The position numbers were made by a program, and so were the translations under genes. Shown here piece after piece: positions 1-64,000 of a DNA stretch of 64,000 bases; the first letter of the stretch is position 1, and the number at the start of each line of letters is the position of its first letter. The notes beneath the pieces were generated by a model, which did not search any database, was not told where the DNA came from, and was given only the letters and a program-made list of their open reading frames with translations. This DNA comes from a virus. Its lineage: Duplodnaviria > Caudoviricetes. The DNA lies in IMG/VR virus record IMGVR_UViG_3300011008_002750, positions 32,001 to 96,000 of that record. The stretch is one strand, 5' to 3'.

Positions 1-86
1 GCTATCCATCTTTCTAATTTTTCAAAATTAGCAAATATATAACCATTCACATAGTTTTCCCATCTTTCTGTTTTATTTCTTACCAT
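1..86 (-). CDS. hypothetical protein, 5' part (runs off window)
   Basis: ATG at 86 overlaps the upstream TAA (TAATG); open frame MVRNKTERWENYVNGYIFANF... Confidence 0.5.
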   Translation of the reverse strand, partial: MVRNKTERWENYVNGYIFANFEKLERWI

Positions 87-439
87 TATTTTCTTTTAAA
101 TATATTTTTTATTTTATCAAATAACGATTTTTTAGATTCTTCTTTAAGAAGTTTTTTGATCTCTATAAAATCTAAGTTTTCTGTATAATATGTTGGAATG
201 TTTTTAGATTTATCTTCAATAATAACAGTTAATGTTGCATACCATACACCATTGTGCCTATTATTGTCAAATTTAAATGGCAATTCATTAGCTTCTTCTG
301 ATGGAAGAGATTTCTTTGCAATTTTGTCATTTAAGTATGCGTATGATTTAATAGCAATAACTTCACCAATTTTATTATTGGTAGTTAAAACCATATCACC
401 AATTTTAATATCCTAAAAACTAATTTTTGTTTTTGACAT
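86..439 (-). CDS. hypothetical protein (1 TAG=Gln)
   Basis: ORF 86..394 extends through TAG to ATG at 439 (MSKTKISFQDIKIGDMVL). Confidence 0.7.
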
Positions 440-759
440 TATACAAAATCTTCTTTTATTATTTATTTTTAGAGTTTAAATCTTTTTATCAATATTTTTA
501 AATATAGTTGCAAGCATTTTTTCAAGAGAAGCAGTATTTAATAGATCTACATTTGGTTTATTAACATAACTAAATTCGCTATTTACTATCAAATCTTCAC
601 TATATTCTAATTCACCATATATGCGTAAATTTAATTTTTTACTCTATCATTACATCAACCTAAATTTGGAATTGTTATATTATAACCATTTTCAATAACA
701 TAAGCAATCATTTTTATGAATTAATTTGAATTATTTTTATATTTATTTTTATTAGCTAA

Positions 760-787
760 AAACTATTATCTTAATCTATTTTATAAT
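760..787 (+). promoter_or_regulatory. putative phage middle promoter AAAC-N18-TATAAT
   Basis: Same spaced motif recurs upstream of about 10 genes in the window. Confidence 0.55.
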
Positions 788-814
788 AAATAGAAAAACT
801 AAACAAGGTTGTTT

Positions 815-1981
815 ATGAAAACTAATAAAACGATTTTATGTCTTGATTGGAGTAATATCCTTTTTAGATCATTATTCATAAATCAACTATATGGCACTAA
901 AATGACATATGACAATATTGAAGATTGTCAATCATTCATTTATAAATTTGCCACAGATGTTTGTTCAATTATTAATATTTTTAAACCAAATAACGTGATT
1001 TTGTTGACAGATTCTCAGCATGCATGGCGTAAGGATGTTTTGCCTGGAGAGGACGGATACAAATCAAACCGTCAAAAACAAGAAGGGGTTAATTGGGATA
1101 ATATTTTTAAATGTTCAGATGATCTGAAGCAACTTTTCAAAAATATAGGTTGTCATGTAGCTGAATATGAGCACAGCGAAGCAGATGATATGGCAGCTTT
1201 ATGTAAAGAAGTGATATTTGAAAAATATCATGACTATAATTTAATTATTGTTTCTGCTGATGCAGATTTGCGCCAATTGATTGATTTTGATCCATTGACA
1301 AATCAATATTGTGCAGTTTACAATACAATAGTTAAAGGTAAAACAGGTAAAAGATTCCTTTATATTACTCAAGAAATGCAAGATTGGCTTGGCAAAGAAG
1401 ATCAAGTTGATATTTTCTTCAGTAATGTAGATGAATCAAAGCAATATATTAAAGATATTATTACACAAAATGTTAAAATTGGAATTGAAATAGAAAATCC
1501 AAATGAAGTTCTTCTTCATAAGATTTTCTGTGGAGATGATGGTGATTGTGTCCCAAGTTTCTATAGTTGGATCCATAATGGCAAATCTGTCAGAATAACT
1601 CCGGCTAAAGAAAGAAAAATTCGTGAAACTCTTGGAATCAAAACTATTGCAGATTTGATTCAAGCAAAGGATAATTTGAAACCGTTAATTGAATCAGTTG
1701 CTAAAAAAGATGTTAATGATATTAATATTAATGAGAGACTACAACGTCAACGCACTTTAGTAGAATTAAATTCAAGTTTGTTCCCTAAAGATATTCAATC
1801 ATATAAAGATACTATTGATTATATGATTCAATCTACAGGAGAATCTATATTTGCTAATATGAAAGCTGCAAATATTCTTAAAGGAACTGAATATGAAAAT
1901 TCTAATAAACCCAAAGCTTTGACTGCAAGTGTATTCAAAGATATGGAAAAATATGGATTGACACCTATTCCAATTTTCTAA
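815..1981 (+). CDS. rnh: T4-like RNase H / 5'-3' flap exonuclease
   Basis: LDWSN, WRK..YKSNR, EADD, SADADLRQL, GDDGDCVP motifs of the FEN/T4 RNase H family; no TAG. Confidence 0.85.
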   Translation: MKTNKTILCLDWSNILFRSLFINQLYGTKMTYDNIEDCQSFIYKFATDVCSIINIFKPNNVILLTDSQHAWRKDVLPGEDGYKSNRQKQEGVNWDNIFKCSDDLKQLFKNIGCHVAEYEHSEADDMAALCKEVIFEKYHDYNLIIVSADADLRQLIDFDPLTNQYCAVYNTIVKGKTGKRFLYITQEMQDWLGKEDQVDIFFSNVDESKQYIKDIITQNVKIGIEIENPNEVLLHKIFCGDDGDCVPSFYSWIHNGKSVRITPAKERKIRETLGIKTIADLIQAKDNLKPLIESVAKKDVNDININERLQRQRTLVELNSSLFPKDIQSYKDTIDYMIQSTGESIFANMKAANILKGTEYENSNKPKALTASVFKDMEKYGLTPIPIF

Positions 1982-2026
1982 TTTTATAAAAATGAGTAAT
2001 AAATAACAAAAATAATTAATTGAATT

Positions 2027-3097
2027 ATGAGTAATAAAAATAATTTTGATGAATCTGAATTAGCAGCTTATGCACAATCTGTTGAAGGCGTATAGACTCC
2101 GGAAATGACAATGCCAGCTGAAGATGCTCCAAAAGTAGAAGAGAAAAAAGAAGAAAAGAAACCTACTGTTGAACAGCAACGCGATTTAGTTGGTATGCAA
2201 ATGAAAGCACAAGCTAAAACTGCAACTGAAGCACATGCTGAACGCGAAGAAGAAATTCGTAAAGAATCAGAAGAACGTGGTATTGGTAATGCAGTTGTTC
2301 CAGTTGAATCTCTTCCTTCTAAAGGTTTATTCTATCCAGTTGGAACTCGTATTTATATTCGTTCTGCATCTCTTGGTGATATTAAACGTTGGAGTGCAAT
2401 GAATGAGGACGACGTTCAAGATGTTATGGAAAAAATGGAAGCAATTTTTGAAAGTTGCTGCGTAGTTAATTTTGGTCCAGACAGTATGAAGCGTGCAAGA
2501 TATAAAGATATTCTTGATTTAGATCGTCTTTATATTCTATTTGCAATTCATGATTGGACATTCCCATCTGGCAAAAATGATGTCAAACTTAAGATTACTG
2601 AAAAAGATGACATTGTTATGAAGAAAGAAAACGTTAAATTTATAGAGTTCCCAGAGAAATTGATGAAATTCTATAATGAGCAAAAACGTTGTTTCTCATT
2701 CCCAGTAGACAAAACATCTCTTTTCAAAGATACTGATGGAAAAATGGATATTTATATGCCAACAATCGGAGTTAGTGATTGGTTGAAAGATTATATGATT
2801 GCTGCTAATCAGCGTCGTGATAATATTGATCAAGATTTCTTATCATATGCATCATTATTGATTCCTGATTGGAGAAATCTCAATGTTGATTATTATTATG
2901 ATTTAGTTGAGAAAACTTCAGATTGGGGCACATATGAATGGACATTGATTTCTAAAGTTCGTGATATTATTGTTAATGCAGCTGGAAATCCAACTATAAC
3001 ATATATCGATAATGGAGGCGCTGAACGAGAGGTTCCGCTTTACTTTCGCAACGGACTCAAATCACTCTTCCAAGTAGAACTCAAGATCGACCTTTGA
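2027..3097 (+). CDS. baseplate hub/tail assembly protein, T4 gp26-like
   Basis: LPSKGLFYP..IYIR and DRLYILF motifs; ATG 2027 with one TAG at codon 23; ends CTT-TGA. Confidence 0.65.
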
Positions 3098-3098
3098 T

Positions 3099-3542
3099 TT
3101 GCCTGAAAAAACTAATAATGAGCTATTTAAAGAAATTTTTGAGGAAGTTAAATTATATTCAACAACATATAGTGTTCTAAAAGGATTTGGAATTAATTAT
3201 AATTCAACTGGTTATGAAAAATCTTTAATTAGAAGTGCTGCTGAAATCTTGAATCCATGTACAGGATTCAACCATACCCTCAAACAATTATTAAATATGT
3301 ATTATTATTTAGTAAAAGAAGCCCATTTTTCAATATCTGATTTAGATAAATGCGATTGGTTCTTTGCTTATAATCTTTATGAGATGTTTGCTGAAGAAGT
3401 TGAAAAGAAAAACAAACAGCAAGAAGAGGAGAACAAACGTCAAGAACAAGAAATGGCTAATTATCAACAAATGCAAGATTACCAATCTAGGATGATGGGA
3501 AATATGAGTCAAGGAATGCCACAAATGCCATCATTTAATTAA
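3099..3542 (+). CDS. gp51-like hub assembly catalyst region; possibly made as a +1 frameshift extension of the gp26-like ORF
   Basis: YYYLVKEAHFSISDLDKCDWF..YNLY..EVEKKNKQQ resembles gp51; +1 frame relative to upstream ORF; start uncertain (TTG 3099, ATG 3012 or ATG 3297). Confidence 0.55.
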   Translation: MPEKTNNELFKEIFEEVKLYSTTYSVLKGFGINYNSTGYEKSLIRSAAEILNPCTGFNHTLKQLLNMYYYLVKEAHFSISDLDKCDWFFAYNLYEMFAEEVEKKNKQQEEENKRQEQEMANYQQMQDYQSRMMGNMSQGMPQMPSFN

Positions 3543-3545
3543 AAT

Positions 3546-3575
3546 AAAGAGCACTAAGAAATTGGTGCTCTTTTT
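3546..3575 (+). terminator. intrinsic terminator
   Basis: AAAGAGCAC...GTGCTCTTTTT hairpin with T tract. Confidence 0.75.
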
Positions 3576-3640
3576 CACATAAAAACTTTTATATTTTATA
3601 ATTATAAAATAATTAAAGACAAAAATAATAATTAACAAAA

Positions 3641-4066
3641 ATGAGTAAAGAAAAAGAACAAGAAGTAAAAGCTGAAGATCTCAATCTTGAATTGCCATCT
3701 AGTATTTTAACTAAGGAATTTGAAGATGATGACAGTGATATGCCACTTCCAGAGACAGCTGAGTATAAAGATCCAAAACAAGCAGATGATGACAGAGTAT
3801 TATTGCCTACACCTAAATTTTATACATTATTTAATGAATGTCTAGGAAAAATGCCATATGCGTCTGTTTTAAAGAATTCAAACAATGATCAAATTAAATT
3901 AGTTGATTTGATTAAATTTGTAGAAGTAAAAGCAGGTGGATTGACAGTTAAAGAAATGAATACTATTATTTCATTTGTAGCTGGATGTCCATTAGAATTT
4001 GTAAGGCCATTTATGGAAATTGTAGAATCTGCTGAACGTCAAAAAGAGCTTTGGGTTTTGAAGTAA
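3641..4066 (+). CDS. hypothetical protein
   Basis: 141-aa ORF with acidic N-terminus; AAAC-N18-TAAAAT upstream. Confidence 0.75.
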   Translation: MSKEKEQEVKAEDLNLELPSSILTKEFEDDDSDMPLPETAEYKDPKQADDDRVLLPTPKFYTLFNECLGKMPYASVLKNSNNDQIKLVDLIKFVEVKAGGLTVKEMNTIISFVAGCPLEFVRPFMEIVESAERQKELWVLK

Positions 4067-4080
4067 AAATAAAGGAGGAA

Positions 4081-5523
4081 TTTTTAATATTTTATATATA
4101 ATTATAATGTACTTTTATTTAAGTTTTAAAATTTAAATTATTTCAAAAATTTCTGGAATAAATATAAAAAGAAAATATTTTTTAAGAGTTGAGAGGCTTA
4201 AAAACTATTTTAGAATTATAGTTTATAAATTATAAAGCATTTTAATGTTTTATTATTCAGCCTCTCAATTTAAGAATAATAATCATTTTAATGCTTTTAT
4301 TTTATTTATATGAAATTAGTTGAACAACATATAATTAAATCTAATAATGTCCTTTATAAAGAACTTGATAATCTTTGTTTTCTTTCAAAGAATTTATATA
4401 ATCAAGCTCTCTATAGAATTCGTCAATAGTTTTTTAAAGATAAAACATTCAAAAATTATTATGATTTGAATAGAGAACTTCATGATGAAAACTAGATTGA
4501 TTATAGATCACTACCAGCAAACACTTCTCAAGAAACATTAAAATTAGTCAACTAGAATTATAGTTCATTTTTCAAAAGTTTATAGAAACAAATTAACGGA
4601 GTTAAAATTCCAGGTTATCTAGACAAAACTAAAGGAAGACAGATAGTTGTTTATAATTATTCAACAATATATGGCAATAAAGAATCTGGAATTATAAAAC
4701 TTCCTAAATCAAATATACAATTTAGAACAAAATAGAAGAGCAACTATTAAAGAACTATTAAAAGACAACAAAAGATATATGTCTATTGATTTAGGAATAG
4801 ATAACCTGGCCAGCTGTTCTTCAAATGTTTCTAAATCATTTATAATCAATGGAAAACCTGTTAAATCTATTAACTAGTTTTATAATAAAAAGAAAGCAAG
4901 TCTTCAATCTGAATTAAAAATTAAAAATAAGAAAAAATTAAGTAAGCAACTATAGAATTTAACTTTAAAAAGAAACAATAAAATTAAAGATTATTTTCAT
5001 AAAGCTTCCAGATATATTGTTAATCAATTAGTTAACCAATCTATCAATACTTTAATTATAGGAAAGAATGATGGATGGAAACAAGAAACAAATATCGGAA
5101 ATGTCAATAATCAAAATTTTGTTAATATTCCTCATCAAATGTTTATAAACTAGTTGAAATATAAATGCTAGTTAGAAGGAATAAATGTTATTGAACAAGA
5201 AGAAAGCTACACTAGCAAAGTTAGTTTCTTTGATAATGATTTTATTCCAACATATCAAGTTAATGATAAACTATTTAAATCTTCAGGAAAAAGAATCAAA
5301 AGAGGTTTATATAAAACTACTAAAGGATAGTTAATAAATGCTGATATAAATGGTTCATTAAACATAATGAGGAAACATTTAAATGAAGTTTGTGATGAGA
5401 TTATATCTCCAGCAAATAGAGGGTTAGTGATGAACCCTGTTAAAATTTAGTTTTAATAAATAAAAACAAAAAGTGTAAATAATTTATACACTATTTACAC
5501 TTTTATATTGTTTTTAATATCAT
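4081..5523 (+). mobile_element. IS200/IS605-family (IS1341-like, tnpB-only) element, copy 1; left end apparently lost, left boundary approximate
   Basis: Highly similar to 12740..14235; right-end hairpin AAAAGTGTAAATA/TATTTACACTTTT; homology ends at TCAT (5520-5523); no tnpA. Confidence 0.8.
4310..5456 (+). pseudogene. tnpB: TnpB RNA-guided nuclease with frameshifting deletion near 4740
   Basis: With TAG=Q: MKLVEQH..SKNLYNQA, SIDLG, IIGKNDGWKQ, QEESYTSK, NADINGSLNI; N-part stops at TAA 4748, C-part is in the +1 frame. Confidence 0.85.
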
Positions 5524-5540
5524 GAGAATATCATATATTT
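5400..5540 (+). ncRNA. probable omegaRNA (tnpB 3' end, right end and flanking guide); limits approximate
   Basis: AGGGTT/AACCCT hairpin and right-end hairpin conserved in both copies; position follows known TnpB architecture. Confidence 0.5.
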
Positions 5541-7229
5541 AATTCTGATTGGATCTGGATTTGGATTATAAACCACTAAGCTGGTTGGCAAATTCAAATC
5601 ATGAGATTGCGGATCATCATCTTTTCCAATAATCATATATGCTTCACCAACTTTATTCCATAAACCGTTTTCATGAACCCATTGCAAATATCTGAACAAA
5701 CCTATAATATTCTTTTTTCTAGAATAATAATTTTGTCCCATATATGTTAAATCATCATCAACATCTTTGTCTGGACGATATGGATCCATATAATCGGTAT
5801 CAATATCATTAACCATATGTTGAATTGGATTTTCTGGTTGTCTTCCATCATCCCAACCATCTGTTAATGAGCTAACAGAATTTTCCAAACCGAGAGAACC
5901 AAATTCCGGATGCAAATGTCTAAAATCTTCTTCCTCTTTAACTAAAGTTGCATTAGACAAAACTCCATAAATTTTTGGAAGGAATTGATGTTCTTTAGTA
6001 GGCCTATATAATTTAACTTTTGATTTGATATGATTGATCCAAAGAGAGGCATATTCATAATCATCAGTTTTGGTTGGCCAATCTGGAATAAGAACAATTC
6101 CTCTAAATGCACCATTTGGATATTTCATTAATGGAATTCTTTTATGTCTGTCTTCTCTTAACCAATAAAAATCTCTATAATATGCATTTAATTCATTTAT
6201 GCGAGTTTTAATATCATTAATTATATTATATAATGCTTCTAAAGCAGCATCATCTAAATACAAATTAATTATATCATCATCATAAACTGTATTCTTAGCA
6301 GCAATATTATATTTAACTAACCACTCTTCATCCCCTGTTCGCTCATATTCTTTAAAATAAATAATCATTTTTTCAAATGAATCAAGATCTTTAACAGCAA
6401 CAATATAATTATGTAATAACCAAGTATATAAATCACAATCAACTTCATAAGTATCTGGATCATATTGACCTTCAACAATATTATTGATTCCATCATTATC
6501 ATCATCTTCATTAGTTTGATCTAATTGCATCGGATGATATTTTTCAATTAAATCATACATAAATTGCTTTAATTGCTTAATGCCTTTCTTAAATGGAGAA
6601 TCTGGAAAATCTTCAGATTGGAATTTAACTGTTACTTTCAAGTTATTGATATAATAGAAATAACCTTCTTTTTGAGATAAGAAAACTAAATATTCATAAG
6701 TATGACCATCTATTTCATCAACTTCATCTTGAACAGATGCAGAAACTAAAATATTGTATTTTTTAAATGCATCATTAATTTCTTTAACAAATGAAGTTTG
6801 TCCATCTGCCGCAGTATGAATATGAAAACGCTTTGGTGCAAAATTATTGTAAATCACATCAAAATCGCAATCAATATATTTTTCATATCCTTCTGTATCT
6901 TTTAATTGTTTCGGAATAACATAATAATATGATGCAGCTGACAACCCAAATTCTTGTCCTTGGAGAACGGTTGCTGAATGAGGCTGGAGAATTCTGGTTT
7001 CTGTAGTATATTGAGTAATTCCACTTGCATGAATCTGTGATAAATCTATATTAGATAATGAATTGCCATTAGAATCTGTTATAGTTCCAGCAGAACCACC
7101 AGATACACTGCCTATAATATCAAATGATGTATCATTTTCATCAATAGCTGAATTACATGTATATCCAGAATTGACTACATTGTTTGATGTTGAATATAAT
7201 TTATAAAATAAATTTTTATTTGATGCCAT
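5520..7229 (-). CDS. hypothetical (likely virion) protein
   Basis: 569-aa ORF; ATAAATA upstream; its TGA stop is supplied by the IS right end. Confidence 0.8.
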   Translation of the reverse strand: MASNKNLFYKLYSTSNNVVNSGYTCNSAIDENDTSFDIIGSVSGGSAGTITDSNGNSLSNIDLSQIHASGITQYTTETRILQPHSATVLQGQEFGLSAASYYYVIPKQLKDTEGYEKYIDCDFDVIYNNFAPKRFHIHTAADGQTSFVKEINDAFKKYNILVSASVQDEVDEIDGHTYEYLVFLSQKEGYFYYINNLKVTVKFQSEDFPDSPFKKGIKQLKQFMYDLIEKYHPMQLDQTNEDDDNDGINNIVEGQYDPDTYEVDCDLYTWLLHNYIVAVKDLDSFEKMIIYFKEYERTGDEEWLVKYNIAAKNTVYDDDIINLYLDDAALEALYNIINDIKTRINELNAYYRDFYWLREDRHKRIPLMKYPNGAFRGIVLIPDWPTKTDDYEYASLWINHIKSKVKLYRPTKEHQFLPKIYGVLSNATLVKEEEDFRHLHPEFGSLGLENSVSSLTDGWDDGRQPENPIQHMVNDIDTDYMDPYRPDKDVDDDLTYMGQNYYSRKKNIIGLFRYLQWVHENGLWNKVGEAYMIIGKDDDPQSHDLNLPTSLVVYNPNPDPIRIKYMIFS

Positions 7230-7271
7230 AATATTTCTATTTAATTATATACTTTTATTATTTATTGAATA

Positions 7272-10200
7272 TTAGCCATTACGAATTTCTCCAAATATTT
7301 TTTCAGGACTATCGCTAAATTGAACAGTAAGATCTTTATGAGATTCTGACCAAGCAGTAAGAGCAGCAGAAACTGCATTTCCAATAATAGCTGCAAGTTC
7401 TTCTCTATCTTGTTTCTTTTGTTCCTCTTCGCGCTTCTATTCTTCTTCACGTTTATTTTTAGTAAGTGCGTCTTTAACAATATTTCCCATTTTTTCAGCA
7501 CCTTCTACAGCAGCATTAACGCCTTTAGAAATAATATTTCCAGATGTAACAGATTTCATCTAATCATATAAACGTGTTAATCTCATTGATTCTTTCATTG
7601 CACTATTCAATTGATTTACTCCAGCTGCCATATCTTTAAAATTAGATGCAACTGATTGAATTGCTTTAGTTCTTTGTTCTTCTTTAGCAATTAATTCAGC
7701 ATCTAATTGTTTCATTGCAGCAGCTAAATCAACAATTTGTTTTGGCGTGGCTGATAAAAATGGTTTAATATGATTAATACCATCTGCTGTATTTTTCATT
7801 GCCTCTTTAAATACGGCAGAATTTGATTTTGCTGTCCTAAAATTAGTAACATTTAAATATTTTACTATTTCATTTAACCCGTTTGTTAAATTTAATGTAT
7901 TTCCAACAAATTCCGGTAAAAACATTTCCTTTTTAATAATATTTAAATATTTAACACCATCACAAAAATCTTCTAATGTATCCTTAAATTTATCGGCATT
8001 CCAATCTGCTTCTGCTATTGCTTTAGAATGACCGAGGAAATTAAGAATAATATTTAAACCGTTAATTAAATTATTTACATTATTGTCTTTATTAAATACA
8101 ATTTTTTGTAATATATCGATATCTCTAATACCATCAATAAAATCTACCATTGTATCCTTAAATTTATCGGCATTCCAATCTGCTTCTGCTATTGCTTTAG
8201 AATGACCGAGGAAATTAATAATATCAGTTAAAATTGATACGACCGTACTAGCAGCACCCTTTAATTTTGTTTCGTCTATATCTATAACTTTATCTCCGAC
8301 TTGTATTTTTCCAGCAGCTATTTGAATGATATGGCCAAATGCTGCACCAATACCCTATAAAACGGATCCAAGTTCTTCTCCAACAATTGCTAGAATTCCA
8401 GTAGATATAATACCTAATCCTTTTAATCCAGTTCCAAGTTCAGTTAAAAATGTTGAAAATGCACTAGATAAATTAATTGCAGCTTTTTTAAAATCATTTT
8501 CAGGATCTAATTTACGATAACTAATTGGATTTCCATCTTTATCCCATTTATCTGGAACATTCAAAGATGCCATTTTTTGAATAACATCAACAAAATCAGA
8601 TAATGCTCTAATTACATTACCAATACCTCCACTTCTCTTTTTATTTCTTGGAAATAATGTCTTTAAAATTTTCTTAGTACCATCTAAATTTGTTAACGTG
8701 TCAAGGCCTGATGTTAAATTATTAATAAATGTTGTAAATGCAGTAGTAAGGTTGGTAGCAGCGGCAACAAACTCGGTTTCTTTCATTTTACGATAAATAG
8801 GTTTTCCATTTTCATCGTAATGATCTAAAATTTCCATTTTTGCCATTTTTTGAATAACATCAACAAACATACTTAATGCTTCCATTACTGGTTTTAATGC
8901 TTTACCTATGCGTTTAACGTTTTTAGCTTGTTCCTTATTAAATTTCATTAAATTTACAATAATGGTTTTAAGACACCCAAGCATGCTTTTATTTCCTTCA
9001 CCTGGATCAACTAGTTTTTTAACAGCATCATTAATTGCAGTTTGATCTAATTGATTAACTTTATTAAGCAATTCTACAAATAATAACATTGCTCCAGATA
9101 TACTAGCAATTGCAATTGCAATAGATTCTATAGCAGCGAATCCATACCAAAATATTAATGCCTATGGACCTGATAAAAATGCGCCTAATGCAAATATTTC
9201 GGCTACTACACCCATAATCATTGCACCCATCATTACTGTTCCTTTTATTATGCCTTTTAAAGAAATTCCGTCCATCTTCTTTAAATAATCTGCAAATAAA
9301 TTCATTGCAAAAGATAATCCAATAATAGCTAAAACTATTGCACCAACACCTAAAATACCTTTAATTGCATTCTTCTAAAAACTATCACGACTAAGAACCC
9401 ATATCATAGCTATTGCAAATGCAACAATAGTGGCTAACATAATTATACCTTGGATCATATCAGTCCATTTAGTTTTTTTGGCAGTTCTTGTAACTATAAC
9501 AAGAGCCAATGTCATTCCTAAAATTAATAATACAACTTTTCCTAATGATTGTAATCCATCTAAAGATTCTTTTTCAAATTTTTTGCTTCCAAGAACTAAT
9601 ATTGTTAAAATTGCAAATGTCATTACTGCGGTTAACATCATTATTCCTTGCACCATATCAGTCCATTTAGTTTTTTTAGCAACATATATTAACAATGCAA
9701 GAGATAATGTTAATCCTCCAATTAATAATATAATATCTTTTGTTCCTTTTAATCCTTCATTTGCTTCACGTTTAAACCACTTAGAACCGAGCAGTTTTAT
9801 AATTCCAAGTGCAAATATAACAACGCCTAATAATAATCCTGCTCCCCCAGCAAGATCTTTTAAATCATTTGTTTTCCATAATATCACTAATGCAATTAAA
9901 CATAATGATAAGGTTCCAACTAATGTTGCTACAGATAATGCAACTTTAGCTGCTGCTTTTGCTTTTTCCACTCCATTTCTTCCGCCGGCTAATTTATCTA
10001 TTAATTCTTTAAAGAATCCACCAATAGCTGCTCCGATTTTTGGACCAAGAAATACGCCCATCATCCATAATTGCATAATCTATTTTTCTTTGATTTGCAA
10101 TAAAGCTGCCATCATCAATCCAAAATTAACTAAGCGTTCTTTAAATGTTTTGCTTTGAACCTATCTATTAGGAGGAACCTAATTAATAATATCTACCATT

Positions 10201-10679
10201 TCCTTAACAAATGCCCCAACCATACCTTTAGCTAAAATTCCATAAAATCTTCCTAATCGTTTACCAAGAATCCAGGCCTTTATTGGATTCAATGATAAAA
10301 TAGATTTTATAAATTTTTCAGACATTCCAGAAATAACATTATGAATTTGTACAAAAGCTGATACCATATTACTTACACCTGCTAGCGTATCTTTATCCAT
10401 TTTGAATGAACTTATAGCTGTTGCAAGTTTTTCAATACCTTTAGCAACAGTATCATATTGTTTTTCAGAAATTTTAGCTAATTTAGGAACAGCAGAAGAT
10501 ATAACACTAAGTGCATCACCTAATGTTTTAACAGAAACATCTTTTGCATTAACTACGCCTGCACCTTTAGGAGCATTAGATTCCCCGACTGCTTTATTTC
10601 TCTTTTTAGTTTCACCTAATGTCTAATCTAATAACAAAAGAATTTCTTCTAATAATTCTGTCTAAGTTTTCTTTGCCAT
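7272..10679 (-). CDS. tape-measure-like protein, 1135 aa
   Basis: Single frame joined across TAGs; Ala/Gly/Leu-rich helical repeats and a multi-TM hydrophobic block (about 9100-10080). Confidence 0.7.
7977..8218. repeat. 68-bp exact direct repeat (7977-8044 and 8151-8218), period 174 nt
   Basis: Encodes NFLGHSKAIAEADWNADKFKDT twice. Confidence 0.9.
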
Positions 10680-10804
10680 ATATTAATTAAAGCACATTAA
10701 ACCTTTTATTATTTATTTTGTATTTTAGATAACTGCCAAAAATAAAAAGTGCCTTAGAAATATTGATTCTAAGACACTTTATTATTTCAACTATTATTTT
10801 ATTA

Positions 10805-11650
10805 TTAAAGTTTAAAAACATTCTCTGCGAAGTCCAGAATAGCCTAGAAATGTAATTTAACTATATCTTCTTTACCTTTATCTGAACAAAGATATTTGCA
10901 ATCATCTGCATTAGAATAGAAGAAATTTTCCGTTAAAACTGCAGGAACTGTCGGCTTTCCATTCTTAGCAGAGAATTGTTCCATTTTAAAAATAACGGTA
11001 AAGTTCTCTTCCAAATCTCTGTCATTATCTGATTTGTCTATTCTAATTTTTAATTTCTTTCCATCGAATAATTTTTCTGCTTCATCATAGAAACAATTAG
11101 CTAATTGATCTGAAATATTATTTCCTTTTGTTGTATATGTCGACCAACCTTTGGCTTTATCCCATGCAGAACCTTTTCCATTTGCATTAGCATGAATAGA
11201 AATAAAAATTCCTTTTTTGCCAGATGCTTTGATTTTATTCCATGCTCTAGTTGCACGAGTTGTTAAACTGACATCAATATCACCATCTCTATTTTCATCT
11301 GTAGTAATAAAAACTTCAATTCCCTGTTTAATTAACATATCATGTAAAAGATCACAAATTTCTCTATTAAATTTATATTCATAAAAATCTAAAGCAGGTT
11401 CTACTTTGCATGCTGAATATGGAGATCGTTTTCCTGGAGTAGAAACAGCATGTCCAGGATCCAAGCAAACAATTAAATTGGTGAATACTGGTTTGTTTTC
11501 CAACACAACTGGAACATCATTATCTTTTTTAGGCTCTTCTTTAGGAGTGTTCTTTTTTACTACTACTGTGTTCTTTTTTACTACTGTTGTTGTTTTACGA
11601 ACTACTACTGGTTCTTTTTCTTTCTTTTTGAAAATATCAAATAATCCCAT
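10805..11650 (-). CDS. N-acetylmuramoyl-L-alanine amidase (Amidase_3), probable endolysin
   Basis: LDPGH..E, SIHANA, AVLTENFF motifs; one TAG 13 codons before TAA. Confidence 0.9.
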
Positions 11651-11748
11651 AGTGTTTTTCAATTATTTTTGATATTTATTGTTGAAAAAACTTTTATGTT
11701 TATTTTTATTAAAATAAATAGAAAGTAAATAAAATAAATTAATTAATA

Positions 11749-12147
11749 ATGATAATAGATACTTCAATAGAAGGAATTAAAACAAAAAAAGATGGAACTG
11801 AATATGTTTCTAATCCTTTTTTGTTTAAAGAAATAATGAAATCAAAAGAATAGGATGAATTGACACCAGAAGCAATTTAGATGTTAATGCTAATGGTTGA
11901 AAATATTATTGCAAAGAAAACATTCAAAACACCTGAAGATAAAGAGGATTGTAAACAAACTGCATTATTGGATTGTTTGCAATATTGGAGGGGATTTGAT
12001 CCTGAAAAATCAAATAATCCATTTGCATATTTTACATCAGTAATAACAAACGGTTATGCAAAGGGTTGGAATACTTTATATCCTCAAAACAAAAAAGCCA
12101 AAGGTGCAATATTTACTAGTATAGATAATGGAATTTATTCTATTTAA
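11749..12147 (+). CDS. gp55: late-transcription sigma factor, T4 gp55-like
   Basis: YVSN..L..EI and FDPEKSNNPFAYFT motifs; two N-terminal TAGs. Confidence 0.8.
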
Positions 12148-12179
12148 TTAATAAGACAAAATATATTTAAACTAATATT

Positions 12180-12743
12180 ATGGAAAACAAAAATGATTTA
12201 GATGCTTTAATTATGGAGCATGGCCAGGAATTTAATAATAATATTAATAAACTTATTAAAAGTGAAGAGCTTTTAAAAGATAAGCTTGTTTATGAAGACA
12301 CTAATCAAGTAATGCCTGGACAATTCAAAATGCCAACTTCTGACGATGTTGCACTTGATAAAGAAGATGCCCGAGACAATTTAATTAAACACGCAGCAAT
12401 GTTTAAACTTCAAAAAGAAAATGAAGAATATAGAAAAATGTCAGATGATGAAAAAGTAAAAGATTATATTTGTCAAGCTCAATATTATAGAGAAACAAAT
12501 GATTTTTACCATAAAAACGGTTATGAAATGTCTGGTAAACAAAAACGTTATATTAAACGTGCAATTGAAACTGCATGGAAGAAAGGAAAACTTAAAGTAA
12601 CACCTGAACAACGTGAAGATATTTTATTTGAATTAAGCAAAGCATCGCGTCAAACAGTTCCAGCACAAGCACCTACTCAAGGAACAACAGAAACAAATAT
12701 TTCAGAAAATATTAAAGATTTAAATTCTTTGATTTTCAGATGA
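12180..12743 (+). CDS. hypothetical protein
   Basis: 187-aa ORF; TGA stop supplied by the IS right end. Confidence 0.75.
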   Translation: MENKNDLDALIMEHGQEFNNNINKLIKSEELLKDKLVYEDTNQVMPGQFKMPTSDDVALDKEDARDNLIKHAAMFKLQKENEEYRKMSDDEKVKDYICQAQYYRETNDFYHKNGYEMSGKQKRYIKRAIETAWKKGKLKVTPEQREDILFELSKASRQTVPAQAPTQGTTETNISENIKDLNSLIFR

Positions 12744-14235
12744 TATTAAAAACTATATTATAAAAGTGTAAATAGTGTATAAATTATTTACACTTTTTAA
12801 TTTTGTTTTTATTTGTTAAAACTAAATTTTAACCGGGTTCATCACTAACCCTCTATTTGCTGGACTTATTAAGTCATCACAAACTTCATTTAAGTGTTTC
12901 CTCATTATATTTAATGAACCATTTATATCTGCATTAATTAATAAACCATTTGAAGTTTTATATAAACCCCTTTTAATTCTTTTTCCTGAAGATTTAAATA
13001 ATTCATCATTTTGCCCATAAACTGGAATAAAATCATTGTCAAAAAAGCTTACTTTACTTGTATAGCTTTCTTCTTGTTCAATAACATTTATTCCTTCTAA
13101 CTAGCATTTATATTTCAGCTAGTTTATAAACATCTAATGAGGAATCTATGTAAAATTTTGATTATTTTGTTTACCTAAATTTGTCTCTTGTTTCCATCCA
13201 TCATTCTTGCCTATAATTAAGGTATTGATAGATTGGTTAACTAATTGATTGACAATATATCTGGAAGCTTTATGAAAATAATCTTTGATTTTGTTGTTTC
13301 TTTTTAAAGTTAAATTTTGGATCTATTTGCTAGATTTCTTTTTATTTTTTAATTCTAGTTCTGATTGAAGTTTAGACTTCTTTTTATTATAGTATTGGTT
13401 TATTGATTTAACTGGTTTTCCATTGATTATAAATGATTTAGAAACATTAGAACTGCATGTAGCCAAGTTATCTATTCCTAAATCAATAGACATATATCTT
13501 TTGTTGTCTTTTAATAGTTCTTTAATAGTTGCTTCATAAATCACTTCTAGAATTATATAATTATTATTTAGGAAGTTTTATAATTCCAGATTCTTTATTG
13601 CCATATATTGTTGAATAATTATAAACAACTATCTATCTTCCTTTAGTTTTGTCTAAATAACCAGGAATTTTAACTCCTTTAATTTGTTTCTATAAACTTT
13701 TGAAAAATGAACTATAATTCTAGTTAACAAGCATTAGCGTTTCTTGAGAAGTGTTTGCCGGAAGTGCTCTATAATCAATCTAGTTTTCATCATGAAGTTC
13801 TCTATTCAAATCATAATAATTTTTGAATGTTTTATCTTTAAAAAACTATTGGCGAATTCTATAGAGAGCTTGATTATATAAATTCTTTGAAAGAAAACAA
13901 AGATTATCAAGTTCTTTATAGAACTAATGATTAGACCTTATAATATGTTGTTCAACTAACTTCATAAAATAATAAAAGCATTAAAATGATTATTATACTT
14001 AAAGTGGTATCCTGTATAATAAACCATTAAAATGCTTTATAAATTATAACTATATTTCTAAAATAGTTTTTAAGGATACCACCTCTTAAAAATTATTTTC
14101 TTTTTATATTTATTTCAGAAATTTTTAGAAAAAATTCAAATTCTTTTATAAATTATAAATTTATAATTTAAACAAATATTAAAACAACTATATAATATTT
14201 GTTATAGAATTTACAGATTTTATAACTTTTAATTT
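12740..14235 (-). mobile_element. IS200/IS605-family tnpB-only element, copy 2 (both ends present)
   Basis: Excision restores ...TTC AGA TAA followed by a terminator; TTAT precedes the left end; left-end hairpin 14201-14230; right end TCAT. Confidence 0.85.
12816..13965 (-). pseudogene. tnpB: TnpB with frameshifting deletion near 13566
   Basis: N-part ends KLPK-TAA (13564); RuvC-containing C-part is in another frame; same motifs as copy 1. Confidence 0.85.
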
Positions 14236-14242
14236 ATAAAAA

Positions 14243-14270
14243 TAAAGAGGAGTAATTAAACTCCTCTTTA
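14243..14270. terminator. bidirectional terminator
   Basis: TAAAGAGGAG/CTCCTCTTTA perfect stem. Confidence 0.75.
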
Positions 14271-14276
14271 TTATTT

Positions 14277-16499
14277 TTAATTAATATTCATTACTGCATT
14301 AGTTTGTGCATCTATATATGCTTCTAATAATTGAATTCTGGCTTCCAAATCTTCAATTTTATTTTGTATATTAATAGTTTCTACTCCTCCAGATGGAATA
14401 GATTCTTCATATGCAATATTTTCAGCAGTATGGTGACAGAAAACCCCACTAACAGAATTTTCATTAGCAATGGAATCATTCATATGAGCAATCAAACCTA
14501 TTGCATTTAAATCAGATCTAATAGCAATATGTAATGCATCATCATTAACTTCTTGAACTAATTCTGCCATTGCATTAGTTGTATTCAAATTGTCTGGGAA
14601 TGAAATAGTGACAGATTCAGACCAATCAGACTTTAATGGATTATCTGGATATCCAGCTTCAGAAATTGAACGAACTTTGATTTCAACTTTTTCGCCTTTA
14701 GTAATAGGAATATCTATTTGGTTAATATTAATCTCTGACCCGTCTGCCACGTTTTCTGTTTTCCAATCAAACATCTATGTTTCTGAATTAAATATTCTTT
14801 GTTTTAATGTACTTTGAACGCAAATCCAATCTGTAAATGTTCCGGTAATAATAGTATTTCCATCAGTATCGGTATAATTAAAAGTATTTAATTGCACCCC
14901 AGTATTGTCTTCACAAATATAACGATATGCAATATCAAAACCAATAACTTCTTCAGGAATAGTATTTTCTTCATCTCTATATCTTGGTTGTGGAAGAGGG
15001 AAGAAACCCCTAATATGATATTTTGGATTTTCAACTACTGCTTTATTTTCTTGGACCGATGACTAGAAGCGTTTAACAAGAGATGTATATTGGGTTTGTT
15101 GAATCTCTAAATTTTTAGTATTTTGCGCAATTTCATCTTGAACTTTATTATATTCATCAGCTGTCTTTTCTCCCAATAATTCAGTTTTCTATGAAGCTAT
15201 AGTTTTTTGTAATGATTCTATTAATGTTCTAGTTGATTCAATATCTGAAGCAAGATTTTTTAAATCATTATTATCTAAAGCTGCATTTACTTGTGTATTG
15301 ATTTGAACTACACGTAAATCGGTTGCTGCAATAGATGGTGCATTTGGAATATGTCCATAATATGCACTAAGTCGTCTTTCTTTAGATTCTGCAATCCATT
15401 GCGCACCCCAGTCAGAAACAAATTGTGAATAATATTGTCTTAAGTTAATATTTGCATCAATATCTTGAACTAATTCGTCAGTTGCAAATTGAATAGGTTC
15501 TGACCATTCATTAGATAATAAATTAAATGCTTCATTAACACCTTTAATATAAATTAAATCATATTCATGCGCGCCAATTCTAACATTTATTGTTTTATTC
15601 CTAAATGGATCTTGATATATTCTGAAAATAGAATAAACTCCTGGGAATTCAGAACCACTAAGGATTTTCAATCTGACTTTATTGTTATTTTGATCAACCT
15701 CGATAATTGAATATAAAGAGTCATTATATGCAAGTCTGTCTCCAACAGATAATATATTATTTTTACCAATATTTTCTCCGTTTTCATCGATAGTTGTGTA
15801 AGTCAATGTATCAAAAGTATACCATGTATTTCCATTAATAATTTCTGGATCATACATAATTTGGAAACTTCCGGCTATAGTATTACTAATTAATGGAAGT
15901 TGAATTTCTTCAATATCTTCTGAATATTGAATTCCATTATATGCTAAAACCGCTTTTAATGAAACATATGTGTATTGGTTATTTGCAAGATTATTATTCC
16001 AGAATTGTTGAGTTTTTTCATCATTTGCATCTAATATAATTCTAGACAATTTGACTCTATCAGCAGAATCTTCAATTTGAGATGTCAAATCTAAAGAAAC
16101 TGTCAATCCTGGGAACATCAAATCTTCAAAAAACCAATTGCTGTCAATTTTGAATTCTGTCGGCGTTTGAACTCCTGTAATTCTATTTGGTGTCTATGGA
16201 AGATTTGTCAAAACTATTTGGCGTCTTGAACCGTCATTCAATTCTAATGTAGATCTTCCTGCAGATAGATTTGATATATTTCTTTCTAACGCTTTGAGAC
16301 GATTATTTACAGCTGTATAGCTCGGCAATTGATACGTTGTTATAGAACTGTCTTTTAGATTTTCATAGTCATATTGCACTACAGTATCTTTAGTAGAAAT
16401 TGATTTTTGGATAGATTCTAATAAAGATAATGCATTTGCCTATGTTGTTATAGTTCTACGCATATTTTCTGCAAAGCTATTAATATTATTTCCACTCAT
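14277..16499 (-). CDS. probable baseplate/tail structural protein, 740 aa
   Basis: Three track ORFs join in frame across TAGs; beta-rich with FnIII-like C-terminal IKVRSISEAGYP..SDWS. Confidence 0.7.
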
Positions 16500-16598
16500 A
16501 TTATTTAAAATATAATTTGATATTTTTTTATTTATTTTCAAAAAACATATAGTTATTTTTTTAATTATAAATAATAAAAATATATAGACAAATTATAT

Positions 16599-19500
16599 AT
16601 GATTCCTAAAATTTGGTTAGATAAATTAGAAGAACAAAAATCTAAAACATATGATGAAGCATATGCAGAATTTAATACTTGGAAACAAACTGAACCAAAT
16701 AAAGGCTCTAATGCTTAGACCATAAATAGTGTAGATGGCACATAGTTTTGGAAAGATTGGAAAGAAGTTGATGAATAGAAAAAAGCAGAAAAGGGCTGGG
16801 GCCCTAACACATATTATTCTAATTTTGTTGGTCCTGATGCAAAAAAACCAGTTTTTTCAGTGCTTCCATAGACAAAAACAATTGTTGAATATGTTAAAAC
16901 TACATTAAAAAATGGCTGGAAAAATTTAGATGGAGGGGCAGAAGTAATGGGTGCAATTACAGAAATAAGTAATATTGGACTTATCAGCTATCAAAATCTT
17001 AAAAATTTAGCATCTAACAAATATAATAATACCGCATTAGCAAAAATCAAAAATGATAAAAAACGTGAATAGTTTCAAACATTAATTAATAATACTAATG
17101 ATAATTTAAAATTATGTGCAGAATTATTTAAAGAAGTCGATATTTATTGGGCTGGTTGGGGCTCATATCTTGATACATGGCTCGAAGACGTGAAATCTTA
17201 TTAGACTATGTGGGAAAAAGTTTTAGAAGAAATAAAAAATGGAACAACTCAAGAACAAGAACCGCCAGTAAATACTACGCCAGATTTAAGTGCTATTATG
17301 AATATTGGAGATGAGAGTGCAGTTAAAAATGTTTTTGCATAGTCTAATTCAGCCGACAATACATTCCAACAAATAGAAAAACCAAATAATTAGCAGGATG
17401 TTTCGGTGAATACAACACATACTAGAATTTATGAATATCTCCCAACAACTATTCAATTAGATGAAATGTCTATGCCGGTAATGGATAATATTGATTCAGA
17501 TGGAGTTATAGATCCATCAACAGGATAGCATTTAGATTCAAGTTCAAATGTAAATGATGACCCATATCAAACTCAAGGAAATTTATCTCCAGACAAATTA
17601 AATACTATTGGTTTTGTTTATCCTTTGTTAAGAATTAATGATCACTATTATGGAAATGGAGATATTAAATATTTTTCATTAGAAACTATTGGATTTATTC
17701 CTACTATTGAAGTCACGCTTGAATGTGGTTTTAATGATATATTGAAAGCAAATCAAATTAAAGATGGGGATTTATGTTCAGTGTTTATTAACCAAGCACA
17801 TGGAAATCTTAAATCATACCGTGCAGATTTTCAAATAACTAATGTAAGAGTTCCACAATTGAATCAAGGAGTAATGACTGATACAATCAAAGTAAAACTT
17901 ATTGGAGAACTTTATATTCCAGCGATATATGATTCCACACAGACATTTTCATTTGCTGGCTCATCTAGAGATGCATTAATAGATGTTGCATAGAAATTAG
18001 GTTTAGGCTTTTTCTTTAGCGATCCAGAAAATACACAAGATGCCCAAATGTGGTATAGTATGGCAGATGGAGAACAGAAAAATACAAATACTTCCCCAAC
18101 TATTGAATATATTAAAAATACGGCAAAGCATTCATGGAAAAACTTTGAATCATTTTATGATTGTTGGATAGATCCACGTTATGCTATATCATTTATTAAT
18201 ATTGCTTAGATGCTTGGTGGGTCTGGCCTTGATGAAGAAATAGATTTAGCTATATTTAATTCAGCAATGACTGCTGGTAAAATTTCAGATGGAAGGAATT
18301 CTGAAAGCTCCTCTAAAGAAAAGGCTGCAACGGCAACTCCGCAATTTAAATTATTATCTAATATTGGAACTGGAACTGCTGGATTAACTTCATTTTATGT
18401 AACTAAATATGCAGAAAAAAATGATAATTCAATTACTAATAAGTTGGGATTGTCTAATGCAAATTATTATAGTATTAAAAACACCGGAATATAGAAAGTG
18501 GAAGATAATACAATAGAAATGAATTTATCTATTCCAGTAAATGCAGATAAATTAAAACATGGTTTTTATATTATGGCAGGGCCTGGACGAAATTTAACAT
18601 ACACACAAGCTGAAAACGGATCCTTTGTTGATTAGCATAAATCAGTATAGGGCGGACAAATAGCAGAAACTCAATCAGATGGGGATGAAGAAGAAATAAT
18701 AGAAACTGGAAGTAATATGTTTGCGTCTGGCAATACTAATAAATTCTATGAAACTGCAGATGGACATAATACTTTATGCAATGCATGGCTAAAAAAGAAA
18801 ACCATTCAGGTAACATTAAATGGATGCAATATGCAAATTATGCGTGGAGAAAAAATTCCAATGCTATTAAAAGACAATTTTAATCCAATGCTAAATTATG
18901 CTTAGGCTAATACTGAAACTGATTTGATTTATTAGAAAATAATGGCTTCTGCATCAGGTTGGTTTATTATTCAAAATATTAGATGGATATATGATAGGGA
19001 CAATGTTCAAAAAGGAACCCAATGGAGAACTGAATTATCATTAACTAGACGAGAATGGCCAATTCCAGGATATGTTAAAAATTAGGGTTAGCAACAAGAT
19101 GTAGAAAAAACAGCTGAAGAATTATATATTCAAAATAATATAGCATCGGGTTCTATTAAAGAGGCAGTATAGGATCAAGAAACATAGCAAACTAATGATA
19201 ATAATAATGCAAAACAAGAAACAATGACAACCAATGGATTGAACTCATATATGATAACTATATATAATGATATTGTTTCTGCATGTTTAGCAGGCGGTAA
19301 AAAAGTTAAATTGGTTTCCGGACGTAGATGGTTTGCTGATGAGAATGGAAATAAAGTCGAGGCTGCTACAGTTTAGGATGGAAATCTATGGAAATTTGTC
19401 AATGCTAATGGTGATATTGTTTGGTATAGTTCTAAAACATCTCCACATGCAACGGGCGACGCTATAGATATTATTAATGATCAAGGAACTACATTTAACG

Positions 19501-19766
19501 AGGTTGCCCAATATATTGTGTCAGATAACAAAACTTTATATGATATGATAACTAATGGAGTTTATTTAGGTATAGAAACATCTAAAGATGATACTGGAAA
19601 TACTGTTAAACACTATCATATCGGAAAACCAGACAAATCTAATTCTGGAACATATTCAGCACAAAAGAGTTGGTGGGAAAAAGTGGTAGGAAACTTTAAG
19701 CAAACTATATCATATAATGGTTAGAATATTCAAGTTGCACAATTCCTTAAATATTCTAATAAGTAA
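16599..19766 (+). CDS. baseplate-hub-like protein with C-terminal M15-type Zn peptidase, 1055 aa
   Basis: One frame with many TAGs; hub-like central region (IMRGEKIP..SGWFII..LTRREWP); C-terminal SGRR..SPHATGDAIDI..E..HYH LAS motif. Confidence 0.7.
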
Positions 19767-19768
19767 TT

Positions 19769-20248
19769 ATGACAATAGACATTTATAGCGGTGGAAAATA
19801 TCCAGCAAATGCATTATCTAATTTTATGGAACACCCATTCAATTTTAGAGGGTTTTCTATAAATTCAATGGAAGGCTTGATTGCAGGATTGACATATAAA
19901 GATCCAATTGAACAAATGCGGATCTTTTTGTTGTCTGGTATAGAAGCTAAAAATTCTACAAAACCTTGGAATTTTGATATGCAAGTTTATTGGCAAGGAA
20001 AAGCAATAGACAGAAGAAGTCAAGAATACCAAGATTTATTTGATGAAGCTTATAATGCTTTATATACAAATGCAGATTTTAGAAAAGCACTAGATTCTAC
20101 TAAAGGACATAAGTTAATTCATTCTATAGGACATAAAGACAGGATGAAAACATTATTGACAGAAGAAGAATTTGTTGGAAGATTAACTAGATTGCGAGAT
20201 ACTGGACATAGTAAAGAAACAAAATTTGAAAGTGAAAAATTATTTTAA
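19769..20248 (+). CDS. NADAR-family protein (T4 gp30.3-like)
   Basis: YPANALSNF..HPF..SMEG..YWQG..IDR..L.H..G..T.LT..EF motif pattern. Confidence 0.75.
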   Translation: MTIDIYSGGKYPANALSNFMEHPFNFRGFSINSMEGLIAGLTYKDPIEQMRIFLLSGIEAKNSTKPWNFDMQVYWQGKAIDRRSQEYQDLFDEAYNALYTNADFRKALDSTKGHKLIHSIGHKDRMKTLLTEEEFVGRLTRLRDTGHSKETKFESEKLF

Positions 20249-20254
20249 TAATAA

Positions 20255-20284
20255 AAAATGCAGGAAATTAAATCCTGCATTTTT
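20255..20284. terminator. bidirectional terminator
   Basis: AAAATGCAGGA/TCCTGCATTTT between convergent genes. Confidence 0.75.
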
Positions 20285-20313
20285 ATTTTCGGTAGATTTA
20301 TGATTTGTAAAAA

Positions 20314-20946
20314 TTAAAGAATTGCTTCGTCATAATAGTCACACCAGAATGTCATATTAAATCCATTCCAAATTGCGCTATTGTCATAGTTCAATTGAGG
20401 AGATGGAACTTGAGAAGTTGGGAATAAATTGTAGCAAATCCATTGGTGGATAGGTTTTCCTTCTTTATCATGCAACATAATAGTTATTGCTTTAGCTGCA
20501 TAATTCTTTTTAATATGCATACGACCTGTTAATGGATCATATGTCAAATCACTCCAACGACGTAAGAATTTATAAGTATAGTTATCATTAGTTCCATCAT
20601 CGTTACGTTTGATATTCAATTCAAATGTCATTTGAAGTTCTAGGTGAGTTTGAGATGGAGCAGAACCGGCAAACCCACGTTCAGCTTGTTTATATTTTTG
20701 GTTTACTGAACCAACACCACGTTGAGTATCAAGACCAGTAACTTGTCTTAAACCTTCAAGAACGATTTTAACATCGTCATCTCCATATCCATATTCTAAC
20801 ATGCCATTTGGAAGATCTGATGGTAAAATTTGAGCAGTCCATAAATTTGTATAGATTGGCTCATGTAATTCCATTGATCTTTTAGATGATGTAAAGTGAC
20901 CCCATCTGTCGAGTCCTTCGCTATTAATATTTTCCCATTGTGCCAT
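20314..20946 (-). CDS. gp19: tail tube protein, gp19-like
   Basis: TFELN..LRRW..YDPLTG..KKNYA..LHDKEG..NLFPTS..LNYD..FNMTFWCDYY. Confidence 0.75.
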   Translation of the reverse strand: MAQWENINSEGLDRWGHFTSSKRSMELHEPIYTNLWTAQILPSDLPNGMLEYGYGDDDVKIVLEGLRQVTGLDTQRGVGSVNQKYKQAERGFAGSAPSQTHLELQMTFELNIKRNDDGTNDNYTYKFLRRWSDLTYDPLTGRMHIKKNYAAKAITIMLHDKEGKPIHQWICYNLFPTSQVPSPQLNYDNSAIWNGFNMTFWCDYYDEAIL

Positions 20947-21063
20947 AGTTAATTAAATAATTTCAATTTTATATTTTATTTATTTATTTATTTTCAAAAT
21001 AAAATAACTTCACAATAATGAAAATTTAATAAATAATAAAATAGTATTTCATATTATTTATTT

Positions 21064-22158
21064 ATGAAAAATAAGAACTTAATAAAAGAATCGTAGGGGT
21101 TGGTAGATAAAGATGGAATTCAATGGTATGATTTGTCTGATTTGATAACTGATTATGTTTATGATTTGCAAAATGGGTTGAATGCAGACCCATTTTATAA
21201 TGGTGGAGATGCTGAAATTTCAGTGAAGCAAATTGAATCATATTATCAGTATGTTAATTCTAAGAGAATTCCTGATTATATTATTCCTAATTGGGTTGGT
21301 TCTTTTACTATTGATATTATTAAAGATAAAAACAACAAAGGAACATTTCTAAAAAGGAATGCAAAATTAAATAATAATAAATTAGTTTTTACTATTGAAG
21401 TTAATACTAATATGGAAAATCCAAATGCATTTTGTGATACTTTAGTTCATGAGTTTCAACATGCATATACTCATTGGATTGAATTAACAAAACAAATTCG
21501 TTTATATAATAGTAGATCAGCTAATTTATACTATCATTCTACTAAAGCTTTTGATGATAAGAAATATGGAGGCAATTATCATCCAATGGCAATGCAAAAA
21601 TTTGAGGATTTAATAGAAATTAATAATGAAATATATACAAATCCACGATATTTAGAAAGAACATTATTAACAGGTTTTTACTATTCTGATATAGATGAAA
21701 TAAGAAGTTTTATTCAAGAGTTTGCTGCTGATATGATGAAAAAAATCAAAAGTGATATTGTTAATATCAAAAAACAAATAAAACAATCTTTAGAATTTAA
21801 AGGAGATTTTAATAATGTTTCTAAAATAGAACAATTTAATTCTAACATATTAAATAATTTAAGTATTAGTTGCTATTCAAGCAAATATTATAAAACATAT
21901 AAAGCATATTATAATTTTTATAAGAAACTTGAAAAAATGAATGTTGATACGGATGTAGCAGTAGAAGCAATTAAAGGCGCAACTAAGGCAATTAAAACAG
22001 CATTGCATATATCTCCAGCTAAAAAGTTAATTTAGTTTGAAGGCGATGAAAATGATTTATTGAAATAGATTGCAAAGAAACAAATTCCTATTTATGAAAA
22101 TGTGCTAAAGAAAATGGAAAAGATTTTTGTAAAATTAATAATAGAAATCCCAGTATGA
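21064..22158 (+). CDS. HExxH zinc metallopeptidase-like virion protein
   Basis: TLVHEFQHAY..DEIRSF; N-terminal LIKES; TAG at codon 11. Confidence 0.65.
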
Positions 22159-22833
22159 TAAACTATAAACAAATATTAGAAGCAGTCAACAGAGGAATAT
22201 AGTTAGCTTTAGATGACTTTGAAGATGAAGAACAAGTTTAGAATAATATTAAATCTAAGCAAGTCTAGAACAGAAACTATACTAAAGAATATCTAGATTT
22301 TTAGAAATTAATTGTTAAACTAAAGAGTAAAGAATTAACTAAGCAAGAACTTGAAGAATTAGTAAAATTATCTAAATTGTCTGGTTTAAAATATACTGTT
22401 AATTCTAAAGAAGAATTAAGAACAATAATTAAATATATACTGGACTAATCTTAAATATTAGACACCAGATTTAAACTGGATTGATACCTCTAGATTAACT
22501 GATATGAGCAACTTGTTTATGGAGTTATATTTTAACGGTGATATTTCAGAATGGGATGTTTCTAATGTTGAAAATATGTGTAACATGTTTGCAGGATCAA
22601 CTTTTAATGGCGATATTTCTAATTGGGATGTTTCTAAAGTAAATGATATGCGATATATGTTTTGGAGTTGCCCATTTAATCAAAACATATCTAATTGGGA
22701 CGTTTCTAATATTTCTTTATTTGATCAAGCAGGTATAAATAGAAGGGCCGGAATATTCTTACTTTGCCCAATAAAAGATGAGTATAAACCAATATTCAAT
22801 AAAAAATAGTATAAACGGGTATTCAATAAATGA
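22155..22833 (+). pseudogene. N-terminal module + DUF285/BspA-type repeat protein, frameshifted near 22434
   Basis: Frame stops at TAA 22446; DLNWIDTS and WDVSNV repeats continue in the +1 frame. Confidence 0.7.
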
Positions 22834-22895
22834 GTAAATTTAACTTTTACTAATTTTCTTTCTATAATTATAAATATTTAAATTATATTTAATCT

Positions 22896-23663
22896 ATGGC
22901 TCATAAATCTAAAACTGGTCTGGATTCTATTATTCTTGGAACTGTTGAATCTATAGATGATCCAACATATTCTGGTCGTATTAAAGTTAGAGTTCCTGGC
23001 CTTCATGATAATATTCCAACTGAACAATTGCCTTGGTGCACATTTGGCGGTTCTCCATTCTTTTCTGGGAATGGTGGTGGTTCTTTATCTGTTGCCAGAG
23101 TTGGTCAGCAAGTTCGTGTCCAATTCAAATCTGGAGAAAAAACATCTATGGAATGGATGGCAAATAATCAAGTTGATCCAGATTTGATTAATGAAATTAA
23201 AGATGATTATGAAAATGCATAGGTGTTAATATATGATTCTGCCGTTGATTTGTCTATTAAATTCCAAACTGGCACAGGATTAATAATATATTATCAAGGT
23301 AGTTTCATTCAAATTATGCCTGATAATACTATTACAATTCATTATGGACTTGGAGCAACTGGAACTCAAATTCAATTATCAAAAGGACGAGTAGATATTC
23401 AAGCAAATGAGCAAATCAATTTAACAACCCCAGGAACAATAAATCTTGAGGCTGATAATATTATATTAAACAGCAAATCATCTACACAATTAAAAGGAGA
23501 TACTGCAGGTGAAGCGGCAATTAATGGTTCAGCATTAATGACATTATTAACTTTAATTGCAGGAGTGGTAGATGCTAAAGTTCCACAAGGACCCGGTATA
23601 ACTGCACAAACAGTTAATTCAATGAAAGAAGCAATATTGAATCAACATATTCAATATATTTAA
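22896..23663 (+). CDS. gp5: baseplate spike/hub gp5-like (OB fold + beta helix)
   Basis: GTVESIDDPTYSGRIKVRVPGLHD..LPWC; two track ORFs joined by one TAG. Confidence 0.8.
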
Positions 23664-23691
23664 ATAATAGAAAAATGAAAACTAAATATAT

Positions 23692-23925
23692 ATGGAAACC
23701 ATTCAATTAAATGAAGCTAATAAATTCAATTGGTATCTTAGTTATATTGCTTTAACAGATGACGGTAAAGATTTAATAACATTAGCAGAAGGACGAGTAT
23801 ATGATTTTATTCCAAATGAAAATGATCAAATAAAATTTAACGGAGTAGACTATATAGTTATTGGAAGAAAATTTGATTTTGATAGAGGTGCAATTTGGAT
23901 AAAGTTATCAAAAAAATCCTGGTAA
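23692..23925 (+). CDS. hypothetical protein
   Basis: 77-aa ORF followed by a terminator. Confidence 0.6.
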   Translation: METIQLNEANKFNWYLSYIALTDDGKDLITLAEGRVYDFIPNENDQIKFNGVDYIVIGRKFDFDRGAIWIKLSKKSW

Positions 23926-23944
23926 ACTAATTACCAGGATTTTT
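23914..23944. terminator. bidirectional terminator
   Basis: AAATCCTGGTAA/TTACCAGGATTT. Confidence 0.7.
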
Positions 23945-23963
23945 AATATTATATTTTTAATAA

Positions 23964-24521
23964 TTAACTAAAATATTCAATAATTTCATTACCATTATCA
24001 ATTAATGATTTTATAGAAAATCTGAGTCCAACATGAGTATCATCACCTTTTACTAATACAAAATACGGCATATCTTTAATTTTATTTGATCCTGGAACTA
24101 AAGTTGATTGAATATATCTCATTAAATGAGACTTAACTGAAATATACATTTTAATATATGTATCATCTAATGCTTTTATAAGTTTTTCTTCATCATTTTC
24201 ACAATATTGTTGTTTAACAATATTGATTGAATCATAAATTCCTCGATCAACTGTAGAAGGTTCTGTCAGTTCTTTAATAGTTGTCCATGCAGCGGCTGAC
24301 TAGCTATGATATACAACACTTACAACGGGTATATATTTGTAATTTAAAAAATTTCCTAATATTTCAGAAATTTTTAAAATATTAGATTTTAACATTTCAT
24401 GATCAAGTTTTGGTACATTTTGTTCTTTCCATGAACTAAATCCTTCATTTAATGATTTATTTTCCATAAAAGCACGTCTTACACCTGCCATTATAGATTC
24501 TGTTAATTGTTTCTTATTCAT
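23964..24521 (-). CDS. putative internal head protein
   Basis: Joined across one TAG; LTES and LNEG motifs in N-terminus; ATAAATA upstream. Confidence 0.65.
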
Positions 24522-24622
24522 ATTAATTTCAAAAAATATTTTTACTTTTATTATTTATTATTAAACAAAAAGAATTTTTTTCATAAAATAATTAGAAAAA
24601 AAATTATAAATGTATTAATAAT

Positions 24623-25303
24623 ATGAAAAAGAAAGCAGAAACACCAAAACCTATGTCTGAGTATGAAATTGATGCAATGTGGATGTCATATCGCTATGCA
24701 ATTGGCCGTCATACTATAGCATCTTGCATGCATGCTGGAGATATGATTAAAGAAATATATCATAGATTGGAAGAAGAAAGAATTCCATTTACCGTATATG
24801 ATATTAGGCGTGAAATTAATCAGCAGCTTGATTGGAATTTTAATTTTGGATTGAACTTATATGTTCAACAACCAGATTATGACCCAATTAAAGTATTAGT
24901 TGAATTTGCAAAACGTGATGATGTTAAAAAAGCTGGTGGAATTTTCAAATATTTAAGTAATAATAGGGTAGAGGTTTCTGTTAATTCTAATCATGAATAT
25001 GAATATAATTTTAGTGAGCCTATTCGTCCTAGTAGAGAATTATATGCTCATGAGTTAAATGATTTATTAGTATGGTATAATATGTCATGTGCACTTGACA
25101 AAGAAAATCATAAAATTGCAGTGACAGACTTTGAAGGAAAGGTTGAAGAGCATGAAGTTTTTGAATATGTAAAAATTCAACAATATATTGATGCTGAAGA
25201 AGATTTTGCAATTGATTATGTAGATATTAATGATTATTTGGAAAATCCATTTCTTCATAGGTGGATTGCAAAAGAATATATCAAAAAAATAAAACAAGCA
25301 TAA
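24623..25303 (+). CDS. hypothetical protein (MSYRYAIGR motif)
   Basis: 226-aa TAG-free ORF. Confidence 0.75.
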   Translation: MKKKAETPKPMSEYEIDAMWMSYRYAIGRHTIASCMHAGDMIKEIYHRLEEERIPFTVYDIRREINQQLDWNFNFGLNLYVQQPDYDPIKVLVEFAKRDDVKKAGGIFKYLSNNRVEVSVNSNHEYEYNFSEPIRPSRELYAHELNDLLVWYNMSCALDKENHKIAVTDFEGKVEEHEVFEYVKIQQYIDAEEDFAIDYVDINDYLENPFLHRWIAKEYIKKIKQA

Positions 25304-25342
25304 ATTTTTGTTATATAATAAAAGAAATTAAAAAGAAATCTA

Positions 25343-25570
25343 ATGGAAAATAATACAAATCCAAAACAACAATTATTTACTGAATTATTTCGTCCAAAAA
25401 CATTAGAACAAGCTGTAATAGTTCCGAGAATTAGAGAAGAATTATCTAAAGGGTTGGTAGACAATATTTTATTTAGTGGAAAACCTGGAAGTGGCAAATG
25501 TTTAGGTTATGATGAAAAAATAGATGTATATGTTGATGAAGAAACATATAATATTCTATTTAAAGAGTAA
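25343..25570 (+). CDS. gp44: clamp loader gp44 N-extein + 23-aa N-intein
   Basis: FRPKTL..LFSGKPGSGK followed by CLGYDEKID (intein block A), then a true TAA. Confidence 0.85.
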   Translation: MENNTNPKQQLFTELFRPKTLEQAVIVPRIREELSKGLVDNILFSGKPGSGKCLGYDEKIDVYVDEETYNILFKE

Positions 25571-25633
25571 ATGTGATTTTTTTCTTTCCACATCCAAGAT
25601 AAATATAATATAAAATATTATTTTATTAAAGAT

Positions 25634-27028
25634 ATGGAAGAAAAATATATTATTTTTAGAGATTTACCATTATTATATATGCTAAAAAATGAAATAGTAT
25701 AGTAGTTAGAAAAATATAATATAATTACTATATATGATTTTTCTATTGCAGATTTAGTTAATAATAATGTTAAATCTTTTTATATATCTAATAATAAATT
25801 TGAAGAACGTAAATATCCGCATTCAACTTGGTGTAGATATAATAAAAAATGTAAATAGTATATAACATTTGATACATATAATTTATTATATAATAATTAT
25901 TTTTATATAAAAGATAATATTATATAGTTTAGTAATATTAAAGATTATCCAAATGAACTTAGAAAGCTTACTGCTATATTAAGTCATGATAATTGCATTA
26001 ATACAGTTAATAATACATTTCAATATTTAAAAAATAATAATTTATTAAAATTTGAAAATAATATTATTATATGTGATTGTAAAGAATTTGTAAAAACTTA
26101 TAGAGCAATTGCAGATCATCCTTTATGGTTTATAGGTAATAATGAAAATATAAATTATAATAATAAAGAAAATTTATCAAATATACAAAAATTTTTAATA
26201 GATGGTGGAAATATTAGAGATATTACACCTGATTCAATTTTATGTATAAAATGGTGGTTAGCCCGAGGATGGGATGAAAATTATGCTAAACAAAAAATAT
26301 CAGAACTTCAAAGTAAAAATTCATTAAAATATTAGAATAAACGAGAACAAAATCCAGAATAGTATAAAGACATATAGAAAAATCAAATTGGTTATTGGAT
26401 AAAGTTAGGTTATTCTGAATAGGAAGCTAAAGAAAAAGTTAAAGAAAGACAATAGACATTTACATTAGAAAAATGTATTCAAAGATATGGTGAAATTGAA
26501 GGGCGGAAAAAATTCGAAGAGCGCTAGAAAAAATGGTAGAATACATTATAGTCTAAAGATGATTATATTGAAGTAATAATAAAAAGGTGTTCTCATTCAT
26601 TTTATTCAAATATATCTTAGGAATTATTTGATAAATTATATTAGTTATTACAAGAAAATAATATAAATTGCAATGTTTATTATCATAATTTAAATCATGA
26701 ATGGGGATTTGGAATTAAAAAGCACGGTGGAGTTTTATATGATTTTGTTATTCCTGAATTAAAATATGCAATAGAATTTAATGGAAATAGATTTCATCCA
26801 AATAAAGAAAAATTATCTAAAGAAGAATTTAAAAATTGGACAAATCCTTGGGGAGTTACCGCTAAAGAACAATATAAACATGATATGTTTAAAAATAATG
26901 CAATAATTAATAAGGGTTTTACTTTAGATATTATTTGGGAAGATGAATATTTAGAAAACAAAGATAAAATTTTAAATATAATATTAAACAGAATTAAACA
27001 AATATATAATGGCACAAAAATTAGTTAA
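25634..27028 (+). CDS. free-standing Vsr/DUF559-like (PD-(D/E)XK) homing endonuclease, 464 aa
   Basis: Open with TAG=Q (missed by track); YWIKLGYSE/KCIQRYG repeats; YDF..AIEFNGNRFH..D..K..GFTLDIIWEDE. Confidence 0.8.
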
Positions 27029-28238
27029 AGTTAATATTTCTATTGGAGAGTTATTTGATAAACTTAATTTAAATAATTCTAAATATGAAGAAACGCAACA
27101 TTCTAAATATAAAGTTTATATAGAAAATGTTGATGGAGAAATTGTTCCTATTTTAGGATATGTTAAAAAACGTGTAAATTTATGTAAGTATACATATAAA
27201 GCCGTAGCAAATGATAATGTTTATACATTAACATGTAGTGATAAACATATTCTTATTGATGAATATGGAAAAAATTGTTTAGCTAAAGATGCAAATTATT
27301 GTCAAAATATATATGATGGCAAATTAGAAAAAATTAATGAAGAAGTACTAGGTGAAGGCGATGCATATGATATTGCTATAAAGGCACCACATTTATATTT
27401 TACATCTAATGGAATTATTCATCATAATACTACTTTAACTCGTATCCTTGCATCTGAATGTGATGACCCACTTTATATTAATGCATCTTTGGAACGCGGC
27501 ATTGACACTATTCGTGAAAAGATTATTAGTTATGCTTCATCTTCATCATTATGGGGTGGTGAAGAAAAACTTAAAGTTATTATTCTTGAGGAGTGCGACA
27601 ATTTGACAAATGACGCTTGGTCAGCTCTTCGTGCAACTATTGAACAATTCCATAGAACAACTCGATTTATTGGAAACTGCAACTATATTGAAAAAATTCC
27701 AGAGCCAATTCAATCACGTTTCAATTGCATCCCAATTGAACCAATTAATCAAGAGGAAGAAGCATATTTGTTAAATGGTTTTACTGAGAGAGCTAAATTA
27801 ATTTTGAATGCGTGCCATATCACTTATAAAGACGAGGATGTTGAGAAATTTGTGAAGGCAGATTTTCCAGATATGCGGTCAATCATTAAAAAGATTCAAC
27901 AATTATATACAAGAGGCATTACAGAATTAACTCCTGCAACATTAGGGACAACTTTTGACTGTGGACAATTATTCAATATAATTATGACTCCCGGCAACCC
28001 TACAGAGAATTATAAAGCTTTAGTAGCAGATTGGTCAACAAAAGCTGAAGATGGGTTATTGATGCTTGGACAACAATTCCCAAATTATATTCAGACGGTT
28101 TGTCCAGATAGAATAAATAAATTACCAATGGTTATTATAACCATTTGTGAATATCAATCTCAACTTCATTATGCAATTGACAAATTTATTGTTTTGTTGG
28201 CATTGATATATAAATTACAAAATATTATGAATAGTTAA
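27009..28238 (+). CDS. gp44: 140-aa C-intein + clamp loader gp44 C-extein
   Basis: TCSDKH (block B), YDIAI..HLYFTSNGIIHHN|T then INASLERGID, ILEECD, CNY, QSRF AAA+/RFC motifs. Confidence 0.9.
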   Translation: MAQKLVKVNISIGELFDKLNLNNSKYEETQHSKYKVYIENVDGEIVPILGYVKKRVNLCKYTYKAVANDNVYTLTCSDKHILIDEYGKNCLAKDANYCQNIYDGKLEKINEEVLGEGDAYDIAIKAPHLYFTSNGIIHHNTTLTRILASECDDPLYINASLERGIDTIREKIISYASSSSLWGGEEKLKVIILEECDNLTNDAWSALRATIEQFHRTTRFIGNCNYIEKIPEPIQSRFNCIPIEPINQEEEAYLLNGFTERAKLILNACHITYKDEDVEKFVKADFPDMRSIIKKIQQLYTRGITELTPATLGTTFDCGQLFNIIMTPGNPTENYKALVADWSTKAEDGLLMLGQQFPNYIQTVCPDRINKLPMVIITICEYQSQLHYAIDKFIVLLALIYKLQNIMNS

Positions 28239-28240
28239 TT

Positions 28241-28588
28241 ATGTGGTTTATAAAAGTAGATGATGATTTAACATTAGAAAATGTATGTGATATTACTAAT
28301 ACAGAGCCTAAGGCTTTGTTTAATCCATTACATGAAGATGTTTTGAATATTATTTTGCGTGATGTAGATGATCATACGCAACATACTAATAATATGATAT
28401 ATACAAATATCACTATTCCATTTGAAAATGTTGATTTGACTATGAAAAATGGAGTTCCATTTGGAGAAATCGATAAAGATATTACCGGGCTTAGTTTATA
28501 TATTGATGAAGACAATTATGCACTTGCAGACCAAATTATGAATTCATTTGATGAATGGGATGCACGCGCAATGATGGCAAAACTTTAA
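28241..28588 (+). CDS. hypothetical protein
   Basis: 115-aa ORF. Confidence 0.7.
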   Translation: MWFIKVDDDLTLENVCDITNTEPKALFNPLHEDVLNIILRDVDDHTQHTNNMIYTNITIPFENVDLTMKNGVPFGEIDKDITGLSLYIDEDNYALADQIMNSFDEWDARAMMAKL

Positions 28589-28611
28589 AAGATTTTAAAA
28601 TATGATAAGAA

Positions 28612-28639
28612 AAATGAGATTCAAATTTGAATCTCATTT
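28612..28639. terminator. bidirectional terminator
   Basis: AAATGAGATTCAAA/TTTGAATCTCATTT. Confidence 0.65.
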
Positions 28640-29533
28640 GTTTTGTAATTGTTTTGGTTTATATTTTTCTTCAATAGGACAATTCATAAACACACTTTCA
28701 TAATTATAATATGGATAAAATACCCCACTTGTATCAAATATATCTGCATCATTTTTAAATTTCCAATTTGAAATATCCTAATTGAATGAATCTGCATCTA
28801 AAAACATACATTTTAATAATTTGACGTTAGACACATCCCATTTACCAATTGGCTAATTAAATTTTTTAGCAAATGTAAACATATGTTCCATATTTACAAC
28901 TTTAGAAACATTCCAATTAGAAATGTTTTGATTAAATTCGGCACAGCCCCAAAACATTCCTTCCATAGTTTTAGCATTAGATACATCCCATTTAGAAATA
29001 TCACAATTAAATGGATATTGCTTCTTAAATTTATCGGCTTGTGGATAATCTAAGTAATCAGTAAAATTAAATAAGAAACTCATATCTGTTACGCCAGAAA
29101 CATCTATCCAATTCAAATCACAATTTGGCCCATTTTCTTCAACTGCTTCAATTATAATTTTCTACAAATCTCTTTTTGATGTAATTTTTCTAAATTTACT
29201 ATCAAAAAGTGGTTTATTTTTTTCATAAATTTCATATAAATCTTCATCTAATTCATTTGGATTATATCTATTAATCATATATCTAATAATATAAAACTAT
29301 TCTTCTGTTATACCTAATTCTTTAAGATATAATGGCAAATTTTTAAATACAGCTTGCCACATTTCATTAGATAATGGTCTATTATGTTGAATATTTTGCG
29401 CTATTAGTTTTTCAAATGGCACTGATACCTATTTAGATTTAATATTCTAAACTTGTTCATCATCGTCAAAATCATCTAGGGCTAGCTAGATACCATTATT
29501 TATTGCTTCTAATATTTTATTATAGTTTTTCAT
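28634..29533 (-). CDS. N-terminal module + DUF285/BspA-type repeat protein
   Basis: MKNYNKILEAINNGIQLALDDF..; DLNWIDVS and ISxWDVSNV repeats; open with TAG=Q. Confidence 0.8.
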
Positions 29534-29635
29534 AATTAATTTATTATTTCAATATATTTATTTTTATAAATAAAAACTAAGTTTCTGTAAAAATATAAAA
29601 TAAATAATAAAAGAAATTTATATATAACATAAATT

Positions 29636-30502
29636 ATGAAAATGAAGTTTCCATATGAATTATCTGAATAGAGAATAAGTTTATTATCTAAAGAAGATTA
29701 GAGAATATATAGATTTGAGCATTCAGATTTTTTCGATTATAATACTAAATAGAGATGCATGCAAGAATATCAAAATGCTTTATTAGAGCGTCAAGGATAT
29801 TATGTGCAAGAAATTAAAAAGGATCCACAATTTAATTATCTTAATGAATCTGAAGTTTTTGAAACTGCCAATGAATTAACACTATATGAAACTAATTAGT
29901 TTATAGATGAATTAGGTGCTATTATAGAAACTGCAATATTAGAAGGAATATATACTGAAGGTGAAGCAGCTGAAGTAATAACAGAAATAGTTAATAATAT
30001 GCAAGATTTTGGAAAAAGGGCCTTAAATGAAAGAGCAGCAGATACTATTGGTCCTGATATGACATGGTGGGCAGAAGGTTTAGGAGGAATATTTGCTGGG
30101 GCATTTAGTATTATTATAGCAATGATAATGCGCGGAAAAACAAAAGGAGCAATTCGAGCATTAGAAAATTATATGAATGAAATTGTAGAAAAAGTTGATG
30201 ATGGTGTTAATAAAACTAAAGGACGTGGTTTATGGAATAGAATAAAATCTTTATTTGGAAAAAAATTAAAAGAAGGTGAATAGAATACTATATGCCTTAG
30301 AATGCTTCAAGAAAATTTTTAGGCTGATATAGCTACAAAATCTATGGTTTTATGTAAAAAAATTGGTTTACTTCCAGATAATTGGGATACTGCTTTTTCT
30401 TATATAATATAGAGTAATTTTACTGCTGGTTCTTATCAAGATTTTATTAATAATATTGCAGAGCCAGTTAATGAATTAGGAAACCTTAAGTCAAATGAAT
30501 AA
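29636..30502 (+). CDS. putative internal/ejection protein with a TM segment
   Basis: Open with TAG=Q; LNES/LNER motifs; GLGGIFAGAFSIIIAMIM. Confidence 0.7.
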
Positions 30503-30531
30503 AAATGAAAAATAAAATTTTATTTTAATAT

Positions 30532-33500
30532 ATGAAAATTAAAATTAAAAATAATAAGAATATAAAAGAATTAAAAGAAAGCCAATTGTTAGAATTGGAT
30601 AATCCAGCTATACAAGAAAATAATAAATCGACTGCTGCTAATTTATATAAAGCGCTATGCGCAAAGCAATTTATATAGGATCGCAAAAAGGAGGATGTTC
30701 TTATTAATGTTGTAGTTCCAGATAAATTATATACAAATTTAAATATCTTAAAGTCCCCAATAGATATATAGAATTTAATGACATCTGCTATTACCAATAA
30801 ATCTGAAAAAACTAGGGATTTTGAAAAATGGGGGATGGTTGATCCAATTGCTACATATAATTCAGCTGAAGATTGTTGTGCAACTGCATTTAAAAATTTT
30901 AATTCTAAAATTCAATTAGCCAAATCCAAAGATGAGCAACAACTGAATAAAGAAAATGTTGCATCAGAAGGCATTTTAATTAAAAATACTAATGTATTAA
31001 ATGAAATTACCACTGCAGCCGCAACTGCTGCTGGAGTTCAAAGTGGATTAGCTATTTCTCATGGAATTAATCTAATTAATTGTTTTGGAGCGGGATTAGT
31101 TAGTACTGTTGGTGCAACTGTTACTGTATGGGGTTCTTTATTTGCTGGATTATGTGTCGGCACACATGAGATATCAAAATATGCCGGCTATAAATTAACA
31201 GATGCAACTCCAAATGGAACAAAACAAGATGGAAAAGAAATCACAGATCCAAGTAAAGATATTTTATCTAATATAACTAAAAGTACTACATTAGATTTTA
31301 ATAATGTATCTCCAGCAATAGAAACATATATTAATGATATTATGCAATCTATTAGAGATTTATTATAGGGATTGTCTCCAAATATGTTAGAGGACTTTAA
31401 TAAAATTTCTAAATATATTACAAATTATATGGCAGTATCATCAGATAAAGCTGAAAATTTTATAAAGGAAAACTCTGAAGCATTAAAAGAATAGGAAAAG
31501 ATAAGGCATGATAAAGAAATTATTGATTTAAATAAACAAAAAACTGCATTAGAAAAACAATCAAATTTTATAACAAAAATGTTAGAAGCAGCTAGTGCTG
31601 AATAGCAAATACGAAAAGATGAATTTGTAAAAATTAACGCAATTATTAATTATTATAAAACTGCTAATTCAAAAGACTATGAAAAAAAGAGAATGTTGGA
31701 AGATGCATTAGAAGAAGGTGGCATTAAAAAAGTTATTGTAACATATACTACAAGTATCGAGAAATCACCTAAAAAGACGCAAGAAACACCTCAACTTGCA
31801 TCTGCTGCATATTTAGGAAATAATAGTAATAGTTTAAATGAAGCTGCAGAAGAATTAGCAGTAGGAAATAAACCAGATTTACCATTAGATACAATATATA
31901 AAGGGCTATACACAGATCTTAAAAGCAATTTTGATGCATTATGCGCTAAATTTGATAAAAAGCAAATGACAAATTTGGAAGAAACCAAAGAAAATATGAA
32001 GCTCCTTATTGACGAAGCGGATAAAACTATTAAAGATCGAATAGAAAAAATAACAAAATCTAATTAGACCTCATCTGGAAATGAATCTGGATTAACTAAA
32101 GCTGCTGTACAATTTTTAGCTGGACATCCGTTAGAAGCTGATAATTTATTAGAAATTTGGAGTCGTCATTTAGCAGATCTTAAATAGCGAATGAATGCAA
32201 GAATTAAAATAATGACTGATACTGGAAATTCAACCAGAACACTTGGATGGACTATTTCATTTTTACAAAATGTTATGCCTGATCTTATATCAAGGCTGCT
32301 CACATATCGTTATGGGTATTAGGTATTAGCTAAAAAAGGAATGTATACATATAATACAGCCAAAATTAAAAAGGATATGGAGTTGTATAATGATACAAGT
32401 ACTGGCCTTAAAACTATATATGAAGAGAGTCCAAGGGCTAAATTAATTTTCATTTTAAATAATTATAGTGGAGATTATACTAATACTGGTAAAAGTTGTA
32501 TATCTCCAGATGAAAATGGTAAATTTACTTTAAATGAAAATTATTTAGCATACGGTTCATTATTAGCTAAAAAACTTAAACCTAGACTATCTGATGAAAA
32601 TATTATTAAAATGGGAGTAGACTTAGCAAATATTAATAAAACTATAGAAGGCGCTGAATATTTATATAATGGCTTATATGGGGCACTTAAAAGATATCCA
32701 GCAATGTCGCTTTTTCCACAAAGTGATAATTTTGAAATAGAATTTGATAATTTAATTAATACATTTAAAATGAATGATGAAATTAAAGCATTAAAAGATA
32801 CTATATTAACGGCATATAATAAAATTAAAAATATAGGTAATAATGTATTATCCAACTTAAATGTAGAAAATGCTAAAAATATTGCATAGTCATTTTATAT
32901 TATTGCTAATAATAATCCAATGGTTATTTATAACATATATATGAAAAACGAAGGTGATATTACAAAATTATTAACAGAATTTAAAGCAGCAGAAAAAAAT
33001 GATAATAAAACTTTAAATAAAATTAGGCAAGATATACATAAAATATTTTCTAATATTGATTTTTCAAATCTTAATGAAACCGATGAAAACATATATATAT
33101 CAACAATTAAAAATATGTTTGAATCAAAATATAATAATGACTATTATTCATATATTATTTCATTTGCAGATAGAACAAAATTAGGAATACCACATTTATT
33201 TTCAAAAAATGGTATTAAACAATCATGTGCAATATTTCCAGTCTTAGTAGAGCTGGCTTCATCCGGTATATTATCATATGTAGAAGATGAAGATAAATCA
33301 GAAAAAGTTGATACCACTAAAATTGATGAATTAATTAAAGAAATTAAAGATATCCCGTGTGCAAAACTTGCTGCATATAATACATTATCATCTATTGATG
33401 CATCAAATAATCCTACTTTTGAAGAATGTAAAAAGATTTTAATATATAATCAAAATGAATATATAAAATCAACTATTAAAGAATATAATAAAATATCTAG

Positions 33501-33819
33501 TGATGTTGCAGCAAAAGCAGAATCAAATAAATCTAAATATGTATTAGATTTGTAGGGTGATACTAATAATTTAAGTAATATTATAATTAAAATAGGTGAA
33601 AAACAATATGAAAATTATGATAGTAAATCATTAATTACAGATTTAAGTACATATTCTATTAAAGATACTAGTATACAATTTAATAAGTTAGATGATAATG
33701 ATAAACTTATTATTTGTAATAATTTATTAACTGCTATAAAAAATTCAAAAGATATTGTTGAATATAAATAGATAGTTAAAAGTATTGATGATGCAATTAA
33801 AATTGCTGATGAAGAATAA
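30532..33819 (+). CDS. large putative internal/ejection protein, 1095 aa
   Basis: Four track ORFs join in one frame; Gly/Ala hydrophobic hairpin after LNEI; coiled coils. Confidence 0.75.
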
Positions 33820-33849
33820 TATATAAAATAAATATATTGAATTAAAATT

Positions 33850-34131
33850 ATGGAAGAAATATATTTCGGTAATAAAACATATTAGTTTAATAATAATATT
33901 TTATTTGAATCTGATATTGTGGATTTAAATGAAGAAAATAAAAAAGAAAAAGTAGATACATTTAATGGTGCATTAGATGTTATTATGTAGAGTGAAGAAA
34001 AAGCAAAAAAGTTTTTATAGGAATTAAATAATACAAAGAATTCAGAACAAAACGGTAATTAGGAAGATATTAATAAAATAGATTAGACCGCAACTGTATT
34101 TGCTACTCCTATGTCACTTCCTAAATTATAA
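33850..34131 (+). CDS. hypothetical protein (TAG-rich)
   Basis: ATG 33850 to TAA 34129; LFES motif. Confidence 0.6.
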
Positions 34132-34143
34132 TAAAATTATATT

Positions 34144-35610
34144 ATGCAATTTGATTTTAATAAAAATATTAATGAATCTGAAGAATCTTATAAATCATTA
34201 TTATAGTTTTATAAGAAAACCCATTAGTTTTCAAAATTGGCAGAATTGATTAAATAGCATCAAGCTGAAAAAGCTATGCAAACTGATACTATTTCTAAAG
34301 AACCTGACGAAAATATTACTGTAGATAATCATATTGTTAAAGATCCGTCAATATATACTAAATTTGAAAAAACTATTGATAATTCTAATTTTAAATCTTT
34401 ATTATTAAAAGTTGCTCAAATTCATGAATAGATTCTTGATTTATATGAGTATACTTTATATGAAGATAATTGGACTGACACAACTAATGATCAGTTTGAA
34501 AATTTGTTATCAGAATATAATAAAAATTTAGATTAGCTTAAATCTGAACTTCCTTCGGTGGAATGGCATTCAGAAAAACTCAAATCTGAATTTATGAGGA
34601 TATTTAATGAAGTTTTGATAGAAGATGCTAATTCATGGAATAGAGTTTATGCACGTCATACTAATTATTTAAGATATAGAACTAATCGTAAAAATATTAT
34701 TCTATAGATTGCAGATATTATTGGCAAATTAAAAATATCAAAAGGCAGTGATGAAAATGCAATATTCAAATATTTTAATAATAGATGCGCAAATATTCAA
34801 TTATATGATAATTCTAATAAAGCAGGTAAAAAAGACGTTCTTTTAAATTGGTTTAAACCTAATTTAAATAAAATTATTGATGAACTTCGCGATGATGGTT
34901 TATTTGTATCTGGCAGTTCTGTTGATGCAGTAACTATTTCAAGAATATTTCATTTATATGTTAAATGTCGTAAATTAGCATATGCAATATTTAATTTAAT
35001 GACATCTAATAGTGACTATAATGGATATGATAAATGGCATAATAGATTTATTGATTACTGCGATGCAACATTAGCTGACAAACAATTAGAGTTTTTAATA
35101 AATGCAGTTGATGCTGAAAATCAATTTGAAGATGTTGATGACTATCAAAATATAATGGACGAAGAGTCGTGGGAAGCTAAAGGAATTTATGAATCGTGGT
35201 TTGATGACAGTTTGGAATATTATCAGTCTCATAAAGAAAGATATAATAAATCTAAAATCAATAAAATAAACATGGTTCCTACTAATGCTAATCAATGCAG
35301 AGTCACATGTGATGGTAAAAATGTTTATGCAAATGCAACATTCTATCCTGGTGATATTATTGAAATTTGTCCAACTAAAAAAATAGACAAAGCTGCGTTA
35401 TATTCTAAAGATATGAGGGAATCCGTTTTTGAAGTTGTTCCAAATGAAGAGTGGGTTCTTCCCTATGGATATTGCAGATTTTACTTAAGTGATCATTTAG
35501 GTGATGGAAATTGCAATTATATTTGGGATCCAGTAAATAGAGTTATTGTTATAAAAGCAATAAATAAAATACCAAAATACAGCAAACTATTATTAAATAT
35601 ATAGTTATAA
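34144..35610 (+). CDS. protein with C-terminal degenerate SET-like domain
   Basis: VYANATFYPGDIIEICP..LPYGY..NC..IKAINKIPKYSKLLL resembles minimal SET domains. Confidence 0.6.
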
Positions 35611-35703
35611 ATAACGCTTGGAATAATTTTTTCAAAAAATTATAATAAATAATAAAAGAGATATAAAAAATAGGATATAAGTATCCACAAATATATATTA
35701 ATT

Positions 35704-36180
35704 ATGAAAAATTTTAATACAGTTTATAATAATAGCAGACAACAAGTTTTAAAAGAAAGAGCTGCAATGTATGAGTCACAAAAGGTGGCAATTGTAAAAG
35801 TTCTTAAAGAGAACTATATGGTTACTGGCAATATTTCTGATCTTCCGGTAGAAGAGCAAAAACAATTTGCTGCGCGTCTTCTTGAATATTGGTCTCCAAA
35901 GACTGGTATTAAGAAAGAGGGTGTAAAGTTATTGAATGAAAATGAATTGACTTTATCTCCAGCTTCTAATAAAGAGGACATCAAATTATATATTGAGAAG
36001 CAAGTTAAAAAACATTTAGTTGCTATAACAGAATCTTATCGTCAAAATAATGTTGGGTTAGTAACTGAAGCTATTAAAGCAGATGTTGAACCAAAGATTC
36101 ATAAAACTCTTAAAGAATCTTTTGTCAATAATATTGTTTGGAATTTAATTTCTGATCGTATTAAATTTGGATTAAATTGA
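35704..36180 (+). CDS. putative head core/internal protein
   Basis: 158-aa ORF with several L/I-x-E motifs; ATAAATA upstream. Confidence 0.7.
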   Translation: MKNFNTVYNNSRQQVLKERAAMYESQKVAIVKVLKENYMVTGNISDLPVEEQKQFAARLLEYWSPKTGIKKEGVKLLNENELTLSPASNKEDIKLYIEKQVKKHLVAITESYRQNNVGLVTEAIKADVEPKIHKTLKESFVNNIVWNLISDRIKFGLN

Positions 36181-36289
36181 TTTAATTTAAAAACCCTCCT
36201 AAATAATTAATATATAGAGAAATGAAATTGACTATTATTTATAATAGTTGATTTCATTTTATTATTATAGTTAAATAAATATATTAAAT

Positions 36290-37117
36290 ATGAAGAACTA
36301 TAATAACATATTAGAAGCAGTCAACAGAGGAATTCAACTAGCCCTTGATGACTTTGATGATGAAGAATAGATTTAGAATGTTAAATCTAAATAGATTAAT
36401 CATAGAGATTATACTAAAGACTATATAGATTTAATGAAAGATGTTGTTGATTTAGGTTTACCATCAAGGACTTTATGGTGTAAATATAATTTAGGTGTCA
36501 ATCCAAACCAATTAACTACGCCAGAAGACTGGTATGGCAGTTATTATGCTTGGGGTGAATTAGAAGGAAATAAAACTAATAAAGATGGAAAAATTTATTT
36601 TAGTTGGGATAATTATAAATTTGGAAAAGATTATGATAAAATAACTAAATATTGTAATAATTCTAATAATGGTTTAAATGGTTTTACCGATAATTTAACT
36701 CAACTATTACCAGAAGATGATACAGCCTATTAGACTAAAAAACTTCATAATTTCAAATTTCATATACCTACTAAAAAACAGTATGAAGAATTAAAGAATT
36801 GTACTCAAAATTATTGTGTTAAAAATTATAATCCAAATAAAACTATTCACGATCCAGAAGATGATAAAGGAATTCAAGGATTGAATGGCAGGGTATTTGA
36901 AGGATAGAATAGAAATTAGTTGTTTATTCCGAGTGCGGGTTTATGTAATGGTTTTAATAATATTAATAGCGGTATGTTCGGATACTTATGGACTTCAAAC
37001 CTTCGCTTAGATAATTCTAACTATGCTTACTACTTATTATCATATTCAGACCATTTAGGTATTTATAATAATTATCGTTGTCATGGTTATAGCGTTCGTC
37101 CAGTAATAAATTTATAA
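36290..37117 (+). CDS. N-terminal module + C-type-lectin-fold (Fib_succ_major/DUF1566-like) protein
   Basis: VDLGLPS.TLW..YNLG..G.YYAWGE..PT..Q..EL..FIPSAG..YLWTS..G.SVRPV. Confidence 0.8.
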
Positions 37118-37135
37118 AATGAAAACTAAGTAAAA

Positions 37136-37699
37136 ATGAATGACCAGTATAAAAGAACACATGCTCCAAGAAAAAGTGAGAATGTAAAATATCATCAAGG
37201 GTATTATATTCCTGAACATCCAGAAAAATGGTTAACGTAGGATGTAATATATAGAAGTTCTTGGGAATTTTTATTTTGTAGATGGTGCGATCAAAATCCA
37301 TCAGTATTAAAAGTTGCATCAGAACCTATTGGAATTAAATATTTAGATCCAACAGGAAATATAGAATACTGTATGAAACATAATTTAGATTCAACTAATC
37401 CGCAAAATTGGAAGGCCCGAACATATTATACGGATTTTTGGATTGAAATAGCAGATGAAACAAAACCAGATGGAAAGAAAAGAATTTTTATAGAAATAAA
37501 ACCATATGATTAGACATAGTGCCCAAAACCACTAACTGAATCTGCAACATTAAAAGAACATAAAGCATATAATAGAGCTGCACAAACATATTTAACCAAT
37601 ATTTCTAAATGGACCGCCGCCAGGAAATACTTTGAAGAAAGAGGTGCAGAATTTATGGTAATAACAGAAAGAACACTACAACAATTAGGATTATTATGA
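37136..37699 (+). CDS. gp4: head completion nuclease, T4 gp4-like
   Basis: YHQGYYIPEHPEK..YRSSWE..CRWCDQNP..SEP..YYTDF..IEIKP..KW.AA; missed by track because of TAGs. Confidence 0.85.
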
Positions 37700-38514
37700 A
37701 AAACTATAATAAAATATTAGAAGCAGTAAACAGAGGTATTCAACTAGCATTAGATGACTTTGAAGATGAAGAACAAGTTTAGAATATCAGGTCTAAATAG
37801 ATTTAGAATAGAGACTATACTAAAGAATATTTGGATTTTATAGAAGATGTCATTGATCTTGGCCTTCCTTCGGGAACATGTTGGTTTAAATATAATTTTG
37901 GTGTTAATTATAAAAAACTAGATAAAACTCCAGAAGATTCTATTCCAGAAGATTGGTTTGGTGATTATTACGCTTGGGGTGAATTAGAGCCAAAAGATGA
38001 ATATACTAGAGATAATTATAAATTTTATGTTAAAAATTATCGGTCATATGATAGATATGCTGGAGAATATTTGTTAACAAAATACTCACGTGCTGCAGAA
38101 TATTCCTTTAATAACAAAACTGATAATTTATTTTAGTTATAGAATGAGGATGATGTTATATATCAAAAATTTAATAATCCTGCTAGTATTAAATTTGGTA
38201 TTCCAACTAAAGATCAATTTAAAGAATTAGCAGAATATACAACAAAGAAATTACAACATGATTATAATGGGGTAAATGGTCTATATGGATTATTATTTAC
38301 ATCTAAAATAAATGGCAATTCTGTATTTTTTCCGGGAGCAGGTTATTATGATGGACAATTATTAGATGATAAAAATTTAGTAATATTATGGACATCAATA
38401 TCAGATTCTTCACATTATGCAACATATTTTTATGGAAATAATAGTAAACCATTTTTATCTAATACTAGATTTTGTGGAATGCCAGTTCGCCCAGTAGTTA
38501 TACTAAAAAACTAA
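37696..38514 (+). CDS. N-terminal module + C-type-lectin-fold protein (paralog of 36290)
   Basis: IDLGLPSGTCW..GDYYAWGE..FFPGAG..LWTS..GMPVRPV. Confidence 0.8.
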
Positions 38515-38543
38515 ATATATTGAGAATAATATAATAATTATTA

Positions 38544-38573
38544 GTTATAGAATTTACAGATTGTATAACTTTT
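38544..38573. repeat. solo copy of the IS left-end hairpin (29/30 identical to 14201-14230)
   Basis: GTTATAGAATTTACAGATTKTATAACTTTT. Confidence 0.75.
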
Positions 38574-38596
38574 ATATAAAATAATAATTTATAATT

Positions 38597-38824
38597 ATGG
38601 ACGAAACTACAAGTGCACACCCACACAAATTTGGTATTAATGATTTATCAGCTAACGAACAAGTATATGTTAAAGGCCATTTATTGGAATTAATTGGAAA
38701 AGCAATGCAAGCGGTATCAGAAGCATGTCATTATGCAAAAGATGTAAATCTTTTAGATTCACAAGATTATTTGAATTTTGAAGATACATTAAATTAGATA
38801 TCTATTATGGATCCTAATAAATAA
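38597..38824 (+). CDS. hypothetical protein
   Basis: Extends past TAG 38795 to TAA 38822. Confidence 0.6.
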
Positions 38825-38850
38825 TTAAATAAAAAGACTATATTAGCATT

Positions 38851-40704
38851 ATGGCTAAAAAATATATATTAAGATCATTTAAACCCGGTGAGTAGAATCA
38901 TAATCATGTTAATCCATTGATTAATCTTTCATCATTCGGTTTGCAAAGTAACCAAAGTATTATGAAAAATGCTTTGGCTATTAGTGCTTCATAGACTCGT
39001 AATGGAATGATGGATGATCAACTCAATCCTAATTATTATGATGCAACCGGAACAAATAGATTTACAAAATATAAAGATTTAACAAAGAATCAATCATCTA
39101 ATTATGCGTATTATGACATGACATATGCAACTCGTTGTCAATATTGCAGACAACTTGCACGGGATGTTGAAATTAACTTTATATTAGAAACTATTTGTAA
39201 TGAGGCAATTGTAAATGATGAAAACGGACAATTTGCTCACCTCAACCTTGACAAACTTAAATTATATCTCAATAAAGGATACGACAATAAGAAAACAAAT
39301 ACCAACGCAGACAAATTAATCAATGATTGCAAAATTGCATTCAATAGAGTTTATTCTGCATTTGGTTGGGAAAACAATAGTGGTGCTTGGAACTATTTCA
39401 AAAAATTCTTAGTTGACGGATTCCTTGCATTTGAAATTGTTTTTGATGACAAGCATAAAAATATTATTGGTATTTTGAATCTTGATCCAACTACTCTTCA
39501 ACCAGATATTCAAGTGACAGAAGACGGGCAAGAATTGTTTATTTGGTACCAATTCAAAGGCGCAGCAAATCAAAGAAAAATTCCAAATTCAAATATAATT
39601 TATATTTCATGGGGTGACTTAGGAGATACTAGAAATACTAATATTTCATATGTTGAAGGTTTGACTCGCCCATTTAATATGTTGAGACAATTAGAAAACT
39701 CTCACTTGATTTGGAATATTCAAAATGCTCAAAACCGTGTAAAAATCACTGTTCCTGTAGGTGAACTTTCAGATGCACGTATCAAACAACGTGTCAGTGA
39801 AATTTATGCAGACTATGCAGAAGAAGTAACGATGGACGATATGTCTGGACAAATGCTTGTCAATGGTGAACCTAAATTCAATTTCCAAAAAACTTATGTA
39901 TTTGAGGATCGTGGAGGACAAGCAATTCAAATGGATACTGTTAAAGGTGATGGATACAATATGAATACTACAGAAGAACTTCAATATTTCTGGCGTAAAT
40001 TTATATTGGAATCCCAAGTTCCTGCAAACCGTTTCAATTTGAATATTTCACAAGCACCTAATAATGCTTTAGTTGGTGATGCTAATGTGACTCGTGAAGA
40101 ATACGCATTCTCTCGTTTTATTGGACGTGTTCAAAATGCATTCAAAGAAATTCTTCTCAAACCATTATTGGTTCAAATTTGTTTCATGCATCCGGAATTT
40201 TCATATACTGATATTCTTAAACAAGGTTTAGGTATTGAATATAATGAAGAAAATGTATTTGCATTAGCTAAAAAGCGTGCAGCTATTACTGAAGGTGCTA
40301 ATACAGTTTCTACATTACTTGGACTACAAGGCCCTGATGGAAAACCATATTTTGCACTTGATTTCTTAGTTAAAGAATATTTAGGATTGTCAGATCAAGA
40401 TATTGAAACTAACCAAAAGTATAAGGAAGCTGAAATTCTTAAACAAATAGAGTTGGCTAAGTTAATGAAGAAACAACAAGCTGACGCAGCTGCTAATGCT
40501 CCACAACAACCAGGAGGTGATATGGGTGGCGGAATGGACATGGGTGGAGGCGGAATGAACTTCGGTACCAATGATGTTATGAGCGGTGGAGAATTCGGTG
40601 GCCCTGATATGGGTGGCGGAATGGACATGGGAGGCAGTGAAGCACCTGCTCCAGAAGCCCCGGCTCCAGAAGCACCAGCACCTGAAGGTGGTGAAACAAT
40701 GTAA
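38851..40704 (+). CDS. gp20: portal vertex protein gp20
   Basis: EINFILETICNEAIV, FLVDG, NMLRQLENS.LIW, VP.NR, TREEYAFSRFI; two TAGs in the first 50 codons; Gly/Met/Pro tail. Confidence 0.9.
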
Positions 40705-40868
40705 TATAGAACATTATAATAAAAGCCTCACTAAGTGCCCTAGATTCATTTCTGGGACACTTTTATTATTAAAATAATAATTTATATATAGAAACAAAAA
40801 TAATGCAATAGAAGCAAAATAAACAATTTGTTTAATAAATAATAAAATTATTAAAGTGTTTAATAAAA

Positions 40869-41582
40869 ATGGCAACAATAAAAGGAACATCTAATGCACT
40901 TGGAAATTTAATTAATAAAATTAATGCGGGTTCTGGAACGTCAGCACCAGTTTCTTCTGGTTTTGGTGGAACACCTATAGACATAGATGATTCTATTCCA
41001 ACTAATATGCTGAATCCTGAACCAGTTTTCAAAATTAATTATAAATCAACAGAAAAACAGTGCATTAAAAAGGCAAAAGAACAATTAATGAAAATTGTTA
41101 GAGAAGTTGTACCAACTATTTTGCAGAATTCAACAATGATTCTTGATAAAGTAGAACAAGATGCAGAACAACTTGGACATATGTATTATGAATCTATTAG
41201 AACAGACAAAGTGATTCAAGCAAATATGGATGCACTTGGACGAGGTGAAATATCTCCAAGATTATTTGAAGTTTATGCTAAACTTTCTAAACAACAATCT
41301 GATTTAGCACAACAAATAACAATAGTGCAAAACAACATGCGTAAGAATTATATAGATACATATTTGGATTTGCAACAAAAAGATAATGCAGAAGAAAACT
41401 TAGCTATTGGAACATCAAAACGTACAGCAGAAATGCCTGCATTAGAAGAAATTAAAGAGGAACCACAAAAATTAGAAAATGTAATAATGGGAACTGGAAA
41501 TGTAGCTAAGATGCTTCAAGAAAAAAAGAAGCAAGCACTAATTGCTAAATTCCAAGAAGTTAAAGATGATGAAGAAAAATAA
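40869..41582 (+). CDS. probable terminase small subunit, gp16-like
   Basis: SPRLFEVYAKLSK and C-terminal NVIMGT..KML resemble gp16 motifs; adjacent to portal. Confidence 0.55.
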   Translation: MATIKGTSNALGNLINKINAGSGTSAPVSSGFGGTPIDIDDSIPTNMLNPEPVFKINYKSTEKQCIKKAKEQLMKIVREVVPTILQNSTMILDKVEQDAEQLGHMYYESIRTDKVIQANMDALGRGEISPRLFEVYAKLSKQQSDLAQQITIVQNNMRKNYIDTYLDLQQKDNAEENLAIGTSKRTAEMPALEEIKEEPQKLENVIMGTGNVAKMLQEKKKQALIAKFQEVKDDEEK

Positions 41583-41583
41583 T

Positions 41584-41610
41584 AAATGCTAGGAAATTTC
41601 CTAGCATTTA
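41584..41610. terminator. bidirectional terminator
   Basis: TAAATGCTAGGAAA/TTTCCTAGCATTTA palindrome. Confidence 0.7.
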
Positions 41611-41616
41611 TTATAA

Positions 41617-41763
41617 TTAAGATACTGCTTCTTCTTTTAATATTTTGCATTTACTTTCAGATGGATTTGTTTTTGGATCTACACCATTCCAAATAACAGC
41701 TGGACGGGCAGTTTGTGTATATGTATCAAATTCTGCAGTGATGACTTTCTTAAGGTATTTCAT
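41617..41763 (-). CDS. small hypothetical protein, 48 aa
   Basis: MKYLKKVITAEFDTY..; ATAAATA upstream, terminator downstream. Confidence 0.5.
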   Translation of the reverse strand: MKYLKKVITAEFDTYTQTARPAVIWNGVDPKTNPSESKCKILKEEAVS

Positions 41764-41821
41764 ATCCTTTCTAATTTATTTTTTCTTTTTATATTTATTT
41801 TATTTTTATTGAGAAAAATTT

Positions 41822-41863
41822 AGCTTCTATTTTTTTATTTAAGAAAAATGTATTATTTTTGCA
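41822..41863 (+). promoter_or_regulatory. early promoter with Bacteroidota -7 element (TAnnTTTG)
   Basis: AGCTTCTATTTTTT...GTATT..TTTTGCAT block repeated at 61888-61930. Confidence 0.65.
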
Positions 41864-41908
41864 TTGTAATTAAAAAAGATAATATTAACCCTTTAAACAA
41901 TATAAGCT

Positions 41909-42241
41909 ATGACAACTGCAAATCTTCGTTCAATTATGAATCTCGCTTGGAAATTCGTAAAAGAGAATAATATGTCAATGAGTGAAGCACTTAAAGTTGC
42001 ATGGAAAAATGCAAAGCTTTACAGAGCAATGTGTAAATCTACCGCAACTTTCACTTTCCGCAAAGTTGATGGAACTCTCCGCCATTCTACAGGAACTCTC
42101 AGTGTTCAGGTTATTCCATCTCATTGTATTCCTGCAGGTGTTTATCCACATGCAAAGAACAGCAATCGCCAGACATATTTTGATATAGACAAACAAGAGT
42201 GGCGTTCATATAAGCGTGAAAATTTAATTTCAATTTGTTGA
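41909..42241 (+). CDS. DUF2693-like SH3 beta-barrel protein
   Basis: SEALKVAW..FRKVDGTLR..GTL..YFDIDKQEWRSYK. Confidence 0.8.
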   Translation: MTTANLRSIMNLAWKFVKENNMSMSEALKVAWKNAKLYRAMCKSTATFTFRKVDGTLRHSTGTLSVQVIPSHCIPAGVYPHAKNSNRQTYFDIDKQEWRSYKRENLISIC

Positions 42242-42288
42242 AACAATCTCGCTTTTTATTCTATAATTATTAACAAAATGGTAATATT

Positions 42289-42954
42289 ATGACAAAACTT
42301 ACGCAAGAACAAATTCAAGCAAATAAAATAGAGTTTATTAATCTCCTCCGTTCAACAGGGCGCGAAGGGATTGAAACTTTGATTAATTGGTTGGAAACTA
42401 AATCAGATTTTTTCACCGCACCGAGTTCTACTATATATCATGGAAACTATGATGGTGGTTTATGTCAACATAGTTTAAATGTATATAAATCAGCTAAAGA
42501 GTTTATTAAAAACAGTCAAACAACTGCTCTTAAAGAATATGAGCTTGACAAAATTTCTGATACATCTATTATTATTGCTGCACTTTTACATGATTTATGC
42601 AAAACAAATTTTTATGTAAAGGAGTATAAGAATTTTAAAGATGAAGCAACTAATACTTGGAAAAAATATCAGACATATAAATGTGTAGATAATTTTCCGC
42701 TTGGGCATGGAGAAAAGTCAGTTATTATGATTCAAAATTTCATTAGATTGACAGCATCTGAGATTATTGCTATTCGTTGGCATATGGGAATTTTTGATCC
42801 AGGCGCATTTATGTCTCCATATGAGGGGCCTGCACTGAAACGTGCAACAGACGATTGCCCACTATTGAATATTCTTCAAATTGCTGATTATTATGCATCA
42901 CATTTGATGGAGTATACTATAGACCAAAAAGTTGAAAATATTGTTTTTTATTAA
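42289..42954 (+). CDS. HD-domain phosphohydrolase
   Basis: FFTAPSS..HG..GGL.QHS..LLHDLCK..GHGEKS..IRWHMG..AD. Confidence 0.9.
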   Translation: MTKLTQEQIQANKIEFINLLRSTGREGIETLINWLETKSDFFTAPSSTIYHGNYDGGLCQHSLNVYKSAKEFIKNSQTTALKEYELDKISDTSIIIAALLHDLCKTNFYVKEYKNFKDEATNTWKKYQTYKCVDNFPLGHGEKSVIMIQNFIRLTASEIIAIRWHMGIFDPGAFMSPYEGPALKRATDDCPLLNILQIADYYASHLMEYTIDQKVENIVFY

Positions 42955-42958
42955 AAAT

Positions 42959-42983
42959 AAAGAGCTCTTTTGGAGCTCTTTTT
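42959..42983. terminator. bidirectional terminator
   Basis: AAAGAGCTC/GAGCTCTTT. Confidence 0.7.
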
Positions 42984-42985
42984 CA

Positions 42986-44059
42986 TTATGGAAGTAATTT
43001 AATATAATCATTTAACTATTCAATACATTTATCTAAATCACAAGAAAATATTTCTAAATAATTTAAATTATTCTATTTTGCAATATTTCTTTTATTAACA
43101 TCTCTAATAGTCCATATATTACATGCACAACTATAAAATTTGGTATTTTTTTCTTTCCAATAATTTAATTTATCTATATCTTCCTAATTATTTTCATCAA
43201 ATGGATGATTACCATGCATCCATGTCCCTTGAATTTCAATATATAAATCTAAACTTTTAATATAAAAATCACAATTAAATGGATATACTTCAGATCTATA
43301 TTGATATTCAAAATTATTTGGATAATTTTATTCTAAATATTCTTTAAATTCTTGTTCTATTTTAGATGAATTAATTGTTCCATTTTTAATTTTAGTTTGA
43401 AAAGATTTATGTCTTGCATCTAAAGATATTGCTAACTACCGACATTTTGGAGTATTAAAATATGTAGAAACTCCATATTTTTCAATACATGTTTGTTTTT
43501 GTTTTTCAACAAATTCTGATTTTTGAGATGGATGGTAAACACCATTATTTGCATAACATGTATTATACATTTTCTATTTAATTATTTCAGCTTTTGCCGG
43601 ATTATCTACACCATATTTCTTAATCCATGTTTGTTTTGATTTAATTTTATAATTTAATGTTTTAAATTGCTATTTATTTCCATATATTTTTAAATTTGTA
43701 TCTTCTTTTCTTTTCTTGGTTACATCATCATTTGCTGCACATTTAGGTGAACAGTGCATATAATATCCTTTAGCAAAATTATAATATTTTTGTAATCCTC
43801 CACAGACTGGGCAAATTGGATGAATATCAATATGATGATATATTCTATATATTATTTCACTATACGAATTACTATCATTATAACGTTCATCTAAATATTT
43901 TTTAATATCATTATATTTTTCAAGCCACTAATGAGTAAGTTGATATAAATTTAAAGTAGTTTCATTTTTAACAAAAATTTCAATAATAGTATTATCATTT
44001 ATTTCATCATAAAAATATTCATACTACCTAATTTTTTTATTGTAAATTTTTTGTACCAT
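42986..44059 (-). pseudogene. modular Vsr-like endonuclease A (Zn ribbon + KYG repeats) with in-frame TAA at 43328-43330
   Basis: CPVC..HCSPKC, KQTCIEKYGV repeats, CDFY..YIEIQGTW.HG; TAA aligns with CAA in paralog B. Confidence 0.8.
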
Positions 44060-44200
44060 ATTTGTCAGGGGTTTATTTTTATATAAAATATCCTATATAG
44101 ATACTTATAGGCCCTGACCCCTACTTTCTCTATATAGGATATTTATAAATTTATTAATAAACTATTAATTATAATAATGTCAGGGTTAATAGTTTATTCT
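44060..44200 (-). ncRNA. structured 5' leader of endonuclease A
   Basis: 13-bp and 16-bp perfect stems, GAAA/AAGUA internal loop, 8-nt loop complementary to two CCCUGAC copies. Confidence 0.65.
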
Positions 44201-44221
44201 TTTTATTATTTATTTCAAAAA

Positions 44222-44959
44222 TTATGGAAGTGTATACATATTTGGAACTTTATTCAACTTAGTGAACCATTCTTTACACTACTCAATGTCACGGTTAGCC
44301 TCATCAACTATTCCCGACATTTGAATGGTGATGCCACCAACTAGATTTGTTGAAAATACAGTCATTAGTTTATTTGCCTATAATTTGCAATGTGCAGAAA
44401 TCCATTTTTGAACCCAGACATTATCAAATAATTCTTGCTCTGGAACTTTAACTTTTAACCCGCAGAAAACATTAACTCTCGGATCATGACCAAGAACCAA
44501 TAATTCATGTTGAACATAATTCCATCTATGTTGAATATCTACTAATGTAAATTGTTTAAGCTGATCCCATGCACTCCAAGATATAGTTCTGAATGCAACA
44601 GAATCCATGTTCATTAAAGAACCTAGCCATAAATCAGACATAAATGCTTTATTGAAACCAAAATCAGGATCCATAATTCCAAACATTGCATTTCTATGTT
44701 TCATTTCTTGGAATCTAGTAACAGCAACTACGCAATCAGGGAATGCAATTTTTCTATTTTTTCTGAATTCTGGAGTCCAAAATAATCCTGCCGGAATGAT
44801 AAAGAAATCTTCTTCCGTCGCATCCGGATCAAGTTCTAGTAATTGTTTTAACTCTCTATCTATAATTCTCTCATATGTTGCATCAGGTATATTAATTTGG
44901 ATAGCCCCATCCATTGTTACATCAGCCTTTAACCAATTTTTAAATTCTTCTCTAGTCAT
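44222..44959 (-). CDS. gp13: neck protein gp13-like
   Basis: C-terminal WVQKW..KLQ..NLVGGITIQ..IVDEANRDIE matches the gp13 pattern once TAG=Q. Confidence 0.75.
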
Positions 44960-45009
44960 TATAAAAAACTAATATTTTTATATTTATTTTTGAAATAAAT
45001 ATAATGTAA

Positions 45010-45164
45010 TAAATTATTATTTTCTCCTACAATTAAAACTTAATTTGTTTTAATTTATATAATAATTAAAAATATTAAAGTTCTTTTTTATAGAAAGCAG
45101 GGTAGGAGCTGTAAGTATATAATTAAGAACTTTATTTTATTATAAAAATAAACTCCTACAAATT
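45010..45164 (+). ncRNA. structured 5' leader of endonuclease B
   Basis: Same architecture as leader A with key CUCCUAC/GUAGGAG. Confidence 0.65.
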
Positions 45165-46442
45165 ATGAATGAAAAAGAGTATATAGAAGATTATAATTTA
45201 TTAAACGATGAATATATATTGAGTGTATTTATTAATAATGGTAAATTCCTTATTAGACGATATGATTCATTTTTAAATAAGCATGATGCTATTAAAAAAT
45301 ATATTGAAAATAGATATTCAGATTCTCAATCTATATAGGAAACATTATATAGAATGATTAATAATATTGAAATCCGCCCAATATGTAAAAGTTGTGGTAA
45401 ACCGGTTAGCTTTAATGGTTATAAAGGGGGTTTCTCTATATTTTGTTGTTCAAAATGTGCATCAAATGATCCAGAAGTAAAGCAAAAAGTAATGCAAACG
45501 TCTTTAATAAAATATAATACATTATATCCTAGCTAGAATAAAGAAGTTAAACAAAAATAGTCAAAAACAATAAATAGTAAATCAATTGAATAGAAAAAGT
45601 AGGCAAGTAATAAAGTAAAAAAGACTAAATTATTAAAATATGGTGATGAAAATTATAATAATCATGAAAAAACATCTTAGACCAAATTATTAAAATATGG
45701 TAATGAAAATTATAATAATTCAGAAAAATAGAAATAGACATGCATTGCTAACAATGGAGGTATTGGATTTTAGTCAGAAAAAATAAAAGAAAAATATATT
45801 AAAACTTGTTAGTAGTTATATGGATGTGACGATGGAAGTAAATCTCAAATAGCTATTAATAAATTTAAAACTACATGGAAATCAAAAACAACAGAAGAAG
45901 TTGCAAATATAGTTAAAAAACAACAAAATACATGTTTACTATTATATAATGAAACAAGCTATACTAAAACACTAGAATATCGTAAATTTGTTTCTAATAT
46001 GGTATCATCACAAGAATATTAGGAACATCAATTATATATTAAAAAATTAAGAGGAACAGTTAATTCATCAAAAGTAGAATAGCAATTTAAAGAATATCTA
46101 GAACAAAATTATCCAAATGATTTTGAATATCAATATAGATCAGAATTATATCCATTTAATTGTGATTTTTACATAAAGTCATTAGATTTATATATTGAAA
46201 TAAATGGTTCTTGGACACATGGTGGTCATCCATTTGATGAAAATAATTAGGAAGATATAGATAAATTAAATTTATGGAAATCTAAAAATACATAGTATTT
46301 CAATAATGCTATTAATACATGGACTATTAGAGATGTCAAAAAACGAAATATGTCAAAAGAAAATAATTTAAATTATTTAGAAATATTTACAAAATATGCA
46401 GATGAAGCAATAAAACAATTTAATGAATATATAAAACATTAA
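45165..46442 (+). CDS. modular Vsr-like endonuclease B (intact, 425 aa)
   Basis: CKSC..CCSKC, KTKLLKYG repeats; C-terminal domain nearly identical to A; open with TAG=Q. Confidence 0.8.
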
Positions 46443-46454
46443 ATTGTTTTATTT

Positions 46455-47258
46455 TTATATTTTAGTGAACCAATCTCTTTGAGAAACTTTTCCATTTTTA
46501 ATATCAATAACTACATTTAAGCAACCATTAGTACTAATAGTTGATTTAAATTTTTGCCCATTAAAATAAAAACTATTTCCAATTAACTATCCAATATAGG
46601 TTCCGTCTCCTAATGATTCTATTGGTTTTCCATTTTCTTCTTCATCTTTGATTCTTTGAGATTCTTTTTCTTCTAATTCTCTTTTTAATTTCATTTCACC
46701 AATATAAACATCTTTGAAGTATTTAGAGGCTTCTTCAAAATCATCAAATAAAACGTCACCTTCTTCAGGAGAACAATCCATCATTTTTCCATTTATATTG
46801 ACAACATATTGTGCAGATTGAGTGTTAGAAACAAATTTCATATCATCATATTTAGTTAAAAATATCTCATGAGGGCCATCTTCCATTAAAATATAATATA
46901 TTGTTGCAACTTTATTAATTCCATCTTTCCATTTTCCAATATATCCATCATCTAAATTAGATTCTCCACCAAAATATTTTACCATCTATAATTTAGCATA
47001 ATGATTTTTGTCTCTATATTTTTGGACAACTAGAGGATCTGTCATATATAATGGATGCTCACCGTATGTTCCTTCACATGGCATAAAACTTCCACCATAA
47101 CAGAATTCAACATCACCTGACAAATCTTTGTCTTCCTCTTCTATTGGCAAATTATTCATTCCATGAAACAAAAGATTAGACATCTTTCTAGCAGATGATT
47201 GCATTGGACCACCTGGACCAACTATTTTGTCTTTAACAACTTTATAAATATATCTCAT
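46455..47258 (-). CDS. hypothetical protein
   Basis: Two track ORFs joined across TAGs to TAA 46455. Confidence 0.7.
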
Positions 47259-47260
47259 AA

Positions 47261-49921
47261 TTAAAATCTCCTTCCACTTAACATATTTCCAAATCCTTGA
47301 TGGAAACCATTATTGTTATATAAACTTTGATCTATATTTCCTTGCATTACTGCACCATAACCATTTTGTTTATGTCGTAGATTTCTGAAATTAGCACCAG
47401 CTGTTTTATAGAATGCATCAAACTATTCATCTGTTAACTATGCTTCTTTTTCAACTAATATATTCAGCATCTAACCAATTTTATATAGTTTTTCTGTCTA
47501 TGGGGCTTTTTCTATCCATTCATTTAAGAATTTAATAAATTGACGTGATTCAGGTGCAATAGAAATAAATAAGCATGTTATTGCAATATCATCATGACAT
47601 AGTGATCCTTCGTAAGAATTTTTCTTTTTATTCTTTCCAAATTGATTCAACTCATTAATAGAACTGAGATTAACATCTTGATCATGTTGTCTGACTAATA
47701 TTTGTCTATTATGAATCATCTTAGCACCTAATTCACAGTAATAATTCTTTCCATGTTCTCCGCCTGTTGTTCTGAATCCATATTGAAGTTTCATTTTTTG
47801 AATTGGCTATCCTGGTTTCTAAATCCCTTTAACTGTTTTGAGAATTAATGCATCATAATAAGTAGGATGTTGTTTGAATTTATTAATCCAGTTATTTCCA
47901 TTAAAATTCATTTCTATCAAAATTCTGACATTATCTATTTCACCATAACCAGTTTTCAATATTTGAAATGCAATATATTTAGCTGCTTCTGCACACTGTG
48001 TCTCATCTTTAAAATTATCGATATATAAACCGACTTGTTTATATTGGACACAATCTTTAATAGATATAGGGCCTCCATTTCTGTTTACATTAATTCTATT
48101 AGGACTAAGTGGTTCTATTTCAAATATATTAATAATATTATAATCTGAATCTTCTTTTTCAACAGATGCTTGCTCAATTCCCTGTGCAGTGTCAACAACA
48201 AACAAGAATGATTTTCTATATAGTGTTTCATAATCCATATATGTTGGATTGAAATCTGGTGCCCATAATATATTATTAGATATTTCTAATGGGACATGAT
48301 TGAATTCTCTATGGACAAAATCTTGTTTAATTCTATTCATTAAGAGAATTGATTTTGGAGAAATTAATCTTGTACTGTCAGATTCAAATGATAATTTATA
48401 TTCTCGTTCAAACAAATCATCATCCATCATTTTCTTTCTCTCTCTTTCTAACCATTTTTCATCATGTCCTGGAACTTGCCACCAGTCAACACGGTTAAGA
48501 ACCCAATCACTAGTTTTTTTAATTGCACTATCAACAATTTCATAGAATTTTCCAGTTGTTCCACGAGGTGTTGACGAAACAATAATCTATGAGTTTACAA
48601 GGCTGGACATTGTAGGAATAACAGATGCCCAGTATTCTGAAATAACGCCTTGAGGAATAAGAGCACACTCATCAATATATAATAAATGAATAGAATCACC
48701 AGTTGCAGGAGTTTTAGAAGCTGCTGCACATTTAATGCATGTTCCATTTTCTAATTTAATTCTATTAGCAGAAATATTAAGTATACCCGGTTTTAAGAAG
48801 AATGGAAGTCCCTCTAAAAATTCTTTAACTTTTTCTACAATTCCAGAAGCAGTAGATTCTTTATTTGCACAAATAAAAATATTTCTATCATTATGAAATA
48901 TTGCATACCACATTATAAATGCGCCAATAGTGGTAGTATTATGAGATAAAATACCATTAGAATAATAACTATGATCTGATTCTTCAACAGATATATCATA
49001 CATATATTGAAGTTGATGAGTATTTACTACTGATTTAACTTTTGTCCAGCCATTTTCAGTTAATATATAATGATTTTCAGTTAAATCTTTAATAAAAATC
49101 CACTATTCAATAAAATTAATAGATGCATAAATTCTATGATTATCTGCACCATCTAGAGTTAATCCATTTTCTAATTCAAGATGGTATATTTCAAAAGGTT
49201 TAGTTCTAAAAAGCTGTGTAGCGTGATTATACTAATCTTTTGATTTAATTTCAAATTGGACATCTTGTTTTTCTATAAGTTTTTCTTGATGATTTTTACC
49301 AAATTTTATAGATTCTAATTTATAAATTATATTTGTTAATTTATTTTTAAATAATTTAGTATCATTTAATTTATATGCATTATAAATTATTTTATCTAAT
49401 AAAGATGGAAATTTAATATTATTAAAATATAATTCATATAATTTAATTTTTCCATATTCTTTAGTATCTATAATGGAATTTCCAGATAGGCATTTTGAAG
49501 TTTGTCTACTCTAAAGTAAACATACCATTGGGTTGTCTGGCATAATAACCTCTTCATCTGGGTCCCAATGTTCACTAGATAATGTTTTTAAATTCTCTTT
49601 TTGAAAATCATATAATTTAACAGTTGTTCTTCCTTTCTTATTCAAAAATTTTGCATAATTTTCAACAAACCATATACAATCATTAGAGCATTTGTCCATT
49701 ATTTTAAGTTCTTCATCAGTATATTCAAATATAACACCGGCATCACGCCAATCTGGACTACCGTGAAAGAATGGAGTTGTATCAGCTTTACCACCATTTA
49801 GAACATTTGTAGTTATTTCTTTGATTTTTTCTGTAGAATAAACTTTAGATTTCTTTTCTAATTCGGCTTGCTTGTCTAATACATTACTATGTATGTCAAA
49901 TTGTTGTCGAACCTTTGGCAT
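47261..49921 (-). CDS. gp17: terminase large subunit gp17 with intein
   Basis: LYDFQ, SRQTSK|TT Walker A, LLYIDE Walker B, SSTPRG, VDTAQG..DY, IEMN, HDD; one frame with TAG=Q. Confidence 0.92.
48938..49492 (-). mobile_element. 185-aa cis mini-intein in terminase Walker A
   Basis: CLSGNS start, ADNH block B, MYDISV..HSYYSNGILSHN|T end; no endonuclease motifs. Confidence 0.9.
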
Positions 49922-49980
49922 TATTAAATTATATAATTGTTTTCATTTTAATTATTTATTATAAAGAAAAAGAAGAACCA

Positions 49981-51534
49981 TTATTTTGGTTCTTCTATTA
50001 ATTTAATTAAATCATTTTCCAAATCTTTACTCCAACCTTCTACGCTATTGCACATAAATTTAATATTTGGATTTTCTAGTGCTCTTTGAAAGTCTCTTTT
50101 ATAAATGTCATAATTCCATATTCCAAGTCGAATTTCATCATCTCTAACAGGGTTTTCATGTTCATAATAATTAAAGTAAATATCTTCAAGCACATAACTT
50201 TCATTCATTAAATTATATTTTTCAATTATTGATAATAGCTTGTTCATTTCATACCAATATGGAAAATGTGTAGTATAGTTCACGTGTGGTATACCCTCTT
50301 TGTCAAATAACTGACGTGTTTTCCATTTATCATAGTTCCAATAACTTTTAGGTGCTTTTGAATTACCTGTAAAGGATTGAGAATGATAGTGTGTCTGTAA
50401 TATATCAAATAAAGTAAAAGGCTTTATTGCATATTCATCATCGCACATTGCCACAAAACCAGTGTATTGATCTTTGTATTTGTTTATTACTGTTACAAAT
50501 TTATTCAGAATATCAAGATGTGGATTGTATTGTCCATCTATTTTTGGTTTTGTTGGACACTCAATAAATTCAACCCAAGGAAACTTTTCTTCAAAAGATT
50601 TGTCATATTCGCCAATTACTACAAAATGATACTTGAATATACAGTTTTTTCTCCACAATGATAGTGTAAGTTCAAGTTCTGTTCCTTGTGCACTACTTTG
50701 CTTGTAAGGTAGTATTACTAGTGTTTCATCTTTAAGTGCTTCCATAAGTTCAGATTTTACACATTTTAATTCAGGATTAAGATTAAAGAAAAAATCAAAG
50801 TTTCGCCTTTTGCCCCACATAAAACCTCGTTCTTTTAGTCGCCAAACATATTCTTCCCAAGATTTTGTTATGTAGTGTTTCAAATATATTTTATCATATA
50901 TTTTTGCTGAACGATTTTTAGAAAAATCTGTTCTGCACCAATTGCATTTATCACTTGGTTGATGAGGATTCCAAAAAATAGAATCATCGTATTTTTTCAA
51001 ATTAAAACAAGTTTTGCTAAGTGCATATAGTTGTTCGACTAAATACCCTGTAGATTCATATTTATATGCTTCAAGAACTTTTTGATTTGGTTTTTGAATA
51101 TAATTGCAAGCTCCATAACATTTCCATTGTAAAACTATAGCATCATAATCTTTATATAGTGATATAACATTATCTAATTTATAATTATTATCTTCAAGTG
51201 TAATAAATTCATCAGCATCTATCATAAAGCACCAATCAAATTCTAAATAATTACTTGAAAGATATTGAAGGCATCGTTTTACATAAAAATGATGTGGGCT
51301 TTTTACTTTAGTTTGTTTTAATTCTAATAAATATGTTTTTTCTTCTACATTAAATAATTCTGAAATGTTTAATAATAAAATACAACTATATTTGTCAGTA
51401 ATACCTTTATGCGAATCACTATCAAAATCTTCAAAAATGAAAATATAATCAATACCTAGATGAAGATGGTATTGAATCCATTCGTCTAGGTATTGATGCT
51501 CATTTTTTATTATTGTACAAATACAAGATTTCAT
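49981..51534 (-). CDS. glycosyltransferase (GT92/GT2-like) fused to a Stealth-like domain
   Basis: IKNEHQYLDEWI.YH..IDADEF; C-terminal ELELTL..KN..MCDD..HFP. Confidence 0.75.
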   Translation of the reverse strand: MKSCICTIIKNEHQYLDEWIQYHLHLGIDYIFIFEDFDSDSHKGITDKYSCILLLNISELFNVEEKTYLLELKQTKVKSPHHFYVKRCLQYLSSNYLEFDWCFMIDADEFITLEDNNYKLDNVISLYKDYDAIVLQWKCYGACNYIQKPNQKVLEAYKYESTGYLVEQLYALSKTCFNLKKYDDSIFWNPHQPSDKCNWCRTDFSKNRSAKIYDKIYLKHYITKSWEEYVWRLKERGFMWGKRRNFDFFFNLNPELKCVKSELMEALKDETLVILPYKQSSAQGTELELTLSLWRKNCIFKYHFVVIGEYDKSFEEKFPWVEFIECPTKPKIDGQYNPHLDILNKFVTVINKYKDQYTGFVAMCDDEYAIKPFTLFDILQTHYHSQSFTGNSKAPKSYWNYDKWKTRQLFDKEGIPHVNYTTHFPYWYEMNKLLSIIEKYNLMNESYVLEDIYFNYYEHENPVRDDEIRLGIWNYDIYKRDFQRALENPNIKFMCNSVEGWSKDLENDLIKLIEEPK

Positions 51535-51537
51535 AAA

Positions 51538-52257
51538 TTATTGGATTGCTTGAATTCTAGATTCATAGTTTAACCAATGTTGAGCAGATTTATATGCTTG
51601 AACAGAAGCAGATGGTACATAAATTGGACAACTATTTGTATTGTCAAATACTAAATCGCCATTTAATGTTGGAGGTGTTGTTGCTTCACATGTTACAGAT
51701 GTCAAACTGCGGCAATTAGCGAAAACACTATCCCCAATGTTTGTCACACTATTAGGAATTGTGATAGATGACAAATAATAACAATTTTGGAAAGCACCAT
51801 TTCCAATGCTTGTGACACTATTACCAATCGTCGTAGAGGTCAAATTTAAGCAATTAGCGAAAGCACCACCTCCAATGCTTGTCACACTATTTGGTATAGT
51901 CACAGAAACTAGTGATTCTTGTGCGAAAAATCCGTTAATTGGTATTTCTTTTAAATCCTCAATAAATTTAATTATACCTTTACCACCTTCATATGTATTT
52001 GATATAACTTCTGGCCAACTAGCGCCTGAACCACTTCCTGAACCACTTCCTGAACCACTTCCTGAACCTCCACTGCCAAGCTCAATTGGTTTACCATCAT
52101 TTGTAGTATACCAAATTTCATTATTCTCAGGTCCTACTGGTGGAACTGGTCCAGGAGTTTTTCCTTCAGCAAATAAATTACCATTAATATCCATCGCAAT
52201 CAATGGACGAATTTCTGGAAGGTTTTGTAAAACCTCAACTTTAATAATGTGTTTCAT
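51538..52257 (-). CDS. BspA-type leucine-rich repeat (LRR_5) protein
   Basis: IPNSVTSIG..AF..C..L repeats; (GS)n linker encoded by 12-bp tandem repeats near 52025-52070. Confidence 0.85.
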   Translation of the reverse strand: MKHIIKVEVLQNLPEIRPLIAMDINGNLFAEGKTPGPVPPVGPENNEIWYTTNDGKPIELGSGGSGSGSGSGSGSGSGASWPEVISNTYEGGKGIIKFIEDLKEIPINGFFAQESLVSVTIPNSVTSIGGGAFANCLNLTSTTIGNSVTSIGNGAFQNCYYLSSITIPNSVTNIGDSVFANCRSLTSVTCEATTPPTLNGDLVFDNTNSCPIYVPSASVQAYKSAQHWLNYESRIQAIQ

Positions 52258-52512
52258 AATTATATTTTTATTAATTTTTATAATTTTATTGTTTAATAAT
52301 ATTAATAACAAAATGTTCTATATTTACTATATTATATTTATTAAATAAATTTGAATATATTTGAGTAAAATATATAAAAAACTTTTTTCTCAACCTGCCA
52401 TAAAATAACTAATTGTTAGTTATTCGGTGAAATAAATTTATTTTTAATATAATATATAGCTTCTAAGAAATTCTCCTAATAAATAATAAAATATATTATT
52501 TTATTAATATTA

Positions 52513-55500
52513 ATGGAAACTAATTGTCCACTGAAGCTATGGGTTTATACATTCTGTTATAACGAAGAAAAGATTCTTCCTTATGTTATTGAATACTGGA
52601 AATAGTATGCGGCTAAAGTTATTGTTTATGACAATGGATCAACAGATAATTCTCTGAAAATTCTATCTCAATATTCTTGGATTGAGGTCAGAGAATTTGA
52701 TACTGAAAATACATTTGATCCAGAAAAAATTTCTCAATATAAAAGTTTCTGTTATGCAGATGCAATTGGAAAAGCAGACTATGTTATGGTCTGTGATATT
52801 GATGAAGTTCTTCTTCCAACTGAAAATCTTCTTCCAGAATTAGTTCTTGCTAAGAAAGACAATATACAATTATTCCAAACTAAATATTATGAGATTATCA
52901 ATAACGAATTAAATCCTAAATATGATTCTCTAATTCACACTGCAGAAGGCTATTATGCATATCCAAATGTAAATATTCACAAAGCTATTGTTTTTGATCC
53001 ACGAATAAAAATAGCATTTGGACATAATTCTTTAACATATTCAACAAATAGAAATTATATTACAAAATCTATTATTACTTTACATCTTAAAATGATAAGT
53101 AGCAATATTTTGGTTTCTAGATAGAAGCATTTATATTTAAGATTAAATAAAAAATATAAATATCAGGATGATGCTTTATATTATGGAAATATAAAAAATA
53201 TTGGAACGCGGCTATCATATTTTAAGCTATTATTTCCATATAAATATAGGTTTAACAAAAATGAAAATTATATAACAATATTTGATGATATATATACAAT
53301 GATAAAAAATAATATAAAATTTAAAGACTTAACATGGTTGCCAACTGAAATTAATCATAATTCTGAAAGTTCAAATAAAGAATGTATATTTGGAATTCCT
53401 ATTTATAAATCAGATTTATCTACAACAGAAAAAGCATCATTAACGCAATTATGCAAAATTATTCAAAACAAATTTGAAATATGTTTAATCTGCCCAGAAG
53501 ATCTTAATCTTAGAGAATATGTTGATATTGCAGATAAGTATAGTGTAAAACTATCCACATTATTTTGTGCTAAACAATATTTTATGGGAACAGCTTCATA
53601 TAGTTATATGTGTGAAACTGCAGATTTTTATAAATGTTTTAGTGAATACAAATATCTATTTATATATTAGCTTGATGGATGGATATTTGAAGATGATGTT
53701 TAGAAATATTTAGATTTAGATGTTGACTATATTGGAAGTCCTTGGAACGGTGGGTCATTCAATTTGTCATGCGATACTATTGGAAATGGCGGAGTCAGCT
53801 TAAGAAAAGTTCAAAAATTTATAGATGTTTGCAATAGTTTTACTCCTGAAGATTATGAAAAGGATTGGGTCAAAACTGAAGATTTGTTTTTCTGCAAAAC
53901 AATGAAGGCAAAAGCAAATTTCAAATTGCCAACAGTTTAGGCTGGATCTAATTTTTCATTATGCGGATTATGGGGAAGATTTATGACAAAATACAATGAT
54001 GGAAAATTGCCAATGTGTCTGCATGGGTGGCATAGAGATTATTCTTCATATTGGAAAAAATATATTAATTTAGATGAGTTCGAAACAACTGGGGATATTA
54101 AGATTGTTTAGCAACCTATATAGCCTATATAGAAATCCGATTATAAAACCAGATTAGAATTAATTAAAATGAGATTGAATAAATCTAATAAACCTATAAA
54201 TATATAGGCCCCTGCTAAAATAGAGAATAATAAAATAGAAAATAAAAACGAAATTACGCAAAAAACAACGATGTCATCAGGATATGCAAATTTTTATAAA
54301 GATTTAAAATGGGAAACTAACAAGCAGACTACTACACAATATAGTGCTAAACCTGCTGTGTCAGCTAAGAAAGTAGAAGAGAAAAAAATTGAAGTTAAAT
54401 AGGAAATACAAAATAATGCACATATTAATAAAGATAATTATTTATATTATATATGTGAATCTGATGATATGCAAGTTCATTATAGTAATAATGAAAGAAT
54501 TATTGTAACTATGACAACTTGGTCAAAACGAATAGGAAATATTCCTACAGTATTAACAAATATATTAAACAATACATTAAAACCATATAAAATTGTTATT
54601 AATCTAGCAGAAGAAGAATTTAAAAATAAAGAAAAAGATTTTCCAAATAATGTTAACGAGTTTTTAAATAATCATAAAGATATTATTGAAGTATATTGGG
54701 TAAAGCATAATACTAAAGTTTGGAAAAAAGTAATTCCAACACTATTGCGATACCCTAATGATATAATAATTTGTATAGATGATGATTGGATATATCCTAG
54801 CGACATGATACAAACATTATATAATGAATATATTAAATATAATAAAAATTATCCTATAAGTGGAAATAATTGTAGATTTTTTAATATGAATTGTCATTGT
54901 GGTTGCGGTTCATTAACAAGCTACAAATTATTAAATTCTTTAAATTAGCTATATGCTATAAATGAAGAAACTGTTAAATATGGTAGTGATGACATTGTGT
55001 ATAGTTATTGTGCTATTATAAATAGCAACGAATATAAATAGAGCCCAGTAAAATATTCTACAAATATGAAATCGTATAATGCAAATAATGCATTTAGTGC
55101 CGGTGCTGGCGCGGCGGAAAGAGTTAACATATAGAAAACATATAATAGTTTTAAAGTAAATTATGAAAAAAATAAAGATGTTGTTTTATATAATGATAAT
55201 AAAACTGAATTATTTTATAATATATAGAATGGCAAAAAAATATTCGGAAAATCTAATATTAATTGGATATATACTGCAATAAAATATAATTACGAAAGTG
55301 ACAATAAAAAAATATGCATAGTTATACCAATATATAAAGAAAAATTAACAGCAGACGAAGAATATTCGTTAATTTAGTTATTCAATATAGTACAATATAA
55401 ATATGATATTATATTAGTAAAACCATTTTCTTTAAATATAGAAAATTATACAAAACTTATACCTTATAAATTTAATATATTAAATTGTAATCCAGCATAT

Positions 55501-56797
55501 TTTAAAAAGAGAAATAATTTATATGAAACCCCATATTCATTTATGTTAGAAACTGCCGAATTTTATGAATGTTTTGTCAATTATGAATGGATGTTTATTT
55601 ATTAGTTAGATGGTTGGATTTTTAAAGATAATTTTAATTATTTTATGAATAAAAATTATGATTATTATGGATGTGTTCATGAAACAGTGACAACAGCTAA
55701 AAAAGGCGAAAATGGAAATGGCGGAGTAAGTCTTAGAAAAATTTCTGCATTTATAAATAACTTATAGTCAATTAAAAAGAATCCAATATAGTTAGATAAT
55801 AAAATACAAGAAGATATTGCATTTTCTAGATATTATAAAAATATATTTAATATTGCACCAATTGAATTTGCTTTAGAATTTGGTTTTTAGAATAATTGCG
55901 ATCTTTTATATAAACATAATAAAAATAATTTACCAATGTGTGTTCATAAATATTTGGTTTATAATCCAACATTTTGGAAAAAATATATTAAATATCCAAT
56001 TATGCCTATAATTAACAATAAAATTGTTGTCTCAATGACATCATATCCTAAAAGAATCGGAAATGTTAGCAAATCTATAGAATTATTATTAACAAAACAA
56101 ACATTACCGCCTAATGAAATACATTTATGGTTAAGTATTGAAGAATTTCCTAATAAAGAAAAAGATTTACCAATAGATTTGTTAAATACAATTAAAAATC
56201 ATAAAAATGTATAGTTACATTGGCTGGAGAAAAATACATTTGTTCATAAACGACATGAAATATTTAAATATGCAGAAGATAATGATTATGTATTTTTATT
56301 AGATGATGATGTAGAATATGATAAAAAACTAATAGAAACGGTAATAAATTGTGCAAAAAATAATGAAAATACTATTATTTTATATCATAATTATTCATCT
56401 CATGTTTATTAGGGAAAACATATTATATATACACCAGATTCTAAAAATATAATGAATAAAAAAGAAATTAATAAATTTAGGTGGTGCGGATAGTCTATGA
56501 TTCCTGTAAAAATCTATCCTAAAGAAATTTTAAGTGAAGCAAACCAAAATATACGAAATAAAGTATCTCCGATAAGTGACGAATGCTGGTTCTAGCCATG
56601 GGTTGTATATTATGATATTCCTTTATATGCATGTACATTTAATTGGGGAACTGATCTTAATAATACTATGAATACGGGAATAAATTCATGGTCCCATCAA
56701 AAAGAAGAAAATGGTTATACTAGACGAGATAATTGGTTAAATGCAGTTTTAAATGCATATCCAGAAATATATAAAAAATATAAAAAACTATTTAATT

Positions 56798-56808
<11 letters not shown>
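52513..56808 (+). CDS. 1431-aa multi-domain glycosyltransferase (GT2-like + 2x DUF5672-like + 2x GT-A)
   Basis: One frame with TAG=Q; YNEE..DNGSTD..DIDE; twice YQLDGWIF..GNGGVSLRK; twice MT..KRI..DDD. Confidence 0.8.
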
Positions 56809-58661
<1,853 letters not shown>

Positions 58662-58674
58662 TTTCTCTTCATTT

Positions 58675-59838
58675 TTATTTCATTCTATATTCTTTAATAT
58701 CTTGCATTAGCATTTCCCAATAATTATTTAACAAATCTTTTAATGTATTTTTAAGTAAAGTGACATATGTATGGTTATTAATTTCATTTTCAAATTGGAA
58801 ATATGCCTATCCGTATTTTTGAACTTCTATACGTTTTTCATATGCACTTAAATAATATGGCCTTCCTGCATATTGTATTTGTCGTTGGCGAATAACTATC
58901 CATATATTTTTTCCGTCTGCTGTATCTACATTAATATTAAATACATCATCTGTATATCTGTCAGGGTTAACAAATTTGAAACTTTTAATATATGGGTCAC
59001 TATTTAATAATTCTGCAACAGGTTTCGCTTTAGGCGGAATATTTTTCTAAGATTTATTAATACCTTTATAATCATCTATTAATTCTTGAATATCTTCATC
59101 TGGTTCATATCTTTCAGCTGCTCTTTTTGCTGCTTCTTTATATGGATTTGCCTATTCATCATTAGCCGTTATCCATCTTCCATCGCCAAAACAAGTATAT
59201 AGCATACCATTAATCTATTTGACGGCATTACCCCAATTTAATTTATATGCAACAATTAAATATTGCATTAGCTAATCCAGATTACCACTATATTTTTTGA
59301 ATATTATTCTTGGATTTTTGCCATCATAAAATGATTTAAGCATAAATGCCCAAGCTTCAAAAGACGGTTCGGAAATTTCAATTTTGCTTAGTGCATTATT
59401 TAATTTGTCTTCACGATCTTTGATTTGTTTATGAACCAAATTCCATCTATATTCATCTTTAGAAATATCATACGTTATTGCTATAGCTTTTCCACCATTA
59501 TAGTTGTCATCAATAATACGGACGGCATCTCCTAAAATACTTAGTTTATTTTTAATATATTCTTTTTGTTCTTTATCTAATGGAATTCTTTTTTCTTCAA
59601 CTGTATCGTATTCATGAATTTCTAAAACTTTAAAAGGAAGTGCAGGCATATTAGATGGCATACTAATAGTATTTACGCTAAACATAAAATGTCTGCGTTC
59701 TTCTGGTGTATTAAACTAAGATATATAATTTTCATCCATTAAAACATCATCTATCCAAGACTATGCACTTCTAAAAGATAAACCATATAATTTTTTAGCC
59801 TCTTCTTCATTATATGTAAAACTTTCAAATAAAAACAT
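58675..59838 (-). CDS. hypothetical protein, MFLFESFTY family paralog 1
   Basis: Open with TAG=Q; shares start and PDEDIQEL..DYK with neighbour. Confidence 0.7.
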
Positions 59839-59840
59839 AA

Positions 59841-60935
59841 TTAAATTTTAATTTTTATTTTTCCTAATTCATCTGGATCGTCATAATAAATTGCATTGAC
59901 AGCCGAAACTATTTCATTATCAATTTCTTTTAATTTAACAGGGTGTGTTCTTTTTTCATAATGCTGTTTATGTGTAGCTACTGACACTGTATAAAACTCA
60001 TCTTCATATTTTATCGCTGACGATGTATAATTATCAATATAAATTCTACCAGCTTGCTCATTAGTCAATAATACATCGATTGCATAATGATAGCCATCAA
60101 TAACTTCATAATTTTTAACTTTTGAATTATTATCAAGACCTCTGCATATATGCATTATTTTTGCAGGAATAGAACTCTTGCTAACATTTTTAGTATAATC
60201 TTTATAATCATTTGCTAATTCTTGAATATCCTCATCTGGTTTATACATAAAATTAGCATATGCATCTAACCATTTTTTGAATGGACCCGGAATTCTATCT
60301 CTATATTGTTCTGTTGCTAATATTTCAGAAATAATTTCCATTAAAGTATCTTTTGCATTTTCCCAGTCCATTTTAACTGCGACAATATATTTGGCACATA
60401 CATCTTTTAACCCATTCTTTTTAGAGAATAATCTTTTATCAGGGGACTTTCTTTGTGAATATGCTTTTAACATATATAACCAAGTTTCTAATGTTGGCTG
60501 TGAGTCCAGAATTAACCCATATGTCATTCCTGCATTGATATTGTCATGCTCTTCATTCCATCTAACTTCGTCTTCTCTAATATTATACACAAATTTAATA
60601 TTTTTCTAATTATTTCCTCTTGTTTCATCTGTTTTAAAACCATTAGTAATTTCTACACCATTATAATTTCGAAGCATTTTAATTGCATACTTATGGGCTT
60701 CTAACGGAAATACATCAACATAACCGTCTGAAAATATTTTATAAGTATCGATAAATGAAATTTCATAAGTATTATTATGATGATCTTTATCCCAACATCT
60801 ACGCACTGCAAATTTGCCATTATCTTTATAATCTTTATTTAGATAATTAGCAAAATAATTAGAAGCATTATAAAAATCTTCATAATATTTTACTGCCCAT
60901 TTGTCATCATATGTAAAACTTTCAAATAGAAACAT
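59841..60935 (-). CDS. hypothetical protein, MFLFESFTY family paralog 2
   Basis: Two track ORFs joined by TAG 60606. Confidence 0.75.
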
Positions 60936-60937
60936 AA

Positions 60938-61156
60938 TTAAAAATCATATTGTGAAAACATTCTATCCCAACATTCTGGACAAGTTCTAGTTATTAATAA
61001 TTCGCGTTTAGTAGGTGGCAGATATGGAAATGCTTCTTGAACCAATTTTTCTCCTCGTTGCCATGCTCCTAAATCTTCTAAATCAACAGATATTGGAATT
61101 TCTTGACCACAACATTTACAACGAACTTTAAGATTTACAAAATTATCATTATTCAT
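60938..61156 (-). CDS. small zinc-ribbon protein
   Basis: CKCC..IQ/VQEAFPYL..RELLI..CPECW. Confidence 0.75.
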   Translation of the reverse strand: MNNDNFVNLKVRCKCCGQEIPISVDLEDLGAWQRGEKLVQEAFPYLPPTKRELLITRTCPECWDRMFSQYDF

Positions 61157-61241
61157 AATATAAATAATATATTTTACTTCAATATATTTATTAAAACTTT
61201 TAATGTGTTTGTTTTATAATAATTAAAAATAAAATAAAATT

Positions 61242-61613
61242 ATGATAACAAAAACAGGACAGTTAAAACCATATTTAGAAACAGATAATGAAGAATACAA
61301 AGAGCTTATAAGTCTTTATAATGATTGGGAGGCTGATGTTGCATTTAAATCAAACGTTAATTGGATAGACACTAATGAAAATTGGAAAAAGATGCATGAA
61401 TATTGCAATGAACATAAAGATATATTGAAAAAATTCTGGTTGGAAATGTATAAAACATTTGGAGAGGTTGGCCATTTCACATTTATGCTTGGTTTAGTTT
61501 TTCCAAATATGGTTGAGGTTGTTAGTGGACATTGTCCATTGAAATATATTGAAACATCATGGTGGTTAAAATTTCTTAAAGAAAATGGAGAAATAGAAAA
61601 TGTTAAAAAATAA
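61242..61613 (+). CDS. hypothetical protein
   Basis: TAG-free ORF after AAAC-N17-TATAAT. Confidence 0.7.
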   Translation: MITKTGQLKPYLETDNEEYKELISLYNDWEADVAFKSNVNWIDTNENWKKMHEYCNEHKDILKKFWLEMYKTFGEVGHFTFMLGLVFPNMVEVVSGHCPLKYIETSWWLKFLKENGEIENVKK

Positions 61614-61619
61614 AAAGAT

Positions 61620-61871
61620 ATGAAAAAGATATATTGTATAGAAGAATGGTGTAAATTTGAAGATGGTCAAAGAGAAATATTTAGAGATGCACTATTATGG
61701 GGTAGTCATGAAACTCCTTGGAAAATCGGGTGTGATGACATTCTTCATGAATTTGATAGCGAAAAAGAATTTACTGAAAAATTATTAAACATAATAAACA
61801 AAGGTGGTATAATTGGTAAAGTTTATATTAAAGAAATGCCAGATGATTATAAACTAACACTATATTCATAA
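61620..61871 (+). CDS. hypothetical protein
   Basis: 83-aa ORF. Confidence 0.65.
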   Translation: MKKIYCIEEWCKFEDGQREIFRDALLWGSHETPWKIGCDDILHEFDSEKEFTEKLLNIINKGGIIGKVYIKEMPDDYKLTLYS

Positions 61872-61887
61872 AATAGAAGAAAAATAA

Positions 61888-61930
61888 AGCTTCTATTTTT
61901 TCATTTGAATAAAAAGTATTAATTTTGCAT
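61888..61930 (+). promoter_or_regulatory. early promoter with Bacteroidota -7 element
   Basis: Second copy of the 41822 block; TAATTTTG at 61920. Confidence 0.65.
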
Positions 61931-61953
61931 CGAAATTAAAAAATATTACAATT

Positions 61954-62082
61954 ATGAAAAATATAGCAGAATACGAAAAATGGAAAAAACAATTTTTAAA
62001 CAATCTTATTAATTTTAATATTGAAAGTCTTTTAGAAGCTAATAAACTTTTAAATCGTACAAAGAAACAGAAACAAAAATAA
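61954..62082 (+). CDS. small hypothetical protein, 42 aa
   Basis: MKNIAEYEKWKKQF.. directly after the early promoter. Confidence 0.55.
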   Translation: MKNIAEYEKWKKQFLNNLINFNIESLLEANKLLNRTKKQKQK

Positions 62083-62086
62083 TAAT

Positions 62087-62326
62087 ATGGATACATTTAA
62101 ATGGCATAAACAGTCTGAAGATGATATTTTGTTTGCAATTGATGATTGGGCATATCATAGATTTGCTTGCTTAATGAAAGACGGTAAACTTGCAGAATTT
62201 AGCGGTTTGCATGATGAAACATATGATGGAGAAATAACTACGCATATTGATTGCATTAGTGACAAATATGATTATTATACAATAGATGATATTAAAATGT
62301 GGATTGAAATTCCAAAATCTAAATAA
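62087..62326 (+). CDS. hypothetical protein
   Basis: 79-aa ORF. Confidence 0.65.
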   Translation: MDTFKWHKQSEDDILFAIDDWAYHRFACLMKDGKLAEFSGLHDETYDGEITTHIDCISDKYDYYTIDDIKMWIEIPKSK

Positions 62327-62346
62327 TTAAATAAAATATTTAAATT

Positions 62347-62553
62347 ATGAAAACAACAATTCCAGAAGAAATTTTTATTGAATGTATAAAAAGTGCAAAT
62401 AATGGAGACCTGCAAGCTGAAGGTGTTTGTCCTGAATGTGAAAAAATGATAAAATTCAAATATTACCCATATGAATGGGATCCACGTGATTCAACAGTAA
62501 CATATATGGGTATTTGCCCTGAATGTGGAAAACCAATTTATGTGGGTGATTAA
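62347..62553 (+). CDS. small zinc-finger protein
   Basis: Two CPEC motifs. Confidence 0.7.
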   Translation: MKTTIPEEIFIECIKSANNGDLQAEGVCPECEKMIKFKYYPYEWDPRDSTVTYMGICPECGKPIYVGD

Positions 62554-62579
62554 TAAAATAATTAAAAAATTTAAATATT

Positions 62580-63155
62580 ATGATAGATTATCAAAATGTT
62601 AGTGCTAAATCTGGCACAAGTAAAATTGTATGGCTTATTGTAGCTTTGTTTGTTGTTACTGCTTTGTCAGTTTGTGCAAGTATGTATTTCAGTTATAATA
62701 ATCAAGAGATTTCATTGCGAAAGCAAGCAGAAGCGCAACGAGGAAAAGTTGAAGGAGTGTTTGATACTATGTGGAAAACTATTTCATAACAAGCACAAGT
62801 TTCTAATAAGTATAAAGATGCATTTAAAGAGATTTATCCAGATTTGATTGCTGGACGTTATTCTCAAGGTGGTGGAAGTCTTATGAAATGGATTCAAGAA
62901 GCAAATCCAGAATTTGACACATCTTTGTATAAACAATTGATGCAAACTATTGAAGTTCAGCGATTGCAATTTCAGAAGTCACAAGAGCGAATGTTGGATA
63001 TTATTCGTGAACATGAAACACTTTGCGAGACATATCCTGGAACATGGTTTGTTAAAAATAAAGCGCCAATTGAATATACTGTAATTTCTTCAACTAAAAC
63101 AAAGTTGACAATGGAAACAGGAGTTGACGATGATGTAAATTTGTTTAAAAAATAA
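62580..63155 (+). pseudogene. LemA-like membrane-anchored coiled-coil protein with in-frame TAA at 62787
   Basis: Both track ORFs are in the same frame: WKTIS*QAQVSNKYK..GRY..LMKWIQE.NP. Confidence 0.7.
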
Positions 63156-63279
63156 TTATGAAAAGTTTAATATTATTTAAAAGTTTACATATTTTTTGGA
63201 GGACTTTAATTTGTAAAGTCCTTTCAAAATTTTCAAATAATAATTATTCATATTACTGGCATAAAATTTTTCAATAAGT

Positions 63280-64000
63280 ATGTTAATTTTTTGTTTTCTT
63301 ATACCTTTTATTGCATGTCTAATTCTATATTTTGGATTTAGACATGCAACTGTATGGTGGGAATATATTGTTTTAATATTTCCGAGTATTTTATTGACGC
63401 TTGTTTTATATTTTTCTTTAAAATATACAGGAATAACTGATACTGAATATCTTGGATATTATGTGACAAAGGTTTGTTATTATGAACCTTGGAATGAATA
63501 TGTTTATAGAACATGTACACGTGAGGTTTATGATGGAACTGACAGTGAAGGACATGCAAAATATCATACTGAAACATATGATTGTTCTTATGTAGATTAT
63601 CATCCAGCAGAATGGACAATGATTAATAATGTTAATCATGAAACATATATTTCAGAAGATTTATATAATTATATTTGTCAACGATTTGGAACTCCAAAGA
63701 GATTTGTAGATATGCATCGCCATTATTATACAATAGATGGTGACAAATATGAATGTCATTTTAATGGTGACAGAAATCGAATGTATACATTGACAGATTC
63801 GCATTATTATAAAAACAAAATTTTAAAAAGCAAATCTATTTTCAATTATTCTGAAGTTTCTGAACAAGATAAAAAAGATTATAGATTATTTGATTATCCG
63901 GATTTTTCATATAAGAATGATCAGTGTCCGATAATGTCTGAGATTTATGTTCCGAAATATGTTATTGATTCATTTAAATATGTTAATGCATATTATGGTA
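63280..64000 (+). CDS. membrane protein, 5' part (runs off window)
   Basis: Two N-terminal TM segments, then DTEYLG..YYEPWNE..C..YDCSYVDYHPAEW; open to window end. Confidence 0.75.
   Translation, partial: MLIFCFLIPFIACLILYFGFRHATVWWEYIVLIFPSILLTLVLYFSLKYTGITDTEYLGYYVTKVCYYEPWNEYVYRTCTREVYDGTDSEGHAKYHTETYDCSYVDYHPAEWTMINNVNHETYISEDLYNYICQRFGTPKRFVDMHRHYYTIDGDKYECHFNGDRNRMYTLTDSHYYKNKILKSKSIFNYSEVSEQDKKDYRLFDYPDFSYKNDQCPIMSEIYVPKYVIDSFKYVNAYYG

Follow-up and report, generated by a model that had tools for sequence, protein, structure and literature searches.

Frameshifted chaperones and +1 shift sites

The frameshift in the tail assembly chaperone gpG/gpGT of phage lambda is treated by Levin, Hendrix and Casjens (1993) and by Xu, Hendrix and Duda (2004), both as cited in PMC5009743. 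The same source cites Firth et al. (2012) for the +1 shift site of influenza A PA-X, which is UCC_UUU_CGU. In phage T4, gp26 and gp51 are the baseplate hub assembly chaperone and 'catalyst' (PMC3004832, Table 2), and a frameshifted chaperone has also been annotated in phage G (PMC12484599). The phage G chaperone was absent among the matches to our family queries and probably belongs to another family.

Here we consider a locus from a Lak-like giant phage in which, judged by comparative sequence analysis, one gene probably gives rise to a short and a long tail or baseplate-hub assembly chaperone by a +1 slip at TTT_CGC (3044-3049). Existing annotations of the records that we examined name a 'baseplate hub' and a 'hypothetical protein', and none of them contains the long product. 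Full-text literature searches found no description of this frameshift or of a gp26/gp51 link, which is not proof of novelty.

Anatomy of the locus

The window, that is, the whole stretch of DNA analyzed, comprises 64,000 nucleotides (positions 32,001 to 96,000 of the IMG/VR record IMGVR_UViG_3300011008_002750). Its gp26-like gene occupies 2027..3097 on the plus strand, which also carries all other features of the locus, and encodes 356 aa in frame 0, ending with ...YFRNGLKSLFQVELKIDL-TGA. The 3' end of this ORF reads ...ATC GAC CTT TGA (3086-3097), and after the stop the +1 frame continues as TTT GAT TTG CCT GAA and stays open until TAA 3540-3542. The first ATG behind the stop, at 3297, is 66 codons away. 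The sequence thus agrees with the preliminary description, which had reported an ORF ending in GAC CTT TGA and a following +1 ORF devoid of ATG for 66 codons. Candidate starts in the +1 frame are the ATG at 3012..3014 within the overlap, from which a 176-aa protein could be made if TAG 3075 is sense, as well as TTG 3099, TTG 3249 and ATG 3297.

The putative shift site TTT_CGC (3044..3049) is in frame with the upstream ORF, its TTT being codon 340 and thus 17 codons before the stop, and CGC accounts for 6% of the Arg codons in the window. From the site to the stop (3045..3097), the +1 frame reads FATDSNHSSK-Q(TAG 3075)-NSRSTF, which would form a hydrophilic linker in the predicted long product. 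The rest of the extension (3098..3542) was delineated by alignments, a core HMM and an AF2 model; it has a variable part of ~50 aa, a helical core that is conserved (about 3249-3455) and a coiled, charged region, and its C-terminal tail is rich in Met and Pro. The HMM of the core scores 51-93 bits in most lineages.

In this phage, TAG is evidently read as sense (Gln). When it is read as Gln, ORFs of 1055-1431 aa with 10-23 in-frame TAGs result, and the TAG at codon 23 of the gp26-like gene aligns with a non-TAG Gln codon in an 80%-identical orthologue.

Genome position and predicted fold

In HSE3, SP-15 and LIS04, the gene order is sheath, tube, gp26-like gene, small +1 ORF and tape measure. 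Ab1 and Slickus01 show the matching order up to a long downstream ORF that has no tape-measure annotation, and in L008 a coiled-coil tape-measure-like ORF lies downstream of the gene, so that in these three the gene is likely located between tail tube and tape measure. In the Lak-like phages, including that of the window, the gene adjoins neither of the two; its neighbors in the window are a FEN-type exonuclease and a small conserved ORF. A tail tube candidate is found on the minus strand at 20317..20946 (phrog_45 'tail tube', E 2.4e-9; PF06841, E 7.3e-5, which is under the cut-off of that family).

In the AF2 model of the gp26-like protein, residues ~90-340 fold into a core while 343-356 are left as a disordered tail, and according to this model the shift site would lie at the end of the folded domain. 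For the extension, helices are predicted at residues 79-157 with pLDDT 80-95. A structure comparison with 48,161 PDB representatives gave only weak scores, with five entries at Z >= 2. The best neighbor was the HK97 tail assembly chaperone 2ob9 (Z 3.4, rmsd 9.3, 90 residues aligned), followed by 3fgx (Z 3.1) and YqbN 3klu (Z 2.7), all of them far under a secure Z, and a Foldseek search against the PDB returned nothing at E <= 0.001.

Relation to T4 gp26 and gp51

Direct Pfam and PHROG scans of both window proteins yielded nothing informative, and the gp26-like protein had no match in the Pfam scan. However, two relatives in its alignment match PF12322 (T4_baseplate, the T4 gp26/gp51 family) with E 1.6e-12, and four relatives (L008, L009, L011, L013) match phrog_150, the family of both T4 gp26 and gp51. 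The window protein itself matches phrog_36717, as does pT24 gp132. Since its own Pfam match is absent while those of relatives are present, the PF12322 membership of the window protein is reached only via intermediates, and by this route it appears to be a distant homologue of T4 gp26. In the alignment, T4 gp26 covers the conserved core and is co-linear with it, including an N-terminal LPS-G-x-Y motif, and the two proteins share their C-terminal end point (GLKEFFELL in T4, GLKSLFQVELKIDL in the window), the frame-0 tail (GLKSLF...) corresponding to the gp26 tail. The designation of the upstream ORF as gp26-like in the preliminary description is therefore borne out. The cysteines of two CxxC pairs, a zinc ribbon, are nearly invariant in distant members, but the window and the Lak clade have other residues in their place (KL...KITEKDD and IDN-GGAERE); this loss is a derived trait within the family.

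The downstream ORF had been called gp51-like, and this holds only weakly. Matches to phrog_634 ('baseplate hub assembly catalyst') were obtained for 4 of 23 extensions (E 8e-4 to 0.015, profile positions 58-120), the matched stretch being the part that corresponds to the C-terminal region of T4 gp51, while the window's own extension has no phrog_634 match. One of the 23 matches phrog_9001 ('tail assembly chaperone', E 9e-6). When the family extension profile was compared with the gp51 family by hhalign, the sole hit placed the core onto gp51 residues 193-247 in the expected register, at E 0.041 and 1.3% probability. Against the single T4 gp51 sequence the probability was 0.1%, and the extension-core HMM run directly against the gp51 tail scored 0 bits, the same as shuffled sequences. 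In families, this tail is represented by phrog_634 and, in newer Pfam, by PF28602. An argument from synteny for gp51 fails, since in T4 the transcription of genes 26 and 51 is divergent.

T4 gp51 consists of a full PF12322 domain (residues 1-201, E 3.9e-52) and a 48-aa tail, and T4 gp26 of PF12322 alone. As the predicted transframe fusions are co-linear with gp51 in the alignment, gp51 looks like an in-frame equivalent of the shifted product. An in-frame fused homologue was not found in a search of 5.8 billion proteins, which is a weak negative because long proteins crowd the relatives out of that search. A single gp26-like gene is present in each of the complete genomes Lak-A1, pT24, MaF61, LR756500 and HSE3, whereas T4 carries two.

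A conserved TTT_C where the +1 frame opens

A locus search with four close sequences as query provided relatives that were grouped into 28 sequence clusters at 70% identity. They come from Lak megaphages, other huge phages and phages of Flavobacterium, Tenacibaculum, Bacillus, Listeria, Streptococcus and Alishewanella. The statistics do not include L073, a short contig on which the match stops before a family-like C-terminus, L075, which runs off the contig end, and L080/L081, a divergent 251-aa member with neither site nor extension.

The gp26-like gene is followed by an extension in the +1 frame in all 28 clusters. An in-frame TTT_C occurs at the site in 27 of them, 6-26 codons before the stop; the exception, LIS04, has TTT_TTT_AGT with no C after TTT. 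The conserved site is that at 3044, which the preliminary description had listed only as an alternative. In the Lak-like and Bacteroidota-phage groups the TTT_C codon encodes an invariant Phe. Over all clusters with the site, this Phe is written TTT in 27/27 cases, although only some half of the Phe residues in these genes are encoded by TTT (summed log10 P = -9). The codon after it begins with C in every case, whichever amino acid it encodes (CGN 13, CAA 7, CCC 5, CAC 1, CTT 1), and where it encodes Arg, CGN is used in 13/13 cases and AGR never (log10 P = -3.3). The A-site codon is not uniformly rare, CAA being common, and the efficiency of a shift may be low.

In all 27 clusters with the site, the +1 frame is open from there to the frame-0 stop, and in at least 9 lineages a stop closes it 1-2 codons before the site. 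With clusters treated as independent, even though they share ancestry, the joint probability of these open frames is 1e-10 if each gene's own +1 stop density is used; it is 1e-7.4 if only synonymous codons are resampled, again for clusters that share ancestry but are counted as independent. In the long ORFs of the window, in-frame TTT_C is depleted (41 observed, 68 expected), and the share of TTT among Phe codons is 0.56 before a codon starting with C versus 0.79 overall (Fisher P = 2e-6). Where the overlap differs between the window and relatives of 75-97% identity, the substitutions are synonymous in frame 0 and non-synonymous in the +1 frame, and the amino acids of the +1 peptide are not conserved there between close relatives.

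A different -1 arrangement is seen in PA5oct. Here a classic slippery heptamer, T_TTT_TTC, stands in phase at the position corresponding to the site, and the -1 ORF of 78 codons behind it lacks a canonical start. The extension-core HMM does not detect this ORF, and we propose its homology to the extension from its position and our own reading of it.

A conserved RNA structure 3' of the site was not found by RNAalifold among ten relatives, and the RNA fold at the site in the window is no better than that of shuffled sequences (z = +1.1). Similarly, no SD-like element near TTT_C is conserved among the relatives. A +1 fusion of the gp26-like and extension ORFs in the style of tail assembly chaperones is well supported by the comparative evidence.

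As alternative, the extension could be a separate small protein initiated at ATG 3012 (176 aa, with TAG 3075 as Gln) or at TTG 3099 (147 aa), the +1 phase being a relic of an ancient overlap, since overlapping genes retain their phase by descent. Both starts had been named before and are indeed present, and in the window clade, as in the Lak phages, the site is preceded by a +1-frame ATG at a distance of 6-14 codons. Furthermore, in MaF61, HSE3 and L005 an ATG is found near the point where the conserved core begins, and small ORFs of their own are annotated there in GenBank. The position of the ATG is not conserved, however. An ATG at the upstream position is absent in L023, L047, L005, L064, L072 and L008, of which L023 and L047 retain only a GTG beside the site, while L005, L064, L072 and L008 lack a canonical start before the conserved core altogether: ATG, GTG and TTG are all missing between the upstream +1 stop and the core. 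TTG 3099 is already lost in an 80%-identical relative. In small members, the conserved core begins inside the overlap. Even ORFs without an overlap preserve the phase, as in HSE3 with a gap of 22 nt and SP-15 with one of 79 nt, and PA5oct has no start codon and yet a -1 heptamer. Independent initiation leaves unexplained why TTT_C is invariant at the nucleotide level and why the +1 frame opens exactly at the site, and we think that it is unlikely, although for this genome, with its ATG 3012, it is conceivable.

The CTT_TGA at the stop

The preliminary description had placed the shift at the stop of the short product, CTT TGA (3092..3097), as a prfB-type site at which tRNA-Leu would slip from CUU to UUU while RF2 is slow, so that the product ratio would sense RF2. 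The hexamer is present in the window, a CTT before the stop occurs in 5 of 6 close relatives and recurs in L023, L047, L005 and L072, and the TTT TAA of the Lak phages would be slip-capable too. Yet the 75%-identical L041 ends with TTA TAA, and the last codons of other members include CTA, TTC, TTT, CTC, GAA, GAG, GTT, GTG, AGC and GAT, most of which are unable to re-pair at +1. With at least twelve different last codons among the relatives and TAA as the commonest stop, CTTTGA is not conserved, in contrast to the +1 phase. A prfB-type site that senses RF2 is thus unsupported, as the last sense codon is not conserved, and any RF2 specificity of the ratio is lost because TAA is the stop in most members. 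The SD stimulator of a prfB-type shift is absent as well: as had been noted earlier, the sequence preceding CTT TGA, CTCAAGATCGAC, has no Shine-Dalgarno-like run. In addition, this mechanism would leave at least 12-20 open +1 codons upstream of the stop unexplained, and its product would retain the gp26-type tail, which gp51 does not have. We therefore consider a shift at CTT_TGA very improbable.

Slippage of the polymerase at the site would change the frame in the RNA instead, and a pseudogene or an assembly artefact would merely mimic a shift. Runs of six T at the site in SP-15, LIS04 and PA5oct are of a kind at which polymerases can slip, but in the window, as in most relatives, the run is just TTT, too short for such slippage. 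The two-frame layout is found again and again, in >60 isolate genomes and independent assemblies, and so is neither a gene in decay nor a mistake of assembly. We give explanations of this kind hardly any credence.

Proposed mechanism

In the mechanism that we infer from the documented anatomy, homologies and comparative signatures, with respect to the occurrence of the shift as well as to its efficiency and the binding partners, standard decoding of 2027-3097 would give the 356-aa gp26-like short form, and a fraction of the ribosomes would shift by +1 at UUU_CGC (3044-3049). The peptidyl-tRNA-Phe (anticodon GAA) in the P site would drop its G:U wobble on UUU (3044-3046) and re-pair in Watson-Crick fashion with UUC one base downstream (3045-3047). 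Translation would then resume at GCA 3048, proceed through TAG 3075 (Gln) and end at TAA 3540. The resulting long form of ~504 aa would comprise the gp26-type domain (residues 1-340), the linker and the conserved helical extension. Because the conserved site is TTT-CGC 3044, the predicted junction peptide is ...EVPLYF/ATDSNHSSKQNSR... and not IDLDLPEK as proposed earlier. The predicted long product contains a TAG-encoded Gln, so that it could be completed only once the phage suppressor system is active; if true, this dependence of the long form would apply to code-15 phages.

The long form would correspond to T4 gp51 and the short form to T4 gp26. By analogy to lambda gpG/gpGT, the domain that both forms share would hold the tape measure or hub and the extension would recruit another tail part, with the ratio of short to long form following the shift efficiency. 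Following the example of lambda gpGT and gpV, the tail tube candidate (20317..20946) is a possible partner of the extension.

Comparison with known systems

The locus shares with E. coli prfB (RF2) the hexamer CTT TGA and the +1 direction. It differs in that an upstream SD stimulator is absent, the hexamer is unconserved and the relatives mostly stop at TAA, and in that the conserved signal lies 17 codons upstream of the hexamer.

The likeness to influenza PA-X is closer in the site itself, with UUU followed by a codon that starts with C (often CGN), a predicted move of tRNA-Phe from UUU to UUC and no evident stimulatory structure; HSE3 and GXN1 even carry TTC_TTT_CGT_C. UUU_CGN is also found in Amalgaviridae. 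These are, however, eukaryotic RNA viruses translated by 80S ribosomes, and here CAA, CCC, CAC or CTT may also occupy the A site, so that slow decoding at this position is not a general trait. If the proposed shift is true, it would be a phage example of the UUU_C +1 motif, which has so far been established mainly in eukaryotic RNA viruses, and would mean that this shift works on bacterial ribosomes without a stimulator. It would also offer a simple signature for more cases, namely an in-frame TTT_C with a +1 frame that opens there.

As for lambda gpG/gpGT, the simple relatives described here place the gene between tail tube and tape measure. Chaperones of the G/GT type differ between lineages in the direction of the shift, which here would be +1 and in PA5oct -1, and the predicted fold of the gp26-like protein weakly resembles those of the chaperones of HK97 and YqbN. 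In contrast to lambda, the protein family is PF12322, with 250-356 aa and a zinc ribbon that is lost or retained, the shift would be +1 on UUU_C and not -1 on a heptamer, and the Lak-like gene lies away from tube and tape measure.

With T4 gp26, the frame-0 product of the family aligns over the whole length, including the C-terminal GLK-x-hydrophobic-F tail, and the predicted transframe product is co-linear with gp51, itself a PF12322 domain with an extra C-terminal tail. Identity to the T4 proteins is only 10-20%, the window extension is ~3x as long as the gp51 tail, and the zinc-binding cysteines are lost in the Lak-like clade. In T4, the two forms are the products of two divergently transcribed paralogous genes without frameshift, whereas here they are predicted to arise from one gene. 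It is conceivable, and we put this forward tentatively as somewhat less secure than the shift itself, that T4 gp26/gp51 may represent a duplicated, 'unzipped' version of an ancestral tail assembly chaperone with one gene and two products, and that Lak and many large myophages shift instead, on UUU_C without a stimulator. If true, this would tie T4 gp26/gp51 to the chaperone logic of gpG/gpGT and provide a testable idea for the 'catalytic' gp51.

The gp26-like gene and its surroundings

The gp26-like gene (2027-3097, plus strand) encodes 356 amino acids and ends in ATC GAC CTT TGA (3086-3097). After it, the +1 frame is open until TAA 3540-3542. Candidate starts for this frame are an upstream ATG at 3012, with TAG 3075 intervening, a TTG at 3099 and an ATG at 3297, which lies 66 codons past the frame-0 stop. 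The features from which the preliminary description had proposed a prfB-type, RF2-sensing shift, namely the CTT TGA end, the +1 ORF and the 66 codons without ATG, are all present in the window.

The phage DNA of the window is AT-rich and uses TAG as a sense codon. If TAG is read as Gln, fragments fuse into ORFs of 1055-1431 amino acids with 10-23 in-frame TAGs, and codon 23 of the gp26-like gene, a TAG, aligns with a non-TAG Gln codon in an 80%-identical orthologue. The large terminase (47261-49921, minus strand, 886 aa; phrog_2 and phrog_9, E 2e-30) can be read through only if 10 TAGs are taken as sense. The IMG/VR record that holds the window is a 121-kb fragment of about 24% completeness; it is labelled "provirus" there, and as its content is that of a Lak-like megaphage with recoded TAG, this label may be an artefact.

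The codon usage of the gp26-like gene is distinct from that of its neighbours: TTC accounts for 8 of 13 Phe codons and CGN for 13 of 15 Arg codons, while over the whole window TTT makes up 79% of Phe codons and AGA is the main Arg codon. Directly upstream lies a FEN/T4 RNase H-type 5'-3' exonuclease gene without TAG (809-1981, plus strand; PF02739, E 1e-14), so that a replication gene adjoins a tail-assembly gene. The extension is followed by a 141-aa ORF (3641-4066, plus strand) that had no family match, is conserved in Lak phages (loci L001-L003) with the pattern MSK.K...DDDSDMP.PET, and stays syntenic with the chaperone gene across about 44% protein identity. A tail tube candidate, a 210-aa ORF without TAG (20317-20946, minus strand; phrog_45, E 2.4e-9; PF06841 below its cut-off), is, in contrast to the arrangement of small myophages, distant from the gp26-like gene.

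A protein whose gene lies in the tail assembly chaperone slot in some relatives

The gp26-like protein shares 44% identity with a protein of Prevotella Lak megaphages, and more distant relatives occur in Flavobacterium phage MaF61, in Tenacibaculum phage pT24 and in several uncultured phages of 460-735 kb. A Pfam search with the window protein gave no direct match; two members of its alignment matched PF12322 (T4_baseplate) at E 1.6e-12. T4 gp26 can be aligned with the family from end to end, and the C-termini coincide (GLKEFFELL versus GLKSLFQVELKIDL). Two CxxC pairs have been lost in the Lak-like clade and are kept in distant members and T4.

In the annotations of Bacillus phages HSE3 and SP-15 and of Listeria phage LIS04, the gp26-like gene comes after the tail sheath and then the tail tube, and is separated from the tape measure that follows by a small ORF or gap. 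This order recurs in Acinetobacter phage Ab1 and Alishewanella phage Slickus01 as far as a long downstream ORF, which carries no tape measure annotation, and an IMG/VR contig (L008) has a coiled-coil, tape-measure-like ORF after the gene. This position is the tail assembly chaperone slot. An AF2 model of the protein (pLDDT 74.5) is mostly above 80 in its core, residues 90-340, and disordered at 343-356; it had no secure structural neighbour. When it was aligned exhaustively to 48,161 PDB representatives, no more than five chains reached Z >= 2. The three best were the HK97 tail assembly chaperone (Z 3.4), 3fgx (Z 3.1) and YqbN of B. subtilis (Z 2.7), the XkdN-type chaperone of the skin prophage; these weak matches also point towards a tail assembly chaperone.

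A conserved TTT_C site in an open +1 frame

The comparison covered the loci of 15 GenBank phages and of 65 contigs from IMG/VR or metagenomes, whose gp26-like proteins, clustered at 70% identity, formed 28 clusters. In every cluster the gp26-like gene is accompanied by a conserved downstream domain encoded in its +1 frame, and this phase is kept in HSE3 and SP-15 despite gaps of 22 and 79 nt between the annotated ORFs, where it would otherwise be free. The CTT_TGA site itself did not share this conservation. In the window and its closest relatives the codon before the stop is CTT, but it is already TTA in a 75%-identical relative, and CTA, TTC, TTT, CTC, GAA, GAG, GTT, GTG, AGC or GAT in others; the frame-0 stop is mostly TAA, and no SD-like stimulator is found upstream of CTT TGA in the window. 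As the last codon varies, which the preliminary description had itself named as a criterion, the prfB-type model fails, and there is no basis for RF2 sensing.

What is conserved instead is an in-frame TTT followed by C, 6-26 codons upstream of the stop, in 27 of the 28 clusters. It occupies an invariant Phe (F340 in the window; TTT CGC, 3044-3049) in the Lak-like and Bacteroidota-phage groups, and in the Bacillus and Streptococcus phage group it lies within an FF motif a few codons upstream of the stop. The site Phe is TTT in all 27, in genes where TTT is only about half of Phe codons (summed log10 P = -9). The next codon has C as its first base throughout but differs in the amino acid encoded (CGN 13, CAA 7, CCC 5, CAC 1, CTT 1); none of the 13 Arg codons is AGA or AGG (log10 P = -3.3), and CGC makes up 27 of 444 Arg codons in the whole window. 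LIS04, with TTT_TTT_AGT, is an exception. So is a divergent 251-aa family member (L080/L081, Ga0214166_1001229, 1453-2208), which has neither the conserved Phe/TTT_C nor a +1 extension, is directly followed by a convergent gene, and may represent a "gp26-only" lineage.

From TTT_C to the frame-0 stop the +1 frame is open in every cluster having the site, and in at least nine lineages it is closed just one or two codons further upstream. The joint probability is about 1e-10 from each gene's own +1 stop density and 1e-7.4 when synonymous codons are resampled with the protein kept; both treat the clusters as independent and therefore overstate the case, though their direction is clear. In the genome of the window, ATG 3012 precedes the site by 11 codons in the +1 frame. 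A separately initiated 176-aa protein from this ATG would be a possible alternative source of the downstream part and might coexist with a frameshift product. In four lineages (L005, L008, L064, L072) the stretch from the upstream +1 stop to the conserved core of the extension contains no ATG, GTG or TTG, and in the small members this core begins within the overlap. A +1 frameshift joining the gp26-like and gp51-like parts is well supported by this comparison, and its likely site is TTT_CGC at 3044, which the preliminary description had listed as an alternative, rather than CTT_TGA. No conserved RNA structure was found 3' of the site.

In the 43 long ORFs (>= 150 aa) of the window, in-frame TTT_C is observed 41 times against 68 expected (TTT versus TTC before a C-start codon, Fisher P = 2e-6). 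This depletion fits a general avoidance of a shift-prone pair. It could instead be ordinary codon-pair bias; in the same ORFs TTC_C occurs more often than expected (32 against 17.6) and TTC_G less often (16 against 44).

The predicted long product and its possible relation to gp51

In the proposed mechanism, peptidyl-tRNA-Phe on UUU (3044-3046) would slip one base forward onto UUC (3045-3047), after which decoding would restart at GCA 3048, read TAG 3075 as Gln and end at 3540. The predicted protein of about 504 amino acids would comprise the gp26 domain, a hydrophilic linker, a variable region, a conserved helix pair, a long charged helix and a Met/Pro-rich tail. Most extensions end in hydrophobic-x-[IM]-P-K-[FI] (NIPKI, MPKF, TPKI; for example L001 3680-3695 and L005 3520-3539), often with further copies of the motif in front of it. 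This pattern suggests that they carry a docking peptide at the C-terminus; in the window the motif has a degenerate form (MPQMPSFN).

The downstream ORF had been called gp51-like. Synteny does not support this name, since T4 genes 26 (locus L016, NC_000866 112000-124000, 3803-4429, minus strand) and 51 (4480-5229, plus strand) are neighbours transcribed divergently across a 50-bp gap, and a direct HMM search of the extension core against the gp51 tail found nothing. A weak similarity is nevertheless indicated by profiles. Four of 23 extensions match positions 58-120 of the phrog_634 profile ("baseplate hub assembly catalyst"), in which T4 gp51 residues 147-246 cover positions 2-103 (E 1.2e-23); one extension matches phrog_9001 ("tail assembly chaperone", E 9e-6); and profile-profile comparison with the gp51 family alignment gave a single match, of the core to gp51 residues 193-247 (E 0.041, 1.3% probability).

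T4 gp26 consists of the PF12322 domain alone, and gp51 of a complete one (residues 1-201, E 3.9e-52) with a 48-aa tail, so that the two are paralogues; phrog_150 includes both, and gp51 orthologues combine PF12322 with a second family, PF28602. When conceptual transframe fusions were aligned with both T4 proteins by MAFFT, gp51 followed the fusion co-linearly and had its F200-K201 at the junction, and gp26 ended with the frame-0 tail. The lack of a gp26-type tail in gp51 favours a shift at F340 over one at the stop. There is one gp26-like gene in each of the complete genomes of Lak-A1, pT24, MaF61, LR756500 and HSE3, and two in T4. The simplest reading is that the short and long products of a single gene would be the counterparts of T4 gp26 and gp51, which a T4 review lists as "hub assembly chaperones" (PMC3004832). 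The T4 annotation also includes an internal-start product, 26', the C-terminal 95 aa.

Comparison with other known and probable frameshifts

At the corresponding FF motif, Pseudomonas phage PA5oct (L013) has a textbook -1 slippery heptamer, T_TTT_TTC. It is correctly phased and lies five codons upstream of the stop of the annotated "baseplate hub" gene. The -1 ORF (heptamer and ORF, 3151-3378; 78 codons) has no ATG, GTG or TTG and is likely an unannotated -1 frameshift product; HMM comparison did not confirm it as a homologue of the extension.

No description of this proposed gp26/gp51 frameshift was found in the searchable literature, and judging from the sequences it appears to be a variant, not described before as far as we found, of the tail-assembly-chaperone frameshift. 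In its site it resembles influenza A PA-X, where UCC_UUU_CGU is an established +1 site without stimulators (PMC5009743): both have UUU_CG, with stimulators absent.

Follow-up and report, generated by a model that had tools for sequence, protein, structure and literature searches.

Two copies of a tnpB gene carried by a large phage are each preceded by a leader in which a 10-nt segment is complementary to a second segment located farther downstream, and it is in these segments that the otherwise similar leaders differ. The locus thereby raises the question of what kind of element the leader is, whether the complementarity has been maintained by selection, and what a helix of changing sequence might do for the gene that follows it.

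The phage, its tnpB cassettes and their promoter

The DNA analysed here (the window) is a stretch of 64,000 nucleotides corresponding to positions 32001-96000 of a 120,854-bp virus record. The record is ~27% G+C, and many of its ORFs stay open only when TAG counts as a sense codon. Since its predicted genes encode portal, tail-tube and head-tail adaptor proteins as well as a clamp-loader and an exonuclease, the record is, to judge from its gene content, that of a large, TAG-recoded tailed phage that brings replication genes of its own. We note that structural genes and tnpB are among the users of TAG, that some window genes have zero TAG codons, and that a search of the window for tRNA genes with ARAGORN found none.

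A cassette of ~1.38 kb comprising a promoter-like word, a leader, a broken tnpB gene and a 3' end hairpin is repeated in the window; its limits, set by alignment of the copies and their flanks, are 4145-5523 on the plus strand (copy 1) and 12740-14126 on the minus strand (copy 2). The tnpB pseudogene of copy 1 (4310-5456, plus strand) is open in its first frame from 4310 to 4750 and resumes with the RuvC part at 4779-5456 in the +1 frame, carries 11 in-frame TAG codons, and has suffered an out-of-frame deletion of 62 nt relative to intact relatives of 402 amino acids. That of copy 2 (12816-13965, minus strand, ATG at 13965) consists of the ORF pieces 13965-13564 and 13544-12816 and has lost 59 nt, also out of frame, at a place that differs from the deletion of copy 1 and overlaps it; the two deletions are independent and fall in the same short region. 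Within the coding region, the site of the deletion in copy 1 is bracketed by a 12-bp inverted repeat free of mismatches (4701-4712 / 4786-4797), which may have promoted the deletion unless its position is due to chance. Pfam models PF01385 and PF07282 match both the window fragment and an intact 402-aa relative (RuvC and TNB domains), and the intact relatives L069, L070 and L101 encode 402-aa TnpB proteins with OrfB_IS605 and TNB domains. The first-pass annotation had spoken of two tnpB copies and needs correction on one point: both window ORFs are broken pseudogenes, which also need TAG as a sense codon.

Four tnpB leaders are present in the record, two of them outside the window, and a fifth, more distant leader precedes another gene. 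The third genome copy of tnpB carries a 1-nt deletion. Because the ORF is dead and the leader intact in three of the four genome copies, no link between the leader and a functional gene is apparent.

The conserved 3' end of the cassette (5466-5523 on the plus strand in copy 1) contains a 12-bp hairpin found in both copies (5471-5502; 12761-12792) directly downstream of the tnpB stop codon, with ~20 nt separating it from the cassette's right end. This 3' end is where the right end of the element and a putative omegaRNA scaffold would be expected, and the hairpin itself may be a terminator or part of such a scaffold. No tnpA (serine recombinase) gene accompanies any tnpB copy of the record. Two relatives sharing 36-41% identity (L073 and L080) have a Resolvase-domain tnpA abutting tnpB in the IS607 arrangement, and both are devoid of the leader, for which reason we rejected the possibility that the leader is the left end of an IS607-type transposon.

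Each leader is headed by a promoter-like word that reads GGAATAAATA in copy 1 (4155-4164; feature 4155-4165 on the plus strand, core at 4157-4164) and GAAATAAATA in copy 2 (14116-14107; feature 14106-14116 on the minus strand). Its core, AATAAATA, is the most enriched upstream 8-mer in the record, where it precedes 37 of 107 genes against an expectation of 3, and it is likely to be the phage's general (late-type) promoter core. The core ATAAATA matches the late promoter of T4-type phages, and we take the word to be late on general grounds and on account of its presence before structural genes. Other examples in the window lie at 38814-38821, 29597-29606 and 44992-45001. The word usually ends 19-33 nt before the ATG (29 nt in the case of the portal gene); in the tnpB cassettes this distance grows to ~145 nt, and in the leaders of homing-endonuclease genes described below it is 98-138 nt. 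This difference in spacing suggests that the structured RNA is an insert specific to these genes, placed between an ordinary phage promoter and a selfish gene. The earlier placing of a promoter upstream of the leader is strengthened by the genome-wide enrichment of the word and by its occurrence before the portal gene. A sigma-70-type promoter within the leader (TTGAGA-16-TAGAAT in copy 1) was considered and discarded: 20 such matches occur in the region against 16.2 expected, and the final T of the copy 1 match is missing in the other copies.

Conservation of the key helix

In copy 1, the 5' arm of the variable helix, referred to here as the key, occupies positions 4189-4198 on the plus strand, ~25 nt downstream of the promoter-like word. 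The 3' arm, or anti-key (4259-4268, plus strand), is its exact reverse complement and forms the 5'-most 10 nt of the 15-nt loop that caps a long hairpin. The corresponding arms of copy 2 lie on the minus strand at 14073-14082 (key, read 14082-14073) and 14004-14013 (anti-key, read 14013-14004). The arms of the two copies differ at five of ten positions, all of them compensated, and the leaders are nearly identical around them; the arms, their positions in the window, the location of the 3' arm in a hairpin loop and the conserved flanks are thus all as first described.

Pattern and protein-guided scans yielded further leaders from viral contigs (L008/L069, L010/L070 and L027/L072) and metagenome contigs (L089, L098, L101, L104, L130 and L131), giving a set of 12 distinct tnpB-type leaders, four from the record and eight from viral or metagenome contigs. 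Neither a second pattern search of viral contigs nor a scan that covered one genome for each prokaryote species added a new leader, and a covariance model run against three phage records retrieved the known copies and an endonuclease leader and nothing else. A weak match of the model at window positions 38821-38922 is not a member of the family, nor are some 40 human-gut metagenome matches, which represent an unrelated hairpin. The leader family is small, its members are closely related, and all of them come from contigs of uncultured phages.

Seven different keys occur among the 12 leaders: TTGAGAGGCT in copy 1, L070 and L130; TTGGAAGGCT in the third genome copy and L104; GTGGTATCCT in copy 2 and L069; GTGGAATCCT in L089; TCGGAAAGTT in L072; TTGAGCGACT in L101; and CTGGAACGCT in L098. 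In all leaders save one the loop of the long hairpin carries the complement of the key. The 8-nt core of the helix is perfectly Watson-Crick in 11 of 11 non-chimeric leaders, whose non-Watson-Crick cells all fall at a single edge pair (columns 42/110); one G-U pair was seen, in L072. The sole leader with a broken core (record 16772-16945, minus strand, outside the window) combines the 5' arm of the L101 key with the 3' arm of the L072 key, and its 3' flank matches L072. Since each of these arms is intact elsewhere, the broken leader is, as its composition indicates, a recombinant with a crossover between the arms rather than a product of drift. The ORF behind it looks otherwise full-length, although a run of masked N near its 5' end prevents a firm call.

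Changes on both sides of the helix were found at 7 of 13 pairs, with 96.8% of cells paired across the 12 distinct leaders; the covariation score was reached by none of 500 shuffles, and sliding the partner by 1-3 columns reduced pairing to 36-50%. By our own count on the alignment, linking the keys to one another requires no fewer than 11 compensated double changes. The aligned leaders thus uphold the covariation first read from two copies, and the pairing is maintained in the additional copies with the recombinant as its only breach. On this comparative evidence, the pairing has been conserved through many compensated changes and is under selection.

The rate at which the arms change is out of keeping with that of their surroundings. 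Averaged over pairs of sequences, the arms differ by 0.39, compared with 0.038 for the remainder of the type-1 leader and 0.25 for third codon positions in the adjoining ORF. The arms thus differ 10 times more than the remaining leader, itself some six times more conserved than third codon positions, and they need a minimum of 1.5 changes per column versus 0.26 elsewhere. As estimated from these alignments, then, the leader is far more conserved than silent sites and the key helix changes at least as fast as they do, even though each step of its change requires two mutations. What does not change is the strength of the helix: every key contains 4-6 G/C per 10 nt in a 27% GC genome, and cognate arm-loop duplexes have predicted energies of -16.6 to -20.1 kcal/mol, compared with a mean of -8.6 for non-cognate duplexes and -5.6 for the chimera. 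Given this steady G/C content and the uniform energy of the cognate duplexes, helix strength is held constant while the sequence of the key varies.

The genes behind the leader are not all of one kind. A near-identical leader precedes a different ORF of 452 amino acids in L098, L104 and L130. This ORF, which starts MQTLKI and is found at L098:473-1828 as well as in L104, L130 and L137 with the same leader type, had no sequence match in Pfam, PHROG or PDB; it shows a weak local likeness to TnpB RuvC-II and D/E-containing motifs resembling those of a RuvC nuclease, and could on these grounds encode a very divergent TnpB-like protein. A homologous leader, recognised by our own covariance model with E=0.008, precedes a homing-endonuclease gene (phrog_3339); it has the hairpin foot and a spacer motif in common with the tnpB leaders, and its key is of 12-14 bp. 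Leaders of phrog_3339 genes are located at window positions 44060-44215 (minus strand) and 44992-45167 (plus strand) and at record positions 7714-7897 (plus strand). In all three, an upstream key is followed by its complement, which sits in a hairpin loop, and then by a further, identical copy of the key located 3-5 nt upstream of the ATG; no two of the three leaders share a key. The orientation of the leader relative to the downstream gene is fixed before three unrelated gene families and, as far as the sequences indicate, the key pairing is confined to leaders of nuclease genes.

The parallel drawn in the first-pass annotation between the tnpB leaders and those of the endonucleases is accordingly one of homology for at least one of the latter; it does not extend to the third copy of the key, which the tnpB type lacks. 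A candidate third copy beside the tnpB start was rejected, as cognate duplexes between loop and start region (-3.2) were no better than non-cognate ones (-3.05). The third copy being restricted to the endonuclease leaders, the two designs may work in non-identical ways.

Leader folds and their possible action

The leader is ~150 nt in length and its structure lies 12-155 nt upstream of the tnpB ATG. The most prominent fold is the long interrupted hairpin (4234-4297 on the plus strand in copy 1, ~13975-14038 on the minus strand in copy 2), whose foot in copy 1 is ~70 nt downstream of the promoter-like word and which is followed by a U-rich run up to the ATG; its predicted energy in copy 1 is -18.3 kcal/mol (z -4.4). 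It ends at 4297, 12 nt before the ATG at 4310, in agreement with the earlier description. Its top pair changes from U-A to A-U in three leaders, and the middle or the whole of its stem differs in L104/L130 and in L137, yet still pairs. Upstream of it, a small and nearly invariant spacer hairpin of 7 bp (4202-4224, plus strand) is present in the minimum free energy (MFE) fold, with 95% of its cells paired and no covariation. A weak hairpin at the 5' side, P0, is possible at 4179-4204 (plus strand), with an 8-bp A/U stem (4179-4186 / 4197-4204) and a 10-nt loop that holds the eight variable bases of the key (4189-4196); the variable alignment columns 34-41 coincide with this loop. The P0 fold (-6.5 kcal/mol, z -1.3) is not significant alone, and its stem, which is formed by the invariant flanks, has no covariation support.

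A short upstream ORF of 21-22 codons (window 4245-4313 and 14030-13962, the latter on the minus strand) starts in the long hairpin, crosses the anti-key and, in 5 of the 12 leaders, ends as ATGA on the tnpB start codon. It was rejected as a conserved feature since it is truncated, fused or absent outside these five.

The helix had been called a pseudoknot, which formally it is. From the geometry of pseudoknots, however, it is doubtful that both helices of a compact form could be fully formed, since the linkers available to bridge a helix of 10-13 bp measure 0 and 2-5 nt. In nested folding, the state containing the key helix coincides with the MFE or comes close to it (-27 to -32 kcal/mol). For those type-1 leaders in which both constraints map cleanly, it is more stable by 3.5-10 kcal/mol than the alternative in which both hairpins form and their loops stay free. 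An 8-bp intramolecular kiss between the two loops, or a bistable switch between two hairpins and one long helix, fits the modelled energies better than a compact pseudoknot.

Our main reading, to which we assign a probability of about one half, is that the element is a portable module of promoter and 5' leader that acts as RNA in cis before selfish nuclease genes. A group of large TAG-recoded phages would place this module of ~165 nt in front of such genes. Transcripts would start just after the AATAAATA word and present the 8-nt key within the weak 5' hairpin's loop or close to it, while its exact complement would sit in the 15-nt loop of the long hairpin ending 12 nt before the AUG. The two loops would pair as an intramolecular kissing contact, which could grow into a 13-bp helix if the weak 5' hairpin and the upper part of the long hairpin were given up, and the pairing would thereby select between two folds of the leader. 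The fold chosen would set access to the A/U-rich start region, which has no Shine-Dalgarno sequence, or, alternatively, determine passage or processing of the transcript at the hairpin and U-run. Complementarity and helix strength alone would matter in such a device, leaving the sequence of the key free to change.

We infer that the element acts as RNA and not as DNA, that it works in cis and that it influences expression; the late control of selfish nucleases hinted at in the first-pass annotation is of the same standing. Some observations run counter to the cis-acting RNA reading. The absence of G-U pairs from the core in seven keys is as fitting for complementarity at the level of DNA, or for templated complementarity, as it is for a strong short helix, and it is on the opposite strand that the one mismatch of L069 would become a G-U pair. 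The route from the key helix to expression is not evident in the tnpB leaders as these lack a key copy at the start codon. The weakness and invariance of P0 and the dead ORFs behind intact leaders weigh on the same side. Finally, the long hairpin has a U-rich run behind it; it is A/U-rich, with ~3 G-C pairs in its stem, internal loops and a 15-nt loop, and was not flagged by a consensus terminator scan.

A more specific idea, which we consider doubtful, is that the 8-nt loops are programmable private labels, matched as key and lock, that serve self-recognition in cis or between copies and are kept diverse by selection against cross-talk where one genome harbours many such cassettes. If this were true, the leader would be a cassette-specific riboregulator common to two TnpB-like families and to homing endonucleases. 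It is unlikely, in turn, that the loops work as address labels in trans, such that a leader would pair, by way of its key or anti-key loop, with transcripts of cassettes bearing the same key and mediate cassette-specific copy sensing or mutual inhibition, perhaps once released as a ~125-nt small RNA whose end falls at the hairpin and U-run; selection would then favour a distinct key for each cassette within one genome. Fast RNA-RNA recognition usually relies on exposed, G/C-balanced and strictly Watson-Crick 8-mers in hairpin loops, the arms outpace third codon positions in their evolution, the long hairpin is followed by a U-rich run, and the seven key-bearing leaders of the record all have different keys. 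For a key pool of such size, however, seven differing keys are not significant. Moreover, the same key is found with different genes in different contigs, and no second exact site for any key exists elsewhere in the 120.9-kb record, where one-mismatch matches look like chance. A search for a link between the key and the right-end flank (the presumed guide) found none.

We regard as quite improbable that the complementarity is a property of the DNA, either because template switching (quasi-palindrome correction) keeps an inverted repeat perfect during replication in loop sequence that is otherwise unconstrained, or because the arms serve a DNA-binding or recombination protein as paired half-sites or as a cruciform. 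The perfect Watson-Crick core would suit such an origin, as would several changes that are transversions without a wobble intermediate, the similar appearance of the arms on both strands and the L069 mismatch, which is no better on the sense strand. Against this reading, the G/C content of the keys stays at ~50% in a 27% GC genome, and the loop sequence is therefore not unconstrained; the chimera remains uncorrected; and the endonuclease leaders carry a third, direct copy of the key beside the ATG, of a kind that hairpin-templated correction cannot make. In addition, one and the same key serves different proteins as well as dead genes and so does not co-vary with a binding protein, and autonomous IS607-type relatives do without the leader.

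That the leader is an undescribed riboswitch or ribozyme, with the variable helix as an ordinary stem and ultra-conserved unpaired bases as the active core, seems very unlikely: a conserved leader with one freely varying helix is the usual signature of such RNAs and the association with mobile genes would be in keeping, but no Rfam family matched at E up to 10, the conserved parts are nearly pure A/U with the promoter region included, and in a family so tiny and closely related conservation may reflect recent spread.

Relation to known RNA elements and significance

The nearest known counterparts are leader hairpins that restrict T4-family homing endonucleases to late expression. RNA structures in the leaders of I-TevI, I-TevII, I-TevIII, segB and Aeh1 mobE keep expression late; the hairpin contains the ribosome-binding site, and late transcripts, which start from an internal late promoter, cannot fold it (PMC2988022). 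As in T4, the element described here is a structured RNA found just upstream of selfish nuclease genes of a large lytic phage, together with a late-type promoter, and is presumed to restrict expression. The attached genes are of the selfish-nuclease kind, tnpB being OrfB_IS605/TNB and the others phrog_3339, in a tailed phage. Unlike the T4 hairpin, the long hairpin contains neither a ribosome-binding site nor the start codon, ending as it does at 4297, and no Shine-Dalgarno sequence is present; the promoter-like word lies upstream of its foot, with no exact copy within it; and the leader has an extra long-range helix whose sequence is variable among copies.

The operator of T4 gene 32, a compact 5' pseudoknot of ~28 nt and conserved sequence that is bound by gp32 and followed by an A/U-rich unstructured tract, offers a second comparison (PMC535899). 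Both are pseudoknot-type folds located upstream of an unstructured A/U-rich run to the AUG, in phages with T4-type replication genes. The crossing helix described here differs in spanning ~70 nt, in being hypervariable and in having no known protein partner. Short complementary sequences in hairpin loops are also shared with the antisense controls of IS10 (RNA-OUT/RNA-IN), R1 (CopA/CopT) and ColE1 (RNA I/RNA II), where complementarity between hairpin loops sets specificity and changes create new specificities. In these systems a single mutation alters both partners, because they are read from the two strands of one piece of DNA; in the leader, by contrast, the partners are separate segments of one strand and two mutations are needed, and no antisense transcript is indicated. 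The leader is a member of neither the gene 32 operator type nor the kissing-loop antisense controls.

The omegaRNA (reRNA) of TnpB, which includes the RAGATH-18-derived RNAs of IS607 TnpB, is likewise a structured non-coding RNA attached to tnpB (PMC11061315). The omegaRNA is found at the 3' end and takes its guide from flanking DNA, whereas the leader is at the 5' end and both pairing partners are internal to it. We rejected an assignment of the leader to omegaRNA or RAGATH-18 reRNA on the basis of its 5' position, the lack of an Rfam match and its presence before a guide-less homing-endonuclease gene; the initial view that it is separate from omegaRNA was correct, the leader also preceding genes that use no guide RNA. 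The Rfam search proposed at the outset returned no matching family for the leader: none reached the gathering score in the window and nothing relevant appeared at E up to 10 in 4100-5600. A group I intron or IStron was dismissed for want of an Rfam intron match and because the leader is only ~150 nt long; moreover, ~45 conserved nucleotides precede the 5' arm, and the upstream sequence is therefore not an exon. The leader looks like a new element among the structured leaders that control selfish nucleases of phages, its role in control being presumed.

Selfish phage nucleases must be expressed without harming their carrier, a problem that T4 has solved with leader hairpins. The leaders described here point to a different, modular solution in which an almost invariant leader with one helix free to vary is attached to TnpB-type as well as protein-only homing nucleases. 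The reach of this finding is limited for now by the size of the family and its restriction to uncultured phage contigs. Should the helix gate expression, the module would represent a compact design whose specificity can be rewritten by eight bases, and it would be of relevance to RNA regulation and to the control of TnpB genes before the omegaRNA stage. The leaders would then also provide a clean natural test set for the study of compensatory evolution.

What the first reader, a model, noticed from the sequence alone, without database searches (positions are those of the whole stretch)
25343..28238. Clamp loader fractured by an atypically split intein with a 23-aa N-fragment
Seen: the Walker A GSGK is followed by only CLGYDEKIDVYVDEETYNILFKE and a TAA, which recoding cannot read through. 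The other 140 intein residues (blocks B, F, G, HN|T) begin a separate ORF 1.4 kb downstream, with a 464-aa Vsr-like nuclease between. IntN is acidic (7 D/E) and IntC starts basic. Known: fractured phage genes are rejoined by protein trans-splicing; most split inteins have a long IntN, and short-IntN ones are rare and useful for protein labelling. Inference: a new short-IntN, Thr+1 split intein in gp44.
Basis: partly seen in the sequence, partly recalled or inferred. Interest (0 to 1): 0.85.

Follow-up and report, generated by a model that had tools for sequence, protein, structure and literature searches.

The report
Split-intein clamp loader in Lak-like phage
A giant gut phage carries its essential DNA-replication clamp loader as two genes, cut inside the ATP-binding loop by a self-splicing protein element whose first piece is only 23 residues long, with a selfish nuclease gene between the halves. 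It is a real, well-conserved new example of a known, rare and biotechnologically useful kind of element.

Summary
The window comes from a Lak-like megaphage that reads TAG as an amino acid.

**Layout**
- ORF 25343-25570 holds clamp-loader residues 1-52, ending in Walker A GSGK, then a 23-aa IntN and a TAA stop.
- ORF 25634-27028 is a 464-aa Vsr-like homing endonuclease. It is open only if its 14 in-frame TAG codons are read as Gln.
- ORF 27009-28238 holds a 140-aa IntC ending in HHN, then Thr+1 and clamp-loader residues 53-321.

**Evidence that it is a working split intein**
- Relatives 96-98% identical in the C-terminal clamp-loader part have an uninterrupted gene reading GSGKTTLTR.
- Other phages carry a contiguous mini-intein at the same site. 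It models confidently as a HINT fold.
- At least ten independent contigs repeat the layout of short N gene, nuclease gene and IntC gene.
- IntC is under purifying selection (dN/dS 0.10), and the catalytic residues are invariant.

Protein trans-splicing is therefore the best explanation (about 0.85). It has not been shown experimentally.

**Wider picture**
- A profile search places this intein in a large family of inteins in the Walker A loop of P-loop ATPases. 134 of 170 proteins examined start at the same split point.
- Its parts match the "fractured genes" of Dassa et al. 2009 and the atypically split inteins AceL-TerL, GOS-TerL, VidaL and PolB16.
- I class it as a new member of a known kind.
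- This scan has already flagged the same kind on other DNA (ClpB, uvsW, gp46, ClpC, uvsX).

The parts
25343..25498 (+). N-extein: clamp-loader (gp44-like) residues 1-52, ending in Walker A ...GKPGSGK
   Evidence: PHROG 168 positions 3-55 match. The 52 residues are identical to the intein-less relative L004. DNA identity to L004 ends exactly after the Lys codon at 25498.
25499..25570 (+). IntN: 23 aa (Cys1, beta1-beta2, then an amphipathic helix), plus the TAA stop at 25568-25570
   Evidence: Block A pattern C-L-x-x-D-E-x-I-x-V-Y-V followed by a helix. It aligns with the IntN of 7 other split loci and with the N-terminus of 2 contiguous inteins. In the model of the contiguous homologue the equivalent residues form strands 2-3 and 7-12 and helix 14-20.
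25563..25657 (+). Predicted RNA hairpin that pairs the endonuclease start codon (25634). It contains the shared motif TTCTTTCC..CC(A/T)G at 25582-25598.
   Evidence: Predicted free energy -19.4 kcal/mol, z -3.3 against shuffles. Hairpins over the endonuclease ATG also occur in L020 (z -7.4), L013 (-5.2) and L011 (-2.9); L015 is weak (-1.4) and L018 has none. This is prediction only.
25634..27028 (+). Free-standing Vsr-like homing endonuclease gene, 464 aa with TAG read as Gln (14 in-frame TAG)
   Evidence: Open only under TAG=Q. PHROG 22677 matches at 1.9e-19. Homologues sit in the same position in 8 other loci with the motifs D-F...IEFxGxxxH...D...K...W invariant. A family profile hits Vsr (1odg, 1vsr, 1cw0) first, with the catalytic residues aligned (E 0.27). 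Fold hits are AbaSI, I-Bth0305I and Vsr. dN/dS is 0.35.
27009..27428 (+). IntC: 140 aa carrying blocks B, F and G and ending in His-His-Asn. Its start overlaps the endonuclease 3' end by 20 nt.
   Evidence: Invariant H80, D121, H139 and N140 across 19 homologues. The family profile hits the gp41-1 and Npu DnaE inteins in the PDB. dN/dS is 0.096 against L015. The contiguous homologue models with pLDDT 93.9, and its 26 best-ranked PDB matches are all inteins.
27429..28238 (+). C-extein: Thr+1 and clamp-loader residues 53-321, plus the stop codon
   Evidence: PHROG 168 positions 56-311 match at 3.9e-42. It is 96-98% identical to the uninterrupted genes in L003-L005 and 56-59% identical to Prevotella phage Lak.

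Best explanation
A mobile cassette (IntN, a Vsr-like homing endonuclease gene, IntC) sits in the Walker A codons (GSGK|TTLTR) of the clamp-loader gene of a Lak-like, TAG-recoded megaphage.

**Proposed mechanism (inferred)**
1. The two clamp-loader halves are translated separately. Neither contains a TAG codon.
2. The 23-aa IntN docks into the 140-aa IntC to complete a class-1 HINT fold. IntN supplies two canonical strands plus a family-specific amphipathic helix.
3. Cys1, the block B His, the block F Asp, His-Asn and Thr+1 carry out protein trans-splicing.
4. The product is a 321-aa clamp loader with an intact P-loop, identical at the junction to the intein-less alleles.

**The endonuclease (inferred)**
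- It drives spread of the cassette into empty alleles.
- Its translation appears restrained by a hairpin over its start codon and by its 14 TAG codons, which need the phage suppressor tRNA.

**Shown versus inferred**
- Shown: the anatomy, the homology, the empty and contiguous alleles, the selection, and the fold of a contiguous homologue.
- Inferred: splicing activity, homing activity and the timing of endonuclease expression.
For: 1. **Exact break.** The two fragments match PHROG 168 positions 3-55 and 56-311. 52 + 269 = 321 aa, which equals the uninterrupted gene in L005.
2. **Empty alleles.** L003-L005 are 96-98% identical in the C-extein and read GSGK(T/S)TLTR. DNA homology to L004 stops at the Lys codon.
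3. **Contiguous mini-inteins at the same site.** They occur in LR756508, P0015 and P0016. The P0015 intein models with pLDDT 93.9, with a confidence dip exactly at the split site, and its best-ranked PDB matches are inteins.
4. **Repeated layout.** 22 homologues of IntC were found, most starting at the same residue. The layout of short N ORF ending GK+Cys, endonuclease, then overlapping IntC ORF recurs in L011, L012, L013, L015, L018, L020 and L021. L010 and L016 show the endonuclease and overlapping IntC ORF but run off the contig before the N ORF.
5. **Split without an endonuclease.** In L022 only an unrelated 85-aa ORF lies between the halves, yet the gene stays split.
6. **Conserved catalytic residues.** H80, D121, H139, N140 and T+1 are invariant in 19 sequences, and Cys1 is present in all 8 IntN sequences seen.
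7. **Selection.** dN/dS is 0.096 for IntC, 0.051 for the C-extein and 0.35 for the endonuclease.
8. **Prevalence.** One split allele cluster (P0004) has 437 member sequences. Lak genomes hold a single clamp-loader locus each.
9. **Code usage.** The record carries a tRNA(CUA). TAG makes up 0.56 of Gln codons in the endonuclease and 0 of 18 in the clamp-loader halves (Fisher 6e-5).
Against: - No experiment shows splicing. There are no transcript or peptide data.
- The 23-codon IntN is too short for a selection test (dN/dS 1.09 on 23 codons).
- The window's own fragments were not modelled as a complex. The fold evidence comes from a contiguous homologue whose IntC part is 53% identical.
- Charge complementarity between IntN and IntC is not consistent across the family.
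- The record is only 24% complete by CheckV's estimate. A second, intact clamp-loader gene elsewhere in this genome cannot be excluded.
Confidence: 0.85

Rival explanations
1. The intein halves no longer splice. They serve only as non-covalent association domains that hold the two clamp-loader pieces together, as in the fragmented NrdA of phage Aeh1.
For: A precedent exists for a fractured phage gene assembled without splicing (abstract of PMC3045599, listed). Splicing was not tested here.
Against: - The break lies inside the P-loop (GK|T), so a non-ligated complex would lack a continuous Walker A.
- All splicing residues (Cys1, block B His, block F Asp, His-Asn, Thr+1) are invariant across relatives whose exteins are only 27-35% identical.
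- Mere docking would not require those residues.
Confidence: 0.06
2. The 1.4-kb insert is a self-splicing intron carrying an endonuclease ORF. RNA splicing restores a contiguous intein, which then splices in cis.
For: Endonuclease-bearing group I introns are common in large gut phages (PMC12880540). Vsr-like endonucleases also occur in group I introns (PMC2677866).
Against: - No Rfam family matches 25300-27500 at E up to 1.
- The endonuclease ORF fills all but 63 nt of the insert and overlaps the IntC start codon.
- Every split relative keeps a stop codon after IntN and a start codon at the same IntC position.
- L022 stays split with only an 85-aa ORF between the halves.
Confidence: 0.03
3. 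The gene is broken: a recent selfish insertion has killed this allele, or the layout is an assembly artefact, and no functional clamp loader is made from it.
For: The record is a 24%-complete metagenomic fragment. Close relatives without the insert exist.
Against: - The same layout is assembled independently in many samples.
- IntC has dN/dS 0.096.
- Split allele clusters have up to 437 member sequences.
- No second clamp-loader gene occurs in the 120-kb record, and Lak genomes have a single one each.
Confidence: 0.03

Closest known systems
Fractured genes of Dassa, London, Stoddard, Schueler-Furman and Pietrokovski 2009 (PMC2677866)
   Same: - A phage replication or repair gene is in two ORFs on one strand.
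- The split-intein halves abut a free-standing endonuclease gene.
- The endonuclease is of a Vsr-like family.
- A hairpin lies upstream of the endonuclease ORF.
- The endonuclease 3' end overlaps the IntC start: 20 bp here, 6-69 bp in that paper.
   Different: - A text search of that paper found no mention of 'clamp' or 'gp44'.
- Its characterised split inteins, such as gp41-1, have a long IntN.
- Here the break is about 23 residues into the intein.
- The endonuclease here is written with recoded TAG codons.
Natural atypically split inteins: VidaL (16-aa IntN) and PolB16 OarG (15 aa), split after strand beta2; AceL-TerL (25 aa) and GOS-TerL (37 aa), split after helix alpha1 (PMC13014065, PMC10189870)
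   Same: - A short IntN (23 aa) and a long IntC (140 aa).
- The break lies between strand beta2 and the strand before the canonical helix, as in VidaL and PolB16.
- VidaL and PolB16 are among the fold matches of the contiguous homologue.
   Different: - No sequence-level match to VidaL or PolB16.
- IntN carries an extra, family-conserved amphipathic helix after beta2.
- The nucleophile pair is Cys1/Thr+1.
- The host protein is a clamp loader, cut in Walker A.
gp41-1 split intein (PDB 6qaz)
   Same: It is the closest solved intein by sequence (profile E 7e-7). It also comes from a fractured phage gene.
   Different: gp41-1 is canonically split, with a long IntN and short IntC. It lies in a helicase.
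I-Bth0305I / Vsr-like (EDxHD) homing endonucleases (PMC3239194)
   Same: The C-terminal nuclease domain aligns its D, E, H and D motifs with Vsr. It matches the I-Bth0305I catalytic domain in fold, with TM 0.64-0.67 normalised to the target.
   Different: All matches are weak (E 0.02-0.6). The N-terminal 320 residues, which are helical repeats and probably bind DNA, have no match. Activity is untested.
Clamp-loader inteins of cyanobacterial DnaX and archaeal RFC (PMC4760082)
   Same: An intein in the ATPase domain of a clamp-loader subunit.
   Different: - As that paper describes them, those are inteins within a single gene, not split.
- The DnaX inteins sit after Walker B, and the RFC inteins occupy four points of their own.
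- No homology to them was tested here, apart from a weak profile hit to the Spl DnaX mini-intein (E 0.02).

Membership tests
Class-1 intein (HINT splicing domain) | Block A nucleophile (Cys/Ser) as first residue, directly after the N-extein | tested here: met
   Cys follows GSGK at 25499. Cys1 is present in all 8 IntN sequences and both contiguous forms.
Class-1 intein (HINT splicing domain) | Block B (T/S)xxH, block F Asp, block G His-Asn, and a Cys/Ser/Thr at +1 | tested here: met
   S77-D-K-H80, Y120-D121, H139-N140 and T141 are present. H80, D121, H139, N140 and T141 are invariant in 19 sequences.
Class-1 intein (HINT splicing domain) | HINT fold | tested here: met
   The contiguous homologue (L014 4160-4645) models with pLDDT 93.9. 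All of its 26 best-ranked PDB matches are inteins, E down to 6.6e-7. The window's own two-piece complex was not modelled.
Class-1 intein (HINT splicing domain) | In-frame insertion whose removal restores the host protein; empty alleles exist | tested here: met
   L003-L005 and Lak-A2 read GK(T/S)TLTR without an insert.
Class-1 intein (HINT splicing domain) | Protein splicing activity | not testable with these tools
   Needs expression and mass spectrometry.
Naturally split intein in a fractured gene (Dassa 2009) | Two separate ORFs on one strand, with a stop after IntN and a start codon at IntC | tested here: met
   TAA at 25568 and ATG at 27009, in different frames. Relatives conserve this.
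Naturally split intein in a fractured gene (Dassa 2009) | Free-standing endonuclease gene between the halves, overlapping the downstream ORF | tested here: met
   ORF 25634-27028 overlaps the IntC ORF by 20 nt. The same is seen in L010, L011, L013, L015, L016, L018 and L020.
Atypically split intein (short IntN) | IntN within or below the 15-37 aa range of natural examples, with blocks B, F and G all in IntC | tested here: met
   IntN is 23 aa and IntC is 140 aa carrying blocks B, F and G. The range comes from PMC13014065.
Atypically split intein (short IntN) | Sequence kinship with the characterised members (VidaL, PolB16, AceL-TerL/GOS-TerL, Cat) | tested here: inconclusive
   Family profiles do not hit VidaL or PolB16 in the PDB. 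The consensus CatC (6dsl) scores only E 0.0095-0.058. Fold similarity exists. This looks like a separate lineage of the same kind.
Vsr-like (I-Bth0305I type) homing endonuclease | Vsr-type catalytic core with a conserved Asp, an invariant Glu before the His, the His, and a second Asp | tested here: met
   D370, E381, H388 and D417 are invariant in 7 homologues. They align with DFV...HGCFWH...RD of Vsr.
Vsr-like (I-Bth0305I type) homing endonuclease | Statistically significant sequence or fold match to the family | tested here: inconclusive
   The best PDB sequence hits are Vsr at E 0.27. Foldseek gives AbaSI 0.02, I-Bth0305I 0.09 and Vsr 0.4. Pfam MTES_1575 is below its cut-off in 6 of 7 members. 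The hits are coherent but weak.
Vsr-like (I-Bth0305I type) homing endonuclease | Site-specific cleavage of the empty allele | not testable with these tools
   Needs an in vitro cleavage assay.
Group I/II intron | Match to a catalytic RNA core | tested here: not met
   No Rfam match in 25300-27500 at E up to 1.

The most novel reading that the evidence does not exclude
The endonuclease is written in the phage's late genetic code, and the essential early gene that it splits is not.

- TAG makes up 56% of the endonuclease's Gln codons, the highest share among the ORFs tallied in the window.
- Both clamp-loader halves have no TAG.
- A hairpin covers the endonuclease start codon.

On this reading the switch to TAG=Gln decoding, through the phage tRNA(CUA), would time homing to late infection. 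The split intein would let the early gene tolerate a late-coded selfish gene in its middle.

Separately, the element would be one tip of a large clade of inteins aimed at the Walker A loop. I did not find that clade described in the searchable literature. In it the short-IntN split is the majority state, and a conserved IntN helix may serve as an affinity handle.
Probability: 0.35. Interest if true: 0.6.

Novelty: new member of a known kind. Interest (0 to 1): 0.5.

Why it matters
- **Protein chemistry.** Natural split inteins with an IntN short enough for peptide synthesis are prized for protein labelling. The papers I read cite only a handful of them (IntN 15-37 aa).
  - This one adds a Cys1/Thr+1 example from a gut phage, so presumably adapted to about 37 C.
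  - Its IntN has 12 canonical residues plus a helix that may help the two pieces bind.
- **A large pool of candidates.** The census points to more than a hundred related natural candidates. They sit in at least nine Pfam-distinct types of P-loop ATPase.
- **Phage biology.** Lak-type megaphages can carry an essential replication gene in pieces. A selfish nuclease gene inside it has adopted the phage's recoded stop codon.
- **Annotation.** The two fragments should be annotated as one clamp loader, not as a pseudogene.

Tried and rejected
- **Rfam.** A search of 25300-27500 found nothing, so I set the intron reading aside.
- **Weak single-sequence hits.** Pfam found nothing for the 75-aa N fragment, and its intein model scored below cut-off on the C fragment. 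A search of the solved-structure sequences with IntC alone gave only marginal intein hits. Family profiles and a model of a contiguous homologue were needed.
- **A reading I dropped.** From LR756508 I first thought the IntN tail (DEETYNILFKE) was read-through into the inserted cassette. P0015 and P0016 show that the tail is a native, conserved helix of this intein lineage.
- **Charge complementarity.** Complementary charge between IntN and IntC as a general family rule is not supported.
- **Endonuclease fold.** The whole-protein model was mediocre (pLDDT 70), and Foldseek gave only weak though coherent Vsr-like hits.
- **Extein clustering.** Single-linkage BLAST clustering failed: 106 of the exteins, from Pfam-distinct families, fell into a single cluster, perhaps because some carry a second intein. 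I sampled 20 proteins with Pfam instead.
- **Tree.** A FastTree of 146 IntC domains gave 23 split/contiguous changes for 26 contiguous forms. They are scattered, but the tree is too weak to give a direction.
- **Papers not held.** The VidaL paper (PMC7275667) is not in the library. I recalled the AceL-TerL and GOS-TerL papers from memory and cited them through later papers. I did not see their genomic contexts.
Full report
**1. The observation**

The window has 27% G+C. ORFs of at least 100 codons cover 0.67 of it under table 11 and 1.04 (both strands summed) when TAG is read through. Many long genes have in-frame TAGs. The best protein matches are Prevotella phage Lak genomes at 56-59% identity. 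The same 120-kb record carries a tRNA with anticodon CUA. This is therefore a Lak-like megaphage that decodes TAG.

At the given coordinates the three ORFs are as described:
- 25343-25570 gives 75 aa.
- 25634-27028 gives 464 aa, but only with TAG read as a residue; it has 14 in-frame TAGs.
- 27009-28238 gives 409 aa.

PHROG 168 (clamp loader of DNA polymerase) aligns its positions 3-55 to the first ORF. It aligns positions 56-311 to residues 141-407 of the third ORF. The host gene is therefore cut exactly between Lys and Thr of its Walker A motif.

**2. It is an insertion**

Three IMG/VR contigs (L003-L005) encode clamp loaders 96-98% identical to the C-extein. They are uninterrupted and read ...GSGK(T/S)TLTR....
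- The 52 N-extein residues of L004 are identical to the window's.
- DNA homology to L004 stops at the Lys codon, 25498|25499.
- Lak-A2 also has an uninterrupted 324-aa gene.
- 52 + 269 residues give 321 aa, the length of the L005 protein.

**3. It is an intein**

The inserted residues carry Cys1, block B (S-D-K-H80), block F (Y-D121), block G (H139-N140) and Thr+1. In an alignment of 19 homologues whose exteins fall to 27-35% identity, H80, D121, H139, N140 and T141 are invariant.

Contiguous versions exist at the same site in LR756508, P0015 and P0016. The 162-aa intein of P0015 (L014) was modelled with a 9-row alignment and gives pLDDT 93.9. The only dip is at residues 21-30, which is where the window's intein is broken. 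Its 26 best-ranked Foldseek PDB matches are all inteins: Npu DnaE, gp41-1, Pho RadA, VidaL, and further down PolB16. By sequence profile the closest solved intein is gp41-1 (E 7e-7). VidaL and PolB16 are not detected.

**4. The split is natural and conserved**

A search with the IntC region found 22 proteins, most of 375-410 aa, that begin at the same intein position. I read the DNA around many of them.
- L011, L012, L013, L015, L018, L020 and L021 each show the full layout. A short ORF ends in a Walker A GK followed by Cys and 21-32 further residues and a stop. Then comes an endonuclease gene of 357-456 aa of one family, then an IntC ORF. The IntC ORF overlaps the endonuclease 3' end in all of them except L021.
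- L010 and L016 show the endonuclease and the overlapping IntC ORF, but the contig ends before the N ORF.
- The host is a clamp loader in most of these loci, a RadA/KaiC-like ATPase in L018, PhoH in L020 and a ClpB-type ATPase in L021.
- In L022 (RecA-like) the gene is still split, but only an 85-aa ORF lies between the halves. The split state therefore persists without the endonuclease.

Between the window and L015, dN/dS is 0.096 for IntC, 0.051 for the C-extein, 0.21 for the N-extein and 0.35 for the endonuclease. IntN has too few codons to judge. One split allele cluster has 437 member sequences. These facts argue against a dead gene or an assembly artefact.

**5. Where the break lies**

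In the model, IntN corresponds to strands 2-3 and 7-12 and a helix at 14-20. After the break come a strand (33-38) and the helix I-G-D-L-F (39-45). I equate that strand and helix with the strand and first helix of canonical inteins by comparing sequences from memory.

LR756508 lacks the first helix. The break therefore lies between beta2 and the next strand. PMC13014065 calls this the S1 position and assigns it to VidaL and PolB16. This lineage adds an amphipathic helix on the IntN side. That helix is conserved in all eight IntN sequences and in both contiguous forms. I propose, as inference, that it strengthens binding of a very short IntN.

**6. The endonuclease**

Seven homologues share the invariant residues D370, E381, G384, H388, D417, K420 and W435.
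- The family profile's best PDB hits are the three Vsr entries, with these residues aligned to the Vsr catalytic core, but only at E 0.27.
- The model has mean pLDDT 70 and is better in the C-terminal domain. It matches AbaSI, the I-Bth0305I catalytic domain (TM 0.64-0.67 normalised to the target), PvuRts1I and Vsr, all weakly.
- This fits the Vsr-like homing endonucleases of fractured genes, including the invariant Glu that Dassa et al. describe. Membership is only moderately supported.

At four of the ten TAG positions that align with standard-code homologues, those homologues have Gln. This is consistent with TAG=Gln.

**7. Regulation (inferred)**

A hairpin pairs the endonuclease start codon (z -3.3). 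Similar hairpins occur in L020, L013 and L011 but not clearly in L015 or L018. A motif TTCTTTCC..CC(A/T)G follows the IntN stop in four loci.

TAG makes up 0.56 of Gln codons in the endonuclease, the highest share among the 40 ORFs tallied in the window. It makes up 0 of 18 in the two clamp-loader halves (Fisher 6e-5). The bioRxiv preprint 10.1101/2021.08.26.457843 proposes that recoding can regulate late and lytic genes (title and abstract). On that view the endonuclease would be translated late.

**8. Rivals**
- RNA splicing: there is no Rfam hit, the ORF fills the insert, and the stop and start codons are conserved.
- Non-covalent assembly without splicing: this would not explain the invariant catalytic residues, and it would leave a discontinuous P-loop.
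- Dead gene or artefact: contradicted by selection and by recurrence in independent assemblies.

**9. Family census**

A profile of seven IntC sequences was searched against 1.84 billion representative proteins. It found 415 clusters at E up to 1e-3 and 136 at E up to 1e-10.
- Of the 170 proteins in hand, 134 start with IntC within the first eight residues, 34 have it internally and 2 match only partially. The residue at +1 is Thr in 133, Ser in 30 and Cys in 3.
- Twenty sampled exteins hit clamp-loader AAA, DnaB_C, PhoH, ResIII/DEAD helicase, RecA, AAA, AAA_5, AAA_2/ClpB and Terminase_6N.
- Contiguous forms are scattered over a quick tree.
- Caveat: 'split' in this census rests on gene calls. 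I verified it on DNA only for the loci listed in section 4.

**10. Comparison with what is known**
- The layout matches the fractured genes of Dassa et al. 2009.
- The short IntN matches the natural atypically split inteins, which have IntN of 15-37 aa.
- PolB16 OarG, from a sheep gut metagenome, has a 15-aa IntN.
- Known clamp-loader inteins, as described in PMC4760082, lie within single genes and at other sites.
- I found no paper on a split intein in a phage clamp loader or in Lak phages. Several key papers are not in the library.
- This scan has flagged the same kind on other DNA: ClpB, uvsW, gp46, ClpC and uvsX.

**Verdict**

This is a real, natural, atypically split class-1 intein and a new member of a known kind. 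Its interest lies in practical use, in the size of the family, and in the contrast in genetic code between the endonuclease and its host gene.

Noticed in passing
G000:C1:14467-14541 (same record, upstream of the window): A tRNA with anticodon CUA, which ARAGORN labels tRNA-Pyl. It is the likely TAG suppressor of this phage. Thirteen more tRNA genes cluster at 102-120 kb of the record.
   Followed up: partly
window 25582-25598; also L015, L011 and L020 just after the IntN stop codon: A shared DNA motif TTCTTTCC(N3-4)T(N)CC(A/T)G lies between the IntN stop and the endonuclease start. It forms the 5' arm of the hairpin over the endonuclease ATG. It may be a control element carried with the cassette.
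   Followed up: partly
L022:2463-4266: A RecA-like gene is split by the same intein family, but only an unrelated 85-aa ORF lies between the halves. The IntC ORF appears to start with TTG. On the same contig the DNA polymerase B gene is also in pieces (489, 37 and 338 aa).
   Followed up: partly
L018:2646-5128: The same cassette of split intein plus endonuclease sits in the Walker A of a RadA/KaiC-like ATPase. Its IntN is 33 aa and basic (net +4), and its IntC is acidic (net -7). This is the reverse of the window's IntN, which is acidic.
   Followed up: partly
window 24623-25303, compared with L004 upstream of 3845: The gene upstream of the clamp loader differs completely between the window and the relative L004, whose clamp-loader gene is otherwise nearly identical. 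The 226-aa ORF in the window has no family match.
   Followed up: no
window 45165-46442: A 425-aa ORF has 15 in-frame TAGs. Its TAG share of Gln codons is 0.54, second only to the intein-locus endonuclease. Another first-stage note calls it a modular endonuclease. It is not related to the 464-aa endonuclease by tblastn.
   Followed up: no
L016:2469-3743: A TnpB/OrfB_IS605 gene lies directly downstream of the split clamp loader in a related contig.
   Followed up: no
P0025 and P0053 (proteins): These C-fragment proteins start with this family's IntC and end with the N-terminal part of a second intein (Pfam Intein_splicing hit at residues 308-367). The host genes appear to be fractured twice.
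   Followed up: no
L014:151-585 (- strand) and L014:2628-3914: The contig with the contiguous clamp-loader intein holds two more intein-bearing ORFs. One is a 144-aa ORF ending in an intein N part. The other is a 428-aa protein with a C-terminal HINT domain.
   Followed up: no

What the first reader, a model, noticed from the sequence alone, without database searches (positions are those of the whole stretch)
44060..45164. Covarying three-copy-key leader RNA upstream of both modular endonuclease genes
Seen: both leaders start after TTTTGAAATAAATA and share one design. A long stem carries a GAAA/AAGUA internal loop and is capped by a short helix with an 8-nt loop. Seven loop bases are complementary to two identical sites: one in the loop of an upstream hairpin and one 5 nt before the ATG. 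In A (minus strand) the loop is GUCAGGG (44112-44118) with CCCUGAC at 44179-44185 and 44064-44070. In B the loop is GUAGGAG (45102-45108) with CUCCUAC at 45024-45030 and 45153-45159. Three of seven key positions differ and are compensated in both partners; stem sequences differ while pairing is kept. Known: AGUA/GAA is the loop-E (sarcin-ricin-type) motif. Inference: a two-state RNA switch (upstream kissing loop versus pseudoknot over the start region) or an RNA partner of the nuclease with an element-specific key. I do not recognise it as a described family.
Basis: partly seen in the sequence, partly recalled or inferred. Interest (0 to 1): 0.92.

Follow-up and report, generated by a model that had tools for sequence, protein, structure and literature searches.

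The report
Three-site lock-and-key leader of phage endonucleases
Selfish DNA-cutting-enzyme genes in a Lak-like giant gut phage carry a folded RNA leader absent from Rfam, in which one hairpin loop can pair either with an upstream hairpin loop or with the ribosome landing site, using a different matched 7-base key in each copy, so it most likely throttles production of the nuclease.

Summary
Both leaders exist at the stated coordinates. A third copy lies in the same genome outside the window. Seven more were found in related Lak-like megaphage contigs. All ten have an AATAAATA promoter-like motif, a hairpin HP1 or upstream strand showing site 1, and a long hairpin HP2. HP2 carries an invariant GAA/AGUA (loop-E type) internal loop and a key loop. 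A second copy of site 1 ends 3-6 nt before the AUG.

There are nine distinct keys. Loop to site 1 is 70/70 Watson-Crick. Loop to site 2 is 68/70 plus one G.U. HP2 pairs 96.9% of cells, with compensatory changes at 19/19 pairs.

Three relatives keep the kissing pair and loop E but lack site 2. Rfam and the open literature hold no match. This scan's earlier notes report kissing-loop leaders before homing endonucleases in other phage genomes, none alike in sequence.

Best reading (about 0.55): a sense-strand, cis-acting mRNA leader, part of the mobile endonuclease cassette. Its loop has two mutually exclusive partners. Pairing at the AUG blocks initiation, and HP1 acts as a built-in decoy.

The structure is shown. 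The sign, the trigger and the transcript ends are inferred.

The parts
44207..44220 (-). Leader A: TTTTGAAATAAATA, 5' edge of cassette A, with the promoter-like core AAATAAATA; starts 1 nt after the adaptor gene's stop codon
   Evidence: Exact match. An AATAAATA-type motif lies 51-85 nt upstream of HP2 in 12/12 leaders. AAATAAATA ranks near the top of 36 same-composition 9-mers for lying 5-60 nt upstream of ORFs. A closely similar AAATAAATAATAAAAGAATA string lies just upstream of the adaptor gene's ATG in the HEG-free relative.
44156..44198 (-). Leader A hairpin HP1; its loop displays site 1, CCCUGAC (44179-44185)
   Evidence: MFE and centroid fold; site 1 lies in the HP1 loop in 11/12 leaders.
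44087..44143 (-). Leader A hairpin HP2: 15-bp lower stem, internal loop GAAA (44125-44128) / AAGUA (44102-44106), 5-bp cap, 8-nt loop with key GUCAGGG (44112-44118)
   Evidence: Fold; CM R2 gives 59.8 bits; covariation counts.
44071..44086 (-). Leader A spacer, U-rich then A-rich (consensus UUAUUUU ... UAUAAAAAUAAAC)
   Evidence: Conserved in the three-site leaders.
44064..44070 (-). Leader A site 2, CCCUGAC, 4 nt before the ATG (44057-44059)
43328..44059 (-). Endonuclease gene A (243 aa with TAG=Q; DUF7487, phrog_3339). It ends at an in-frame TAA, and the nuclease-domain coding sequence continues to about 42996.
44988..45001 (+). Leader B: TTTTGAAATAAATA, back to back with the adaptor gene's own AAATAAATA motif on the other strand (44979-44987)
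45012..45067 (+). Leader B HP1 (outer stem plus inner hairpin); site 1 CUCCUAC (45024-45030) lies in its large internal loop
45078..45132 (+). Leader B HP2: lower stem, GAAA (45093-45096) / AAGUA (45113-45117), 4-bp cap, 8-nt loop with key GUAGGAG (45102-45108)
   Evidence: CM R2 gives 80.1 bits.
45153..45159 (+). Leader B site 2, CUCCUAC, 5 nt before the ATG (45165)
45165..46442 (+). Endonuclease gene B (425 aa, 15 in-frame TAG=Q codons; DUF7487 repeats, phrog_3339 'homing endonuclease')

Best explanation
The element is a sense-strand, cis-acting structured 5' leader of the endonuclease mRNA, and it travels as part of the mobile endonuclease cassette.

Order of parts: a promoter-like AAATAAATA motif; hairpin HP1, which shows a G+C-rich heptamer (site 1) in its loop; hairpin HP2, a long A+U-rich stem stiffened by a loop-E/bulged-G-type GAA/AGUA internal loop and capped by a short helix whose 8-10 nt loop is the complement of site 1; a U-rich then A-rich spacer; and a second copy of the heptamer (site 2) that ends 3-6 nt before the AUG.

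The HP2 loop can pair with only one partner at a time. Pairing with site 2 forms a pseudoknot of about -10 to -14 kcal/mol across the ribosome landing site. In a Bacteroidota-type system without Shine-Dalgarno help, that should block initiation. Kissing with the HP1 loop is made first during transcription and is equally or more stable. It keeps the HP2 loop busy and leaves the start region free.

The leader therefore ties nuclease translation to the state or integrity of its own 5' part and keeps output low. The kissing pair with loop E is the older core, because it occurs without site 2 in relatives. Site 2 is an added coupling to translation.

Shown: the three sites, both hairpins, their covariation, the strand, and the link to the cassette. 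Inferred: promoter use, the repressive sign, and the trigger (loss or occupation of HP1 by processing, a protein or a shorter transcript).
For: Ten three-site leaders carry nine distinct keys. Loop to site 1 is 70/70 Watson-Crick over the 7-nt core. Loop to site 2 is 68/70 plus one G.U and one mismatch. Site 2 always ends 3-6 nt before the ATG.

In the cross-matrix, loops match only their own sites or near-identical keys. Copies inside one genome do not cross-match.

HP2: 96.9% of cells pair, 19/19 pairs show double-sided changes, 0/500 shuffles reach this, and slid controls give 35-47%. An independent MAFFT plus RNAalifold run gives the same shape, with 16/18 compensated pairs.

G.U pairs (for example 6/12 at the cap-closing pair) and much weaker reverse-strand CM scores point to the sense strand.

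Site 1 lies in the HP1 loop in 11/12 leaders.

Without the pseudoknot the start region is mostly unpaired (P 0.57-0.89), so there is no other inhibitory fold that a pseudoknot could relieve. Duplex energies are -11 to -22 kcal/mol for site 1 and -10 to -14 for site 2.

All CM hits precede genes of this endonuclease family.

Cassette A starts 1 nt after the neighbouring gene's stop codon, with the leader motif. A related genome has the same neighbouring gene with no endonuclease on either side.

Precedent: T-even homing-endonuclease genes are translationally held by RNA structures over the ribosome-binding site (PMC2988022).
Against: The promoter, the RNA ends and even co-transcription of all three sites are therefore inferred.

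In C, H and I the site-1 duplex is far stronger than the site-2 duplex. Site 2 would seldom win there unless HP1 is removed, and no trigger is identified.

Three relatives (G1-G3) keep HP1, the kissing pair and loop E without site 2. The core therefore has some other, unknown function.

The conserved U-rich run just after HP2 could mean attenuation rather than, or besides, translational control.

A known plasmid system uses a similar loop-to-RBS pseudoknot as an activator.
Confidence: 0.55

Rival explanations
1. Same structure, opposite sign. The loop-to-site-2 pseudoknot activates initiation, as in ColIb-P9 repZ, and the HP1 loop is a built-in inhibitor that competes for the loop.
For: The geometry is the same as in the IncI1/IncB system. 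There a hairpin loop pairs next to the RBS, and a competing kissing partner blocks that pseudoknot (PMC8053102, citing Asano & Mizobuchi 1998).
Against: That system needs an inhibitory structure over the RBS and a leader peptide to open it. Here the start region is predicted to be open without the pseudoknot. The sequence of leader A shows no AUG before the start codon. B has only an AUG followed directly by UAA. The other leaders were not checked for this.
Confidence: 0.15
2. The promoter, HP1, HP2 and U-run form an attenuator or a separate small RNA of about 130-150 nt. Most transcripts end after HP2. The released RNA, or the leader of another molecule, pairs in trans with site 2 of read-through mRNAs. 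Distinct keys prevent cross-talk between copies.
For: A conserved U-rich run follows HP2 directly in all members. Keys of copies within one genome do not cross-match.
Against: The simple terminator scan does not flag HP2. HP2 is a long A+U-rich stem with an internal loop, unlike the phage's own compact terminator beside the empty site. In such an RNA the loop would be masked by its own HP1. Non-matching keys also arise by plain divergence.
Confidence: 0.12
3. The three heptamers are DNA operator sites bound by the endonuclease itself (I-TevI-type autorepression). They vary because each paralogue has a different DNA specificity.
For: I-TevI represses its own promoter through an operator that resembles its homing site (PMC2988022). 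The proteins have variable DUF7487 repeat arrays.
Against: A protein-site model does not explain several features: the inverted copy always sits in the apical loop of a covarying hairpin, site 1 sits in another hairpin loop, site 2 tolerates a G.U-compatible C-to-U change (leader I), and the stems carry strand-specific G.U pairs. The sites do not overlap the promoter-like motif.
Confidence: 0.05
4. The leader is an RNA cofactor or guide of the nuclease, or a ribozyme, and the key addresses a DNA or RNA target.
For: Structured RNAs upstream of nuclease genes can be guides (known for other nuclease families; from my own knowledge, not tested here). The key is specific to each element.
Against: The key is absent from the HEG-free insertion sites in the related genome G001. 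It is otherwise rare in the genome. Both partners of the loop lie inside the same leader. No ribozyme family matches at E<=10.
Confidence: 0.04

Closest known systems
RBS-sequestering leader structures of T-even phage homing-endonuclease genes (I-TevI, I-TevII, I-TevIII, segB, Aeh1 mobE)
   Same: An RNA structure directly upstream of a homing-endonuclease ORF pairs with the ribosome landing region. It lies behind a late-type promoter and is thought to keep a risky nuclease low (PMC2988022).
   Different: In T-even phages a single hairpin stem buries a Shine-Dalgarno sequence, and a late promoter inside the hairpin gives escape transcripts. Here there is no Shine-Dalgarno sequence. The partner is a hairpin loop (a pseudoknot), a cis decoy copy competes for it, a loop-E motif is conserved, and no conserved internal promoter was found.
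ColIb-P9 / IncB plasmid rep control: pseudoknot formation versus antisense Inc RNA at one hairpin loop
   Same: One hairpin loop has two alternative partners: a site next to the RBS (pseudoknot) and the loop of another hairpin (kissing). The competition sets translation.
   Different: In the plasmids the competitor is a trans antisense RNA, the pseudoknot activates, and a leader peptide is required. Here the competitor is in cis, leaders A and B hold no leader ORF, and repression is the more likely sign.
Loop E / sarcin-ricin (bulged-G) motif
   Same: The signature, 5'-AGUA-3' opposite 5'-GAA-3' between two Watson-Crick helices, is invariant in 13/13 leaders while the flanking bases vary.
   Different: Only the sequence signature could be tested. 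Geometry and any protein partner are unknown. The context (an mRNA leader hairpin under a kissing loop) is not one of the classical rRNA, 5S or viroid sites.
Kissing-loop leaders before homing-endonuclease genes noted earlier in this scan in other phage genomes
   Same: A promoter is followed by two hairpins whose 7-8 nt loops pair with a different matched sequence in each copy, in front of homing-endonuclease genes, with no Rfam match (AI notes, unchecked by me).
   Different: No look-alike sequence turned up. This family adds the invariant loop-E motif and, in ten members, the exact third copy at the start codon.

Membership tests
Any Rfam 15 family | Covariance-model match | tested here: not met
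   No match at E<=10 in window 43000-46500. No match at E<=1 in nine loci holding other members.
Loop E / bulged-G (sarcin-ricin type) motif | AGUA opposite GAA, flanked by Watson-Crick pairs on both sides | tested here: met
   GAA and AGUA are invariant in 12/12 (CM alignment) and AGTA in 13/13 (MAFFT). The flanking helices covary.
Loop E / bulged-G (sarcin-ricin type) motif | Non-canonical geometry (sheared G.A, trans U.A with a bulged G) | not testable with these tools
   Needs chemical probing or a solved structure.
T-even type RBS-sequestering HEG leader | The start or RBS region pairs with upstream leader sequence | tested here: met
   Site 2, 3-6 nt before the ATG, is complementary to the HP2 loop in 10/10 three-site leaders. 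The pairing is a loop pseudoknot, not a hairpin stem.
T-even type RBS-sequestering HEG leader | A late or middle promoter inside the structure, so that shorter transcripts escape | tested here: inconclusive
   The only conserved promoter-like motif lies upstream of HP1 in 12/12. TATAAT-like strings in the HP1-HP2 linker are not conserved and are expected in 85% A+T sequence. There are no transcript data.
T-even type RBS-sequestering HEG leader | A sequestered Shine-Dalgarno sequence | tested here: not met
   Site 2 is C-rich (CCCUGAC, CUCCUAC and so on) and the region before the ATG is A-rich, with no GGAGG-like element.
ColIb-P9/IncB pseudoknot-versus-antisense control | Hairpin loop complementary to a site next to the RBS | tested here: met
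ColIb-P9/IncB pseudoknot-versus-antisense control | Trans antisense RNA competitor and a leader peptide that opens an inhibitory fold | tested here: not met
   The competitor is the cis HP1 loop. Leader A has no upstream AUG and B only an AUG-UAA; the other leaders were not checked. The start region is predicted to be open.
Intrinsic terminator / attenuator | Stable hairpin followed at once by a U-run | tested here: inconclusive
   A U-rich run (consensus UUAUUUU) follows HP2 in all members. However, the consensus scan does not call it, and the stem is long, A+U-rich and interrupted.
Free-standing homing-endonuclease cassette (context of the leader) | Endonuclease family match, and presence or absence polymorphism between conserved neighbouring genes | tested here: met
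   DUF7487 and phrog_3339 'homing endonuclease'. G001 has the adaptor gene (79% identical) with no endonuclease on either side. Cassette A is bounded by a 10-bp direct repeat.

The most novel reading that the evidence does not exclude
The matched keys are not only an internal fold but an addressing system that works between molecules. Leader RNAs, or terminated leader fragments, of one endonuclease copy would recognise only transcripts of the same copy. This would give each selfish element its own copy-number or dosage sensing, in the manner of plasmid antisense control. Alternatively, the loop-E hairpin recruits the nuclease or a host factor in a key-specific way.
Probability: 0.1. Interest if true: 0.85.

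Novelty: new variant of a known kind. Interest (0 to 1): 0.62.

Why it matters
The finding extends RNA-level control of homing endonucleases from T-even phages to stop-codon-recoded Lak-like megaphages of Bacteroidota, where no Shine-Dalgarno sequence exists to hide.

It shows a different solution: one loop, two identical partners, and a conserved loop-E module.

It defines a candidate new RNA family with unusually clean three-way covariation. That makes its tertiary pairings directly testable by compensatory mutants.

It also offers a natural set of at least nine mutually non-matching 7-nt lock-and-key pairs on one scaffold, which could serve as orthogonal riboregulator parts.

Finally, it marks cassette boundaries and a likely late-promoter motif in a phage group without any transcription data.

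Tried and rejected
Steps that gave nothing:
- A profile of the N-terminal domain for locus finding: no stretch was conserved enough.
- Locus scans with the proteins of leaders F and E: nothing new.
- A PDB sequence search with protein B: only weak zinc-ribbon look-alikes.
- CM R2 on the published Lak-A1 and Lak-B5 genomes: no significant hit.

Readings considered and rejected:
- Target-site duplication or a MITE. Site 1 lies inside the HP1 loop, with both arms belonging to the cassette, and two-site relatives lack site 2.
- The key as a guide to the homing site. It is absent from the empty sites in G001.
- Structure on the other strand or in duplex DNA. G.U pairs and weak reverse-strand scores argue against it.
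- An internal promoter of the AAATAAATA type between HP1 and HP2. It is not conserved.
- Chance. The heptamers are rare genome-wide.

Full report
**Observation.** The stated motifs are at the stated places. The plus-strand CCCTGAC at 44112-44118 is the complement of loop GUCAGGG on the minus strand. Its two minus-strand partners lie at 44179-44185 and 44064-44070. For B, CTCCTAC lies at 45024-45030 and 45153-45159 and loop GTAGGAG at 45102-45108. These G+C-rich heptamers are rare in the 27.5% G+C record, with 0.8-2 expected per strand. Most of their occurrences lie inside the leaders. TTTTGAAATAAATA occurs exactly only at the head of each leader. Single-sequence folds give the long stem, the GAAA/AAGUA internal loop and a short cap with an 8-nt loop. 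Two small corrections apply. Site 2 of A is 4 nt, not 5, before the ATG. Site 1 of B sits in a large internal loop rather than a simple hairpin loop.

**Context.** Reading TAG as Gln opens all frames. Gene B (45165-46442, 425 aa, 15 TAG codons) and gene A (43328-44059) are paralogues. Each has a zinc-ribbon N-terminal domain and DUF7487 repeats, and both match phrog_3339 'homing endonuclease'. Between them lies a head-tail adaptor-like gene. The nearest GenBank phages are the Prevotella Lak megaphages, at about 50% amino-acid identity on that gene. The record is a 120.8-kb piece, estimated at 24% of a genome.

A related 380-kb genome (G001) has the adaptor gene at 79% identity with no endonuclease on either side. 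In the window, cassette A begins 1 nt after the adaptor stop codon with the leader motif. It ends with a duplicate of the adaptor's last 10 nt, ACTTCCATAA, at 42986-42995 and 44222-44231. The leader is therefore part of the mobile cassette.

**More copies.** A third paralogue in the same record, outside the window (G000:C1 about 7690-7896), has the same design with an unrelated key. Its three elements are GGUAACGGAC, GUCCGUUACC and GUAACGGA, the last followed by AUU and the AUG. A covariance model of HP2 and protein-guided loci gave seven more three-site leaders. Four are in a 263-kb relative, G002. Three are in metagenome or viral contigs.

Site sequences of the ten members:

| Member | Site sequence |
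|---|---|
| A | CCCUGAC |
| B | CUCCUAC |
| C | GUAACGGA |
| D | CCUCUAC |
| E | UCUCUGC |
| F | CCACGAC |
| H | UACCACCAC |
| I | CCACCAC |
| J | GCACGAC |
| K | CCGCGAA |

Over the 7-nt core, loop to site 1 is Watson-Crick in 70/70 positions. Loop to site 2 is Watson-Crick in 68/70, with one G.U (I) and one mismatch (H). Site 2 ends 3-6 nt before the ATG in all ten. A cross-matrix shows each loop matching only its own sites or those of a near-identical key (F with J, H with I). Copies within one genome do not cross-match.

**HP2.** On the model-based alignment of 12 members, 96.9% of cells pair, and all 19 pairs show changes on both sides. No shuffle out of 500 reaches this, and sliding the partner by 1-3 columns drops pairing to 35-47%. 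That alignment is fitted to the model, so I repeated the test with plain MAFFT plus RNAalifold on 13 members. It predicts the same lower stem, internal loop and cap, with 16/18 compensated pairs. GAA on the 5' strand and AGUA on the 3' strand never vary, while their neighbours do (A or C; A, G or U). This is the loop-E/bulged-G signature. G.U pairs (6/12 at the cap-closing pair) and much weaker reverse-strand scores place the structure on the sense strand.

**HP1.** Site 1 lies in the 8-17 nt loop of an upstream hairpin in 11/12 leaders. In leader I it is single-stranded.

**Variants.** Three relatives (G1-G3; loci L030/L075, L071/L074/L077, L076/L081) keep HP1, the kissing pair and loop E. 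Their kissing pair shows a compensated change: GUAAGGCG with CGCCUUAC against UAGGGCG with CGCCCUA. They lack site 2, and the ATG follows HP2 closely. More distant endonuclease relatives have unrelated leaders in which a hairpin loop again matches an upstream site (L029/L073, L031/L079, L032, L036/L099, L095). The kissing pair thus looks like the older core, and site 2 a later addition.

**Promoter-like motif.** An AATAAATA-type motif lies 51-85 nt upstream of HP2 in 12/12 leaders. AAATAAATA and its one-base shifts rank at the top of the 36 same-composition 9-mers for lying 5-60 nt upstream of ORFs of 100 aa or more. For AAATAAATA itself this holds for 19 of 45 occurrences, mostly at 19-34 nt. 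A closely similar AAATAAATAATAAAAGAATA string precedes the adaptor gene in the HEG-free genome. I read it as a promoter of structural or late genes, which fits the many TAG codons in the endonuclease genes. This is inference.

**Mechanism.** An 8-nt loop cannot hold two partners, so the two pairings exclude each other. In the nested ensemble the region -18 to +12 around the AUG is mostly unpaired in the three-site leaders (0.57-0.89). There is therefore no other inhibitory fold that a pseudoknot could relieve. A G+C-rich helix of 7-8 bp (-10 to -14 kcal/mol) at -12 to -4 should hinder 30S binding. That hindrance rests on established knowledge of structure-sensitive initiation without a Shine-Dalgarno sequence in Bacteroidota. 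Site 1 is transcribed first and pairs as well or better (-11 to -22 kcal/mol). I therefore favour HP1 as a cis decoy that keeps the start open, with loss or occupation of HP1 closing it.

The weak points are these:
- No trigger is known.
- Site 1 dominates strongly in C, H and I.
- The two-site relatives show the core has another role.
- The conserved U-run after HP2 may mean partial termination.
- No transcript data could be obtained.

**Comparison.** Rfam has no match. The open-access library holds no paper describing such a leader. The closest known systems are two. One is the set of RBS-sequestering hairpins of T-even endonuclease genes (PMC2988022). The other is the ColIb-P9/IncB competition between a pseudoknot and an antisense kissing partner at one loop (PMC8053102). 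Neither has a cis decoy copy or the loop-E module. Earlier notes of this scan report kissing-loop leaders before homing endonucleases in several other phage genomes. They share the design but not the sequence, and I did not check them.

**Verdict.** The feature is real and strongly supported as an RNA structure. It is a new variant of a known kind, namely cis RNA control of a homing endonuclease. Its function is plausible but untested.

Noticed in passing
window 42996-43327 and 43328-44059 (-): Endonuclease gene A stops at an in-frame TAA exactly where paralogue B has Gln (…EYLE*NYPN… against …EYLEQNYPN…). The nuclease-domain coding sequence continues in frame. A is therefore probably a recent pseudogene or a split gene, yet its leader is intact.
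   Followed up: partly
window 42986-42995 and 44222-44231 (-): Cassette A is bounded by the 10-bp direct repeat ACTTCCATAA, the last codons plus stop of the adaptor gene. The original terminator-like hairpin follows the second copy.
   Followed up: yes
window 44979-45001: Two AAATAAATA motifs sit back to back on opposite strands, one facing the adaptor gene and one facing endonuclease B. This looks like a divergent promoter pair.
   Followed up: partly
G000:C1 7690-9231 (outside the window; locus L026): This is the third endonuclease paralogue with its leader. Site 1 pairs with the loop over 14 nt and invades the cap helix, so the plain MFE fold prefers the long-range helix. The protein match is split into several pieces.
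   Followed up: partly
L156 (G001:C1:22280-26014): HEG-free arrangement of the same neighbourhood. The adaptor gene is followed by a compact G+C-containing terminator hairpin shared with a convergent gene. An 86-aa ORF present here has no obvious counterpart in the window.
   Followed up: partly
L036/L099 and L095: Distant relatives of the endonuclease have unrelated leaders in which a hairpin loop is again complementary to an upstream site (AUUACGGCU with AGCCGUAAU; UUGCUAG with CUAGCAA). In L036/L099 that hairpin looks like an intrinsic terminator.
   Followed up: no
L058 (G002:C1:224392-227457, minus strand): The endonuclease behind leader D has two tandem copies of the N-terminal zinc-ribbon module and a different C-terminal part. 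The same leader type thus serves proteins with reshuffled domains.
   Followed up: no
MK250016.1 and MK250024.1 (Lak-A1, Lak-B5): The HP2 model finds nothing significant in these two published Lak genomes. The family seems confined to a sub-lineage found in IMG/VR and metagenome contigs.
   Followed up: partly
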